A stretch of DNA of 64,000 nt. Source: Rebecca billardiae RCC1528. Its lineage: Eukaryota; Protista; Haptophyta. Positions 1 to 64,000 of the stretch are shown one piece after another (position 1 is the first letter of the stretch; every line of letters starts with the position of its first letter). Under the pieces are notes generated by a model that searched no databases, was not told the DNA's origin, and worked only from the letters and a program-made list of their open reading frames with translations. The stretch spans positions 682,001 to 746,000 of the forward strand of contig OZ251236.1 of the NCBI GenBank assembly GCA_965240325.2, written 5' to 3'. A program made the translations under genes and the position numbers.

Positions 1-463
1 GCGTCGAGGGCTCGTAGCAGTACCCCTTCTCCGTCACCGTCAGCGAGACGATGCGCACGTCCGGGTGGGCGAGGAGCTCGAGCACCTCCGAGGGCGACTC
101 CGGGTAGACGAGGCAGCGGAGGACGCAGCCGATGAGCAGGATCCGGCCGCCCTCGACGGAGGAGCGCTCGTGGACGGTGTACAGCCCGTCCTGCGGCTCG
201 AGCTGGTCGCGGACGGTTGTCGACCGCATGGACACGCCGACCGAGCCCCACGCGTGCGCGTCGGCGCCCTCGAGCTGCTCGATCGCGCGGTGCGTGAACA
301 CGGCCTGGTGCGCGCGGTGGAACGCGCCGAGGCCGAGGTGCACGATGCCGGTACGCAGCTGCGAGCGGTCGTACGAGAGCTTGGGCAGGTTTGGCGCGTC
401 CGCAGCGCTCGCCTCGTTGAGGCGCATGGCGCGGTCGGTCGAGACGAGCGAGGGTGGGCTCAT
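1..463 (-). CDS. Mannitol dehydrogenase family (long-chain polyol DH / fructuronate reductase-like), 5' part; runs off the window start
   Basis: Manual minus-strand translation from ATG at 463: MSPPSLVSTDRAMRLNE...YDRSQLRTGIVHLGLGAFHRAHQAVFT...QDGLYTV...HPDVRIVSLTVTEKGYC. GIVHLGLGAFHRAHQA and IVSLTVTEKGY are family hallmarks. Not in the ORF track because there is no stop codon in the window. Confidence 0.92.
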   Translation of the reverse strand, partial: MSPPSLVSTDRAMRLNEASAADAPNLPKLSYDRSQLRTGIVHLGLGAFHRAHQAVFTHRAIEQLEGADAHAWGSVGVSMRSTTVRDQLEPQDGLYTVHERSSVEGGRILLIGCVLRCLVYPESPSEVLELLAHPDVRIVSLTVTEKGYCYEPST

Positions 464-1015
464 CGTGCGCGAGAGGTGCGATGCGTCCGCCTGCCGCCAG
501 CCGCCGCCGCCAGCCGGTGTGCTGACGAAACCGGGTCATCTGGACGCACGATTTTAAATGGTTCAAGCGCGCGGAAAACATTAATTGCTCGCGGCCCCAA
601 AAAGGACTTCAGACTTGGCCCCCGGACGCGCGTGGGGGGCCCGGCGGCGGGGGGGGGCGGGCCGGGGGGGGGCGGACCGATCCGGGCGTGAACGAAGGTA
701 GTCCGGGTCTCTCACCGCCGTGTGGCACAGAACCGCCGCTTTGCCGCCGCACGTCGCTTTCGCACCGCAAGTCTCTGGCAACGGGCGGCGGAGATTGTGA
801 GTCGCGAGCTACGGGAATTTACCCGAGATTCCGCCGTGCGGTGCCATTCTCCCCTGCGCTCGTAGGCGCAATTTCCGCGTGGGCGGGTGCGCCATTTCGA
901 CGGGCTTCGTTGCCGGGGCTTGTGTAATCACGCCCTTCGTCATCGAAGGCTGTGTGCGGGAGGGTCCCTAGCGTCGCGCACGTCCGTCATCCGCCCGCTT
1001 CTCTCGCCGCGAGCC

Positions 1016-2772
1016 ATGCGCCGCTCGTCGACCCTCACGCTCGCAGCCTCGGCGGTGCGCCCACGCGTGGGCGGCGTGGCTCGCCGCGCGCTCTCGACCG
1101 CGGTCAAGCGCGAGGAGCGCCTGTCGCACCTGCTCGACGATGACCTCCGCACGCTGGATCCGGAGGTGTTCGATGTGATCGAGAAGGAGAAGTGCCGCCA
1201 GCGCACGTCGCTCACGCTGATCCCGTCGGAGAACTACACCTCGTCCGCCGTGCTCGAGGCGCTCGGCTCGGTCATGCAGAACAAGTATTCGGAGGGCTAC
1301 CCGGGCGCGCGGTACTACGGAGGGAACGAGTGGATCGACGCGGCCGAGAGCATGTGCAGGAAGCGCGCGCTCGATGCGTTCGGGCTCGACCCGGAGAAGT
1401 GGGGCGTGAACGTGCAGCCGCTCTCGGGCTCGCCCGCCAACATGTACGTCTTCACCGCGTGCATGAAGCCGCACGACCGCCTGATGGGCCTCGACCTGCC
1501 GCACGGCGGCCACCTGAGCCACGGCTTTCAGACCGAGACCAAGAAGGTGAGCGCCGTGTCGATCTACTTCGAGACGTTCCCGTACCGGCTGGACGAGTCG
1601 ACCGGGCTGATCGACTACGACGCGCTGCAGACGTCGGCGGGCATCATCCGGCCAAAGCTCATCATCGCCGGCACGTCCGCGTACTCGCGCCACATCGACT
1701 ACGCGCGCATGCGCCAGATCGCCGACTCGGTCGGCGCGTACATGATGTCGGACATGGCGCACATCGCCGGGCTGGTCGCGGCGGGCGTGGTGCCCAGCCC
1801 GTTCGAGCACTCGGACGTGGTGACCACCACCACGCACAAGTCGCTCCGCGGCCCGCGCGGCTCGATGATCTTCTACCGCAAGGGCAAGCGCGGCACCAAC
1901 AAGAAGGGAGAGGACGTCATGTACAACCTCGAGGGCCCGATCAACTCGGCGGTGTTCCCGGGGCACCAGGGCGGGCCGCACAACCACACGATCACGGCGC
2001 TCGCCGTCGCGCTCAAGCAGGCCGCCTCGCCCGAGTTCGCCGAGTACCAGCGCCAGGTCATCCGCAACTCGGCCGCGCTCACCGAGTCGATGCGCAAGCT
2101 GGGCTACTCGATCGTGTCGGGCGGCACAGACAACCACCTGCTGCTCGTCGACCTCAAGCCGATGGGCATCGACGGCGCGCGCGTCGAGTCGGTGCTGGAG
2201 AGGACGTCGATCGCGCTGAACAAGAACACGGTGCCGGGCGACAAGAGCGCCTTCGTGCCGGGCGGCATCCGCATGGGCGCGCCCGCGCTCACCACGCGCG
2301 GCTTCACGGAGGTGCGGCGGCGCGCGCCGCGCCGCGCCGCGCCGCGCCGCGCGCGGCTGTGCCTCGCGGTGCTCACGCGCCCCGCCTCGCGCGCGCGGAC
2401 CCGCAGGCGGACTTTGAGACCGTCGCTAGCTTCGTCGACCGCGGCGTCAAGCTCGCGATCGAGCTCAACGCGAGCGTCGAGGGCAAGAAGCTCGCGGACT
2501 TCAAGGCTGCTCTGAACTCGAGCGAGCCGGCGGTGCGCGCTCGCGCCCGTGTCGGCGCGTGTGCGCGGGTGGCGCGCGCGCATGCGCGGCGTGCGTGCGC
2601 ACCGGCGCGCACGCGGCCTGCTTACCGCCTCGTCCTCCCCGCGCGCGCGCCCTCGCCCGTTGCCGCGTCGCAGGGCATCACCCAGCTGCGCAAGGAGGTG
2701 GAGGAGTTCTCGATGAGCTTCCCGACCGTCGGCTTCACCGAGGACAGCATGGTGTACCCGACACACGCGTGA
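1016..2772 (+). CDS. SHMT: Serine hydroxymethyltransferase, probably mitochondrial (Arg/Ser/Ala-rich presequence); 3 exons
   Basis: Motifs [50 protein letters not shown] (PLP Lys) and GGPHNH. Introns 2312-2406 and 2533-2673 (GTGCG..CAG) restore the frame to ...[12 protein letters not shown]...THA*. Confidence 0.97.
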
Positions 2773-3635
2773 GCTCAGCCGCCAGCCAGCCGTGCTCGGC
2801 CTGCCTGCCCGACCGACGCCGCGAGTGCGGCAGATGTGCCTTGAAGACTGGCTGTACTCCGCGGCGTGCCCGCCTGCACGCTGGCCTCTGCGACTGCGGT
2901 CCCGGTACGGCCATACGTCGCGTGTAAGTGCGTCTGCCTGCGCCGCTAACCTCCGGCCGTCATCGTCACTAACAGCGCTCTTGTGTCCAGTGACTATAGT
3001 GAGTTGAGGACTACTGATGATGAGATGCGCCACCGGGCCGGAGTCTGCCTGCTGCTACTGTTTCCGAAGCCGCCTGTTATTGCATGCCCTAGTTACAGGC
3101 CATACCGTACTGCTCCACCGGGTAGCCTTCACTCGGCGCCTCTACGCGCGGTGGCTGTGTGCCCTGAGGCTGAGTCGTTTCGGAGCAGCGCTGCCACGGC
3201 TGCATTGCATACTACATGTCGTACACGACTAGTTTACTAGCAGTACCTTCGGATGTGACGGACTGTCTGATGTAGCAGCAGTAGTGATGATGATGATTTA
3301 ATTGACGACTGCTACGATATATATGTGACGACGACGTGTCACGTGAAGTTAGTACCGTAGTACGGTGACAGTCTGCGGCGCCCGCCCGCGCCGCGCCGCG
3401 CCCGCCCGCGGAATCGGCCGTGCGGGGCCCGCCAGTCTTACTGCTACTCGTCAGTATAGTGCCATCACTCATCAGGCTGAACCTCGCGGGCCAGGCCTGG
3501 CGCAGCGCGGAATGCAGCAGAGTTGGCGCGCGGCGGGATTGATAATGATTATCATTATTGATGATGATGTCATGCATCATATCTATTCATCTGCTCGATG
3601 ATGTCGATGACGATGTTATATTATTGATGATACTG

Positions 3636-4173
3636 GGCTCTGGCTTCGGTTGACCCCTGCCAGAGACGGGCACTGTGAGCTCCTTCATGAAGTCACTCGT
3701 GAAAACTGCACAGGAGGACCTCAATGGATGCCTAGATGATGACTTCAGAGCGATAATCCGATATTGGGCCAACAAGCACTTCCTCTATAGTTCAGACTCT
3801 ATTTTACTATGTATTTACCCATTTCAAACTCTGGTCAGAACACGGTCCGGGAGCGATCCGGATGCACCCGTAGCTATTGGAAACATGTCACCGGACTGGG
3901 TAAATAGCTATGTCGTATGAAAATAGATCGAGTCTGAAGTAGTCCCAAACTGAGTTTCACACGGTCCTGGGCACTTATTGATGGCGGCGCCATCCATAGT
4001 AACCCTACTTGGAGCCCTGTGGGACACTTCGGGCGTTCATTCGGCGGCCGCGCGCAGGACGAATGCGACGAAGATCATCATTTTCGGTACGCCCGGGGCC
4101 GGTTTCTATGACCGGACTGGCAAGGCCGCCAGGGGTCAACTCGGCGGAGCGGGCTCCGGAGCCAGCCAGAGCC
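3636..4173. mobile_element. Possible degraded MITE (~540 bp) with split terminal inverted repeats
   Basis: GGCTCTGGCT (3636-3645) pairs with AGCCAGAGCC (4164-4173), and GTTGACCCCTG (3649-3659) with CAGGGGTCAAC (4130-4140). The interior is markedly more AT-rich than the genes. No TSD seen. Confidence 0.4.
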
Positions 4174-4340
4174 GCCACTCGGTCTCGGACGCCAGTCTGA
4201 CGACTATCGTCAGCAGTGCCGATTAGTTATGACAAGCGCCTACTCATCTGGACATCCGAGGCTGCTTCCGGCGGCGCTCACGAGTGCGCGGAGCCGCTCA
4301 TTGTCAGCACGTCGTTCAGGCGCATAACGCCGCAGGCCCA

Positions 4341-5753
4341 TCAATCAGCTCCGCCCTCGTCGACGCCAGCGGCCGCCTGGCGAGCGAGCATACGCGCCGC
4401 CTCGTCGGTCGTGGCCGGGATGATGCGCTTCACCTCGTCCAGGTCCGGCACCGTGAACGCGAACATGAACGTGTTCACCGTCGACGACGTGCGCGTCTCC
4501 GGCTGCACGACGTGCGCCGTCACCTCGACATGTATCTCGGGCGGCCGGACGACGACCCGGCGCGTGCCCTCGCTCTCCGAGCGCTTGGGTGTGGTGTACA
4601 GCACGACTGAGTCGAGCCGCAGCAGGTCGCCCACGTTGACCGGCGCGATGAAGTCGACGCGGCCCACCTCGGCGAACTGCGGCCGCGAGCCCGCGAACAG
4701 GAACGCGGTGGCGAAGCCCAGCTCGTACGCGCGGCGCATGAGCAGGCCGCCGAAGATTCGATTCTGCGTGTTGCGCTGCTGCGGCTGGCAGACGAAGGCG
4801 TTGCTCTGCCGCGTCGCGCTCATGAGCACGCCGCGCGGGTCGGCGAGCGCGGGCATCTGCAGCGCGGGGAGCGCCTCGCTGACCAGCTCCGCGGTCGCGG
4901 ACGCGTTCGCCGCCACGTTCGCGCAATCGCGGCTCGCCTCGCGACTCGCGCGCTGCTTGCGCGCGCGCTCGGCATATTGCTCAAAGGTCTGCCGCTCGTC
5001 GGGGGTACGCAGCTCGAGCGGGTTGAGCGGGGCGGCCTTGAGCGTCTTCGGGTCGCGCGCGACGAACGTGAAGTCCGCCGTCATCCACGGCTCGCGCCGC
5101 CCGTCCAGCGGCGCGTCGGAGAGCGCGCACAGCGAGATGACCATCGAGGAGCGGCCGATCCAAACAACCTTGCCCGAAATCGTCATGTCCGCCTCTGTCG
5201 TGCAATTGTGCAGGATGCGGATGCGGTCGACGGAGGCGGTGACGTGCATCAGGGTGGTCGGCGCGCGCGGCTGCGAGTGCTTGAACGCGATCGTGCCGGC
5301 GAGCGCGTCGAGGTCCTCTAGAATGCGGCCCTGTGCACGGCGCGCGCGCGCGCGCGCGTCGCCGCGCGACGCGCGAGCGCATGCAGAGCCGCGCGCTCAG
5401 ACGCGTGGGGGCACGGGGAGGCGCGCGCAGCCGAGGGCGCAGCGGGGCGCGGCGCGCACCATGCGCACGAAACCCCACGGGTTCCGGTACGACTCGGCGA
5501 GCATGAAGTTGGACGAGAAGTCGTACGTGATCGACGTGGCCGACACATCCACCGTGCGCGGCTGCGTCGGGTCGCACATGACGGCGGACGCGCGCTCCTC
5601 ACCCTCGGCCGTGCGCATGGCCCAGAGGTTGTCGACGACGGGCGAGTGGAACTTGCCCGCGACGTTGTTGCACCATCTCTCCCCGCACAACGCGCTCGCG
5701 AGGCCCCACTTCCGCCCCAATCGTGGCACCGATCGACACGACGCCGCCATCAT
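4341..5753 (-). CDS. ACOT9: Acyl-CoA thioesterase 9-like (double hot-dog fold), likely mitochondrial; 2 exons
   Basis: YRNPWGFVRM|GRILEDLDALAGTIAFKH after removing intron 5331-5459; also VTASVDRI, GKVVWIGRSSM, FVARDP, RNTQNRIFGGLLMRRAYEL and DFIAPVNVGDLL. Confidence 0.9.
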
Positions 5754-5816
5754 TGCCGATCGAAATGAGCGGCGCTCCGGCAACTCCGGGCCACGGGGGG
5801 CAGTCGGGGACCAAGG

Positions 5817-6179
5817 ATGATGGCGGCGATGCTGCCGCGTTCACAGGCGCGCACGCTCCTTCACACGTGCGCCCGCGGGCTGGCGAAGAAGGCCGCGCCC
5901 GCAGCGAAGGGCAAGGCCAACAAGTCCGCAGCGCCCTCGGAGGCGGCGCCGTCCGTGGTGCCCATCAACTACATGAAGGCTGGGGAAGACCCCCCCCTAA
6001 AGTCGCTGAGCGAATATCCGACATGGGTGCCCGCGCTCAGCCAGGTGCCTGCGTCGGAAGCCGAGCTCATGAAGAAGCACGCCTCCGGGGTCGAGCTGAG
6101 CGCGGGTGAGTTCAAACGCCTCTTCAAGCTCAGACGGAGAAACGCCATCAAGCAGCTCAACGATGAGCTGCGAAAGTGA
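5817..6179 (+). CDS. MRPL54: Mitochondrial ribosomal protein mL54
   Basis: 120 aa with a presequence-like N-terminus, the motif INYMKAGEDPPLKSLSEYPTWV and basic C-terminus KRLFKLRRRNAIKQLN. Confidence 0.85.
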   Translation: MMAAMLPRSQARTLLHTCARGLAKKAAPAAKGKANKSAAPSEAAPSVVPINYMKAGEDPPLKSLSEYPTWVPALSQVPASEAELMKKHASGVELSAGEFKRLFKLRRRNAIKQLNDELRK

Positions 6180-7302
6180 TGCACACTGGCAGGAGCCATC
6201 TGGACGCGATTGCCTGGCTTTTTCGTAAGAGACGCAGGCTGGCTCGGGTGTGGCATGAACGAGTACATGCGGCAGCCAGCGTTTGACGACCTTCAGCTTA
6301 GTGGCATCATTCGGTCGGCGGGCCCGGCGCTGGCCGACGTCAACGAGCCCGCGTGGTCCCAGGCAGGCGACTCCGTCGCTCTGACCATGCTGTGACGACA
6401 TCGGCGGAGTGCGCTACTGCTGTCGCATGGGCCAGACACGGCGATATTACAGCAGCAGCAATCGAACACTCGAGCTTCGGCTACTTGTCGCGGTCGCGTG
6501 CTGACGCGGAGTCGGCGGCCGCGGCGGCGCCGTGGCGCGACGCCGCCAGCGCATTAATGCCGCTGATGCGGCACCGCACGTCACAGCGTCACGGCGTCAT
6601 CGCCGGCCTGACTGATGAGTGCTGCTGCTCGGCTGTGCTCGGCCTCGGCAGTCGGCTGGGTCAGAAGTCAGCAGACGACTCTGCGTACGTAATAACCATG
6701 ATGCTATATATTAACTAGTAGTAGTCACCGCGGATGATGATGATCTCATGATGATCACAATTAAGTTATATATGATCCGCAGATGATAGCACTCGGCTGC
6801 TCGGATAAATAAGTACGACGGATTATCGTCAGTATATATATTGGCCGATGAGTAGTAGTGTCACGGCATCAGTGGCCCCGCCCGAAACGAATCGTCGATG
6901 TCACTCGATGACAGTCTCGATGTGACTACTTAGTGAGTGCTGAGTCGGTGCTGAGCAGCCGTGACCGTCGGACTCACTCGGAGTGGTCGTAGTTGGTCGG
7001 CGGTGCACGCGACGCGCCACCCGCGTGCGAGCCGCCGCCGCCGGCGACGCAGGATGACGCGCTTGGCTGGAGCCATCTCGCACGCCCGCGCCTGGCGTGA
7101 GCAGGCGGCCCCGGGCCGCCGGAAACGATCTCCGGCCTCGGCCGGCAGAAATGAGAAAACCCCGGACGGATGATATGACTGTTTGTCCCCGGGGACGATA
7201 CCGGGCAGCAGGCTTTCTGCACTCTTGACTCAGTCAGTCACAGTGGCAGCAGGCGCAGGCGGCAGGGCGCGCAGGCGGCAGCCCCGAATTTAATTAGTTC
7301 CG

Positions 7303-7303
<1 letters not shown>

Positions 7304-7378
<75 letters not shown>
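7304..7378. repeat. (TA)n microsatellite
   Basis: Uninterrupted TA run of about 75 bp. Confidence 0.98.
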
Positions 7379-7381
<3 letters not shown>

Positions 7382-8255
7382 GCGTTATAGGGAACCTATA
7401 ACTGAGTGTCTATGAGCGACGCCAAGAATCCGGCTCGCACGGCATTCCTGCGTTGTCCTGTGCGCACCGCCGCGCGCAGGAGTCCTGGTGCGCTGCCAAT
7501 CTGGCCCACAGCGGCGCACCCGCAGGACTCGGTTGGTTACCGCTCACATCGGATCGATCAGGCTTCGCTCTCGGGGGCGCCATGGGGCTGCTCACGACGA
7601 AGGCGCCGAGCTGGGCAAGGGAATCGCCTGCATCGAGCACTGCCGGGTGCACTCTCCGCTGCAGGAGGTGCACCGCAGTCGCGCAGCCCCTCTGCTCGGT
7701 AAGGTCGCTGGCTGTCTGTGTGGCCCGGCTCCCCGCCTGATCGTTCGGCGGCGCGACGACATCATCTACTGTCTTCGCCGCGTCGCCCCTCATGCAATAT
7801 GGTCTCCTGCTCTCGCCGCTGTCGCGTCAACCCGCACGCTTCATCGTTTGAGATACGCGCTCGCCTCGCGCCCGTGCGTCGCGCGGGTGCGGCGCACTCT
7901 GACGCGTGTCTGCTCGCCGCGCGTCGCGATCGATCGTGCGCGCGCGGCCGCGCAGTCCTCGTCTCTTCTATTTCTAAACGGGATTCATCAACGACTACTT
8001 GGACGCCCGCTCCAACTTATAAACGGGACTCGCGGGCGCCCTCTCGACCTCGGGCAGCAGCTCAACCGCCACGCCGCTGCCAGCGCCCGCTGTCGTTCGT
8101 TGCTCAAATCCCAACATAGCTAACCTGATCGTTCCATGATTGATCATTGTGGTCTGTCTATCTACTCCACGACGCCGCGCGCCGCGACCATCCAGCTCCA
8201 GAGTCCATTCGTACCCGACGCCTTGTACGAGCCGGGCATGGCGGAGTGGCTAGAC

Positions 8256-8322
<67 letters not shown>
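8256..8322. repeat. Compound (TA)n(GA)n microsatellite
   Basis: TA run directly followed by a GA run; further short TA runs to about 8394. Confidence 0.97.
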
Positions 8323-8327
<5 letters not shown>

Positions 8328-9024
8328 TATGGTCTGATGATGCCAGTAGTTCATATATATATATATATATAGCTATATCACTATATATATATATCAGCGC
8401 TACTAGCTTAGTTACTAATGGCGCACGCCCCCCCCCCCCGAAAGGTCTGACTCTGAGCGTGAGCGAAAGCCGGGGGGGGGGCGGCGCACGTGCTCCGCAA
8501 AATCAAAAAGAGGATGCGCGCAGGATTTTGGGGATTTTTCGGTAGGTGGCCACCGCGTATGAGTGGATATCGCTGCCGCAATGATTGCGTTTGTACTGCC
8601 CCTTAATTTTAACGATAGTAACACTTAGGGAAATGCAGGGTGGAATAGCACATAACACCAGCCGTGTGTTAGAACATTCCGTCATAGTAAGATGCCTGAA
8701 TTGTAAGAGCCTGAAACAGCTCGCCAACCATAGAAACGATAGGTTGGGTCGTCAGCTTTGATTCACGCGCTTCTGAAAAACAGCGTTTTAGATTAGACGC
8801 ATCCCTCTTCTCTTATAAGAGAACTGCGCTTCAAAAACACCGTTTCAACGAAAGACGATCGCCCGCCATTCAACTGAAACGAGAGCTGTTCACTCATCAG
8901 ATTCATCAAAGCGACGCGATATGGTATTGCGCGGGTAGCTTGAATCGACCTTCCCGCGCGCCCTGGTATCATACGGTTAGCAAGCTACTGTTGTTGATAT
9001 ACTTTTGGTCATCTGTTGATACGA

Positions 9025-9085
9025 CGTCAATGCGGGTGGCAATCCATTCTTGGATTGCAAGAATGGATTGCCACCCGCATTGACG
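9025..9085. repeat. Perfect 28-bp inverted repeat with a 5-nt loop
   Basis: CGTCAATGCGGGTGGCAATCCATTCTTG-gattg-CAAGAATGGATTGCCACCCGCATTGACG. Confidence 0.95.
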
Positions 9086-10780
9086 AGCCTAAAATCTCAT
9101 GAGCATAAGAATTTCTACCGCTTCAAGTACGACGAATTGATTCAAAGCCAAATGCGGGTGTGATTCGACGTTATGATCCATCTGCAATCATTATAGGAGC
9201 TCTCTGAAAATAAGACTACCAGTAGTGTCCTGACGCGTGACGATTCAGATCGCGAGGCGTCACGTTGCGCCGGCCGGCTCGCGCAAAACACGACGAGTAC
9301 GAGCCGATCGTCGCGCGCGGCCTCTGCGCGCGCGCGGCGGCGCGGCGCGCGGCCGGGCGCGGGAGCCTGGGCGGCGGCGGGCGCGCGGCGGGGCGTGTGC
9401 TGCCCGAGAGGCTGGCGCACTCGCCCAGCGCCGCCGCGCACACCGCCGCCGACCTCGCGCGCACGCCCTCCGTCGCGGCGACGACGGCGACGACGGCGGC
9501 GCGCGCGGGCGGCAGACGCTGTGCGAGCGCGCCACCGCCGACGCCGTCGCGCCGCCGCTGCCCCCGCCGCACCGTGCCGCCGTCGCAGAGGCCGCGCCGC
9601 CGTTGGTCGACGCGCGCGCACGCGTCGCCACGGCCGCCGCCGTCGAGATTCATCATTCAAGATCGGCGCGGGCGTACGCTGCGGCTCGCGCAACGCGCCG
9701 CCGCCGCCGCCGCCGCTCCCCCCGCCCCCGTCCGCCCTCCCGCCCGTCCCGCGCCTCGACGGCGCGCGCCTCCAAAATGTGTGCACCACCGTGCACCGCG
9801 CCTCGTGGCGGACGGCGCGGCGCACTGGGCCGCGGCCGTGTGGGCGATGGCGCGCGGCGCGCGACCCGACGTACGCGGCGGCGCTCGGCCGCACGCTCGA
9901 GGGGCCGCTGTGCGCGCTCGCCGCGCCGCCGCTGCCCGCCGCCGCCGCAAGCCGCAAGTCGCTCGCGCGCCGCGGCCGCGGCCGAGGCGGGACGGGCGGG
10001 AGGCGGCGCGGCTCGGCGCGCGCTGCGGAGGCGCCGCTGCTGCCGCTGCGCGCGGCGCAGCGGCTTCTCGCGTAGTGGTCGGGCGCGGCGCTGAGTGGCT
10101 GCTCTGCGCGCAGCGCGGCTGCGCACACAACGCGCGTGCGAGCTCGCGTGCACCCCCGGCGCCGCCGCCCGGCTGTCGGACTCGCCAGTGACTCGGCTGC
10201 ATTCGGCGCATGCACCCGTCCGACCGTCCGACCGTGTCGTCACAAGCCGGCTGCTGCTCACAAGCTGCGTGATTCGTGACGAAGAAAGAACGCGACAACT
10301 AGCAGCCACTATCGGGCCGTGCGCCCTCAACTTCGTTGTTTACTACCCGAAGATCGGCGTAGCCGATCATAATATATATATATATAGCTATATAGCAGAC
10401 TCATCCGCGCGCAATAAGTCAGTCGTATCACTGACTGAGGCGGCTCGGCGGTTCGGGTTCCGTCGGCGGGATGGCCCTCGGATGAGGGTGCTGCGGCTGC
10501 CCGGCGTCTATTGTCGTCCTCTTAGGTACTTAGACAATCACAGCAGCAGTTATTGATGCGTACCAATATAACCCCATATCACATATATATATATAGCTGC
10601 TATACTCCGTATATCGGTCTGATTCGCCTCCCGCCCGCGGCCGCGTTTCAGTTTGTCCGCAGGCGCCCCGCCGAGGCGGCGTCGCCTGGTAGAGCGATAG
10701 CGACAGCCCATGCGGGACGCCGGCGCGCGTCACGGCCACGCGCGCGACGCTGATTCGCTTTCTGCGCCCGCTGAGTCGGT

Positions 10781-12158
10781 TCAAGACGCAGTTGAAGGGG
10801 CGGAAGGCGGCGCCGCTGATGCATTCACTGTTGGGCTGGCGCCGCGGCTGTCGTCGAAGAGCACGACGAGAGCCGTCACGTTATCCTTGCGCCGAGCGCT
10901 CGCCAGCCCAGCGAGCGCGACGCTCACGAGCTCAGCGCTCGCCTCCTCGGGCGAGCGCCCTCGGGCGGCGCGCGCGACCACGCGCACGGCCTGCTGGTTG
11001 GACATCACGTCCCACACCCCGTCGGAGGCGAGGACGAGCAGCTCGCACTCGTCGCCCAGGGGCACGGCCACAATCTCGGGCTCGGAGATCACGCCCACCT
11101 CGGAGGCGACCGAGTCGCCAAAGGAGCGCGAGACGGCGAGCCCGGGGCTCCACTCGCCACCCTTCCACACGCGCGCGGGGCCGCAGGGCTTGCCGCCCAG
11201 CTCAAAGGCGCACACGCGCCCGCCACTGGCCTCGATGCGCGCGCGCTCCGCCTCCGCCTCAGGCTTGTGGTCCACCGTGAGCGCGCGCGCGCGCAGAGCA
11301 CCGAGCTCGGCATCGTCCGCGCCCTGGTCGGCTGTGGCCTCCGCGCTCGCGCCGCCACCGGCTGGATCGCGGTAGCCCAGCACCGTGCGCGAGTCTCCAA
11401 GGCTGCGGCACAGCGGCACAGCGGCACGCGTGAGCGCGGGCAGGGCGGCGCGCGTGCCACTCAGCGGGGGCGAGCTGGGGCGGGCGCCGCGCACGCGAGC
11501 GCGGCGCACGCGCGCACTTGGCGACGTAGAGCGTGCGCCCGACGATGAGCGCGCAGGTCGCCGTGGCGCCGCTGAAGTCCGTCTTGAAGCCGTGCTCGCC
11601 GCTCGTCAGCTCGCGCTGCGTCGCGTCGAACGCGCGGAGCAGCGCGTTCCGTGGCGCGCTCGTGAGGTCCGGCTGAGATCGCAGGTGCTTGGGCAGCGAC
11701 TCCTGCACGTACATCGCGACCTTGCGCCCGTCGTCGCCATGACCGTCGAGCACGGCGGCGAACGAGACGCCGGGGCTCCCCGCGAACGTCTCCTCCAGGA
11801 TCCACCCGTCCTGGTTCTCTCGCCGCGCGCCGGCGTCCGAAGTCACCCCTAGGCGCGTGTGCAGCTTCCCGTCTTGCGCTGCGGCCGCGGCCTTGGAGCT
11901 CTCGACTGCGAGCATATTCTTGAGGTCGGCGGCGATCCCCGCAGCTTCGAGCTGGTCAAGGCTGAGCTGCCGGCTGTGCCTGAGCGTCTGCTCACCCGTC
12001 AGCCGCGCGGGCGAGCGAACAGAGTGGCCGCCGCCTCGCACAGGCGATTCGAGCATGTCGGATGCGCGAGATCTGTCGGGCGAGTGCAAGGACGGGGACG
12101 GGCGCTCCTTTGGGACGGCGAGCTCGGAAAGCCGATCCGACTCGTCGGATGCGGCCAT
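10781..12158 (-). CDS. Protein phosphatase 2C (PPM family); 2 exons
   Basis: RRENQD, AVLDGHG, SGATAT, LYVAN|LGDSR (across intron 11403-11517), LTVDHKP, LAVSRSFGD, LVLASDGVWD and DNVTALVV. Confidence 0.95.
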
Positions 12159-13438
12159 GGCTGCGCCGCGCGCGTCCACCCGACGCGCTGGGACGCTGGC
12201 CGGCGGGGGTGTGGCGCCGGCCGCTGCCGTCAAGTATTTTCAGGGACTCCGGACCAGCAAGCGTTTCCAAGAAGGCAAGAATCGAAGCTGTTGGCTAGCA
12301 TCACGCGTCATCACCGCAGCCATCGTGCCTGGATCCCGACCTTGCTCTCCGTTCGGACGGGAACCCAACTGTGGGCTACGCAGCGCTCCGCCGGGCGACC
12401 GGGCCGCAATGGCAGCGGTCGTGCGGCCACAACTGCACACTGGCTGCGCGCAGAGCCTCGATGGAGGCCGTTTTGAACGTGCGCGGGCGGGCCCTGGGCT
12501 CTCCGCGCCGGCTGCGGGGCCGCGGCGCGCGGTCGGTACGCGGCCGCATGCCAGATCTGCCTGACGGCCGATGGTCCGACTGGTCAGCCCCCAGCACGTT
12601 TGCCAGCGGCGAACGCCAGCCGACCAGCGACCCCGCGCCCGGCCATTTCTCGTCGATTTGACGATCAGCGACCACTCAGACCTGGCGCAGTCAGGAAAAA
12701 GCTATGGGACCGCCGCCAATGCGGCCCACAGTGCCGAGGCCGCACGACCAACCACCCGGCGCCCTGGCCCACACTTCCGCTCACGTGAGGATCTGCGCCC
12801 TGACCACTGCAGAGCAAGTGCGGCGATCACCGGGCAATGGTGACTGCGTAGTGGAGAGGTGCACGCGCCTTCGTCCCTTGCGCCCCCACCAGCTCACTCC
12901 CTGAATCGAATCAGCCCGTGCCACCCGGCCCGGGTCCGCGACACCCAACGACACTGTTCAGTCCAAGCGAGAGGCACGAGCCAAGGTCAATCGTTGAGTG
13001 CACGGGTTTCACGAAAGCACTGCTCAAGACAACAGAGCTGGGGGATGGCTCGTCGACCAGGACGACGGCACGAGCCCACGCTCTCAAGATGCTGAGCTCC
13101 CGGAGGCGAGAAGGCTCGCGCGCGGCGCCATCGCCCGACAAGTACCTTACCAAGCCGGCAAACCGGTTGGCGCGTGCGGTGCGGTCCTATGGGGGTAACG
13201 CGTGGCCGTGATATATGTGCTGACTAAATCGCGCAGCATCATCAGTACTCACTAACTAGTAGTAACTCCTACTATAACGACGTAGTATTATTAGCAGACC
13301 TCGATGTCGCCGTCGCTCCAGCAGCTCTGAGTCACTGAGCTCACACCGTACTCCGTCTAGAGTAAGAGTCCTCCGGCATCGCCATCTAAGAGACCGTCAA
13401 GCTGGTAAGACGAGAATTTGAGATTTGACAGCCCTGCC

Positions 13439-14995
13439 TTACGGCGCCCTGGCCGTCCTGACGACGACGCAGCTGTGCTGCTGCTCAGGCCCGCTCCCCC
13501 CGGTCACCCGCCTGGCCATCACCACGGGTCGTACACACGACGGCGTCGAGGCGACGCTGGCTGTGACCAGCTGCGGCAGCTGCGATGATCGCGGCCGCCG
13601 CGCTGCCACAACGTCCGGAGCAGTGGCTGTGCTGCTGGCGCGCTTCCGCTGTCGCTTGGCGGCGCTCGTCACTTCGTTGGGGCTCTTCATGTCTTGCTGC
13701 AGCCCGCGCTTGTGCCGACCTGAACTCCGATGCCTCTTCATGCCGGCCAGCTTGTGCGCAGCGCAACGGCTGGCGCGCGCGTCGCCCGGCATGCCGAATG
13801 AAGGCCCCGTGGTGCAGCCCGTGTGATCGCACTTGCGGCTCTTCAGGTCGACCATGCCGGTCAGCTTGTGCGCAGCGCACCGGCTCGCGCGCGCGTCACC
13901 CGGCATGCCAAATGAAGGCTCCTTGGTGCAGCCCGTGTGATCGCACTTGCGGCTCTTCAAGTCGACCATGCCGGCCAGCTTGTGCGCAGCGCACCGGCTG
14001 GCACGCATGTCGCCCGGCATGCCGAAGTGAGGCCGCGTGGTGCAGCCAATGTGATCGCACTTGCGGCTCTTCAGGTCGACCATGCCGGTCAGCTTGTGCG
14101 CAGCGCACCGGCTCGCGCGCGCGTCACCCGGCATGCCAAATGAAGGCTCCTTGGTGCAGCCCGTGTGATCGCACTTGCGGCTCTTCAGGTCGACCATGCC
14201 GGCCAGCTTGTGCGCAGCGCACCGGCTGGCACGCATGTCGCCCGGCATGCCGAAGTGAGGCCGCGTGGTGCAGCCAATGTGATCGCACTTGGGGTGCTTC
14301 AGGTCGACCATGCCGGCCAGCTTGTGCGCAGCGCACCGGCTGGCACGCATGTCGCCCGGCATGCCGTAGGAAGGCTGCGTGGTGCAGCCCGTGTGATCGC
14401 ACTTGCGGCTCTTCAGGTCGACCATGCCGGCCAGCTTGTGCGCAGCGCACCGGCTCGCGCGCGCGTCACCCGGCATGCCGAAGTGAGGCTCCTTGGTGCA
14501 GCCCGTGTGATCGCACTTGCGGTTCGTAACGTTGACCATGCCAGCCAGCTTGTGCGCAGCGCACCGGCTGGCGCGCGTGTCGCCTGCCATACCGAAGTGA
14601 GGCTGCGTGGTGCAGCCCGTGTGATCGCACTCAGGGTGCTTCAGGTCGACCATGCCGGCCAGCATGTGCGCAGCGCACCGGCTGGCGCGCGCGTCTCCCG
14701 GCATGCCGTAGTAAGGCTGCGTGGTGCAGCCCGTGTGATCGCACTTGGGGTGCTTCAGGTCGACCATGCCGGCCAGCTTGTGCACAGCGCACCGGCTGGT
14801 GCGCGCGTCACCCGCCATGCCGAATGAAGGCCGCGTGGTGCAGCCCGTGTGATCGCACTTGGGGTGCTTCAGGTCGACCATGCCGGCCAGCTTGTGCGCA
14901 GCGCACCGGCTGGCACGCGCGTCGCCCGGCATGCCGTAGGAAGGCTGCGTGGTGCAGCCCGTGTGATCGCACTTGCGGCTCTTCAGGCTGACCAT
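13439..14995 (-). CDS. EsV-1-7-type cysteine-rich repeat protein: 11 tandem 38-aa units plus a basic tail
   Basis: Unit MVDLKxxKCDHxGCTxxPxFGMPGDxRASRCAAHKLAG (C-x4-C...P-x-F/Y-G...C-x2-H) matches the EsV-1-7 motif. Start placed at the Met of the first repeat; the true start may lie slightly upstream. Confidence 0.85.
   Translation of the reverse strand: MVSLKSRKCDHTGCTTQPSYGMPGDARASRCAAHKLAGMVDLKHPKCDHTGCTTRPSFGMAGDARTSRCAVHKLAGMVDLKHPKCDHTGCTTQPYYGMPGDARASRCAAHMLAGMVDLKHPECDHTGCTTQPHFGMAGDTRASRCAAHKLAGMVNVTNRKCDHTGCTKEPHFGMPGDARASRCAAHKLAGMVDLKSRKCDHTGCTTQPSYGMPGDMRASRCAAHKLAGMVDLKHPKCDHIGCTTRPHFGMPGDMRASRCAAHKLAGMVDLKSRKCDHTGCTKEPSFGMPGDARASRCAAHKLTGMVDLKSRKCDHIGCTTRPHFGMPGDMRASRCAAHKLAGMVDLKSRKCDHTGCTKEPSFGMPGDARASRCAAHKLTGMVDLKSRKCDHTGCTTGPSFGMPGDARASRCAAHKLAGMKRHRSSGRHKRGLQQDMKSPNEVTSAAKRQRKRASSTATAPDVVAARRPRSSQLPQLVTASVASTPSCVRPVVMARRVTGGSGPEQQHSCVVVRTARAP
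13740..14995 (-). repeat. 114-bp coding tandem repeat, 11 copies
   Basis: GTGATCGCAC and CCATGCCGGCCAGCTTGTGCGCAGCGCACCGG recur every 114 bp. Confidence 0.97.
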
Positions 14996-15085
14996 GCCGG
15001 CCAGCTTGGCTGGGAAGGCGACCACGACCCTGGTCGCGCCCGCCGTCGCGCGCGCCTCGAGTTGACGAGTCGGTCCAGCCGATCC

Positions 15086-15156
15086 CGAAGCAGCCAACCG
15101 TGTGGCTCGTTGCCCGCCAGCCGGAGCGGGCACAAGCCACACGGTTGGCTGCTTCG
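15086..15156. repeat. 71-nt hairpin (22-bp perfect outer stem plus 7-bp inner stem) between divergent genes
   Basis: CGAAGCAGCCAACCGTGTGGCT ... AGCCACACGGTTGGCTGCTTCG, with inner TGCCCGC/GCGGGCA. Confidence 0.9.
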
Positions 15157-15293
15157 ACCAATCACCGCCCAGCGCCACTCGGGTGGGTAATCTACTATTA
15201 TGGGCGCGCGAGCACTCAACTTGCGGTTGGACGTCGGTCGCGCCGCTCGCGCCGCCGCCCGCTCCGACCGCTCGCCGTGGTTCGCCTCCCGCC

Positions 15294-16436
15294 ATGAACA
15301 GCTTGCGGTTCTCCGTCCGCCGCCTGTACGCGGCGACGCGCGTCGCGACGAAGCCGAGCGGCACCATGCGCATCCGTGGCGGCCACCGTGGCGGCGATGT
15401 GCGCATCTCCGCGAACATGGAGTCGGACATTGCGACGGTGCTCGCGTCGCGCGCGGGGACGCCTCTCGACCTGTCGGCTGCGGCGAGCATCACGCCGCCG
15501 GAGGGCGGGGCCGACATCGAGCTGTGCGACACGGACGGCGCCGACTTCGACATCGGCGTGCCCGCGAGCTTCAACATCGACGTGGCGCGCAGCGGCCGCC
15601 GCTCGAACGTGGCGATCGGCGGCTGGATCGAGGGAGACCTGACCGTGCGCGCGGACGGCGGCGGCGACGTGTCGGTGGAGACTGTGCGCGGCAAGGCGAC
15701 GACGCTCTCGACCAAGCATGGCTCGATCAACGTCGAGCTCATCGACGGCGACGCCGACCTGTACACCGCGCACGGCGACATTGACATCAAGAAGACGCAG
15801 GGCCGCGTGCTGAGCGCCGAGGCGAAGGGCGGCGGCGGCATCACTGGCAAGGCGCTGTACTGCGACGAGGCGAACATCAGCGCGGGGACGCGCGGGGTGA
15901 ACCTGCAGTTCCTCACCGCGAAGAAGGCCCTGGTCGAGTGCTCCGACGGCGGCGACATCCGCATCGGCTCCGTCGACGGCTTCCTGCACGCGCGCGCGAC
16001 CGACGGCGGCGCCATCCAGGTGCAGCTGACAAACATGGCGCGCGGCATCGAGCTCGAGGCGGACGGGGACATCGACCTGCTCGTGCCCGTGCACCTGCGC
16101 TTCGACGCGCGCGCGCGCGCGCCGCGGATCGAGATCGACGACGCCTTCGCCGCGAGCGTCGCCTCGGACAAGATGCACGGCGAGGGCGAGCGCGAGGTGC
16201 TGCTCAAGGGACTCGTGCCCACGCAGGCGGAAGTCTCGTCCGGCTCAGACCCGGAGCGCGCGCCCAAGGCCGTGCGGCTGAGGCGCCGCAACTCGGACCC
16301 GGACGGCGAGGACCAGGAGCTCGCGTCCGCCGGCGAGGGGCCGAAGATCGAGGCCATCTCGACCGGCGGCACCGTGCGCATCATCCAGCGCAGCTGGGTG
16401 CAGGGTGTGCTCGCTTCACACGGCTCGATGCAGTGA
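15294..16436 (+). CDS. DUF4097 / FAM185A-like beta-strand repeat protein, probably mitochondrial
   Basis: Presequence-like MNSLRFSVRRLYAATR; repeated GGDV/GDIDI/GGDIRIGSVDG/GGAIQV beta motifs; strongly GC3-biased codons. Confidence 0.75.
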   Translation: MNSLRFSVRRLYAATRVATKPSGTMRIRGGHRGGDVRISANMESDIATVLASRAGTPLDLSAAASITPPEGGADIELCDTDGADFDIGVPASFNIDVARSGRRSNVAIGGWIEGDLTVRADGGGDVSVETVRGKATTLSTKHGSINVELIDGDADLYTAHGDIDIKKTQGRVLSAEAKGGGGITGKALYCDEANISAGTRGVNLQFLTAKKALVECSDGGDIRIGSVDGFLHARATDGGAIQVQLTNMARGIELEADGDIDLLVPVHLRFDARARAPRIEIDDAFAASVASDKMHGEGEREVLLKGLVPTQAEVSSGSDPERAPKAVRLRRRNSDPDGEDQELASAGEGPKIEAISTGGTVRIIQRSWVQGVLASHGSMQ

Positions 16437-17605
16437 GCCGGGCTGGCGCGGGGGGCGGCCGCGGCCACGCGCCGCCCAGCACGCTGCATCGGGTGGCATG
16501 CAGCCATCGGACGAGGCCGCTTGGCCTGTGCCGCAGAGCCCTGGCGGCAGCGGCGGGCGAGGCGAGGGGCCTTGACCGCGCCACGCCGTGGCCCCTAGGG
16601 GGCCGCGGCGGCTCGGGCTGCTTTGGGACGCGACCAACGCCCTTGTCGTCGGTCTTTGCCGTCGCCGAGGGCAGCACCGCGACGAGCCTGCGGGCTGTGG
16701 GACGGGGAGGCGTCGTATCGGCGTCTATCGCTGCCGCGTCGCGCGGGGTCTGGCCGGTCCTGCAGGCACCACCGCCGGAGCCTGGACGGTGATTGATGTT
16801 GCGCCTCGCCCGTCCAGGCGACCGTTGGTCCGTTGGCGAAATGCGCGGACTCCGGTCGGTTTCAAGTACGACGGTCCGTCGGACTCTGTTACAGTGCTCT
16901 GTCTCTGCCTTTGATGGTGAGTCTCATCAGTACGTCGTAATATTATCGTCATCACTACATCAGACTCCGAGATCGGGCCGGACCCGGTGACTCTACTCGC
17001 CTCACTCCTCAGGCTACTGCCTACTGTCTTATGGCACTCTATCTGAAATCAATCACGGTACTCAGTCCGAGCCGTCCGACTGACTCACGGTCCGACGGTC
17101 ACGGGTCCCGGGTCCGAGGGCACCGAAGTGCCAGCCTTGCTCGGAGCACGGCAGCTGACTGCCGTGCTCCGAGCAGCTCACCCGCCTGGCGGCTGGCGGC
17201 CCCGGCCCCGGGACGACACGGGCTGTCATCGCTTCGGGTGGAACCGTTACCGGCACTCGTGGCCGTGCGCAGCAGCAGACTCTGCCGCCGCGCCGAGCCA
17301 GTACTCAGCAGTACGCTGTACGGCCAGTGCGACGGCCCGGCCCCGAGGCGCACCGGCGTGACCCGGCGGGCGCCGCGCAGCCGGCTGCTAACGCTAGGCG
17401 GCCGGACCGGGCGGTGAATATAACTCCGCTGCGCTGCAGCGCTCGGCTCATGCATTCATCAGTCGTCAGTCAAGTCATGCCAACTCAATTGCAATAACTG
17501 AGCTGCTCGGGCCGACTATCGCCCGTAGTGCCCTGCTGAGTGCTGCTGGGCCTGGGGGTCCTGCCGCGCAGCGGCCGAGTACGGAGTAGTTAGATGATAT
17601 CAATA

Positions 17606-17724
<119 letters not shown>

Positions 17725-18258
17725 GCTCTAGCAGCTGCTTCCGCTTGACGCTGATGTGTGAGATTACTAGTGATCGGCAGTTCGTGACGAGACTGAGTGC
17801 TGGACTCAGTGCTGCACTCTTCAATGTTCATGAAGAGTCCAGCACGACAGCACGTCGCCACGAGTCACGACACAGTATATAGTATTAACGACAGCAAATA
17901 GTAGCAGCAACAATCCGAACATTTGTCGATTTGACGACGCGCTGCACGGCGCGGGGCGGGCCCCGCGCCAGGCGCTGACCGAGTGACCGGCCGCTGCCGC
18001 TAGGGCGGCAGGGCAGGCGGGCCCCCCGGCAGGGCGGCACCAGCGCGGCGAGCCCGCGTGGAGCCATCGCGACCCGCGCGGGGAGTGAGTCAGTGAGCTC
18101 GAGTGACGGCTGATGCCGTCAGTGGCGTGGCGCCACTGCCATGCAGGATGCAGGCTAACGGGATGCGAGCCGCGCGAGAGCCGACGCCACCACGATGCGA
18201 GCCCTCTCGAGGCAGCTCCGATGCACCCAGCCGCAGATCCGCTGCCGTTGAAGCAGGA

Positions 18259-19119
18259 TCACACACGCGGCAGCCGACATGCGTCGCGTACATGCCCCGC
18301 GAGAGCCGCAATCGCCACCCCCAAATCGCTGCTGCTACTGCGGCTGCCGGTATCGCCGCTGCCACCACCTGGCTGACGAGCAGTAGACTGCGCGGATGCG
18401 GGCGCATCGCGCGTGCACGCGGCGTGTACCTCCTCGAGCCAGTCGCGGTACATTCCCCTGCGCATCGGGTCGGCATCGCACAGCGCCTCCAGAAGTGCAG
18501 CCGACGCGCCGCGCTCGGCACGCGAGTCGGAGTGTGCAGGTGGCCTCAGCATGTAGCGCGCCACGTGTGCCAGCTCCGGGTGCGCTTCGACGAAGCGAGC
18601 GCACTGCCACACCTCGGCGGCTGTGCAGGCTTCCACGCGGTGCAGGGCGTCGAGGAGCTGCCGGTGGTAGCTCCATCGGCTCTCGCTGTGCCCCTGCCGC
18701 CAGTGACCGCGCCACAAAAGCTCGAGCTCGTGGCGGACAGCGCGCTCAGCCTCATCCGCGGGCAGCGTGCGCAGCCCCGCCTGGAATGCGACCGCGCGCA
18801 GGTGCCAGTACCCACCATTATCCGAGTCGACCCACGTGCTTGGCTCGCCAACGAGGTGCGTCGGCCACGCGCCGCCGTTCCCGCGCGCATGTTCGAGCAC
18901 GAGCTTGAGCAGCCAATGCCACGCAAACATGTGTCGTCTGTCTGCGGCGAGCGCGCGCGATATGAGCTGCGCAGCCTCAGATTCCGAGCTCACACGGGAC
19001 GCGAGCGCGCGCCAATACGCTGCGTCCTTCACCGACTCCACGCTGGGCTCGTGGGCGCCGGGCGCGTGGGCACCATGCTGGGTGCCCAGCGCGCACGCCG
19101 CGACCAGGACGGCCGCCAT
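18259..19119 (-). CDS. Divergent protein prenyltransferase alpha-subunit repeat (PPTA)-like protein
   Basis: Repeat-like segments RHMFAWHW, NGGYWHLR and SESRWSYHRQLL, and C-terminal LCDADPMRRGMYRDW resembling the FTase-alpha DPIRxxYW end. The upstream part of the 570-aa ORF is only antisense to DnaJ. Confidence 0.55.
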   Translation of the reverse strand: MAAVLVAACALGTQHGAHAPGAHEPSVESVKDAAYWRALASRVSSESEAAQLISRALAADRRHMFAWHWLLKLVLEHARGNGGAWPTHLVGEPSTWVDSDNGGYWHLRAVAFQAGLRTLPADEAERAVRHELELLWRGHWRQGHSESRWSYHRQLLDALHRVEACTAAEVWQCARFVEAHPELAHVARYMLRPPAHSDSRAERGASAALLEALCDADPMRRGMYRDWLEEVHAACTRDAPASAQSTARQPGGGSGDTGSRSSSSDLGVAIAALAGHVRDACRLPRV

Positions 19120-19248
19120 TGATGGCGGGCAGTGGCAAACGAACGACGACTGCTCAAAAGAGCCGGACTGCTGCGGTGGCCCACGTCGAACAGTGCCACG
19201 GGCAGGTCGCACCGGCGGTCCACGGTTCGTCCCGCATCGGCGACGACG

Positions 19249-20676
19249 ATGCGTCGTCGCAGCAGGCACTTGCTGCTGCTCGGCCTCGCGCTCCTCGTGG
19301 GGGTCGCGCGGGGCTTCGACTCCATCTTCGGCAACTTCTTCGCTGGCGGTGGCATGCCGGGCGGCGATGGGGGTGCGGGCGCAGGCAAGCACACGGAGTA
19401 CTACGACGCGCTCGGAGTCAAGCCCGATGCGACCGAAGCGCAGCTGCGCAAGGCGTACCGCAAGCTGGCGCTGAAGCACCACCCCGACAAAGGGGGCGAC
19501 CCGGACAAGTTCAAAGAGATCAACGAGGCCTTCACCGTGCTCTCCGACAAGGAGAAGCGCCGTGCGTACGATCGGTTTGGCAAGGAGGCCGTGAACAATG
19601 GCGGCGCAGGGCCGTCCTCTGCGGAGGATCTCTTCTCGATGTTCTTCGGCGCGGGCGCGCCCGGGCAGCGTCGGGGCGAGCCCGTGGCGCAGGACACTGT
19701 CGTGGCGATCGACGTGCCCCTCGAGGAGCTCTACCTCGGCAAAGAGAAGAAGCTGCGCGTGCGGCGCGCGAGGGTGTGCGCGGATTGCAAGGGCGCGGGC
19801 GGGCGCGACGGCACGCGCGGCCGCACGTGCGACGCGTGCGGCGGCTCCGGCGTCGTGGTGCGGCTGCACCGGCTCGGCGCGGGCATGGTGCAGCAGGTGC
19901 GCATGCACTGCCCGCAGTGCGAGGGCAGCGGGCGCGTCCTCGCCGCCTCCGACCGCTGCCCCAAGTGCCACGGCAAGAAGGTGGTCGCCGAGACCGCCTC
20001 AGTCACGCTCACGGTCGAGCCCGGCATGCGCGCCGGCGAGCAAATCGTGCTCGAGGGCATGGGCGACGAGGAGCCGGGCGCGCGCGCGGGCGACCTGGTG
20101 GTGATGCTGCGCGAGCGCGCGCACGCGTACTACCGCCGGCAGGACGCCCACCTCGTCTGCAGCCTCACCGTCTCGCTGCTCGAGGCGATCAGCGGCTTCA
20201 CGCGCCCGATCGATAGGCTCGACGGCCGGCGGCTGTTTCTGCGCGTGCCACGCGGCCAGGTGACGAGGCCGGGCTCGATCAAGCGCGTGCGCGGGGAGGG
20301 GATGCCGGTGCGCGGACGGCCGGACGTGCACGGCGATCTGTTCGTGCGCATGCAGGTGGACCTCCCCGCGCCGCAGGTGCTGGGCGAGGAGCGGCTGCGA
20401 AAGCTCGAGGCGCTGCTCGCGGACGTCGGCCCCAGCGCCGCGGCCGACGCCCAGCCTGGCGCGGCAGGCACATCGCGCAGGAGAAGGTCGAGCGCCGCGG
20501 CCCCATCCCCGACGGAGGACGACATTGTGAAGGACCTGGTGGACTTCAGCATCGATGGAGGCCCGGCGAGCTCCGATGCGGACGCAGCAGACTCCGTCAG
20601 AATGGGCGACGACGACGACCGCCGGACGACGGAAAATGACGACGACGACGATGCTGACAATGACGAGTCTTTTTAA
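19249..20676 (+). CDS. Type I DnaJ/Hsp40 with N-terminal signal peptide (ER/secretory, Scj1/ERdj3-like)
   Basis: Signal peptide [22 protein letters not shown]; J domain with HPD; four CxxCxGxG-type zinc motifs; C-terminal GEGMP...GDLFV; acidic tail. Confidence 0.93.
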
Positions 20677-20917
20677 AAATACATATAGCAGTATAAATTA
20701 ACGACGTGGTATGCAACGGGCAGGCGTCAGAGTCAGCAAGCTGTAGCAGCAGATCGAGCAGCAGAGACAAACACCAGGATCAGCGCTCCTCGCCGTCGTC
20801 CCCCCCCTCATAGTCGCCCATCACTCCATCGCCGAGCGGAAGCTCGACGCACCGTCTGGCGTCGACGCGCACGCGCCACCGCGGTGGTCGCGGTGCCACG
20901 CGTCGTCAGCCGTATAA

Positions 20918-22696
20918 ATGCGCGCGATGGTGTTTTTGCAGCAAAAATACGGACGACGTACGGTGCCTTCGCTCATCATGGCGGCGAAAGCTTCCGCGGC
21001 GGTCGGTCTCCTCTGGCGCAAGTCGGGGCGCGGCGACGCACGTGCGACATTCCTTCTGGCGAAGCGGGCTGAGGATGGCGACGGCATCGCGCAGGACACG
21101 CGCGAGGCCTTTCGCCTGTACACCCTCGCCGCTGAGCGCGGCTTTGCCGACGCGCAGGCGAGGATGGGCGACATCTGCATGGCCGGCGAGCTTGGTCAGC
21201 CCGTCGACCTCGAGGCAGCCGCGCGCTGGTACCGGCTGGCGGTCGATCAGGGCTACGCTGCGGCGCAGTACAATCTGGGCACGTGCTACGCGCAAGGCAG
21301 GGGTGTGCAGCAGGATTGGGGCGAGGCGGTGCGCTGGTACCGGCTGGCGGCCGAGCAGGGCTTTGCTGAAGCGCAGCGCATTCTGGGCGCGTGCTACACG
21401 GTTGGTAACGGTGTGCAGCAGGATTGGGGCGAGGCGGCGCGCTGGAACAGGCTGGTGGCCGAGCAGGGCTACGCTGCGGCGCAGCACATCCTGGGTGGGT
21501 GCTACGAGCTTGGCAAGGGTGTGCAGCAGGATTTGGGCGAGGCGGTGCGCTGGTACCGGCTGGCGGCCGAGCAGGGCTTTGCTCAAGCGCAGGGCAGTCT
21601 GGGCGCGTGCTACACGCTTGGCAAGGGTGTGCAGCAGGATTGGGGCGAGGCGGTGCGCTGGTACCGGCTGGCGGCCGAGCAGGGCTTTGCTCAAGCGCAG
21701 GGCAGTCTGGGCGCGTGCTACACGCTTGGCAACGGTGTGCAGCAGGATTGGGGCGAGGCGGCGCGCTGGTACCGGCTGGCGGCCGAGCAGGGCGACGCTG
21801 CGGCGCAGAACAGCCTGGGTGGGTGCTACACGCATGGCAAGGGTGTGCAGCAGGATTGGAGCGAGGCGGTGCGCTGGTACCGGCTGGCGGCCGAGCAGGG
21901 CGACGCTGCGGCGCAGCACAGCCTGGGCAGCTGCTACGTGAGTGGCAAGGGTGTGCAGCAGGATTGGGGCGAGACGGTGCGCTGGTACCGGCTGGCGGCC
22001 GAGCAGGGCTTTGCTCTAGCGCAAGGCATGCTGGGCATATGCTACGCGCAAGGCGACGGTGTGCAGCAGGATTGGAGCGAGGCGGTGCGCTGGTACCGGC
22101 TGGCGGCCGAGCAGGGCGTTGCTCAAGCGCAGATCCAACTGGCCCTACGCTACGACAATGGCGAGGGTGTGCAGCAGGACTCGGGCGAGGCCGCGCACTG
22201 GTTCCGGCTGGCGGCCGAGCAGGGCAATGCTGACGCGCAGCTCGAACTGGGCCTGCGCTACACGATCGGCGAGGGTGTGCCGGAGAATCGGGGCGAGGCA
22301 GCACGCTGGTTACGATTGGCTGCTGATCGCGGGAGCGGACGTGCGCACATCTCGCTGGGAGGGCTGATGCTGGTGGGTGGTGAGGGAGTGGAGCGTGACG
22401 TGGAGGAGGGCGCGCGGCTGCTGCACTGTGGCCAAGAACTCGATCCCGACCTCAGAGATGAAGTGAGCGATACGCTGGCTGGGATGGCTGCATTTCGAGA
22501 GGTGGTCTCCCAGTGCTGCATCGCCTGCGGACGGACAGGCCGTGGTCTGAAGAAGTGCGAGCGATGCCACGTGGCGGCCTTCTGCTCACGCGAGCACCTG
22601 CGCAGCTCGTGGAAGGTGCACAAGCCCCACTGCAACGCGTGGTGCGCACAGGCAGCAGCTCAAGCCCCTGCCGCAGCTGCCCCCGCTAGCGCCTAA
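20918..22696 (+). CDS. Sel1-like repeat protein (~13 repeats) with C-terminal MYND zinc finger
   Basis: 36-aa units AQxxLGxCYxxGxGVQQDWGEAVRWYRLAAEQG; C-terminal CIAC...CERC...FCSREH...W..HKPHC. Confidence 0.93.
   Translation: MRAMVFLQQKYGRRTVPSLIMAAKASAAVGLLWRKSGRGDARATFLLAKRAEDGDGIAQDTREAFRLYTLAAERGFADAQARMGDICMAGELGQPVDLEAAARWYRLAVDQGYAAAQYNLGTCYAQGRGVQQDWGEAVRWYRLAAEQGFAEAQRILGACYTVGNGVQQDWGEAARWNRLVAEQGYAAAQHILGGCYELGKGVQQDLGEAVRWYRLAAEQGFAQAQGSLGACYTLGKGVQQDWGEAVRWYRLAAEQGFAQAQGSLGACYTLGNGVQQDWGEAARWYRLAAEQGDAAAQNSLGGCYTHGKGVQQDWSEAVRWYRLAAEQGDAAAQHSLGSCYVSGKGVQQDWGETVRWYRLAAEQGFALAQGMLGICYAQGDGVQQDWSEAVRWYRLAAEQGVAQAQIQLALRYDNGEGVQQDSGEAAHWFRLAAEQGNADAQLELGLRYTIGEGVPENRGEAARWLRLAADRGSGRAHISLGGLMLVGGEGVERDVEEGARLLHCGQELDPDLRDEVSDTLAGMAAFREVVSQCCIACGRTGRGLKKCERCHVAAFCSREHLRSSWKVHKPHCNAWCAQAAAQAPAAAAPASA
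21254..22117 (+). repeat. 108-bp coding tandem repeat, 8 near-identical core copies
   Basis: GGTGTGCAGCAGGATTGG...GCGCTGGTACCGGCTGGCGGCCGAGCAGGGC recurs every 108 bp. Confidence 0.95.
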
Positions 22697-23104
22697 GCGC
22701 CAGCAGCCAGGCTCACTCCTGACAGCCGACTCAGCGCCTCGGTCTGATGTAATTGCTGATGTAGTAGGGCCGTTCGGCGTTCCGCCCGTCCGCCGCGACC
22801 GCAGTCCGTGTAGCCACGAAGGTCAGCTAGATATTTAGAGTCGATCTCTGCGCTACTAATGTGGCGACTCTCTAGAATATATATATAATATATATAATAT
22901 AATAACTGATGCTGCTATATATATATTCGAGAGTCACGCGATCCGGCCTCTCAGCACCGACTCACCGACACCGTCCGTCAGTCGTCACCGTCTGCGCCTG
23001 ATCACTGATGCGCGCGGCCCGATTAATAAGCAGTGGCCGGTTGACCTGCGCCAGCACAGTGACAGTAAAGACTAAAGTTAGTACGGCAGCCACGAACGGT
23101 ACGC

Positions 23105-24102
23105 CTATCTCTTTGTTGGCCGCGGGGAAGATACGCTAGCGTATCTTCGATGGCGCCCCGGCGCGCGTGAGCTCTGACGGCGCGTAGGAGGCGCGCGCGA
23201 GGGCGGCCGCGGGCGCGATTGATGCCTGGGACCTCAACGACAACTCACATGACGAGACCTTCTCTTCTGATGCCGATGACGGCCCTCCAGAGGCGACCGC
23301 GCTCGACGACGGTCGTGATTTGGACGACTGCGGCGCTGCGCGGCGTGAGGGCGGAGGAAAGCGGCGCGGCGCAGGGCTTCGAGCGGGCTGTGGCGATGGA
23401 GCAACTTATCATCGTCAACGCCATCGCCCCGAGTGCCACCGCGCTGCCGCACGCCACGCCAGTTGCGCCAGTGCAAGCTACGCGCGGCCGCTGCGGCACG
23501 AGCCGGGGGCGTGGCCAGCAGCGCGGTGGCCGCGGTGCCTGAGCAGGGCGTTGCAGGTGCGACCAGCGCGCCGCTGCCACCGCGCGCTCGTCAACAGTTG
23601 ATGGAGTCGCGAATGCCGTACGTCCCGCCGACTAGCCCGCCCTGTGTGCTGTCGCCGTGACCCCTCAATGCTGTTGGTCGTCCGACGACGAGCTGCCGAG
23701 CGCGTCGCTGAGCGTGTCGCTCAAAACGTCAGTCGTGGAGCTCTCTGACGTGCGCGGCGCTTGCTGCCCATTAAGTCAATCATGTTGGGCACCTCCTGGG
23801 GCACCTCTGGCTGAAGTCTTAGCCTCTGAGGTCTCGAACATAGCCGGCGCTAGCGTACTACCGGCACCCTCAAAAGGAAGATATACGCTAGCGTCCTTCG
23901 ACTTTTGGACGGTTCCGGCGGTCGGACGGTCGCCTGCGGCACCTGACGCCCAAACCCGAGCGGGTCCCAAGGTTTTCGAGGTCGCTGAACGCATTTGCCG
24001 CTGGGGCCGAGGTCTGAAAACCAAGCGATTGCGGCGTTTTTCGCGATTTTGTGGTCGGAAGGACGCTAGCGTATCTTCGGCCAACAAACTACAAAGAGAT
24101 AG
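23105..24102. mobile_element. Non-autonomous TIR element (~1.0 kb)
   Basis: Left end CTATCTCTTTGT-TGGCCG..GAAGATACGCTAGCGT; right end reverse complement CTATCTCTTTGT-agttTGTTGGCCG-AAGATACGCTAGCGT. CGCTAGCGT motif is repeated internally. No transposase and no clear TSD. Confidence 0.7.
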
Positions 24103-24480
24103 CTAGCAGTTACTAACTGTACGGATCACTATGCCCGCTATGGCCGCTATGGCCCCGCGCGGCCGTCCCGCGTAGACATGCGCGAGTCAGAGAGTGCGGC
24201 CACTGGCCATCACTGCCGCGGGTAAATAACCGCGCCGGAAATATACGATCGGACGGAATCGGACGCAGCCGGGTCTTGTCTAACAACTGCTATAATAACC
24301 GACCGGTCCGTCCGACTCGTCAGTCTCAAGGCCGCGCTCAAGCTTTATACGATCGCGGTGCAGGCTATGCTCTGCCACCAACGCCGACTTCGTGTCTGAC
24401 GATATCGGGCACTGCCGCCGACGAATCTCATTCTCAATCAGGAGACCCGCGTCGTCCTACCTGTGTCGTGAAATCATATA

Positions 24481-26193
24481 GGGGGGCCAAAGTGGCACTG
24501 TAGCGTTACTGACGGCCACGAGCGCGGGTCCTAGCGAGTGTTTAGAGCTGATTTCGGGCTGGATCATTTGCCCTCTGGAGGGGTCTGGGCCGGCCATGTA
24601 AAAAAATCAGGTGCACATACCCTGAATATAGGGCGTAACGGCTAGCATATTTACTTATTAGAATGAGCCTGAACTTATTGGAAACGGCATGTAACGGTCG
24701 TCCTATATGTGACATATAGACCATGTCGACCTCACTTTGTTAGAGCATCTCAGCGAGATCGTTCTGAGTCCCCAGCAGCAGCAGGTCCCAACATGCGATA
24801 TAGGCTGTGTACTGGCAGGCTGTCAAATATGTAGTTTCCTAGAAGCCACCGATCGTTACATACCCACTGTGTATATAGGCGCCATGCTGATGAATACAGC
24901 CTCGTCTGATCTCGAGCTGCGAGATACGTTTTCAGACTGTGTATACGGCCACGCGTACGGCGTATTGCAGACATATTAGACCCAAAGCACCGGCCCCACG
25001 TCCTCAGCCCGGGAGTGCTCTCGGTCATAGTCAAGGTTTAAAGTCACTCGAGCCAACCGTCACCGCTCCCTGGCCGAGACCTACGAGGCAGGTCAAATCT
25101 GTCGTCGTCGCAGTGCGGCACAGTGCCGAGCATGCGATTCGGCAGCAAACGTCTGCTCCAGGCGGTGGCTGGCGTGTCTGCACCAAACCAGGCTGGATGG
25201 GATTGGTCCACATAGGTACGCACTACCCTGTTCCGCGCTATTTCTGGGCTTAGGGGCGGATATTCGGCCTACAGAGGCTGATCCGGCGCTGTTCGGCGCT
25301 CCTGGCTGGCTGCGCGGAGCCCAACGGCAAGCGCCGGCGTGTGCAAGGTGTCAAGATTGAGACGGTCTCTGACGCTCCCGCCGGTCTTGGGCGCACCAGG
25401 GTGCATGAGGGCCCATCTGCATCTGCTTCTGCAGGCATGAGCGTCACAGGGGCGCGCTTGCAGGCACGGTCGAGTGCACGTCGGACCTGTCGAATGAGCC
25501 AACCGCTGCCTGCGAGCACGTCCGCGACGTCCTGAGAGGCGAATGGGAGGCGCCCAGACGCCATCAGAGGGCACACGTGACCCATACCCAACGTACTGAC
25601 CATCGCAAGTGCCACGGCAGGTGCAAACACGGGCCCTACAAGCGGAACATGACAGTTGCGAGCTCCGCGGAGGTGCTGTGCGCGAGCTCGCGCCGGTCTG
25701 CTGACGGCGATTCCGGCGCAGTAGGGCAGGTTAGGCGAGCTGGGCATTCACAGACATACATGGACGATTGGTCCGAGCATCGATCTCATTGGTCCGAGTT
25801 GATCATGCGCCACAACGTGCGGTAGCGTAGCGGGCGTACGCAGCGCACCAATTCAAGCCGGCCGACGCGCGCCGCGCACGGCGCGAGGTGGCCAAGAAGC
25901 GGGTGGTGAGCCGCTGGTGGCGCAAAGGCACGGGTCAGTAGCGCCCACCAGCGTCACGCGCGCGCGCACCCGAGACCATCTCGGCGTATCATGGGACGCG
26001 AGCGCGCGGCGGTCCACTGCCTCCGGCCGCTCGTGCTGGAGCGGAACCGAGCTCTGAGCGCCCGAAGGCGTCGGAGCTCGATTTTCGAGCGGGGTCCGAG
26101 AAAAGGGCTCCGCGCCACCCTAAAAGGCCGAGGGCGGAGCGAAAATGCGACGCGACTTTGCTTTTCATTTTTAAATGGGCGGTTTGGCCCCCC
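24481..26193. mobile_element. Non-autonomous TIR element (~1.7 kb) flanked by TA/TATA
   Basis: TATA|GGGGGGCCAAA ... TTTGGCCCCCC|TATA. Lower-GC interior without a recognisable ORF. Confidence 0.7.
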
Positions 26194-27081
26194 TATATAA
26201 AATTATCATAGAATGAGTCTGAACTCTGAAGTCTGAAGACTACTCTGCACTCTACTCTGCTGATGAACCGCGGATACGCGGACGACCGGACGTCCGTAAT
26301 ACGGTCCGGCGGAACTCGGCCCGTCAGAGCCGCAGAGCGGAGTCAGCCAGCCGCCCGGAGGCCGGACTCCGGCCAGGCTCCGAACTACTGCTGCGAGTCC
26401 TGAGTCTGGCGCCAGTGGCTGCCAGTCACTGGCATGAGGCATCATCACTACTGACTACACTAATGAACACTGTGCGGACACCGCGTGCGGCCAGGCTCAG
26501 CGCCAGCGGCCGCACGCGGCCCAAGAGGCAAGACTGATCGAGCCGCAAGGGAGGCCTGGTCACCTGGTGTACCACGGCCCGTGTGGCTGCCGGCCGCACG
26601 CAGCCGCGCGGGTCACTCCGCGGATCCGCGCGCCGAGCCGTCCCCGGATCGTCCACAGTCAGCCCAGTGGTGAGTCTTGAGACGACGCCGCTGCCGCTGG
26701 CGGCGGCTCACCATCAATCAAAGTCGCGGACAACTCCGCGGAGCCTGCTGGTCTGACTGGCGCGGCGGGCGCCGCGTGGCGGCGTGGCGGCAGCTCGCTG
26801 CTGCGGACGCGCGTGATGGCCTGCGACGTGCGGGCGTGCCTCCAAGGCATCGCTGCACACGCTGGCGGTCGTTCTTCGCCTCGGGGGTGCGAGGCGTGGG
26901 TGGGTAGGGTAGGGTAGGAGAGAGGCCGAGGTGCGGAGGAGGCCGGAGGGTGAGGGCGAGCAAAAGCTCGACAAGAGCGCAGTAGAAGTGGTGTACAGCG
27001 ATTAGGGTCCGCGCCAGGACGAGCGAGCGAGCACGAGGGCTGCTGCGCCGCGAGGCCGCGTGGGCCGCGCGCGCGCCGCGC

Positions 27082-28273
27082 TCAGTACGCCGTGAGCGCG
27101 AGCTGCTCGTCCACGAACGTCGGCGACGGCAGCGGCAGCATCTCGGCGTCCTTGCCCGAGACCGCTCCGCGCGATAGCATCCTGTCGTGCAGCCGCGCCC
27201 AGTCGTCCGAGTAGTCGCGGGCGAAGACGCTGCGAGGTGCGGGCGCGCGGGGAGCGCGGGGGGCGAGTGAGCCACGCGCGCGCCGCGCACTCTCTCGCGC
27301 CCGGGCGCGCCGCGGGCCCGGCGCGCCCACGCACTCGAGCAGGTGCGAGACCGTGTTGGTGAGTGCCTGCGAGCCGTAGCCCGTCTCGCGCTCGAGCTCG
27401 GGCGCCCACGTGGGGCAGATGGAGAGCAGCATGCGCGCGGCGTACACGGCGGAGCACGCGTTGAGCGAGGCGGGCTGGTCGTCGACGGCGAACTCCTGCA
27501 CGATCAGGTCGAGGAAGAACTCGGCGTACTTGCGCACAGTCACCTCCTCCTCGGATGCGCCGAGAGCGCCCGGGCCGCTCAATCGGTGGATCGGCCGCGC
27601 GTCGCCGTGCTGCCCGCCGATGGCGTCGCCGGGGCGCAGCAGGTCGCCGAGGACCAGGCTGCCATAAAAGTCGTGCGCCGTCGAGCAGTGCGCGACCCAG
27701 CCGAGCGAGCACAGCACCGACACCTCCATCCGCGCGACGTCGCGCTCGCCGTATCGTGCCGTGCAGTGCTCCGCAAACACGCGCGCGCTCGGCACGGCGG
27801 ACTCCTTCTCGCACTGCTTCGCGCCCAGCCGGAGGCACGCGATGACGAGCACGTCGAAGCTCTCGATCAACGGGACCTCCTCGTGCAGCACGACCCGGTC
27901 CAGGTAGTTGCCTGCGCGGCACGTGAAGGACGCCGCGTCGCAGAGCAATGGTTAATGGCACGCTCGCTATGCGCACGCACGCCGCTGCGGTGCTGCTGCT
28001 GCGCGCGCGCGCGGGGGAGCGGGCACGCGCGCGCGCACAAGCTGTGTGCAAGGTGGATTTGTGCAGGTCGAGCACATCGACGATCTCGCGCATCCACACG
28101 ACGAGCTCGCGCCGGCCCTGAATGAACTGCGACGTGACGCTTGTCGCGTTGCGGGCCCTGCGCAGCTGCCGTCGCTCGCGCAAGCGGAGCGTGTCGGCGA
28201 CCTCTGCGCGGATCGGCTGGAGCGACGATTCGATGATGGCTCCAGCCATGGTCGCCTCGGTCGCCACACCCAT
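27082..28273 (-). CDS. Cyclin (N-terminal cyclin box); 3 exons
   Basis: RRELVVWMREIVDVLDLHKSTLHTA|CNYLDRV, IACLRLGAKQCE and MEVSVLCSLGW; introns 27912-28038 and 27230-27334. The 3' end could extend through one more intron. Confidence 0.85.
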
Positions 28274-29582
28274 CGCCGGCGCGATGACGTGCACGTGCAC
28301 AGTTCGAGAATTCAACCCGCCGCCGCCGCCCTCTCGCGAGCCACGCGAAGCAACCGCCGTTTGGCTTGACACGCGGCCCAACTCGCCGGTTGCTCAAACC
28401 CTGGGATGCTCGGGTCCCGAAAAGGTGATTGGAGCTTCAAACTTCCACTTTTTTAAGACATTGACGCGCTTTTTCATTCGAATTCCCACTATGGTACCAT
28501 CCCGCAAACCTGAAGTACCCCTGTTGGCGGCTGCGATTGGGCCAAACTAAAACCTTGATTGGTCATCAGGCTGACCCAGTTTTATTTATAGTAGTAGCCA
28601 TGCTGATTTCAGCTAGTAATCCACTCTCTGAGTGTGCCCCGGCCGTGAAGCGACACAGGGCGCCCGCCCCCCTGCCGTGCGCCCGCCCCGGCCGGCGCCC
28701 TGCGCGACGGAGAGCGAAATTCGGCCGAGAGCTCCCTTGACCCACGGGCGCATCACGGGCAGACTTGCTGAGCGCGGACGTCCTGCGGGCCGTGGCCTCT
28801 GACTCGAGTGCTCCGCAGTGTCTGCATCAGCTAGCGCGAAGAGGCTGAACGAGCACCGCGGAGTCCAGTCCGCAAGGCCGGTGCCCCGCCTCGGATGCGC
28901 AGGGGTCGATGCTGCCGGCACGGGACGCAGGCAAGGCAGACTGTGCACACTGTATTCAGCGTATCGTCACATGGCCAACTCTTGGCGTCTCCTGGCGGGC
29001 TTCCTGGCTGCACTGCTGCTCGAGGACGCCACGCCCACGGCTGTCGCCGCGGGCCACGCATGCGTGAATAATGCCACTGCCTCTCGCGTGCTGATGTGAT
29101 TGATCGCGGCGTGTCATGATCCGGTGTGGGCACCCTCATTCCGAGCGCTCCTGCCCAGTGGGCGCGTCGCCACGCAATGCTTTCTCGTCCACGTGCGAGG
29201 TCCCGAGGCGGGCGGTCACGACCGCGTCGGAGAGCCAACCGCCCAACGTTGCCGGTCGGGAGCGCGCTCGCACCACAGAAGTCACCGGGCTGGAGAGCTG
29301 CTCGGGACTCGGGAGAGGCTCAGCAGCAGAGGCAGCCATCGTGTCCGGCCGCGGAAAGAAGCTTCTGATGACCAGGACGTTCGGCCGCGGACCACGCGGA
29401 CGGGCGCGGGCGGAGGGTGCCTTATGAATCTCAGACTGCAGCTCGCCCCAGCTGGCTACTGCCAACTACTGCGGCGGCCGCGTGGAGATGCGCCAAGCAA
29501 GTGACGCAGCTTTTGTGCCACGGGCGCTCGCGCGTCATCTGACCGCATCGACGTTCGCTCTCGCCCGCCGCCGCCTGCATCC

Positions 29583-31323
29583 ATGTCGTCGAACCCGTCC
29601 CTGAAGGAGGCCGATCCGGAGGCCTGGGAGATCATCGAGAAGGAGCGCGTGCGCCAGCGCGATGGGATCGAGCTCATCGCGTCGGAGAACTTCACGTCCA
29701 AGGCCGTGATGGACGCGCTCGGCTCGTGCATGACCAACAAGTACTCGGAGGGCATGCCGGGCCACCGCTACTACGGCGGCAACGAGTTCATCGACCAGAT
29801 GGAGAACCTGTGCGTGGCGCGCGCGCTCACCGCCTTTGGCCTGGACAGCTCCAAGTGGGGCGTCAACGTGCAGCCCTACTCGGGCAGCCCAGGTGTGCGC
29901 CCAGCTCTCGCGCGCGGGGCCGGCGGCGGGCGGCGCGCGCTCTGGGGGCCGGCGGCGGGCGGCGCGCGCTCTGGCGGCACGCGTGCCTGGCGGGCTGGCT
30001 GGCTGGCTCGCACTCGGCAGCCGCGCGGCCGCGAGTGGCGCGCCGCGTGTTCACCCGCCCCGCTCGCCCCTGCCCCGCCCCTCGCTCCGCGCGCAGCCAA
30101 CTTCGCCGTGTACACGGCGCTGCTGCAGCCGCACGACCGCATCATGGGCCTCGCGCTCGCGTCGGGCGGGCACCTGACGCACGGGCACTACACGCCGAAG
30201 AAGCGGATCTCGGCGACCTCGATCTACTTCGAGTCCCTCCCGTACCACGTGAACAACGACACCGGCCTGCTCGACTACGACGAGATCGAGCGGATGGCGA
30301 AGCTCTTCCGGCCGAAGATGATCATCACGGGCGCGTCGGCCTACCCGCGCGAGTGGGACTTCGGGCGGTTCCGCAAGATCGCGGACGAGGTGGGCGCGCT
30401 GCTGATGGCGGACATTGCGCACTTCTCCGGCCTCGTCGCCACCGGCCTCCACGCCTCGCCCTTCGAGGTGTGCGACATCGTCACGACGACGACGCACAAG
30501 TCGCTGCGCGGCCCGCGCTCCGGCATGATCTTCTACCGCAAGGGCGAGAAGACGCCCGCGGCGGAGGGCAAGCCGGCGGAGATGTACGAGTTCGAGGAGG
30601 CGATCAACATGGCGGTGTTCCCCGCGCTGCAGGGCGGCCCGCACAACCACCAGATCGCCGCGCTCGCCACCGCGCTCAAGGAGGCGTCGCAGCCGGACTT
30701 CAAGCAGTACGGCGCGCAGGTCATCTCCAACTGCAAGGCGCTCGCCGCCGCGCTCATGTCCAAGGGCTACAAGCTCGCGACGGACGGCACGGACAACCAC
30801 CTGATCCTGTGGGACCTGCGGCCGCTCGGCCTCACCGGCTCCAAGATGGAGAAGCTCTTCGATCAGTGCCACATCACCCTCAACAAGAACTCGGTGCACG
30901 GCGACGTGTCGGCGATGACGCCCGGCGCCATCCGCATCGGCACGCCGGCGATGACGACGCGCGGCCTCAAGGAGGCGGACTGGCAGCAGGTGGCGGAGAT
31001 GCTGCACCGCGGGATTCAGATCGCACTTGAGATCCAGGAGACCAGCGGGTGCGCGGTCGCGCGCGCCGCCGCCACCCCGCGCCGCCGCGCGCGGCTGGAC
31101 CCGCACAGACCTGCCGGTCGCAGCGTGCGTTCGCGCGCGCGCGAGTGCCAACGCTGACCCGCCACCGCGCGCGCGCGCGCGTGCTCTCTCGCCGCGCAGG
31201 AAGAAGCTGGTGGACTTCGTGGCGGCGCTCGACAGCAACCCGAAGCTGCCGGAGCTGCGCGCGGATGTGGAGGCGTTCTCGCGCAAGTTCTTCATGCCGG
31301 GCCGCGAGGTGTGGGGCAACTAG
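29583..31323 (+). CDS. SHMT: Serine hydroxymethyltransferase, second paralogue, no presequence (probably cytosolic); 3 exons
   Basis: [32 protein letters not shown]|[25 protein letters not shown] and GGPHNH; introns 29893-30096 and 31049-31199. Confidence 0.96.
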
Positions 31324-32365
31324 GCGCGCGGCGGCGTGCGTGCCGCGGGGCAGCAACGACACTCTCTTCCACTGCCGCTGCCCCGCGGTAGAGCCGGCGA
31401 GGCTGTCGTCGGCCCAGCCACACCCACCGCCGCTCGCCCTGCCGCCCGCTACCGGTGCTTCGCCACCTGGTGCGGCCTTGGAGCTTGGCACACTGGCGCG
31501 TGTGCTGATCACCAGCGGGGCGATGGCGGGCTGCCCGCGCACAAGCGCCGGCGGCGGTGGGCGTAGGGAGCGGCCGGCACGGCCGGCTCCTCGCGCCTGC
31601 CGCCTGCCAGCGACCGCCGGGCTGTAGACCATGTGCCTGCACCTCCTGCTGCACCACGCAGGACTCGATTTCTGGTGTGGCCCTGGCACGCCGGATGGCA
31701 CCATCAACGTGATCCTTGCCAGAGAGGCGGGCTCTGATCGATGTGCGCATCGACTGAGAGCGCGCGCTGCGGCGCCGCGGCGCCGTCGGCAGGTCGCATC
31801 GGAGGCCATCCTTGGCTGCGCTGCAATGTCAACTACTGTACCCGAGGTTACCTTGAGATTGAGCCCGGCACTGTCGTCCACAGTGATCTCCGTCTGCTGA
31901 CGAATCTAAATCGGCTACTGATCAGCTCATCATGCCCGTATCGGACTATCAGCAGGACTCGATCCGCCGCGTCCGAGTCTGCGCGAGATTCTCCACTCCG
32001 AGAATCGAGTGAGGCGGCGGCCCCGCGGCCGGCATTATTAACTCCGGTCGGCCGCCGATCACGACTGATGAACCAGCCACCAGGCCGCCGGCGCCGCCCG
32101 CGCGCGCGCGGCGCGCACGGCCCGCCGCCGGACGGGCAGCCGGACTCTTAGGAGCGGCGGTCCAAGCCGAGACGGCGCGAGAGACATCACTGCCCGAGAG
32201 CCCCGATCGGCCCGAGACCGAGTGTCACAGACCGTAGTACTAGTCGTCGACGTCGTCACAGCAGAAGCCTTCGTTCCGATCCGCGCCGGTCTCGGGTCTG
32301 GCACGGACCGGCGCGGACGAAGGCTTATTCGCATTTCAGAAGGGCGGAAGGCGGGCGGATAATAT

Positions 32366-33402
32366 CAGGGACCGTCGCTCGCACTTTCCGCGGCTGCGAG
32401 TAGAGTGAACTCGCACTCGCACTTTTGAGGGGACTTTGCGAGTGCACTGCGAGTTGAACTCGCAGGCCCACTGGGCGGAATGGGCGGCTGCGAGTGCGAG
32501 TGCGAGTAAAGTGCGAGTCCCAACTCGCAAAGTGCGAGTCCCAACTCGCAACGTGTCCGGGGGCGCAGCCCCCGGACACGCCCAGCGGGGGGTCCGGGGG
32601 GCCTCCCCCGGGGCCCCGCCGGCCTGAGGCGAAGAAAATTTTTGGCCCTATTTGGCCCTATTAGAGCATGCCTTACACCCGACCCGCCGCCCTGACCACC
32701 CTGCCGATGCCGCCCTGACGAGGCGCCCTCCAGGCACTCAGTCCTCACTCAGACATAGCCGTAAGCGCCACCGATCGCCGCCGCCTCCCGCTCAGCAGCA
32801 GCGTCAGCCTCAGCTGCCAGATTCTGGTCAGCAGACGCCAACCCAGCAATGGCGAGGTTCAGCATGTCAGGTCGGATGTTTGCCGCGTCGAGCTGCTCCG
32901 GCGGGATGTCCCGCAGGAACGTCCTGCACCACTTCATGAAGAGCTTGTTGGCCTTCAAAGTGGTGACCCACTCGACCTCGTCGTCGGCCAAGTTGGTGTT
33001 GAGCGTACTCACCACGACGTTGCCGACCGAGATGACCCGCTCGCAGAAGCTCTCCGCCGCCAGCGCGCCGATCTGCGCGCGCGAGCAGAAAGCCATCTGC
33101 GGGATCGGGTAGTACTCGCCGCTCTCCATGAGGCGGCGGTACAGCTTGCCCACGTCGAGCGGCAGGAGGTCGCGAACAATGTCGATCTCGTGCGGGTCAG
33201 TCGGGATACCCGCATCGGGGTACTCCTTGGGCCAGTCGATGACCACGCCCGTGAGCCACTTCTTGATCGTGCCCTTGCACCTCAGCAGCCGCGCGGCCTC
33301 GCGGTGCTCGCGCTCGCGGCGCTCGCGCTCCTCCGGTGGCGTCTCAGGTGCCAGCGGCGACGCCAGGTCCGAGTCGTCGTCGACACCGTCGCCATACGCC
33401 AA
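32366..33402 (-). mobile_element. Truncated hAT-superfamily DNA transposon (one end plus transposase C-terminus)
   Basis: CAGGG terminus at 32366; about 13 ACTCGCA/TGCGAGT subterminal motifs in both orientations (32378-32550); hairpin GTGTCCGGGGG..CCCCCGGACAC; adjacent hAT-like ORF fragment. Confidence 0.75.
32749..33402 (-). pseudogene. hAT transposase C-terminal dimerisation domain fragment
   Basis: YYPIPQMA...GALAAESFCERVISVGNVVVSTLNTNLADDEVEWVTTLKAN resembles the hAT dimerisation consensus (ERxFS...L...E....L..N). No ATG; truncated at an AT-rich junction. Confidence 0.75.
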
Positions 33403-33792
33403 TGATGGTAATATTATTATAATATATCCGACGATAATGAAAGGGACGATATATTTAAGCAGCAGTTAAAATTTGAAGTGACGCAGCGCAGCTGACGCCG
33501 CGCTGCGCCGTCGGCAAGGAATATCATCACTGACAGGCGGCGCGGATTTATGATGATCATCATCGACGCGCTACTATAATATTATATAAAAGTATATATA
33601 ATGCGATATATATCTGATGATGATGACGATGACGACGACGACAGTATGAGTAGCTTATAATAATAATTATGTTTAGGAATAAGTTGATGTAAAGCCTAGT
33701 TGTAGCGCGCGCGTCCGAGCGTGCGCCATCGGTTGCAGTGTGATAATGGCTGATGCGGCGCGCCGGGTCGGTTGATCCAGCCGCATCCGGCC

Positions 33793-34647
33793 CTACTCCG
33801 CTGCTGGTAACCTCGGGCGCGCCAGCGCCTCCACGGTGCGAGCGCATGCGCCTCGATACGGAAGCAAGCCGAGGAACAGCTCGCGCGTGTCCGTCATGGC
33901 TGCTCCGTCCAACGCTGGCTGACCGAAGATCACGTGCCACGAGTACTCGAGCAGATTGTGGAAGCAGCGCTCCCTCCGCGTAGGCGCCACCGATTCGCCG
34001 TATGGCGGGCATGCCTGCGTGTAGTTGTACAGCCGCGCGTAGAACGCGCGTGGGTGTGCGCGGATCCTGCGGCGCGACACGACAAACTGCGCGCTGCTCT
34101 CCGACTGGAGGCAGGGCGCGGGGGCGGGCAACTCGGGGTACAGCCAGCGCATGAAGGTGCTGTTCAGGGTTTGCCCGAATTCGGTGTGCTCCACCATGTG
34201 ATGGCACCACTCGTGCCTCACCGGCGTAATCGACGCGTACAGGTCGCCGCGGCACGGCGTGCGCTCCAAAGCGCGAATCAGCGCTTTCACTGCGCGGACG
34301 AGCTCGTCGAGCGAGCGCCGCTGGTGCCAGGCCTGCCAATGCCCGTGCACGAAGAGGGCGTACTCGGGGAGCACGTCGTATTGCTCGAGCAGCCACTGCG
34401 CATAATTCGCTCCCTCGCGCCTATTGCGATGGTCGACGCCTCGGAACATCTCCTGCAGCACGACGACGGGCGCGTGCAGGGGCGGCGGGGGTGCAACCGA
34501 GACGACGAGCAGCCTTGGCCTGGCGGTCGTAGGCTGGATCGCAATTGGATGAGTCAGAAGCAAGCATGCGAGCTGCCAAGCCCACTTGGTGCGGGGTCGG
34601 GATGGTGGGACGGAGACGGTTCGACTACGAGTTGTCATCACCACCAT
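33793..34647 (-). CDS. DUF3431 family protein
   Basis: REGANYAQWLLEQYDVLPEYALFVHGHWQAWH, SAQFVVSRRRIRAHPRAFY and LEYSWHVIFG match DUF3431 motifs; hydrophobic N-terminal segment. Start uncertain. Confidence 0.8.
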   Translation of the reverse strand: MVVMTTRSRTVSVPPSRPRTKWAWQLACLLLTHPIAIQPTTARPRLLVVSVAPPPPLHAPVVVLQEMFRGVDHRNRREGANYAQWLLEQYDVLPEYALFVHGHWQAWHQRRSLDELVRAVKALIRALERTPCRGDLYASITPVRHEWCHHMVEHTEFGQTLNSTFMRWLYPELPAPAPCLQSESSAQFVVSRRRIRAHPRAFYARLYNYTQACPPYGESVAPTRRERCFHNLLEYSWHVIFGQPALDGAAMTDTRELFLGLLPYRGACARTVEALARPRLPAAE

Positions 34648-34902
34648 CAGCGCCCCGCCCGGCGAGGCGCCATCGCTCACTGCCAGCGCATCCAGTGCGA
34701 GACCGTTGGCGCGGTGATTCGTGGACGACTCGTGATTCGTGGACGTGAGGCGCTAAACTAACTTGAGTAACTAAGTACTCAGGTCGTTCCAGCGGCACAG
34801 GTCTCCGGGACATAGCTGCCGAGCTGGCAGCACCGGGCCGACTGTAAGGTCCTCCGCCTGCGGCGCACTACGCCATCGCACGGACCCCCGCGACGCACGG
34901 CA

Positions 34903-36552
34903 TCATGCGCCGCCTCGCGCACCGCTGCTCGGGTCGACCGCGGTGGCGGGCGGCGGCAAGGACGCCCACGCCCATGGCCGCCGGTACGGGCACAGCGGAA
35001 ATGGCATCGGCAAGGCCGCCGCGGCCGCGGCGGCTGCCGCGGTCAGCGTGGCGTCGCAGACGCCGTCGTCAGACGCCGCGGTCGCGCGCGGCTCGGCATC
35101 GGCCGTTTTGGCCGCGCTCACCGCCTGCCGCGGGGGCGGCGCTGAAAGCAGTGCCGCAGGCGCTGTCGCCGCCCGGAATGCGGCGGCGTGCATGTTTGCG
35201 TGCTGCGTCGCGACCATCATCCAGTGCGCGTGCTCGGCGAGCGCCGCGGCCTGCAGCTCGTCAAGCCGGGGCGCGCGCCCCGCGTCGAGCTGCGGCTCGC
35301 TCTCCACCGTCGTGCACGCGCCGTAACCATCGGCCAGCAGCGACGCCGCCTCGGCCATCGCGTCGGATTCGTCTGTGCCACGGGCGGCGCGGTGCGCGCC
35401 CAGAGGCGCCCCGCGCGGGTGGTCCGCTGCGCCGGCCGCGAGCGCGCCGCCGCTCCAGGGCCTCGGCATGGGCCTGATGGCATGCCAAGGGGGCGTGAGG
35501 CTCACGCCCGCGTCCGCGAGCACCGAGTGCGCGTCGGGCTGACCGGGCTTCCCTGCGCCGTTGGCGGCCGCGCGCGGCGCGCCGAGGCTCAGCTCCCACA
35601 AGTCGCGCTGCCCGTCGCGCGCTCGCTCCGCGTACACGTCGTCGGCGGCGGCGCGCGGCGAGCGCGCGAGCAGTGGCGCGGGCGCGTGCGGGTCGAACGC
35701 CTCGCCCTCCACCTCCGCGTCCTCGGCCTCGAGCGTGCCGAGCTCCTCGCGCAGCAGCGCCTGCAGCGCCTCGCGGTAAGCGGCCATTGTGGTCGGGTGC
35801 ACAAAGACAGAGTACGTGACCGCCTTGAGGAAGGAGCGCTCGCACAGCTCGAGCGAGGCGCACGCCACCTTGGACGCGAGCGCGACGCGCGAGGCCACGT
35901 CAATCATCCGCACGCGCACGTCCGTGCACACCTTGTGCGCGAGCACGAGCGCCGTCAGCGTGATCGGACGGAGCGTGCTCATGCGCAGCGGAGCGCACAC
36001 CCAGCCGACGGCGCGCAGCAGTCGCTCGACGAGGACGAGCGCGTACACCACCACCTCCGGCTCGAGGCCGAGCGCCACGTACACGCCGCGCACGAACTCG
36101 CCGATGAGCGCCACCGCGTGCGACCCCGTCGCCTCGAGGCCGAGCCACGCGTGCTCGTTGCCGAGCGCAAACGGATGGTGGATCTCGCAGAACGGACACG
36201 AGAGCGGGAGGCAGACGAGCTCGACGGGGCTCACGCCCGCGTCGGCGCCCGTGGACGAGCCCAGGCTCGTGAGCAAGTGCCTGTGCAGCGCAATCGAGAA
36301 GCCGGCGATCACAGCCTGCGCGCGCGTCGCCTCGCTCGAGAGCGCATGCCGGGCACCGGCCGGCGCGGCGCGCCGCTCCTCAGCAGCCCATGCAGCCGCG
36401 GGCGCGGCGGTGAGTGCCAGCGGCGCGGACACCTCGCGCTTTGGACGCTTGCTCGCCGGGTTCAGCCCTGTGTCGTGCAAGCCGTGGCCGGCCATTCGCT
36501 CGCGCGTCAGGCCGGCAGCGACGGCCTCGGCGAGGCCGGAAGGGACGACCAT
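34903..36552 (-). CDS. Cyclin Y/PHO80-like cyclin with low-complexity C-terminus
   Basis: EVVVYALVLVERLL...LRPITLTALVLAHKVCTD...LELCERSFLKAVTYSVFV parallels the cyclin Y box. Confidence 0.75.
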   Translation of the reverse strand: MVVPSGLAEAVAAGLTRERMAGHGLHDTGLNPASKRPKREVSAPLALTAAPAAAWAAEERRAAPAGARHALSSEATRAQAVIAGFSIALHRHLLTSLGSSTGADAGVSPVELVCLPLSCPFCEIHHPFALGNEHAWLGLEATGSHAVALIGEFVRGVYVALGLEPEVVVYALVLVERLLRAVGWVCAPLRMSTLRPITLTALVLAHKVCTDVRVRMIDVASRVALASKVACASLELCERSFLKAVTYSVFVHPTTMAAYREALQALLREELGTLEAEDAEVEGEAFDPHAPAPLLARSPRAAADDVYAERARDGQRDLWELSLGAPRAAANGAGKPGQPDAHSVLADAGVSLTPPWHAIRPMPRPWSGGALAAGAADHPRGAPLGAHRAARGTDESDAMAEAASLLADGYGACTTVESEPQLDAGRAPRLDELQAAALAEHAHWMMVATQHANMHAAAFRAATAPAALLSAPPPRQAVSAAKTADAEPRATAASDDGVCDATLTAAAAAAAAALPMPFPLCPYRRPWAWASLPPPATAVDPSSGARGGA

Positions 36553-37531
36553 TCGGTGCAAGCTGTCGTTCGTGACTGGTGGTCTGGTGGAGGGCAAACG
36601 AGATTCACCGAGTGTCGTGTTCGTGATTGGCTGAAGAAAGTTTGGGTGCTTCGACACACTTCGCTTACGCCGCGCAGTTCCACCAATGAGGGCCGCCTGA
36701 AGGAATTGAAGTTGACAAGTTGTAGCTGCAACCCTCCGGCACGGCGCGGGATTGGCCCGCATCAAGTACCCGGGTTGATTTTGACGTGGCCTTCAGTGGC
36801 CTTCACTCCCTTTCCTTCAACTCGGCAACCGCAGATATTCATCGGTGTCATACCAGGTGAACCACCAAGAGACTTTATTAAAAGGCTACTTTACTCATGA
36901 ATTGTCATCAGCGGAAACGCCAACGTCGAAGCTTCAACCCCTTCCGCAGCCGCAGGATCAAGCCGCGTGCGCCGTTCTCGCGCTAGGCTACAGCCCGTGA
37001 CAGCAACCCGCAGTGTCAGTATAACCGGTGTGCGCCATCATGCCTCACCACGTGAGAGAGAGAGTGTGTGCTGCCGCGCAGTCGCACGTCCACGCATCGT
37101 TCTGGAGCCGCATTGATTTCTCTCGCGGATCCGTAACACCGCGCGGCGGCCGTCCGCGCGGGCCGCGCGGGCCGCTGCCGGTCCGGGCGCCGGGCCGGCG
37201 CGCACGCGGGGCCGCCCACGGCCACGGGCCCAAGCTGACTCACCCGGCGGCGTGGACCCGACGGTGCTCTGCGCAAGCGCGACTGCCGTGCTGTCTCGGA
37301 CAGCCTGCATGCATGTCGGTGCGCACGTTTCGAGGGTAGTCTACCGTAGCCGCACTCTGAACGCTGAGGAGGCCTCCCAGTCCGGTCCGGCATCGGCCGG
37401 GTCGGATTCAAACTCGGCCGCCATCGCGCGACTGCCGGGCGCGCCCGCGCGGGTCGCATATAAGTTGGCGCGGACCACGGCGCGAGCCCGCACGCCAGGC
37501 CCGAGTGCCGCGACGCGCCAGGCGGCTTGCG

Positions 37532-40500
37532 ATGGCCCGCTCAGGCCGCGAGCCCGCCGTCGGCTCCGCGCTCGGCCGCTCCCGGCGCGTGGCCGTGTCG
37601 GGCGACCTCGCGCAGATTGGCGTTGACCAAGTCGGCACGATCATGCTCAGCCTCGAGCGTGTGAACGTCTCGAGCGGCTCGACGATGGTGCGCGTGCAGG
37701 TCTCGAGCGCCAGCAGCGGGGGCCCCGCCGTCTCGCGCCGCCCGGCCGCCAAGCCGTACTTTGCGCGGGACTATCCGACGCCGCTTGCGCAGGACGAGGC
37801 GCAGCTGTCGTACGGGCCGCTCACGCGCGCGGGCGAGGGCATCCTCGCGATCACCGTCGACGGGTCGCACGTGCCAGGCTCGCCGTTCGCGCTCGACGTG
37901 CTCCCCGGCGTGCCGCACGGGCCGAGCTCCACGCTGGTGGCCGGCGAGCCGGAGGACGGCGGCGCTGAGGCGTCCGCGGCGACGTCGGGACCGCCCCTCG
38001 CGATGGCGCGCGCGGGCGAGGTGGGCGCGGCGACGGTCATCGCGCGGGATCGGCACGGCAACCTGACGGACGCGAGCGCCGAGGCGGTCGAGGTCTGGCT
38101 GCAGCGCGTGCGAGCCGGCGGCGCGCACGGCGCGGGCCGCGCGGCCGGCGGCGGCGCGCCGGAGCGTCAATTGTCGTGGGAGCCTAGGCCGGGGTCGGCT
38201 GATGGCGGCGGTGCGACCACGCGCGCGGCCGGCGCGGCGGCGGAGTCGGCGCGCGTCGAGGCGGCGAGCGTGCACGAGCGCGTGTGGGCCGAGCCGGCCC
38301 GCGAGCCGCGCCCCGACGGTGCCGTCCCCGACGCGTACGGCGGCCTCGGCCGCCCCGGGCCGCGCGCGCTCGTGGGCGTGCGCTTCATCCGCACAAAGGC
38401 AGGAGAGTACTTACTGAGCGCGCGGCTTCGGGGCGAGCTGGTCGGGCGCGCGCTCCGGTGCCGCGTGCTCGCGGCGGAGGCGCACGCGCCCACGAGCGTG
38501 CTGCTGCATGCGACCACGCTCGGTGCGCCCGCCGACGGCGGTGTCGAGCAGCCCAGCCTGCCGGTGAAGCTTGCCGACGTGGACGATCGGACGGGCGGCG
38601 GAGCGCTCGGTCTAGAGTCTGCGAGCGTCGCGTCGGCCGGCGCGTTCCCGCAGCTGCGGCTGCTGCTGCCCGCGGGCGAGTGGTGCCGCCTCGCGCTGCG
38701 CGCGCGCGACCGCTTCGGCAACGACCTCGACCACTCCGGCGATTTCGTCGCCGCCGCCGGCTACAGCGACGACGGCGGCGGCGGCGGCGCGGATGGAGCG
38801 TTTGCTGTCGGCGGCGTCGACGCGGCGGGCGAGCACAGCGCCGAGCCGCCGAGGCGTGCGGCGGTGGGCGAGCTGCTTGCGCGCGTGCGCGAGATGGGCC
38901 CCGCGCACAGGGCGCCGCCGGGCGCGCCGCCGCCGCCGCCCGCGCCCGGCGCCGCCGGCGCGTACGCCGTCGACGTGTGCGCGCGCCGCGCGGGCGCTTA
39001 CGAGCTCCACGTCACGTTGCGGCCGGCGGCGAGCGCTCCGGGCTCGGCGGCGGCCACGCACGTGTGCGGCTCGCCGCTGCGCGTGCACGCGTACCCCGCG
39101 GGCGCCGACCCGGACTCGACGGCGGCGCGCGGCGAGGGGCTCAGCGCCGCCACCGCGGGGCAGCGCGCCACGTTCTGGGTCCTCCCTGCCGCGTTCTTTG
39201 GTGACGAGGCCGCGGCGGAGGCGCACGCGCGCGCGCTGCGCGTGCGCGTGGTGCGCACGCGCGCGCCGCCCGAGCCGCCCGCCTCGCCCGCGCACTGGGC
39301 GCCGGGCGCCGTGCTGCGCCCTGCGCCCGTCGACGTGGTGGGCGGCTCGCCGCCGCGCGCTGCCGGCGGCGCGCTCGTCCCCAGCGGCCACTCCTCGACG
39401 GGCGACGGCGTGCGGCGCGAGCGAGGCGCGGCGCCGCCCGGCTCGCCGCAGTCGCAGCCACGCGCGTCGTCGGCAGTTCGCGTTGCCATTGCTGTCGAGC
39501 GCCGCCCGCCGATCCCGGGGCTGGAGCGCGCGTACCGCGTGGAGTACGAGCCCGCGCTCTCGGGGTCGCACCAGATCGAGATCGAGGTCGGCGGCCGGCC
39601 GATCGCCGGCTCGCCCTTCGCCGCGGCGGTGGGCGCGGGCGCGCTCGACGGCGCACGCAGCACAGTGCTTGGACTGGCGACCTCTGGTGCAGGCCACGCG
39701 CCGCGCACGGCCGAGCTCGAGGGCGTGGCGGGCGAGTGGTACCACGTGCTCCTCACGCCGCGCGACGCGCAGGGCAACGTGCGCGGCGCGGACGGCGCCG
39801 ACGTCGCGGCGGTGCAGGTCACGCCCGCCGCGGGCCCGTCCGGTCCCGTGGAGACGCGCGCGGCGCGCCGAGTCGACGGCGCGTTCGTGTTGGCGTTTCG
39901 CGCGCCGTCCGCCGGCCGGTATCAGCTTCAGGCGCTCGTGAACGGGCGCGAGGCCGGCGGCGAGGCGGGGCGCGCGCGCGTGCGCATCGTCGCCGCCGAG
40001 CCCTCCGCAGACGCGACCGACCTGCTCGAGGACCTCGGCGGGCAGCGCGGCGTGCTCGCGCACGCGGGCGCAGAGGGCTCGGATGCGGCGCTCGCGACGC
40101 TCGCGGCGCCAGAGCGCGGCGGCGGCGGCGGCGGCGGCGGGTTGGGCTGGCTCACCGCGGCGGAGGTGCTCGGCATCGGCGCGCCCCGGGCGCTGCTCGC
40201 GTTCGAGCCGGCGGCCATCGCGTTCGTCGCGCGCGACCGCCTCGGCAACGCCGCGGCGGGCGTTGGTGCGGCGGTTCTGGAGGCGGGCGGGCTACGTGCC
40301 GAGTGCGGCGCGGCCGCGCGCTCGCCGACCGTTCACGCGATCGGTGCCGGCGTGTTTGCAGTCCGGATGATCCCGGCCACGGCGGGCGAGCACGAGCTGA
40401 GCGTCACGCTGGGCGGCGTGCACGTGCGCGGCTCGCCCGCGCCGCTGCGCATCGAGCCGGGCGCGCCGTCGGCAGAGCACACCAAAGCGCATGGCGGCGG

Positions 40501-42598
40501 GCTGGAGTCGGCGCTCGTCGGCGAACCTTGCCACTTCCACGTGACCACAGCGGACGCGGGCGGGCAGCGGTGCGCGGCGGGCGGCGCCGCGCTCGGCGTG
40601 TCGGTGTTCCCGCTCGGGCACGGGCACCGCGGCCGCGTGCTCGAGCTGCGAGACCACCGCGACGGCAGCTACTCAGTCCGGTACGTCGCTGACGTCACCG
40701 GCCGCTACCAAGTCCACGTGACGCTTCGGCGCGCGCACATCGCAGGCTCGCCCTTTGGCGTCCGCGCTTACAGCGCGCGGGACGGGGACCCGTCGGCCGC
40801 TGCCCCGGCGCCGTCGGCGTCGTCGCCGCCGCCGGCTCACGGCGCGCGCGCGGCGTCGCCGCCGCCGTTCGACCGGGCGGCGGCGGCTCGCCACTCGCCT
40901 GCGCCGCGCCGCCCCGCCCAAGTTTTCTCGACCGCGCTGCCGCCGCCGCCGGCGGTGGTGGCGGCGGCGGGCGGCGGGGACGGCGGCGCCGGCGCGGCGC
41001 GCGCGCAGCCGCGTCCTCCGCGCGCGCACACGCCGCCGCCGCTGCCGCTGCATCGCGCGCGGCCGACGGCCGACGGCGGCGGCGTCGGTGGCGGCGCGCC
41101 TCCGCCGCGCGCGTACCGCACACTCGGCGGCGCGCACAACGCGCGCTGGCCGACCCACCCGCGCGCCGCACGGCCCGAGTCCACACTCGCCCGTGCAGCG
41201 TCGCCGCGCTCAGTCGCATCTGAGGATGGGCTTGCCGCGCCGCGCTCGCGGCCGCACAGCCCCCCCGCGCGCGCGCCGTCGCCGCCGCTGAGCGCGAGGG
41301 AGTGGCGCGCGCCGGCGCCAGCGCGCAGCCCGCACGGCGCCGCGCCGCCGCGCGCACGCTCCGTCGGCCGCGCCGCAGCCGGCGGCGGCGGCGGCGGCGG
41401 CACGCACGCCGCGTCGTGCGCCGTGCGCGGCGCCGGCGTCTCGCGCGAAATTCCGGTGGGCGCGCCAGTCCGGCTCTCGGTCCTGGCGTTCGACGCGTCC
41501 GGCGTGCGCCGGCGCGTGGGCGGCGACCACTTCCGGCTGAGCGTGCATCCTGCGAGCGGCGCGCACATGCGCGCTGCCACGAGCCGCGGGCACGGCGTTG
41601 CCGACGGCGGCACGCACGGCGTTCAAGTGCACGGGTCGGTTACGGATTGCGGCGACGGCCGGTACGAAATGGCGTATACGGCGCTCGCGCCCGGGCAGTT
41701 CTCGGTGACGGTGACGCTGCTGAGCGAGGGGCGCACGCAGCACGTGCGTGGGAGCCCGTTCCTCGTGCGCGCGCGCGCGCCAACCGCGCCGGAGATCGAC
41801 GGCGGCGCGGACGATCCGCCCTGGGGCGCGGAGGCGGAGGCGGGCAGCTGGGGTGCGGGCGCGCGTCGGCCGAGCCCGCGCGCTCACACAGCAGCGGAGG
41901 AGGCGGCGCGCGGCGCGCCCGGCGCGCATGGGGTCCCCGCCGTCCGCCTCCCGGCGCGGGCGCCGGCTCGGCCGGGTGTGCGCCCGGCCGCGTCGTCGCC
42001 GCGTGGCGCGCGGCCGCACTCGCCGCGTGTGAGATTCACTGCGCCCGCCTCGCCGCCGCCGACAGCGCGCGTCTCAGGCCGAGTGCAGCCCGCGCCGCCG
42101 CCCGCCGCAGCGCCGCGCCGCAGCGGCGGCGAGCAGCGCAGCCCGCGGCCGCACGCCGCGCCGCCCACGCCGCGCGGCACGCGCGAAGAGTGGCAGCCGC
42201 CGCCCATGCCTGCGTGCACGGGCCACGGCGGCGGCTCGTCGCCGCGGCACGCGTGGGCCGCGCCCGTGCACGCGCCTCGCCAGCCCGCGCGCCGCTCGCA
42301 GCCGCCACCGGCGCGCGGGCCGCGCAGCCCCGGCACGCGACTGTACCCGCCGCGCACTCACGACCATGTGGACTGGCACACGCGCAGGCCGGGCTCGGTG
42401 GTGGGCGTCGAGCAGGCGCGCGCCGCGGACGCGCTGGCAGAGGAGCTCGCGCACGCCCCGCCCGCGGCGCGCGCGGCGGCGGCCGAAGCGGTGGCGGCGC
42501 TACAGCAGCCGCCGCCGCGCGGCACGCGGCACAAGATCCGTGGCGGCTTCAACGAGAGGGACGTCGCCGACGCCATCGGCCGGGTCGGCTTCGGCTGA
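37532..42598 (+). CDS. Large filamin-type Ig-repeat protein with Pro/Arg-rich linkers
   Basis: ~1690-aa open frame with repeated HVxGSPF, ARDRxGN, DGSYSVRY...GRYQVHV and GDGRYEMAY motifs. Confidence 0.85.
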   Translation: MARSGREPAVGSALGRSRRVAVSGDLAQIGVDQVGTIMLSLERVNVSSGSTMVRVQVSSASSGGPAVSRRPAAKPYFARDYPTPLAQDEAQLSYGPLTRAGEGILAITVDGSHVPGSPFALDVLPGVPHGPSSTLVAGEPEDGGAEASAATSGPPLAMARAGEVGAATVIARDRHGNLTDASAEAVEVWLQRVRAGGAHGAGRAAGGGAPERQLSWEPRPGSADGGGATTRAAGAAAESARVEAASVHERVWAEPAREPRPDGAVPDAYGGLGRPGPRALVGVRFIRTKAGEYLLSARLRGELVGRALRCRVLAAEAHAPTSVLLHATTLGAPADGGVEQPSLPVKLADVDDRTGGGALGLESASVASAGAFPQLRLLLPAGEWCRLALRARDRFGNDLDHSGDFVAAAGYSDDGGGGGADGAFAVGGVDAAGEHSAEPPRRAAVGELLARVREMGPAHRAPPGAPPPPPAPGAAGAYAVDVCARRAGAYELHVTLRPAASAPGSAAATHVCGSPLRVHAYPAGADPDSTAARGEGLSAATAGQRATFWVLPAAFFGDEAAAEAHARALRVRVVRTRAPPEPPASPAHWAPGAVLRPAPVDVVGGSPPRAAGGALVPSGHSSTGDGVRRERGAAPPGSPQSQPRASSAVRVAIAVERRPPIPGLERAYRVEYEPALSGSHQIEIEVGGRPIAGSPFAAAVGAGALDGARSTVLGLATSGAGHAPRTAELEGVAGEWYHVLLTPRDAQGNVRGADGADVAAVQVTPAAGPSGPVETRAARRVDGAFVLAFRAPSAGRYQLQALVNGREAGGEAGRARVRIVAAEPSADATDLLEDLGGQRGVLAHAGAEGSDAALATLAAPERGGGGGGGGLGWLTAAEVLGIGAPRALLAFEPAAIAFVARDRLGNAAAGVGAAVLEAGGLRAECGAAARSPTVHAIGAGVFAVRMIPATAGEHELSVTLGGVHVRGSPAPLRIEPGAPSAEHTKAHGGGLESALVGEPCHFHVTTADAGGQRCAAGGAALGVSVFPLGHGHRGRVLELRDHRDGSYSVRYVADVTGRYQVHVTLRRAHIAGSPFGVRAYSARDGDPSAAAPAPSASSPPPAHGARAASPPPFDRAAAARHSPAPRRPAQVFSTALPPPPAVVAAAGGGDGGAGAARAQPRPPRAHTPPPLPLHRARPTADGGGVGGGAPPPRAYRTLGGAHNARWPTHPRAARPESTLARAASPRSVASEDGLAAPRSRPHSPPARAPSPPLSAREWRAPAPARSPHGAAPPRARSVGRAAAGGGGGGGTHAASCAVRGAGVSREIPVGAPVRLSVLAFDASGVRRRVGGDHFRLSVHPASGAHMRAATSRGHGVADGGTHGVQVHGSVTDCGDGRYEMAYTALAPGQFSVTVTLLSEGRTQHVRGSPFLVRARAPTAPEIDGGADDPPWGAEAEAGSWGAGARRPSPRAHTAAEEAARGAPGAHGVPAVRLPARAPARPGVRPAASSPRGARPHSPRVRFTAPASPPPTARVSGRVQPAPPPAAAPRRSGGEQRSPRPHAAPPTPRGTREEWQPPPMPACTGHGGGSSPRHAWAAPVHAPRQPARRSQPPPARGPRSPGTRLYPPRTHDHVDWHTRRPGSVVGVEQARAADALAEELAHAPPAARAAAAEAVAALQQPPPRGTRHKIRGGFNERDVADAIGRVGFG

Positions 42599-43064
42599 CC
42601 ACGGCTCGTCTCGTCAACGGTCAAGTCTCACTCTCGTCATCAAGACGTACGACGTCGACGATGCGGATGTCGATGACTCCGCGACGATGACTAATTCCAT
42701 GATGGCGGGTTAAAGACACAGGCACGAGGGCGCAGCTCTCCTGATTCGTCTGTAGTGGTACTGGTCGAAGCTTGCAGCAGTGGCAGTGGTGTGAGCACGT
42801 TGATGTTGGTCCCCATGCCCATGGGCATGGCGGATGTCGTTGTTGTCGTCGTCCGGACGTCGTCAGGCCCACCAGGAAGTGCATGGGTACGAAATCAAAG
42901 GCGAGTGAGCATGTTGGCGTCGGCCAGGCCGTCCCCTACTTGGTCAGCAGCTGGTGCGGATGATGTCGTCGCCTACTTGGTCAGTGGCTGGTCATGGTGG
43001 ACGATGGTGTAGCCTGTTCTTGGTCAGCAGCTGGTGGATGATGTTGTGGCCGAAGTTAGTAGTA

Positions 43065-43846
43065 CAGGGTCTCCAACATTAAACTGGACACTTTGGGCAG
43101 CAGCTCAGCGTACGGCCTGTGGCTGCCTCGCGCGGGGTCAGGAGCGGCCAGCTCGGCTCGTGTGCACCCCACTAGGTCTGTCTGCGACCGCGCATAGCCG
43201 GGCAGCCCGCGTGGAGCACCCCTCTGGGTCATGCGGACAGTCGGCACAAGGCTGGTCGTGAGGGCCGTGAAGCAGCCGTGTGGCTTCTGCGCATGTCTGT
43301 AGCCAGCAAGCCCGCTCAAGGCCGCGCAGATATTATTACGTGGCATGGTCGATGACTATGCGGCATGCGCTCGACAGCCCTGGGCAAGCCCGGACGTAGC
43401 GCTACACCAGGAGTATATACGGCTCGATCGGACCAGCCTACCAGTTGCGCACCTCGCTTGCACAGCTGCTGCACAGCCCATCGATCGGCTCTGGCCGTGC
43501 AGGCAAGGGCTACAGTCGGCGCCACTACCCGCAGCGAACGCTGGAGACCCACCAGTGCGCGCACCAACCCGCCCGCCGCCAAATGCAACCGTGCGCCAGA
43601 TACGAATTTTAGCAGGCATGCCACCCGCGGGGGCTCCGTGGACCTGTTCAGAGCCAACCGCTAGTCGGTTGAGCTGTACATCCAAGCCAGCCCTGGCCAC
43701 ACGCTGAGCGCGCCGCTCGCTGCACCCACACCCTGTCGTCATCCGAGGAGTAAGGTCCATGGCGCTCATGCGAGCCTCTGGCCCATCTCATCGTTAGCAG
43801 CCGTAGTCAGCAAAAATCAGTGTCCGAACAATTGTTGGGGACCCTG
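43065..43846. mobile_element. MITE A, copy 1 (782 bp, Tc1/mariner-type TIR CAGGGTCyCCAACA)
   Basis: 14-bp TIR with one mismatch; TA on the outer flank. Confidence 0.85.
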
Positions 43847-46800
43847 TGTGCACACTCGCCTGCCGCATGTTGAGTGACTGTCAGCCAGGGAGCTGAAGAC
43901 GACGGCTTCTCAGAGGCCGCGCGAGCTCGACGGCGGCGCGCGCGGGCACGGTGGGCTGGCGCGGCCCCGGCGCGCGCCCATCCGGCCGCGCGCCGCCGCG
44001 CCAGCCGCTCCTGCACGCGGGCTGACTCAGGCGTCAGCCTCACCCAACCGTGAGCCGCCAGCTGCTTGCCGTGGAGCTGGTCGGGAGAGGATGGGGTGGG
44101 TCGGCTGCTCCCAGAAGCTCCCCACGCGCGCCGCGCGCGCTGCATGCGGGTGCGGCGGGTCGGCGCGGCCCCGCCGCGCGCCCATCCGGCCGCGCGCCGC
44201 CGCGCCAGCCGCTCCTGCACGCGGGCTGACTCAGGCGTCAGCCTCACCCAACCGTGAGCCGCCAGCTGCTTGCCGTGGAGCTGGTCGGGAGAGGATGGGG
44301 TGGGTCGGCTGCTCCCAGAAGCTCCCCACGCGCGCCGCGCGCGCTGCATGCGGGTGCGGCGGGTCGGCGCGGCCCCGCCGCGCGCTCATCCGGCCGCGCG
44401 CCGCCGCGCCAGCCGCTCCTGCACGCGGGCTGACTCAGGCGTCAGCCTCACCCAACCGTGAGCCGCCAGCTGCTTGCCGTGGAGCTGGTCGGGAGATGAT
44501 GGGGTGGGTCGGCTGCTCCCAGAAGCTCTCCACGCGCGCCGCGCGCGCTGCATACGGGTGCGGCGGGTCGGCGCGGCCCCGCCGCGCGCCCATCCGGCCG
44601 CGCGCCGCCGCGCCAGCCGCTCCTGCACGCGGGCATGGCTGCCGAAGATCCGCACGGAATCGGCCGGGCATCAGACAGCAGTACCCGAATAACGGTTCGA
44701 ATCGCTCAGTAACGTCGAAAGCAATGCCTGCCGGCCGCGGCGCGCCGGCGCGCAGGTCAGCACGGCGGGCACGCGCTGGTACGGACCACTGTGGTGCTCC
44801 TGCGAGCAGCTGCTGACGCGTTGGCGCGATGAGACCAGCGTCCTCGCAAACACGTGACCAGGTGGCCCAGTGCCACTGCCCTGCCTCCACACGCTAGTCG
44901 AGGGAGTGACGCGTGCCGAATGTGTCTCGCCGGATGACCACCAAGGCTGCTGTCAATAAATATGAGGTGGGTCTCGTCGACAACCCGAACTGCTGGGTGT
45001 CTATTTGAAATATACTCCGCAGATTCTGCCAGTGGCAGCTACGGAGCTACGCTCGTCGCCGAGATACCTTCAGTGTGCACACTCGCCTGCCGCATGTTGA
45101 GTGACTGTCAGCCAGGGAGCTGAAGACGACGGCTTCTCAGAGGCCGCGCGAGCTCGACGGCGGCGCGCGCGGGCACGGTGGGCTGGCGCGGCCCCGGCGC
45201 GCGCCCATCCGGCCGCGCGCCGCCGCGCCAGCCGCTCCTGCACGCGGGCTGACTCAGGCGTCAGCCTCACCCAACCGTGAGCCGCCAGCTGCTTGCCGTG
45301 GAGCTGGTCGGGAGAGGATGGGGTGGGTCGGCTGCTCCCAGAAGCTCCCCACGCGCGCCGCGCGCGCTGCATGCGGGTGCGGCGGGTCGGCGCGGCCCCG
45401 CCGCGCGCCCATCCGGCCGCGCGCCGCCGCGCCAGCCGCTCCTGCACGCGGGCTGACTCAGGCGTCAGCCTCACCCAACCGTGAGCCGCCAGCTGCTTGC
45501 CGTGGAGCTGGTCGGGAGAGGATGGGGTGGGTCGGCTGCTCCCAGAAGCTCCCCACGCGCGCCGCGCGCGCTGCATGCGGGTGCGGCGGGTCGGCGCGGC
45601 CCCGCCGCGCGCTCATCCGGCCGCGCGCCGCCGCGCCAGCCGCTCCTGCACGCGGGCTGACTCAGGCGTCAGCCTCACCCAACCGTGAGCCGCCAGCTGC
45701 TTGCCGTGGAGCTGGTCGGGAGATGATGGGGTGGGTCGGCTGCTCCCAGAAGCTCTCCACGCGCGCCGCGCGCGCTGCATACGGGTGCGGCGGGTCGGCG
45801 CGGCCCCGCCGCGCGCCCATCCGGCCGCGCGCCGCCGCGCCAGCCGCTCCTGCACGCGGGCATGGCTGCCGAAGATCCGCACGGAATCGGCCGGGCATCA
45901 GACAGCAGTACCCGAATAACGGTTCGAATCGCTCAGTAACGTCGAAAGCAATGCCTGCCGGCCGCGGCGCGCCGGCGCGCAGGTCAGCACGGCGGGCACG
46001 CGCTGGTACGGACCACTGTGGTGCTCCTGCGAGCAGCTGCTGACGCGTTGGCGCGATGAGACCAGCGTCCTCGCAAACACGTGACCAGGTGGCCCAGTGC
46101 CACTGCCCTGCCTCCACACGCTAGTCGAGGGAGTGACGCGTGCCGAATGTGTCTCGCCGGATGACCACCAAGGCTGCTGTCAATAAATATGAGGTGGGTC
46201 TCGTCGACAACCCGAACTGCTGGGTGTCTATTTGAAATATACTCCGCAGATTCTGCCAGTGGCAGCTACGGAGCTACGCTCGTCGCCGAGATACCTTCAG
46301 TGTGCACACTCGCCTGCCGCATGTTGAGTGACTGTCAGCCAGGGAGCTGAAGACGACGGCTTCTCAGAGGCCGCGCGAGCTCGACGGCGGCGCGCGCGGG
46401 CACGGTGGGCTGGCGCGGCCCCGGCGCGCGCCCATCCGGCCGCGCGCCGCCGCGCCAGCCGCTCCTGCACGCGGGCTGACTCAGGCGTCAGCCTCACCCA
46501 ACCGTGAGCCGCCAGCTGCTTGCCGTGGAGCTGGTCGGGAGAGGATGGGGTGGGTCGGCTGCTCCCAGAAGCTCCCCACGCGCGCCGCGCGCGCTGCATG
46601 CGGGTGCGGCGGGTCGGCGCGGCCCCGCCGCGCGCCCATCCGGCCGCGCGCCGCCGCGCCAGCCGCTCCTGCACGCGGGCTGACTCAGGCGTCAGCCTCA
46701 CCCAACCGTGAGCCGCCAGCTGCTTGCCGTGGAGCTGGTCGGGAGAGGATGGGGTGGGTCGGCTGCTCCCAGAAGCTCCCCACGCGCGCCGCGCGCGCTG

Positions 46801-47524
46801 CATGCGGGTGCGGCGGGTCGGCGCGGCCCCGCCGCGCGCTCATCCGGCCGCGCGCCGCCGCGCCAGCCGCTCCTGCACGCGGGCTGACTCAGGCGTCAGC
46901 CTCACCCAACCGTGAGCCGCCAGCTGCTTGCCGTGGAGCTGGTCGGGAGATGATGGGGTGGGTCGGCTGCTCCCAGAAGCTCTCCACGCGCGCCGCGCGC
47001 GCTGCATACGGGTGCGGCGGGTCGGCGCGGCCCCGCCGCGCGCCCATCCGGCCGCGCGCCGCCGCGCCAGCCGCTCCTGCACGCGGGCATGGCTGCCGAA
47101 GATCCGCACGGAATCGGCCGGGCATCAGACAGCAGTACCCGAATAACGGTTCGAATCGCTCAGTAACGTCGAAAGCAATGCCTGCCGGCCGCGGCGCGCC
47201 GGCGCGCAGGTCAGCACGGCGGGCACGCGCTGGTACGGACCACTGTGGTGCTCCTGCGAGCAGCTGCTGACGCGTTGGCGCGATGAGACCAGCGTCCTCG
47301 CAAACACGTGACCAGGTGGCCCAGTGCCACTGCCCTGCCTCCACACGCTAGTCGAGGGAGTGACGCGTGCCGAATGTGTCTCGCCGGATGACCACCAAGG
47401 CTGCTGTCAATAAATATGAGGTGGGTCTCGTCGACAACCCGAACTGCTGGGTGTCTATTTGAAATATACTCCGCAGATTCTGCCAGTGGCAGCTACGGAG
47501 CTACGCTCGTCGCCGAGATACCTT
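43847..47524. repeat. Three tandem 1224-bp B units joined by CAG; each holds ~3.3 copies of a 204-bp GC-rich subrepeat
   Basis: B1 43847-45070, B2 45074-46297, B3 46301-47524; junctions GAGATACCTT-CAG-TGTGCACAC. Confidence 0.95.
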
Positions 47525-48306
47525 CAGGGTCTCCAACATTAAACTGGACACTTTGGGCAGCAGCTCAGCGTACGGCCTGTGGCTGCCTCGCGCGGGGTCA
47601 GGAGCGGCCAGCTCGGCTCGTGTGCACCCCACTAGGTCTGTCTGCGACCGCGCATAGCCGGGCAGCCCGCGTGGAGCACCCCTCTGGGTCATGCGGACAG
47701 TCGGCACAAGGCTGGTCGTGAGGGCCGTGAAGCAGCCGTGTGGCTTCTGCGCATGTCTGTAGCCAGCAAGCCCGCTCAAGGCCGCGCAGATATTATTACG
47801 TGGCATGGTCGATGACTATGCGGCATGCGCTCGACAGCCCTGGGCAAGCCCGGACGTAGCGCTACACCAGGAGTATATACGGCTCGATCGGACCAGCCTA
47901 CCAGTTGCGCACCTCGCTTGCACAGCTGCTGCACAGCCCATCGATCGGCTCTGGCCGTGCAGGCAAGGGCTACAGTCGGCGCCACTACCCGCAGCGAACG
48001 CTGGAGACCCACCAGTGCGCGCACCAACCCGCCCGCCGCCAAATGCAACCGTGCGCCAGATACGAATTTTAGCAGGCATGCCACCCGCGGGGGCTCCGTG
48101 GACCTGTTCAGAGCCAACCGCTAGTCGGTTGAGCTGTACATCCAAGCCAGCCCTGGCCACACGCTGAGCGCGCCGCTCGCTGCACCCACACCCTGTCGTC
48201 ATCCGAGGAGTAAGGTCCATGGCGCTCATGCGAGCCTCTGGCCCATCTCATCGTTAGCAGCCGTAGTCAGCAAAAATCAGTGTCCGAACAATTGTTGGGG
48301 ACCCTG
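47525..48306. mobile_element. MITE A, copy 2
   Basis: Appears identical to copy 1; flanked by TT and TG rather than TA. Confidence 0.85.
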
Positions 48307-49530
48307 TGTGCACACTCGCCTGCCGCATGTTGAGTGACTGTCAGCCAGGGAGCTGAAGACGACGGCTTCTCAGAGGCCGCGCGAGCTCGACGGCGGCGCG
48401 CGCGGGCACGGTGGGCTGGCGCGGCCCCGGCGCGCGCCCATCCGGCCGCGCGCCGCCGCGCCAGCCGCTCCTGCACGCGGGCTGACTCAGGCGTCAGCCT
48501 CACCCAACCGTGAGCCGCCAGCTGCTTGCCGTGGAGCTGGTCGGGAGAGGATGGGGTGGGTCGGCTGCTCCCAGAAGCTCCCCACGCGCGCCGCGCGCGC
48601 TGCATGCGGGTGCGGCGGGTCGGCGCGGCCCCGCCGCGCGCCCATCCGGCCGCGCGCCGCCGCGCCAGCCGCTCCTGCACGCGGGCTGACTCAGGCGTCA
48701 GCCTCACCCAACCGTGAGCCGCCAGCTGCTTGCCGTGGAGCTGGTCGGGAGAGGATGGGGTGGGTCGGCTGCTCCCAGAAGCTCCCCACGCGCGCCGCGC
48801 GCGCTGCATGCGGGTGCGGCGGGTCGGCGCGGCCCCGCCGCGCGCTCATCCGGCCGCGCGCCGCCGCGCCAGCCGCTCCTGCACGCGGGCTGACTCAGGC
48901 GTCAGCCTCACCCAACCGTGAGCCGCCAGCTGCTTGCCGTGGAGCTGGTCGGGAGATGATGGGGTGGGTCGGCTGCTCCCAGAAGCTCTCCACGCGCGCC
49001 GCGCGCGCTGCATACGGGTGCGGCGGGTCGGCGCGGCCCCGCCGCGCGCCCATCCGGCCGCGCGCCGCCGCGCCAGCCGCTCCTGCACGCGGGCATGGCT
49101 GCCGAAGATCCGCACGGAATCGGCCGGGCATCAGACAGCAGTACCCGAATAACGGTTCGAATCGCTCAGTAACGTCGAAAGCAATGCCTGCCGGCCGCGG
49201 CGCGCCGGCGCGCAGGTCAGCACGGCGGGCACGCGCTGGTACGGACCACTGTGGTGCTCCTGCGAGCAGCTGCTGACGCGTTGGCGCGATGAGACCAGCG
49301 TCCTCGCAAACACGTGACCAGGTGGCCCAGTGCCACTGCCCTGCCTCCACACGCTAGTCGAGGGAGTGACGCGTGCCGAATGTGTCTCGCCGGATGACCA
49401 CCAAGGCTGCTGTCAATAAATATGAGGTGGGTCTCGTCGACAACCCGAACTGCTGGGTGTCTATTTGAAATATACTCCGCAGATTCTGCCAGTGGCAGCT
49501 ACGGAGCTACGCTCGTCGCCGAGATACCTT
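48307..49530. repeat. Fourth B unit (1224 bp)
   Basis: Appears identical to B1-B3. Confidence 0.95.
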
Positions 49531-50312
49531 CAGGGTCTCCAACATTAAACTGGACACTTTGGGCAGCAGCTCAGCGTACGGCCTGTGGCTGCCTCGCGCG
49601 GGGTCAGGAGCGGCCAGCTCGGCTCGTGTGCACCCCACTAGGTCTGTCTGCGACCGCGCATAGCCGGGCAGCCCGCGTGGAGCACCCCTCTGGGTCATGC
49701 GGACAGTCGGCACAAGGCTGGTCGTGAGGGCCGTGAAGCAGCCGTGTGGCTTCTGCGCATGTCTGTAGCCAGCAAGCCCGCTCAAGGCCGCGCAGATATT
49801 ATTACGTGGCATGGTCGATGACTATGCGGCATGCGCTCGACAGCCCTGGGCAAGCCCGGACGTAGCGCTACACCAGGAGTATATACGGCTCGATCGGACC
49901 AGCCTACCAGTTGCGCACCTCGCTTGCACAGCTGCTGCACAGCCCATCGATCGGCTCTGGCCGTGCAGGCAAGGGCTACAGTCGGCGCCACTACCCGCAG
50001 CGAACGCTGGAGACCCACCAGTGCGCGCACCAACCCGCCCGCCGCCAAATGCAACCGTGCGCCAGATACGAATTTTAGCAGGCATGCCACCCGCGGGGGC
50101 TCCGTGGACCTGTTCAGAGCCAACCGCTAGTCGGTTGAGCTGTACATCCAAGCCAGCCCTGGCCACACGCTGAGCGCGCCGCTCGCTGCACCCACACCCT
50201 GTCGTCATCCGAGGAGTAAGGTCCATGGCGCTCATGCGAGCCTCTGGCCCATCTCATCGTTAGCAGCCGTAGTCAGCAAAAATCAGTGTCCGAACAATTG
50301 TTGGGGACCCTG
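49531..50312. mobile_element. MITE A, copy 3
   Basis: Appears identical to copy 1; followed by TA. Confidence 0.85.
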
Positions 50313-50339
50313 TAGTTCAGAAGAGTCACTACAAAAAGT

Positions 50340-51960
50340 CTCCGCCAGCGGAGCATCCGGGCAAGGGGCCCAGACCCTCCGCCGGCGGAGATTTTTGTGG
50401 CCACGAAAAATCCCCGCTGGCGGAGCATGGAATGCTCCGCTGGCGGAGCCTGGGCTTGCAGGAATGACACAACAAACGTACTAGTTATGGTATCAGAAGT
50501 CTGTCAACCACCGAACAGCAGTCACCTCCGCTGGCGGAGCTCGCTAATGAGCCATGCCTTTTGTAAACTAATACACTCGGCACTTGAACTGAGCTCCGCT
50601 GGCGGAGCTTCGGGGGCGCCGAATGCCATTCTTGATGACCCACCTGACTTGAACTGAGCTCCGCTGGCGGAGCGTCGGTGGTCAGCGCCGTGTGTCATAT
50701 CGGAGAAATAATGCTAAGCCTTTCAACGCATTCATACTCTGCTGTGCCACACATTCAACCTCCGCTGGCGGAGCTCACTGGCCTATTCGACTTGAACTGA
50801 GCTCCACTGGTGGAGCCTCGGCTGCGCCGAATGTCCTTAATCGATGACCCACTCTCGACTTGAGCTGAGCTCCCCTGGCGGAGCTTTGGTGGCGCCGCAT
50901 GTCATATTGGAGTAACGCGGAAGCGTCAACCGTAGTCATATCTATATTGAGACTCAACCTCCGCTGGCGGAGCTCGCGGACCTACTAGTATTCAACTTTA
51001 ACTGAGCTCCGCTGGCGGAGCCTCGGCTGTGTCGAATGTCCTTATCGATGGCCGACGTCTTGACTTGAGCTGAGCTCCGCTGGCGGAGCTTTGGTGGCGC
51101 CGCATGCCATTTATGGGAATAATGTGAAGCCGTTAACCATAATCATATCCATATTGACACTCAACCTCCGCTGGCGGAGCTCACGGACCTATTCGACTTG
51201 AGCTGAGCTCCACTGGCGGAGCTTTGGTGGCGCCGCATATCATATTGGAGTAATGCGAAGCCGTCAACCGTAATCATACGTATCCATATTGATACTCAAC
51301 CTCCGCTGGCGGAGCTCACTGGCCTATTCGACTTGAACTGAGCTCCGCTGGCGGAGCCTCGGCTCCGCCGAATGTCCTTATCGATGGCCCACGTCTTGAC
51401 TTGAGCTGAGCTCCGCTGGCGGAGCTTTGGTGGCGCCGCATGTCATATTGGAGTAATGCAAAGCCATTAACTACCGTAATCATATCCATATTGACACTCA
51501 ACCTCCGCTGGCGGAGCTCGCGGGCCTATTCAACTTGAACTGAGCTCCGCTGGCGGAGCCTCGGCTGCGCCGAATGTCCTTATCGATGGCCCACTTGACT
51601 TGAGCTGAGCTCCGCTGGCGGAGCTTTGGTGGCGCCGCATGTCATATTGGAGTAATGCAAAGCCGTTAACTACCGTAATCATATCCATATTGACACTCAA
51701 CCTCCGCTGGCGGAGCTCGCGGGCCTATTCAACTTGAACTGAGCTCCGCTGGCGGAGCCTCGGCTGCGCCGAATGTCCTTATCGATGGCCCACGACTTGA
51801 CTTGAGCTGAGCTCCGCTGGCGGAGCTTTGGTGGCGCCGAATGTCATATTGGAGTAATGCGAAGTCGTTAACCGTAATACTATCCATATTGACACTCAAC
51901 CTCCGCTGGCGGAGCTCACGGGCCTATTCAACTTGAACTGAGCTCCGCTGGCGGAGCCTC
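50340..51960 (+). repeat. Left subterminal array: ~26 copies of CTCCGCTGGCGGAG in ~200-bp three-motif units
   Basis: Motif start-to-start spacing cycles ~42/68/90 bp, and the spacers themselves repeat. Confidence 0.93.
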
Positions 51961-52599
51961 TGCTTGTGGTTTGCTGCAATTGGGGCTGGGCAGCCTGGGC
52001 TCAGCATGGGGCAGCTGTTCACAGCCCAGGCGGGGCGTCACCGCCTGTGAGCCGTCGGTGGGCAGGGCCGACGGCGTCGCAGAGCTCATGCGTGGGAGCA
52101 GCGCGTCGAGGAAGCGATCAAGGTCGAGAAGGAAGGGGCAAGCAGCAGGGGCTGCCTGTACGTTTGTACATGCCTCCACACCGGTGCACATCACCCTTGC
52201 TCACTGCAGTCGTGAACAGTGCTGCCACTCATCTCATCATCGCTCACCATGCAGTGACGGCCGAGCTGCGGCGAACTCTCACAGGCACCGAACACGCATC
52301 GGCTGTGCCCGCTGGTGCTGGTATGCGCTGTCCTCTACTTGCTGTCGGACAGCAAGGAGACGGCACAGCCGCATCTGCGAGCGGGCGAGGTGATGCTGTC
52401 CAGTGTCCTCTGCTCAGCGAGGCTGAGAGGCTGAGCACGGATCACGGATAGTGAGCCCTGGTATCTCAACGCATCCAGGAGAGCAGTTGGTGCATGCCTG
52501 TGCTCAGACGTGCAGGACCAACCATCCGGTGCTGATTCAAGCACCCGCGCCAACAGCGGCGGCACTCAACTCCACGCTGCTGATGCGGCCGCACAGCTG

Positions 52600-53480
52600 C
52601 AGGGATGGTACCACGGCGGGCGACGGCGGGCGCTGCAGCTGGCAGCTCGGTGGTGCCTGCCCGAGGGGCCTGGGCGCCGGGCGCACCGAGCGCGATGACG
52701 CCTCTCGCATCGCCTAGCGCGCTGGAGCCGCTGTCATCCGATGCTGCTGTGCCCGCGCCCAGCTTGGGCTGCAGCAGCTGCGCTCGACTCCGCGCCGAGT
52801 GCGGCGGCAGCAGCGGGGATGGTGCCACCGCGGGCTGCGGCAGGCGCTGCGGCTGGCAGCTCGGTGGTGCGCGCCCGAGGGGCCTGGGCGCTGGGCACAG
52901 CGAGCGCGGTGACGCTGCTCGCCTCGCCCAGCGCGCTGGAGCCGCTGCCATCGCGCGCTGCGCTGCCCGCGCCCAGCTTGGGCTGCCGCAGCTGCACTCA
53001 ACTCCTCGCCGAGTGCGGCGGCAGCAGCAGGGATGGTACCACGCGGGCGGCGGCTATCACTTTGGCTGGCAGCTCGGTGGTGCCTGCCCGAGGGGCCTGG
53101 GCGGTGGACGCACCGAGCGCGATGACGTTGCTCGCCTCGCCCAGCGCGCTGGAGCCGCTGCCATCCGGCGCTGCGGTGTCCGCGGCTCCGCGCCCCGCCG
53201 GGGCAGCTAGCTGTCACAGCTGGCAGCTGCGCTCGACTCCGCGCCAGTGGGAGGGATGATGCCTCGGCGGGTGGTGGCGGTCGATGCAGCTGGCAGCTCG
53301 GTAGTGCGCGCCCGAGGGGCGTGACCGGCCTAGGCAGCAGCAGCTGCGCTGGACTCCGCGCCGATTGTGGCTGCAGCAGCAGGGAAGGCGCCACTGGCTG
53401 CGGCGGAGGTGGATGCAGCGATCAGCTCGGTTGTGTGCGCGCGAGGGGCCTGGGCGGCAGACGCGCCCAATGCGGTGACG
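52600..53480 (+). repeat. Degenerate ~214-bp GC-rich tandem repeat, mirrored at ~54350-55220
   Basis: CAGCTCGGTGGTG recurs at ~52643, 52857 and 53070, with a variant at 53294. Confidence 0.8.
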
Positions 53481-55859
53481 CCGATGCACGCGTCCGATAT
53501 GCTGGCCAGCAGCAGCCGTTGTGACACTTCTTCCGCCGGCTGACGGCAGCAGGCGGTACCATCGGTCACATTGGTGAATTCGAATCGGGGAGAACCCGGC
53601 AGGCCTCAGCCCCGGACACTGCTGCCTGCCAATGACCTGTGAGGGCCGCAGGCCTTCCGGGGCACGGGGGCCGCTGCGGTCAGCTCTTTGAGCTAGCCCG
53701 GCGCCGGGCGCGCGAACAAGTACGGCCCGGCGTCGGTGAGGCCGAGCAAGGCGCGCCGAAGTGCCGCGGCCCAGATCTCAGCGCACGCATCATCAGTACT
53801 ACGACATCACTGCGCCGCGGATATGCATCAGATAGCGCGACTGATGATGATGATGCGCCGCGCGCTCCCCGCTGACCGGAGCCCGACTACGAGTAGCAGG
53901 CGCGCATGATCTGAGCTGAGTACGTAAGTAGCCCGTGTCATCCAGTGGCGGTGTCACACTTATGTGACTCAGGAGTCGGAGGAGTCGTTATCGTCATATC
54001 GTCATCATCATCATGAAGACGCGCAATAAAACGGTCATCAGGCGGACCTGCGCTACCATACGCCGTCAATGTAATGCTGAGGGCGAGGCCGGCAGCGTAG
54101 TCGTAACCTACTACTACTACGTACAGAAAAAAGTATAGCGCCATCATAAGAAGAGTAGCTGCGTGTGACTCGTCACCGCGTTCTCAAAACTCCTGCGCTG
54201 CTGATCGGGACTCGGACGTACGCCGTCTTAAGCCTATATACCGGCGTGCGGTCGCAAGTCAATTCACGCGGCCCCTGCGACTCAGCGGCTCACTCACCTG
54301 GCTCATACGCAGCAACCGAGCAGTCACGGAGATCTGAGCAGCAGCTGTTAATTACCAGCCTGCTGCTGCTGCTGCCTGCGGCCGCACGCGGCGTGGAGTC
54401 GAGCGCACAGTCCGCAGCTGCCCGAACGGTTCAGCAGCATCAAATGGCAGCGGCTCGAGCGTGATAGGGGAAGCGAGGGGCGTCAGCTCGCTCGGCGCGT
54501 CCGTCGCCCAGGCCCCTTGGGCAGGCACCGTCGAGCTACCAGCTGCAGCGACTGCCGCCGCTCGCCGTGGTACAATCCCTGCTGCTGCCGCCGCACGGGT
54601 GCGGAGTCGAGCGCACCTCGTGCTGCTCCGGCTGGGCGCGGACACCGCAGCGCCGGATGGCAAACGGCTCCAGCGCGCTGGGCGAGGCGAGCAACGTCAT
54701 CGCGCTCGGTGCGTCCACCGCCCAGGCCCCTCGGGCAGGCACCACCGAGCTGCCAGCCAAAGTGATAGCCGCCGCCCGACGTGGCAACATCCCTGCTGCC
54801 ACCGCACTCGGCGCGGAGTCGAGCGCAGCTGCGGCAGCCCACGCTCGACGCGGGCACAGCAGCGCCCGGTGGCAGCGGCTCCAGCGCGCTGGGCGAGGCG
54901 AGCAACGTCACCGCGCTCGCTGCGCCCAGCGCCCAGGCCCCTCGGGCGCGCACCACCGAGCTGCCAGCTGCAGCGCCTGCCGCAGCCCGCGGTGGCACCA
55001 TCCCCGCTGCTGCCGCCGCACTCGGCGCGGAGTCGAGCGCAGCTGCTGCAGCCCAAGCTGGGCGCGGGCACAGCAGCGTCGGATGACAGCGGCTCCAGCG
55101 CGCTGGGCGATGCGAGAGGCGTCATCGCGCTCGGTGCGCCCGGCGCCCAGGCCCATCGGGCAGGCACCACCGAGCTGCCAGCTGCAGCGCCCGCCGTCGC
55201 CCGCCGTGGTACCATCCCTGCAGCTGTGCGGCCGCATCAGCAGCGTGGAGTTGAGTGCCGCCGCTGTTGGCGCGGGTGCTTGAATCAGCACCGGATGGTT
55301 GGTCCTGCACGTCTGAGCACAGGCATGCACCAACTGCTCTCCTGGATGCGTTGAGATACCAGGGCTCACTATCCGTGATCCGTGCTCAGCCTCTCAGCCT
55401 CGCTGAGCAGAGGACACTGGACAGCATCACCTCGCCCGCTCGCAGATGCGGCTGTGCCGTCTCCTTGCTGTCCGACAGCAAGTAGAGGACAGCGCATGCC
55501 AGCACCAGCGGGCACAGCCGATGCGTGTTCGGTGCCTGTGAGAGTTCGCCGCAGCTCGGCCGTCACTGCATGGTGAGCGATGATGAGATGAGTGGCAGCA
55601 CTGTTCACGACTGCAGTGAGCAAGGGTGATGTGCACCGGTGTGGAGGCATGTACAAACGTACAGGCAGCCCCTGCTGCTTGCCCCTTCCTTCTCGACCTT
55701 GATCGCTTCCTCGACGCGCTGCTCCCACGCATGAGCTCTGCGACGCCGTCGGCCCTGCCCACCGACGGCTCACAGGCGGTGACGCCCCGCCTGGGCTGTG
55801 AACAGCTGCCCCATGCTGAGCCCAGGCTGCCCAGCCCCAATTGCAGCAAACCACAAGCA

Positions 55860-57282
55860 GAGGCTCCGCCAGCGGAGCTCAGTTCAAGTTGAATACGTCC
55901 GTGAGCTCCGCCAGCGGAGGTTGAGTGTCAATATGGATAGTATTACGGTTAACGACTTCGCATTACATTAATATGACATTCGGCGCCACCAAAGCTCCGC
56001 CAGCGGAGCTCAGCTCAAGTCAAGTCGTGGGCCAGATGTCGATAAGGACATTCGGCGCAGCCGAGGCTCCGCCAGCGGAGCTCAGTTCAAGTTGAATAGG
56101 CCCGCGAGCTCCGCCAGCGGAGGTTGAGTGTCAATATGGATATGATTACGGTAGTTAACGGCTTTGCATTACTCCAATATGACATGCGGCGCCACCAAAG
56201 CTCCGCCAGCGGAGCTCAGCTCAAGTCAAGACGTGGGCCATCGATAAGGACATTCGGCGGAGCCGAGGCTCCGCCAGCGGAGCTCAGTTCAAGTCGAATA
56301 GGTCCGTGAGCTCCGCCAGCGGAGGTTGAGTATCAATATGGATATATGATTACGGTTGACGGCTTCGCATTACTCCAATATGATATGCGGCGCCACCAAA
56401 GCTCCGCCAGCGGAGCTCAGCTCAAGTCGAATAGGTCCGTGAGCTCCGCCAGCGGAGGTTGAGTGTCAATATGGATATGATTATGGTTAACGGCTTCACA
56501 TTATTCCCATAAATGGCATGCTGCGCCACCAAAGCTCCGCCAGCGGAGCTCAGCTCAAGTCAAGACGTCGGCCATCGATAAGGACATTCGACACAGCCGA
56601 GGCTCCGCCAGCGGAGCTCAGTTAAAGTTGAATACTAGTAGGTCCGCGAGCTCCGCCAGCGGAGGTTGAGTCTCAATATAGATATGACTACGGTTGACGC
56701 TTCCGCGTTACTCCAATATGGCATGCGGCGCCACCAAAGCTCCGCCAGGGGAGCTCAGCTCAAGTCGAGAGTGGGTCATCGATTAAGGACATTAGGACAT
56801 TCGGCGCAGCCGAGGCTCCACCAGTGGAGCTCAGTTCAAGTCGAATAGGCCAGTGAGCTCCGCCAGCGGAGGTTGAATGTGTGGCACAGCGCAGAGTATG
56901 AATGCGTTGAAAGGCTTAGCATTATTTCTCCAATATGACACACGGCGCTGACCACCGACGCTCCGCCAGCGGAGCTCAGTTCAAGTCAGGTGGGTCATCA
57001 AGAATGGCATTCGGCGCCCCCGAAGCTCCGCCAGCGGAGCTCAGTTCAAGTGCCGAGTGTATTAGTTTACAAAGGCATGGCTCATTAGCGAGCTCCACCA
57101 GCGGAGGTGACTGCTGTTCGGTGGTTGACAGACTTCTGGTATAACTAGTTTGTTGTGTCAATCCTGCAAGCCCAGGCTCCGCCAGCGGAGCATTCCATGC
57201 TCCGCCAGCGGGGATTTTTCGTGGCCACAAAAATCTCCGCCGGCGGAGGGTCTGGGTCTTGCCCGATGCTCCGCTGGCGGGG
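55860..57282 (-). repeat. Right subterminal array (inverted copy, one ~200-bp unit fewer)
   Basis: CTCCGCCAGCGGAG copies; six GGTTGA unit markers versus seven TCAACC on the left. Confidence 0.92.
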
Positions 57283-57304
57283 ATTTTTTGTAGTGACTGC
57301 CCTG

Positions 57305-57428
57305 AGTAGTTGGACTCGCCGTAGTTAGTAGTAGTTGGACTCGCCGAAGTTGGTAGTAGTTGGACTCGCCGGACAGTTAGTTAGTAGCGGTTGGACTCGC
57401 CGAAGTTAGTAGTAGTTGGACTCGCCGG
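57305..57428. repeat. ~25-bp minisatellite, 5 copies (TTGGACTCGCCGAAGTTAGTAGTAG)
   Basis: TTGGACTCGCCG at 57310, 57335, 57360, 57391 and 57416. Confidence 0.9.
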
Positions 57429-57814
57429 ATGAGCAGCCAGCAGGTAATACAGTTTACTAAGAATAAGAGACGCACACAGCTCAGGCAGGCGAGATAGTTT
57501 TCTATGGCGATATGGAATGTGTCGTCGTATAATAAGAGACGCACACAGCTCGGGCAGGCGACGAGATTGACGCCCGCCAACTGTCACCGCCCATGAAGCC
57601 GTCGCCGATGGTAGCGCCGCCGGAACAGTAACCGACAGGGTGAGTGAGTCACTGAGTGAGGGTCTCCAACACAGGTATCATATTGGGGCCTCACTGTCAC
57701 TACGACACTAGGAGCGGCCAGCTCGACTCGTGTAGTGCGGTCTACAATCCTTTGACTCAGAGTACTCAGACTGTCGACAGTCTGAGACAAGGGTTGTAGA
57801 CCGCACCGCCCAAG

Positions 57815-58830
57815 ATGGCCGATCACCGAGCCGCCGTGACGCAGGCGGCGCTGCACGAGTGCTTCGGCGGGGAGAACCTCGACCCCAACGAGCTGCACCG
57901 CGACGTGGACGCGCTGAACGAGACGATCCGCCGCCTCGACGCCCGCGTCGACGAGCTCAAGTCGCAGGTCTTCGACATCGTCCGCGTGCAGAAGGCGGCC
58001 TTTGTTGAGTCGTACGCTAGCGCGGCCGGCCTCCGCGCGGACGTGCGCGCGCTGGCCGACGAGCTGGGCACGACGGCGCGCGCGTCGGCGGAGAAGGGTC
58101 GTGCGCTCGACGAGCAGCGCGCGCAGGCCGAGGCGAGGGCGCGCGAGCTGCGCGAGCGCCTCGCGGCGTCGCGCGCGCTCGCGTCCGCCCTTACGACAGT
58201 CTCTGAGGTCCATGCCGGCCTGGCTGGGCTGGACGCGCGGCTGAACGCGGGGCGTCTGGAGGAGGCGGCCACCTCGCTGCACGAGATGGAACGCCGCGTG
58301 CGCTCGCTGCACGACGCCGCCATGCGCGAGCAGCCCGCGGCTGCGCCCGCACGCCCGGCAGAGCCACCGGCTGTTCTGCGCACGCTGAGTGCCCACCTGG
58401 CAGCGCGCCGCTCGAGGCTCGAGGGCACGCTCGGCGAGCTGTTCGACGCGGCGCTCGCGCTCGACGAGCGCGGGTTGCGCGTGCGCACCACAGTCACCGC
58501 CACTGCTGGCGGCGCGTCTCTGACCGTCGGCCTGCGCGAGGTGCGCGCGCGTGCGCCCGTTTGTGACACGTGTGTGTGCGTGTGCGTGTGCGTGTGTGCG
58601 TGTGTGTGCGTGTGTGTGCGTGTGCGTGTGTGCGTGTGTGCGTGTGCGTGTGTGTGTGTGTGCGTGTGTGCGTGTGCGTGTGTGCGTGTGCGTGTGCGTG
58701 TGTGCGTGTGTGCGTGTGCGTGTGTGCGTGTGCGTGTGCGTGTGTGCGTGTGTGCGTGTGCGTGTGTGCGTGTGTGTGTGTGTGTGTGTGTGCGTGTGTG
58801 CGTGTGTGTGCGTGTGTGTGCGTGTGTGCG

Positions 58831-58871
<41 letters not shown>

Positions 58872-61672
58872 GTGCGTGTGCGTGTGTGCGTGTGTGTGCG
58901 TGTGTGTGCGTGTGTGCGTGTGCGTGTGTGCGTGTGTGCGTGTGTGTGCGTGTGTGTGCGTGTGTGCGTGTGCGTGTGTGCGTGTGTGCGTGTGTGTGCG
59001 TGTGTGTGCGTGTGCGTGTGTGCGTGTGTGCGTGTGCGTGTGTGCGTGTGTGTGTGTGTGTGTGCGTGTGCGTGTGCGTGTGCGTGTGCGTGTGCGTGTG
59101 TGTGCGTGTGTCCGTGCGCGGTGCGCGTGCGCGTGCGCGCATGCGCGGCAGGTGCCAGGTGTGCGCCCGGGACTCACCGCGCCTTTGCTCCTCCGCCGCC
59201 GACCCGCGTCGCCCCGGCCTTCCCCCACGCGCCCTCGCGATGGCGCGCGCCGCAGCTGCTCGCCGCCATGACCCATGCCGGCGTGCTCGAGCGCTCGCTT
59301 GAAGCCCTCGCCGGCCGGCTGAGCGAGCGCGCGCGCGCGCTGCTCGCTGGCGAGTGCGTCGCGCGCGCGGCCCCGGCTGCGGCAGCAGGAGGACGAGGAG
59401 GGGCCGCGGGAGCAGGCAAGGGCACGGCAGCAGCAGCAGGCGCAGCGGGCAAGGGCAAGGCGGGCGGTGGGAAGGGGGCGGGCGCGGCCAAGGGCGTGGG
59501 CGTGGCGGGCGGCGTCGCACTGTCCTTCGAGCCCGCGCCTGCGCAGCCGCGCGCCGCGGAAGGTGCGGCCGCAGAGCAGAAGGGCGGCGGGGAGCAGTCG
59601 CAGTCGGAGGGAGTCCGGGAGCTGGAGGCGCTCCGGGCGAAGTTGGAAGGCGTCCGGCTGCTGCTCGGCACGCTCGCGGCGGACGCGGCGCTTGGCGCGG
59701 TGCCGGCGGTGGGCGACGGCGGTGCGCGCGCGCGGGGCCCAGTTCGCGCGCACCGGCGCGCCGCTGGCCCGGCGCGCCGCGAGCGCGGCCGGCGCCCTGA
59801 TCCGCGCGCGCCGCGCGCCGCGCGCCCGCGCCTCCGCCGCGCGCCCCGGCCACAGTCGTGCCATTGGCTGCTCTCGGCTCGTATGCGTGGCCGCCGATCG
59901 CGGCAGCCATCAAGGCCGCGGCCGGCGAGGCGGCAGTGCGTATCATCTCCGGCGGCGCCTCCGGCGCGGCCGACAGCTCGGCGCCGGCCGGCGCGGACGA
60001 GCTGTCGCGGAGAGCGCGCGCGCAGCTGCCGCCGAGCGTGCCGAAGCTCGACGGGCTGGCGAGCGCCCTGCTCGAGTTCGACGCGGCCATGGTCTCGCTC
60101 GGCATCGTGCCGCGCGCCGCGGCCGCGCCGCGCGATGACGCGAGCGGCGGCGGTGCTTCGAAGCGCGCCGGTGCGCGCCAGGGCGCCTCGGAGCCGCCGC
60201 GAGGCGCGGCGGCGGGCGCGGAGCCGGCGGCTCAGGCCGGGGCCACGTCGCTGTCGCAGTACGCGCGCGCTCTGCCGACGAGCGTGGTCGCCGCGTGGCG
60301 GGAGCGCGCGCTCGAGCACGCGCGCGCGCTTGCGCAGCGCACGGCGCGCGACACGCTACGCGCGCCACTCGGTCTCGGGCTGGCCGAGCCGGCGCCGCGG
60401 CCGACGGCGGCCGCGCCCGCGGCGCGCTCGGCCGGACCGCGCCCAACCGCGGCGGGAGCGGGCGCGCGCGCGCCCGAGCGTGCGGAGGAGGCGGAGGAGG
60501 CGCAGTCGGAGTCGGAGTCTGAGCCGGAAGAGGCGCCTCTGGCGTTCGCGCCGCGCACGGTGAGCGCTGCGGTGCCGAGTCTGCTGCAGCTGGTACATGC
60601 GCTGCTCGCCGCCGCGTGCGCGATGAGCGCGCCGCCGCCCGCGCGCGGCGGTGGTACTGCTGCCGCTGATGTGCCGGCGGGCGGCGAGCGCGTGGACGAT
60701 GGCGCGAGGGCGGAGCAGGCCGCGCGCGCGCTGTGCGCCACGGCGAGGGACGTGCTTGACGTGTGGCGCGCGCTCGCGCCCACCTCGATCGGCGGCGCGC
60801 TCGGCGAGGCGCCCGGGGCGACGACGATCCTCGCCAGCGACGCTCTCTGCTTGGCGCACGCATGCGCGTCGCTTGGCGCGCAGTATGGCTCGCGGCTGCC
60901 GCCGGCGCTAAGGGCTGAGGCGTCGTTCGCCGAGAGCGCCGCGTCGCTGAGCGGCCTCGCCGCGGAGACGATGGCGGAGCTGGTCGAATCGCAGCGCGCG
61001 ATGGCACTCAGCTTTGCGCAAGGAGCGCTCGAGCTCGCGCGCGTCGCCGACGGTGCGGGCGCGGGCGCGGCGCGCGGCGCGGTGGACGCGGAGACCGGCG
61101 CGGCCGACGCCGCGGTCGCGCGCACCGCCCACCAGCTGCGGCACCTCGCGGCAGTCTGGTGCGCGCTGCTGCCACCCGCCGCGGCAGGGCACGCGCTCAG
61201 CGCTGTCGCGGACGGCGTCCTTGCGGAGCTGACGGCTGCGGTGCTGCAGCCGCGCGCGCCGGCTGCCATCCGAGCGCTGCGCGCGCGCGCCTCGCGCCTC
61301 GTCGCGCTGCTCGTGCAGCTGCTGTGCAGCCTGGATGGCGTCCGCGCCGCACTGGCCGAGCACGGGGGCGAGGCGGCGAGCGCGCCGATGCGCAAGTCAG
61401 CCGAGCGCGCCAAGTGCGCGGCGGTTCGTGCGGCGCTTGAGCTGCACGCTGAGAAGGACCCGGCGGCGGCGCTGCAGCGGCTCCTGGCCGCGGGGCCGGC
61501 CTCCGCCTCTGCCTCTGGCGGCGCCGAGCACGGGCGGCGCGGTGCTACTACTGCTTCTTCTACTTCCGCTGCGCCCGAGTCGCCGGCGGCCGGAGGGGGC
61601 GGGCTGCAGGGCGCGCTCGAGCCGGCCGACATCGCACGGCTGCGCGAGATACTGCAGGCGCCGCGCCGGTAG
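57815..61672 (+). CDS. ZW10: Centromere/kinetochore protein ZW10 homologue (RZZ/NRZ subunit); 3 exons
   Basis: N-terminal coiled coil; ILASDALCLAH, SFAESAASL and AVARTAHQLRHLAAVWCALLP parallel ZW10 C-terminal blocks. Introns 58541-59255 and 59722-59855 join the three frames. Confidence 0.75.
58570..59111. repeat. Intronic (GT/GC)n alternating purine-pyrimidine tract, ~540 bp
   Basis: Continuous mix of GT and GC dinucleotides inside ZW10 intron 1. Confidence 0.97.
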
Positions 61673-62361
61673 CCTCTCACTTCTCAGCTTGGCGGAATGA
61701 TTCGCTCCTGCCAGAGGCTATTCGTTGCATGAATGCATGACGCCCCCGGGCCCCGGGCTAGTCCCGGCAGGGCAGGCGGGCGGGTTGATTCATGATTGTG
61801 ATTAGAAGCCGCGTGTGCCCGTGGTCAGGTGTGCTGACTGCTGATGCGGCGCCTGCCGATGATGACAGTGCTGGTTACCAGTGCTCCGGCGGCTCCCGCG
61901 GGCGGACCCGCGGGCCGGCCGGGCCGGGATCCGCTCGCGCCGGTCCACTCACGGGGCGGGCGGCGCGCCTAGGCAGATTTCTCACTGAGTGCCGCGCTCG
62001 TCTGCACAGTTGGCAGCCTGCTGGCGGTGGCATGGACTGAAACTAGACTGTACATAACCGACGGCGCAAGGCTTTGCCTTCTGGGGACCGATCCGCTGAC
62101 ACTGTCGTTCTGTCCGCTGTCGCTGACGACTGTCGCCTTGGCAGTTGGCTGCGCTCGCCTTGGCTTGCAGCCAAGGCGGCACAAGTAGTCGCTCGCCACG
62201 GCGGCGGACGCCATCGTGCGCGGAGAAATCGGGGTTATTTCTATTTCTTTGATTTCACTTATTCTCTCAAACGCTTTCGTCAGCAGCCCGACTGCAGCGC
62301 ACCGAGCCGCGCCAAGCGCGTCGCCGACGAGAGCGCAGGAGACGAGGTGCGCTCCGGAGTG

Positions 62362-63745
62362 ATGGTGTCGGCGCTGTGGATCACGGTGGCGTACGTGGCC
62401 ATCGTGGGCTTCGGCTGCATGCTGCTGCTCCTCGGCCCCCAATCCTCGGGCCCCATCGGTCGCGTACACCGCTGCGTGTGCAGCTGCCTCGGCTCGTCGC
62501 GCGAGCGGCTTCGGAAGCTGCTGGGCAACAGCTGCTGCGATCGCTTCGAGGCGGCGGAGGAGTACGCGTGCTGGCATCCGAACCCGATCATCGCCAGCGT
62601 GTACGTCATCATCATGCTCGGCTTCGCCTTCTCCATCGTGCGCTACCTCTTCCCGCTCGTGCCCAACGCGCGCATCCCGTGGCTGCACCGGCCGCTGTCG
62701 CTGACGATCGTCGGCGTCGGCATGGCGCTGCACCAGTGGTGCTGCTACGCGGACCCGGGGACGATCACGCAGGAGAACGTCGACGAGTACGCCGACGGCT
62801 TCCCGTACGACGGCATCATGTACATCCCCAAGTTCTGCACGACGTGTCAGATCGTGCGGCCCGCGCGTGCCAAGCACTGTGCCATCTGCGACCGCTGCGT
62901 CGCCAAGTTCGACCACCACTGCCCGTGGCTGAACAACTGCACGGGCGAGCGGAACTACCGGCTGTTCCTCGCCTTCCTCGCGTACCACACCTTCGTCTGC
63001 GCCTACGGCGCCGTGATGCTCGTGCGCCTCGGCGCGTTCCTCGCGTTTGATCAGCACAAGTTGCACGAGGCTTTCTACGTGCTGCCCGACGGCACGCACG
63101 TGCGCGTCTCGCTGATGATCGGGCTGCAGTACATGATCGCGACGCACCCGGCGCTGTGCGCGATGCTCTTCTTCGCCTGCGTGATGGGCGTCGTGATCGC
63201 GTGCTTCTTCGGTGCGCGGCGCCGCGCGGGTCGCTCGCGCGCACGCGCCGCGCGCCCGCTGCCACTCATTGCGCGCCTGCCTGCCCCCGCCCGCTCCCTC
63301 CTGCCCGGCCGCACGCGCCGCAGGCTACCACCTCTACCTCGTCGCCACGGGCTTCACCACGAACGAGACGTACAAGTGGACCGACCTGCACGCGGAGAAA
63401 CGCCGACACCGCAGGGCGCGCGACGCCGAGCGCGCGCGGCTGGCGGAAGTGGCTGCTGCGCCGGCGGAGGAGCAGTGGTTGAGCGCCGCCGACGCGCGCC
63501 CTGGCGCAGTGTACATGCTGGCAGACGCGACGCTGGTGCACATGTACAGCCGCGGCTTCTGGCGCAACCTGTGCGAGGTGCTCTACCCGCCGTCGCTGTA
63601 CCCGCCTTCGCGCGGCGCGCTCGTCCCTGACTGCGCGGCGGGTGCCGGCTCTGTGCCCAATCATGCGCAGGGCGCGGCCGCCGGCACCTCGGAGCCGGTG
63701 CGATCTGCCAAGCGCCGCGGCGCCGGCAGCAAGAAGAGCCGGTGA
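62362..63745 (+). CDS. DHHC palmitoyltransferase (Swf1/ZDHHC4-like); 2 exons
   Basis: [47 protein letters not shown]; TTNETYKW follows removal of intron 63212-63323. Confidence 0.95.
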
Positions 63746-63975
63746 CGGCCCAGAGCAGCGCCCGTGCGAGGCTGCAGCGCACGGAGACTCGCCGCCGGCG
63801 TTGGCGGTAGTTGTGCTCGGCCACACGATCGACCGATAGTAACGGCCGGCGCCCGGCGGCCCGCCGCCCCAGGCGGCAGGCCCTGGGCCTGGGCCTGATG
63901 GCTCCAGCTGCTCGGACGGAAGTAGAAGTCCCGCGGCGCCAGCATCATGCGACGACGACATATTGGCATGCGCAT

Positions 63976-64000
63976 TATATATATATATATATATATATAT
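63976..64000. repeat. (TA)n microsatellite at the window end
   Basis: TA run to the end of the window. Confidence 0.9.

Follow-up and report, generated by a model that had tools for sequence, protein, structure and literature searches.

What kind of mobile element would produce the block of about 7.2 kb at positions 43,065 to 50,312 of the window (the whole stretch of 64,000 nucleotides analysed here), and how did it come to contain three copies of a 782-bp unit (A) and four copies of a 1227-bp unit (B) in the order A-B-B-B-A-B-A, a count taken from the assembly alone? We consider it very probable that the block represents a single insertion into a TA site by a non-autonomous Tc1/mariner transposon composed of a terminal direct repeat (LTDR), an internal region (INT) and a second terminal direct repeat, which would have become multimeric through a transposase acting in trans, unequal crossing-over and excision of A. 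In the terms of this layout, the array appears as a non-autonomous LTDR-(INT)3-LTDR-INT-LTDR multimer.

The order of the units and the restriction of TA to the two outermost ends, both of which had been read from the sequence in the original prediction, were confirmed once all seven units had been located (Table 1) and the flanks and junctions compared. With a slash marking the boundary, the outer flanks read ..GTAGTA/CAGGG on the left and CCCTG/TAGTTC on the right, the inner junctions read CCTT/CAGGG and CCCTG/TGTGCAC, with TA absent inside, and the B-B junctions read CCTT-CAG-TGTGCAC; the length given for B includes a 3' CAG, which is shared with the start of a following A. The copies are mutually 100% identical within each class (n = 3 for A, n = 4 for B) and, because all units of the array are identical, the events that expanded it would be very recent. 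The termini of A, CAGGGTCTCCAACA and TGTTGGGGACCCTG, are complementary at 13 of 14 positions, giving the terminal inverted repeat (TIR) CAGGGTCYCCAACA (13/14), which a GGACACT block lengthens to an imperfect TIR of about 28 bp. Each B contains a 204-bp tandem repeat in about 3.4 copies. Concerning the coding capacity of A and B, only spurious Arg/Ala-rich ORFs, which are GC artefacts, and no Rfam match were found.

Table 1. Coordinates of the units, ends and footprints of the array in the window, and of the two autonomous elements elsewhere in the genome
Feature	Position	Strand	Remarks
Left TA, putative target-site duplication of the whole array	43063..43064	.	TA at outer ends genome-wide, never at inner ends
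A1, terminal direct repeat (LTDR), 782 bp, non-coding, own TIRs	43065..43846	+	identical to A2 and A3
A1, TIRs	~43065-43092 and 43819-43846		
B1, internal region (INT), transposase gene deleted	43847..45073	-	aligned to the autonomous copies
B1, order of parts			96 unique nt, ~3.4x 204-bp repeat (43943-44634), 440-bp upstream region of the lost transposase ORF
B1, start codon kept	44634-44636		CAT on + strand
B1, terminal CAG, putative footprint	45071-45073		
B2, identical to B1	45074..46300	-	CAG 46298-46300 at second B-B junction
B3, identical to B1	46301..47524	-	terminal CAG = first three bases of A2
A2, inner LTDR	47525..48306	+	neighbours TT and TG, not TA
B4, identical to B1	48307..49530	-	
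A3, right terminal LTDR	49531..50312	+	
Right TA, putative target-site duplication	50313..50314	.	
Autonomous element 1	C29:736988-741368		
Autonomous element 2	C20:1681588-1685960		

Both units recur throughout the genome, and the sequence around 60 genome loci, assembled by contig coordinates, gave zero conflicts. There are 43 left ends of A, at least 17 solo copies of A flanked by TA on either side, and 12 composite loci of the form A-B(n)-A, namely the array in the window and 11 others, among them further multimers (A-B-A-B-A at C33, A-B-B-A at C21). The flanks of the composite and solo loci are all different, TA being found at their outer ends only, and the two inner junctions are invariant across the composite loci. 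The proposal that A-B-A is the mobile unit is thus supported by the 11 other loci, each with TA outside only, and the solo copies between TA and TA, which were to be expected from it, do exist. A unit B that never travels with A would have spoken against such a mobile unit; the opposite was found, as B is present at 11 other A-bracketed loci and no locus with B but without A was found in the genome. TA borders about 20 independent insertions on both outer sides and none of their inner ends; in a genome of about 67% GC, its presence on both sides of so many insertions is not due to chance. TA is read as a duplication because every outer end has it and no inner end does; pattern searches for a paralogous empty site, carried out for the window locus and for C33:958830, returned no match. 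One sister locus has a gap of 100 N within B.

The putative source of the mobilising activity is found at two loci, C29 and C20 (Table 1), which are 99.68% identical to each other and have the autonomous layout A-B5'-[intact 417-aa Tc1-like DDE transposase]-B3'-A. No further copy of the 417-aa protein exists in the genome, and its ORF is situated after the right tip of one A and before the left tip of the following one. It is the one credible ORF in the INT of the autonomous form, which offers space for one gene only, and within 3 mismatches no additional TIR-like or transposase-binding sites were detected inside this INT. The protein scores 27.4 bits against Pfam DDE_3, just below the cutoff of 28.6; DDE_3 was detected in all eight aligned members (8/8), and a profile built from the protein and seven homologues matches the catalytic domain of Sleeping Beauty SB100X (E=2e-25) as well as the DNA-binding domain of Tc3 (E=1e-4). 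The residues D192, D309 and E352 are invariant among the aligned transposases, the spacing being DD42E. The protein is predicted to be a Tc1-like DDE transposase. With TA at the outer flanks, CAG tips and this ORF at two loci, the assignment to Tc1/mariner made in the original prediction holds, and the transposase with the same TIR that it called for has been found.

Alignment to the autonomous copies also explains B: in the window, it corresponds to the autonomous INT minus the transposase ORF, the right breakpoint of the deletion lying at the ATG of the transposase and the left one inside a 204-bp repeat. By this alignment, B is the element's own internal region and not captured cargo. The earlier view of B as cargo between two MITEs has therefore to be abandoned, the transposase ORF having been removed exactly from its start codon.

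How could the multimer have arisen? The transposase would act in trans and pair a left with a right tip in any combination; pairing of the outermost tips would mobilise the whole unit, leaving TA only outside, and pairing of both tips of a single A would move or excise a solo A. Following insertion, unequal crossing-over between direct repeats (first A with A, then B with B) would have multiplied the units, and excision of an inner A would have left the canonical 3-nt CAG footprint, giving a B-B junction which could then have been duplicated by further unequal exchange. Transposition and excision are here deduced from sequence. All B-B junctions in the genome (3/3) have the sequence of B-A-B less 779 bp, CAG being kept, and none of the three is of the CTG type; they perhaps go back to only one or two events, and two of the three CAG footprints may have been copied from a single one. 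These junctions resemble the footprints that excision of an inner A would leave, the canonical excision footprint of Sleeping Beauty having been published as TA-C(A/T)G-TA (PMC6943129). At C21, the B units have private SNPs in common and cluster with single-B elements, not with the units of C19, which suggests that B-B formed independently at these two loci. Excision of an inner A may be inefficient, since the flanking TA, which contributes to cleavage in some Tc1/mariner systems, is absent. Expansion by recombination between copies of A, as originally proposed, stands in part: the private indel pattern at C33, A*-B-A*-B-A, is the one predicted for unequal crossover, whereas A/A recombination alone cannot yield B-B.

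Growth of the array could also be imagined through repeated integration of circular A+B molecules ('translocatable units') into a resident A, or through transposase-mediated sister-chromatid events. Kojima and Bao propose the same for the multimers of KolobokP (PMC9587614), and many relatives come out as cyclic contigs with one module and one INT, which may represent circles instead of tandems. We nevertheless regard this route as unlikely: it yields (A-B)n-A and cannot by itself make B-B junctions, the indel pattern at C33 fits unequal crossover, and direct evidence for circles is missing. Quite improbable, too, is that the assembly mis-counted identical repeats and so created the extra units at a locus that is in truth A-B-A or A-B-B-A. 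Units which are 100% identical indeed offer no sequence to anchor their count, and a related locus contains an N gap; on the other hand, 41 contigs for 72 Mb point to long reads, within whose typical length an array of 7.2 kb falls, and within the multimers at other loci the units can be told apart by SNPs or indels (B1 versus B2 at C21, the A copies at C33), so that such multimers do exist there. A wrong count would, furthermore, leave the nature of the element unchanged.

Whether the layout is peculiar to this one family can be judged from a second Tc1 family in the same genome, which is 34% identical and shows the same LTDR-INT-LTDR organisation, with a module of 794 bp, TA outside at 6/6 loci, and arrays which, judged by coordinates, are LTDR-(INT)3-LTDR and LTDR-(INT)4-LTDR. 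Metagenomic relatives share the layout as well; the Logan contigs of the closest homologues (L062-L064) were too short to display it. The modules of the different families compared show no conservation at the protein or the DNA level. LTDR-INT-LTDR, which a second family and distant relatives share, is to all appearances a heritable architecture. These data also bear on the possibility of an opportunistic composite, in which two independent insertions of a MITE, A, happened to bracket host DNA, B, and afterwards became co-mobile. Such an origin is compatible with the movement of A-B-A as one unit with TA outside only, and with the occurrence of A on its own, including older copies at 92-97% identity. 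It is, however, very unlikely: the inner ends lack the TA expected from independent insertions, B is the deleted remnant of a transposase-bearing internal region for which no A-less locus exists, and the recurrence of the two-module layout in the 34%-identical family and in distant relatives argues that it was inherited and not assembled on the spot. For B, this origin is largely refuted; an ancient beginning of the whole lineage through such cargo capture may have taken place. Finally, a non-autonomous LTR retrotransposon (a TRIM/LARD-like tandem with A as the LTR) would share the direct terminal repeats, the solo repeats and the LTR-INT-LTR-INT-LTR arrays known from TRIMs, but has a negligible probability and is refuted by a flank of 2-bp TA instead of a 4-6-bp TSD, by CAG..CTG tips with a TIR of 14-28 bp instead of TG..CA, by the absence of PBS and PPT beside A, and by a DDE Tc1-like transposase as the sole gene of the autonomous form, without gag/pol.

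The element that we reconstruct as LTDR-INT-LTDR can be compared with several known systems. With classical Tc1/mariner elements and their MITEs (Sleeping Beauty, Tc1/Tc3, Mos1; Stowaway-type), it shares the TA target duplication, CAG tips, short TIRs extending to about 28 bp, a DDE transposase with an N-terminal paired-like HTH (bipartite, according to the profile), a 3-nt C(A/T)G excision footprint, here a putative one, and non-autonomous derivatives by internal deletion. In the classical elements, in contrast, a single unit holds the gene between its two TIRs, whereas the present gene is found outside the TIR-bounded module and is flanked by two complete direct copies of that module; the spacing from D to E is 34 there and 42 here. 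In bacterial composites (Tn9/IS1 type; IS26 pseudo-compound units), the transposase gene belongs to the flanking IS, and the centre is occupied by cargo. Mobilisation of DNA between two direct TIR-bounded modules, tandem amplification via recombination of the direct copies and independent movement of the flanking modules are common to them and the present element, in which, however, the flanking A is without a credible ORF, the transposase gene lies in the centre (where the window has its remnant), and the layout seems to be a conserved trait of a lineage instead of an opportunistic one. TRIM/LTR retrotransposon arrays and solo LTRs have the same shape (repeat-INT-repeat, solos, arrays sharing repeats), with unequal recombination as the probable source of arrays and solos; the present element differs from them in its DDE cut-and-paste transposase, its TA duplication and the lack of reverse transcription.

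The nearest likeness is found in KolobokP, composite-like DNA transposons of the Kolobok superfamily in animals (Kojima and Bao 2022, Mob DNA 13:24, PMC9587614), whose LTDR layout is called unlike any other DNA transposon and whose multimers are tied to an element-encoded homing endonuclease (PMC9587614). Within the literature searched, KolobokP was the only precedent for this layout, and nothing relevant turned up there on terminal direct repeats in mariner; a yeast Tc1 paper brings up composite transposons merely to exclude them. The element family of the window has what defines the LTDR type, an INT with a transposase between two long direct repeats having their own TIRs, together with its derivatives: solo LTDRs flanked by TSDs, (LTDR-INT)n-LTDR multimers and substructures of the INT-INT kind. 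Like KolobokP, it has TSDs only at the extreme ends and LTDR lengths falling into classes. It does not belong to the KolobokP lineage, as the Kolobok transposase and the gene for a His-Me finger, I-PpoI-like homing endonuclease are both absent, the INT having room for one gene. KolobokP elements use TTAA-type targets, inhabit animals and show flank deletions of 1-5 bp, whereas the present Tc1/mariner element uses TA, occurs in a GC-rich alga and environmental eukaryotes, and would leave a clean 3-nt footprint on excision.

On balance, we lean slightly towards the view that a Tc1/mariner clade (DD41-42E-like; green algae and other environmental eukaryotes) inherits LTDR-INT-LTDR, which would be a second, independent evolution of an 'LTR-shaped' DNA transposon after KolobokP, and one without a homing endonuclease. 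A KolobokP-like layout, with solo, multimer and INT-INT derivatives, would now be known from a different superfamily, in an alga, without the nuclease and in a very recent burst; if true, LTDR-INT-LTDR would be a convergent strategy and the nuclease-based account of multimers would be weakened. Should the clade exist, the adaptive feature would be the layout, with its spread of solo modules, multimers by unequal exchange and footprint-sealed INT arrays seeding satellites, rather than the nuclease. With two autonomous copies that are intact, dozens of non-autonomous ones that are identical, and putative footprints that are clean, the element offers a tractable system, in which the choice of the transposase among four ends, the upkeep of identity between direct repeats and the passage from a transposon to a tandem array or satellite could be addressed. 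It should also be noted that annotation by standard pipelines will mistake such elements for LTR elements or for composite 'cargo carriers'. At the target site itself, a weak palindromic preference for C-TA-G was observed.

Repeat finding and direct reading resolved the array in the window into three A units of 782 bp and four B units of 1227 bp, the copies of each being mutually 100% identical, with number and order (A-B-B-B-A-B-A) as given by the assembly. A, a non-coding module bounded by terminal inverted repeats (TIRs) and referred to as a long terminal direct repeat (LTDR), ends in CAGGGTCTCCAACA on the left and TGTTGGGGACCCTG on the right; these tips are complementary at 13/14 positions, and a GGACACT block common to both ends extends them to an imperfect TIR of ~28 bp. 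B, the internal region (INT) between A units, contains ~3.4 copies of a 204-bp repeat. TA is found directly outside the first and the last A only, and both this and the unit order, as described in the original prediction, are real. The inner junctions are invariant (CCTT/CAGGG and CCCTG/TGTGCAC), and the B-B junction reads CCTT-CAG-TGTGCAC, which is the B-A-B junction minus 779 bp of A, with CAG kept. By its sequence, the array is a multimeric, non-autonomous form of a Tc1/mariner transposon with an LTDR layout; LTDR-type transposons are a recently described and rare kind, and the Tc1/mariner variant is new.

The host is a eukaryote with a genome of 72 Mb in 41 contigs (~67% GC; its contigs are designated C plus number, the window being C19:682001-746000), in which 43 A left ends were found at ≤2 mismatches and B was present only adjoining A. 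Sixty retrieved loci were stitched by contig coordinates with zero conflicts and every junction was read, yielding 12 composite loci (see table) and at least 17 solo A copies flanked by TA on both sides, as had been anticipated. TA stands beside every outer end read, except for one truncated left A on C29, the flanking DNA differs from locus to locus, and all inner junctions equal those of the window; composites at other loci, with TA outside and differing flanks, bear out the proposal that A-B-A is a mobile unit. B length varies between 811 and 1627 bp across loci, by steps of ~204 bp. At the target, position -3 on the left is mostly C or G and +3 on the right mostly G, several flanks being palindromic; a weak palindromic TA-centred target preference is known for Tc1/mariner elements, and that of the A family is of the same kind. 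Pattern searches for two insertion loci found no empty insertion site.

Array units in the window and composite loci of its genome
Feature	Location	Remark
A copy 1	window 43065-43846	
A copy 2	window 47525-48306	
A copy 3	window 49531-50312	
B unit 1	window, start 43847	
B unit 2	window, start 45074	
B unit 3	window, start 46301	
B unit 4	window, start 48307	
Composite	C3:1446654-1449741	A-B-A
Composite	C12:366905	
Composite	C12:2723854	
Composite	C13:2229624	
Composite	C14:1226446	
Composite	C19 (window)	
Composite	C20:1681588-1685960	autonomous
Composite	C21:138421	A-B-B-A
Composite	C29:736988-741368	autonomous
Composite	C29:1196604	left A truncated
Composite	C33:490495	A-B-A-B-A
Composite	C39:114151-116930	

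Some of these loci have peculiarities of their own. The C3 copy (retrieved loci L016, L017, L044, L049) has a 100-N run within B, an assembly gap in the 204-bp repeat region, so that assembly of these repeats ran into difficulty in at least this one case. C29:1191608-1197385 is complex, with a full A left end at 1191608 and, ~3 kb onward, a 5'-truncated A (positions 433-782 only) joined to a 1627-bp B, then a full A. A private SNP is common to both LTDRs of the C39 copy; concerted evolution may account for it, as may descent from two adjacent multimer units.

The two autonomous composites, 99.68% identical to each other, hold ~1.4 kb extra within B, an unbroken ORF of 417 aa on the minus strand, and in a search of the genome only these loci encoded the protein, in versions differing by 1 residue. 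Pfam DDE_3 scored 27.4 bits, slightly below the cutoff of 28.6, and phmmer matched the protein to the Sleeping Beauty catalytic domain. A profile built from the protein and seven database homologues matched the SB100X catalytic domain over its full length (E=2e-25) and the Tc3 DNA-binding domain (E=1e-4); D192, D309 and E352 are invariant in the alignment with the seven homologues, the D-to-E spacing being 42 versus 34 in Sleeping Beauty. By these matches the protein is Tc1-like. Together with the TA flanks it substantiates the Tc1/mariner signature, and the autonomous element with the same TIR, which had been expected, is at hand. At a distance of 847 bp from the autonomous copy on C20 there is an inverted solo A of mixed haplotype (C20:1679960-1680741), which may have come about by a local hop or by recombination.

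B had been taken for cargo, a view that has to be given up. Aligned to the autonomous INT, the window's B equals INT with a single deletion, whose right breakpoint falls exactly at the transposase ATG and whose left one lies within a 204-bp repeat; because of this, B is read as the element's own INT minus the gene and not as foreign cargo. On this alignment A-B-A is an ordinary non-autonomous deletion derivative of the autonomous element, and the window array is, as a new link, a gene-less multimer of the C29/C20 element. The autonomous form is A-[repeats - transposase (antisense) - 440-bp upstream region]-A, and no TIR-like sites were found when INT was scanned, which places the transposase gene outside the modules that the TIRs delimit.

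Feature for feature, this architecture is like that of KolobokP, which was described as unlike any other DNA transposon and whose multimer formation was credited to a His-Me nuclease (Kojima and Bao 2022, PMC9587614). The A-B element differs in belonging to the Tc1/mariner superfamily, in having an alga as host and in lacking the His-Me nuclease; no report of an LTDR/KolobokP-like layout in Tc1/mariner was found in the literature searched, Repbase being outside its scope. As in bacterial composite transposons built on IS copies in direct orientation, the unit moves whole, recombination amplifies it and its modules also move on their own; the coding roles of flanks and centre, however, are reversed. 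An LTR retroelement is ruled out by the 2-bp TA, the CAG..CTG tips and the DDE transposase, as well as by missing PBS and PPT.

One TA per side of the block implies entry as one unit or in-place growth from one unit. Between the window's four B units and any B elsewhere in the genome there are 8-12 substitutions and an 8-bp indel; being mutually identical yet unlike all others, the four multiplied in situ after insertion. The original prediction attributed growth to recombination between direct A repeats, which holds in part. A private 2-bp insertion in A copies 1 and 2 of the C33 locus, absent from copy 3, gives A*-B-A*-B-A, the pattern expected of a crossover between right A and left A*, and supports unequal exchange, but B-B junctions cannot be obtained by A x A recombination. 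The CAG kept there equals the canonical Tc1/mariner footprint, and with only 1 nt of microhomology at the deletion edges a chance deletion at exactly that position is unlikely. All three B-B junctions in the genome, two in the window and one on C21, have the CAG. Both C21 B units carry common private SNPs and resemble the B of single-B elements more closely than that of the window, which is suggestive of independent origins of the junction, although B loss through unequal exchange could mimic the C21 pattern. In the favoured course, A-B-A inserted, after which unequal exchange would have produced (A-B)n-A, transposase would have excised an inner A, the gap being sealed with CAG, and more unequal exchange would have followed among B and A units.

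Three lines say that the LTDR layout is inherited and not accidental. Firstly, the inner junctions are identical in all composites, autonomous and non-autonomous, and the layout therefore arose once and spread by transposition. Secondly, the genome contains another Tc1-like family, with a 456-aa transposase 34% identical to the 417-aa protein, a 794-bp TIR-bounded module with TA outside at 6/6 loci with different flanks, an invariant inner junction and a further direct module copy at the element's far side. It occurs in long arrays with a 417-bp satellite (C7:2670034-2687618, C30:254847-270933, C1:2.32-2.43 Mb); by coordinates, with only the best candidates scored, the C30 array is probably module-(INT)3-module and that on C7 probably module-(INT)4-module. 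Modules were seen only at array ends, transposases are spaced at 3999 bp (four copies) or 4832 bp (three copies), and C1 has a cluster of a dozen more copies.

Thirdly, 84 public contigs encoding relatives (transposases 22-41% identical) were compared. Nine are cyclic paths with a direct end overlap of the assembler k-mer size, which fit tandem arrays and circles alike; in these units a single TIR pair marks off two arcs, one non-coding (0.76-1.14 kb) and one with the gene (~1.3 kb). Three further contigs (L072, L099, L123) have long direct repeats, and ten of the more distant ones end in ordinary inverted repeats. The linear L099 reads module-ORF-module, and in L072 a module whose tip adjoins 3.1 kb of unique flanking sequence is followed by INT and then the module again, which fixes the polarity; the TIR core of L072 is similar to those of L086 and L083. 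Tip polarity is ambiguous in the L085/L087 family. In the transposase tree, whose rows are mostly unlabelled short contigs, one 27-row clade (SH-aLRT 93) takes in the window family and 10/10 cyclic or LTDR-type contigs with a usable ORF, 6/7 inverted-end contigs falling outside; the layout label changes twice, versus a mean of 5.7 in shuffles (1/500 as low). Module lengths of unrelated families, A (782) and the second family (794) included, cluster in this small sample near 0.78 kb (L061, L067, L072, L085: 764-803 bp) and 1.13 kb (L083, L086, L099: 1133-1139 bp), reminiscent of KolobokP, whose LTDRs were reported to fall into two classes of length; module sequences are not conserved between families despite these clusters.

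As to the surroundings of the array, a ~45-bp motif (CTACTTGGTCAGCAGCTGGT...) occurs three times, in degenerate form, in its left flank (42930-43045), and GC is ~80% further left, at 38-42 kb. A CACTACAAAAAG-type (CACTA-like) terminus starts 14 bp to the right and is followed by 199-205-bp tandem repeats with the palindrome CTCCGCTGGCGGAGC (50327-51964), the array adjoining this element from outside, not within. A degenerate relative of the A left end at 57650-57740, with GAGGGTCTCCAACA at 57658 equalling the TIR at 13/14 positions and a 24-nt match (57710-57733) to A positions 76-99, is probably a remnant of a sister module or of an older one.

Follow-up and report, generated by a model that had tools for sequence, protein, structure and literature searches.

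Probable transposase excision scars inside multimers of a Tc1-like transposon with long terminal direct repeats

In a 64,000-nucleotide stretch of the genome of the haptophyte Rebecca billardiae RCC1528 (hereafter, the window), two sequence modules, A and B, form an array in which successive B modules are separated either by a complete A or by the trinucleotide CAG. Are these CAG joints scars left where a transposase cut A out of the array and, if they are, from what kind of element, and in how many events, was A removed? The preliminary description of this DNA proposed that internal copies of A had been excised without a flanking TA, and that the locus captures the birth of a satellite from a composite transposon.

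Structure of the array and its CAG joints

By repeat mapping, positions 43065-50312 of the window (G+C, 68%) have the order A-B-CAG-B-CAG-B-A-B-A, with TA on both outer sides. The features, by window position, are as follows.

43063..43064, no strand: TA target-site duplication at the left edge of the array (one TA, reconstructed from a paralogous 25-bp repeat unit)
43065..43846, plus strand: A1, 782-bp end module (long terminal direct repeat) bounded by inverted ends of its own, CAGGGTC[T/C]CCAACA (repeat mapping)
43847..45070, plus strand: B1, 1224-bp internal region without a transposase gene, containing 3.3 copies of a 204-bp tandem repeat
45071..45073, plus strand: putative CAG footprint 1, at the B1-B2 joint
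45074..46297, plus strand: B2, identical to B1
46298..46300, plus strand: putative CAG footprint 2, at the B2-B3 joint
46301..47524, plus strand: B3, identical to B1
47525..48306, plus strand: A2, internal copy of A that was retained (filled joint)
48307..49530, plus strand: B4, identical to B1
49531..50312, plus strand: A3, right-hand end module
50313..50314, no strand: right TA target-site duplication

There are no differences among the three A copies (782 bp) or among the four B copies (1224 bp). Where A is present (slashes mark module boundaries), the joints read CCTT/CAGGGTC...GACCCTG/TGTG, with the left joint, GATACCTT/CAGGGTC, at 47517 and 49523 and the right joint, GACCCTG/TGTGCAC, at 43840 and 48300. 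The two empty joints read CCTT-CAG-TGTG. The joint sequence GATACCTTCAGTGTGCAC has two exact occurrences in the window (45063-45080 and 46290-46307; 0.01 expected from shuffles), which bears out the earlier observation that CAG stands at both B-B junctions from which A is missing (45071-45073 and 46298-46300). The trinucleotide corresponds to the first 3 bases of A and also to the reverse complement of its last 3. The spacing of the units falls from 2006 bp where A is present to 1227 bp where it is missing, a loss of 779 = 782 - 3. A third, identical B-CAG-B joint lies on another contig (G000:C21:140419-140421), within an A-B-CAG-B-A element. At all three joints, distributed over two loci, the absent bases are the same 779 bp, from base 4 of A through its last base, and the microhomology at the breakpoints is 1 bp (G).

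The array is flanked by ...CCGAAGTTAGTAGTA on the left and by TAGTT... on the right. When joined with a single TA, these flanks make up a unit of a neighboring 25-bp tandem repeat (57396-57425), which therefore provides a paralogous empty site for the array. To the right of the array lies a foldback of ~7 kb (about 50318-57307) with TAGTT on both sides (50313-50317 and 57308-57312). The foldback sits in the 25-bp tandem repeat (57305-57427), with what appears to be a 5-bp direct duplication; the TA of its left TAGTT later served as the insertion site of the A/B array.

Ends and target sites of the A module

A has the short terminal inverted repeats of a DNA transposon: 13 of the 14 bases match between its two ends. 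At least 40 near-identical copies of A are present in the genome, and TA adjoins 37/37 of the outer ends that were examined genome-wide. The combination of TA and the inverted end has 64 matches in the genome and none in the control. The flanks of inserted copies show a palindromic preference for W-A-V-TA (68% GC genome). At the inner ends of A, no copy has a TA. The A/B joints are CCTT/A and A/TGTG in every copy, the autonomous ones included, leaving TT and TG as the flanks. Because the inner joints lie outside the target context, they are not products of ordinary insertion. We also considered a Harbinger-type element with CWG target duplications, which is ruled out by CAG and CTG belonging to the inverted ends at every locus.

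Copies of A also occur alone. In one of them (L021:2270-2290; G000:C7:1174251-1174271), the right end reads GGGGACC-GC-CCTG/TA, with two or three extra bases immediately inside the terminal CTG. Another lies in inverted orientation at G000:C20:1679960-1680741, 845 bp from an autonomous copy, an arrangement that could be suited to aberrant (reversed-ends) transposition.

B is the internal region of an autonomous element

About 15 copies of B are found at 11 loci of the 72-Mb genome (41 contigs). Most of these loci are A-B-A; the others are A-B-A-B-A on contig C33, A-B-CAG-B-A on C21, and the array in the window. A genome-wide search found no B outside A-bounded units and no B copy that has lost a terminal A.

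The origin of B is revealed by two intact 4.4-kb copies of an A-INT-A element, where INT is the internal region (C20:1681588-1685960 and C29:736988-741368; element length, 4373 bp). In both, the layout is A, bases 1-752 of B, 1.4 kb of additional sequence, bases 777-1224 of B, and A, and the additional 1.4 kb carries an intact open reading frame (ORF) of 417 aa on the minus strand. The two copies occupy different TA sites and differ at 14 alignment columns, with one residue affected in the ORF. Since the two halves of B surround the transposase ORF, B is a deletion derivative of INT: it corresponds to the interior of the family's autonomous element minus the transposase gene. Correspondingly, A is the long terminal direct repeat of that element and not an independent module that captured cargo. 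The term composite transposon, in its sense of two independent insertions that capture cargo, finds no support here, since the autonomous element is itself natively built as A-INT-A.

Two other readings of the layout were rejected. An LTR retrotransposon or TRIM does not account for the 2-bp (TA) duplication, for ends of the CAG...CTG rather than the TG...CA type, for the lack of a primer-binding site and polypurine tract at the ends of B, or for an autonomous copy that encodes a DDE transposase. B itself, as an element that forms circle junctions with a 3-bp spacer, is ruled out by its lack of inverted ends. One further family member, of 5.8 kb (G000:C29:1191606-1197387), has an interrupted left A, of which only bases 433-782 adjoin B; its left inverted end lies 3 kb upstream, and its B contains extra 204-bp repeats. 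The interruption is probably a nested insertion.

The family encodes a transposase related to Sleeping Beauty

Searched alone against PDB, the 417-aa ORF has a single match, the catalytic domain of Sleeping Beauty (E = 2.7e-5), with whose motifs its QQDGARAHT and WPALSPDLSLIENVW align. A profile built from the ORF and its database relatives matches SB100X (5cr4; E = 4.5e-27) across the entire catalytic domain and the DNA-binding domain of Tc3 (1u78; E = 4.5e-4); in the alignment, residues D192, D309, and E352 do not vary. These are the features of a DDE/D transposase that carries a paired-like DNA-binding domain at its N terminus. Its score against the Pfam DDE_3 model is 27.5 bits, slightly below the 28.6-bit cut-off. 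D309 and E352 are separated by 42 residues and not by 34, and we therefore file the enzyme as Tc1-like within Tc1/mariner but not as DD34E. Identity to its closest database relatives does not exceed 41%, and they lie on contigs of ~2 kb, which are too short to reveal element architecture.

The Pfam mariner model (PF01359) has no match in the genome, and its control likewise matched nothing anywhere. The only genomic match above the DDE_3 cut-off is an unrelated, intact ORF of the IS630/Tc1 type (460 aa; DDE_3, 66.5 bits; HTH_32) on the minus strand of contig C31 (L061:1390-2772; G000:C31:420008-421390). It was dismissed as a partner transposase, as no A-type ends lie within 1.5 kb of it (3.4-kb locus).

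Excision as the probable origin of the CAG joints

Canonical footprints of Sleeping Beauty-class elements are TA-CAG-TA or TA-CTG-TA, in which the middle 3 bp are those at the transposon end (PMC6943129), and in Mos1 the first cut falls three bases within the inverted repeat (PMC4344528). The residue at the three B-B joints is likewise the terminal 3 nt of the element, in the CAG form at each; the flanks depart from the TA-CWG-TA pattern, being CCTT and TGTG. Given a deletion whose two breakpoints both lie within 3 nt of the ends of an element with terminal inverted repeats, its presence at a second locus, an intact transposase related to Sleeping Beauty, and a microhomology of just 1 bp, excision is the best explanation, and we consider it probable that the joints are scars of a Tc1/mariner end module removed by a transposase. 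The preliminary description is right that the inner flanks are not TA; they are TT and TG. Against excision stand these flanks, the failure to find any B that has lost a terminal A, the D-to-E spacing of 42 instead of 34, and a 3-nt stagger that, for this enzyme, we infer.

We propose that the process would have begun with a non-autonomous Tc1/mariner element of the form A-B-A, its A modules in direct orientation and each with short inverted ends. Unequal exchange between A copies probably gave rise to (A-B)n-A multimers. The family's transposase would then bring together the two termini of either an internal A or a larger A-bounded unit and excise that segment, presumably with one cut at the element end, in the transferred strand, and one 3 nt further in, in the opposite strand. 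Each B flank would be left with a 3′ overhang of CAG; the two overhangs could anneal with each other (C:G, A.A, G:C), and repair would fix CAG, yielding B-CAG-B. By our analysis, the departure of a single A and that of a longer A-bounded unit (A-B-A) would leave identical scars; the same ambiguity, between the LTDR alone and a longer unit, exists for the KolobokP elements of animals (PMC9587614). Apparent intermediates are found in A2, which is retained in the same array, and in the A-B-A-B-A element on C33.

Would a Tc1-like enzyme act on ends that lack TA? In mariner elements, cleavage of the transferred strand depends critically on the T that adjoins each inverted repeat at its 3′ end, the A after it being of minor importance; Sleeping Beauty requires TA on at least one side, and Tc3 is only moderately affected (PMC4344528). 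The right inner end of A retains that T (CTG/TG), whereas the left lacks it (transferred strand, CTG/AA). Excision of an internal A is therefore plausible but perhaps inefficient. A low efficiency would fit both the survival of A2 and the failure to find any B that has lost a terminal A.

Alternative explanations and the number of events

That A was lost with no transposase involved, whether because replication slipped, a random break was healed by end joining, or the assembly is in error, is highly improbable. The 1 bp of microhomology at the breakpoints would suit such a loss, and arrays of identical 1.2-2 kb units are difficult to assemble. However, a single base is insufficient to steer a recurrent deletion, both breakpoints lie within 3 nt of element ends, and an assembler would not have invented the same joint at a second locus where the B sequence is different. 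It is scarcely conceivable that events ran in the opposite order, with CCTTCAGTGTGCAC ancestral in a tandem repeat of B and A inserted later, a formal possibility in whose favor we found nothing. Against CCTTCAGTGTG as the ancestral sequence, CAG lies within the inverted end of A at 37/37 ends with unrelated flanks, and an insertion would therefore have needed to take the exact place of a CAG that was already there. In addition, real insertions are all at TA in the W-A-V-TA context, which the B-B site lacks, B is confined to A-bounded units, and autonomous copies consist of one INT between two A modules.

Within excision by the transposase, the question is whether A left once or repeatedly. 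The preliminary description expected a mix of CAG, CTG, and small-indel footprints from repeated excision, and CAG alone from one event that was later duplicated. All B-B joints of the genome, three in number, are CAG, with no CTG and no indel among them, so that its second case holds as far as the footprints go. The conclusion attached to that case is too simple, as the B copies on C21 carry private shared variants. Neither the 13 other B copies nor the autonomous INTs have the 2 derived variants that the two C21 copies share. The C21 copies lack a cluster of variants private to the window and group with the single-B elements C39 and C12:2722354, at two further sites; the B copies of the window group with C12:365405. 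Because B variants differ by locus, B appears to have been duplicated locally at each, barring gene conversion between adjacent B copies, which could mimic local duplication. On these variants, the C21 joint and those of the window are probably independent, and excision would have occurred at least once in the window and separately at C21. If CAG and CTG were expected at 50:50, two or three CAG joints in a row would not be surprising. The units in the window are identical and its two joints therefore inseparable; they could be one scar that was copied by unequal exchange. It is unlikely, in our judgment, that a single excision produced all three joints, through one ancestral A-B-CAG-B-A that moved to both loci and whose B-CAG was then duplicated in the window by unequal exchange. 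Such a history would agree with the CAG common to the three joints, with the 100% identity of the window units, which makes their joints indistinguishable, and with the ability of A-bounded units to transpose whole whatever their length, as the 4.4-kb copies at two sites illustrate. It conflicts with the grouping of C21 and window B copies with different single-B elements, and the ancestral doublet would have needed several reversions to a single B, or gene conversion.

Satellite formation and a sister family

The birth of a satellite is more than the locus displays. At most three B modules stand in tandem in the window and two at C21, the genome has only the about 15 copies of B noted above, and nothing in the family amounts to the long head-to-tail array of satellite DNA. 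A sister Tc1-like family (33% amino-acid identity), with a 417-bp satellite, has arrays in which, judged by coordinates, the end module is present only at the outer ends (C30:255140-270932, C7:2670035-2687327, and C3:3670465-3683374). These arrays contain 3, 4, and 2 transposase-bearing units, respectively, and the one on C7 has an exact period of 3999 bp. The INT of the sister family has short inverted ends of its own, and one INT-INT joint is GCTGCTCACT-TA-AGTGAGCAGG (CTCACT-TA-AGTGAG; L065:490-510 and L066:495-512).

The restriction of sister-family end modules to the outer ends hints at their regular removal. We tentatively conjecture, with doubts that outweigh our confidence, that removal of end modules is a regular process in this genome, in which the enzyme cuts inner ends that lack TA and multimers turn into arrays of internal regions only (proto-satellites). 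The 11-mer AVTACWGTABT, which represents TA-CAG/CTG-TA in the preferred target context, occurs at 491 genomic sites versus 248, 84, and 220 for three controls that were matched in composition, with k-mer bias uncontrolled. This excess is suggestive and may represent old Tc1/mariner scars.

Comparison with known systems

Macrotransposons and bacterial composite transposons consist of two elements in direct orientation that mobilize the DNA between them. The A/B family resembles them in that the outer ends of two direct modules work together and single modules are also mobile. It differs in that the transposase is encoded between the modules and not within them. Moreover, since the inner joints lack target duplications, the A-B-A unit was not built by two ordinary insertions.

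The joints themselves are most like the footprints of Sleeping Beauty and mariner elements, with which they share the CAG residue, ends of the CAG...CTG type, the TA duplication, and a related transposase (PMC6943129; PMC4344528). Here, however, the scars have TT and TG flanks, lie inside a transposon multimer, were read from an assembly instead of an excision assay, and are exclusively CAG. The chemistry of such a footprint is textbook Tc1/mariner chemistry; its value comes from its location inside a transposon layout that has rarely been described. The A/B family thereby offers a natural test of how far a Tc1-like enzyme depends on flanking TA.

That layout has its closest likeness in KolobokP, a group of animal elements that occur as LTDR-INT-LTDR, as solo LTDRs, as (LTDR-INT)n-LTDR, and as LTDR-(INT)n-LTDR, whose INT-INT joints have been ascribed to LTDR excision and which have been termed "unlike any other DNA transposons" (PMC9587614). 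The A/B family has the same architecture: long terminal direct repeats with inverted ends of their own, a transposase encoded in INT, solo modules, multimers, and INT-INT joints. Even the A-(B)3-A-B-A array of the window has a direct counterpart in the KolobokP paper (PMC9587614). The KolobokP lineage is defined by a Kolobok transposase together with a His-Me finger nuclease (PMC9587614), and its duplications are of 3-5 bp; with a Tc1-like transposase and TA duplications, the A/B family falls outside it on both transposase family and duplication length, and no His-Me nuclease ORF was noticed in its INT. A full-text literature search found no paper that describes an LTDR-type layout in Tc1/mariner; the layout has so far been published only in another superfamily, and the mechanism was already known. 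The joints differ as well. INT-INT joints of KolobokP bear micro-deletions of 3-4 bp, whereas those of the A/B family carry 3 added bases from the element end and are mechanistically clearer. This 3-nt signature constitutes direct sequence evidence for removal of end modules by the transposase and not by homologous recombination alone.
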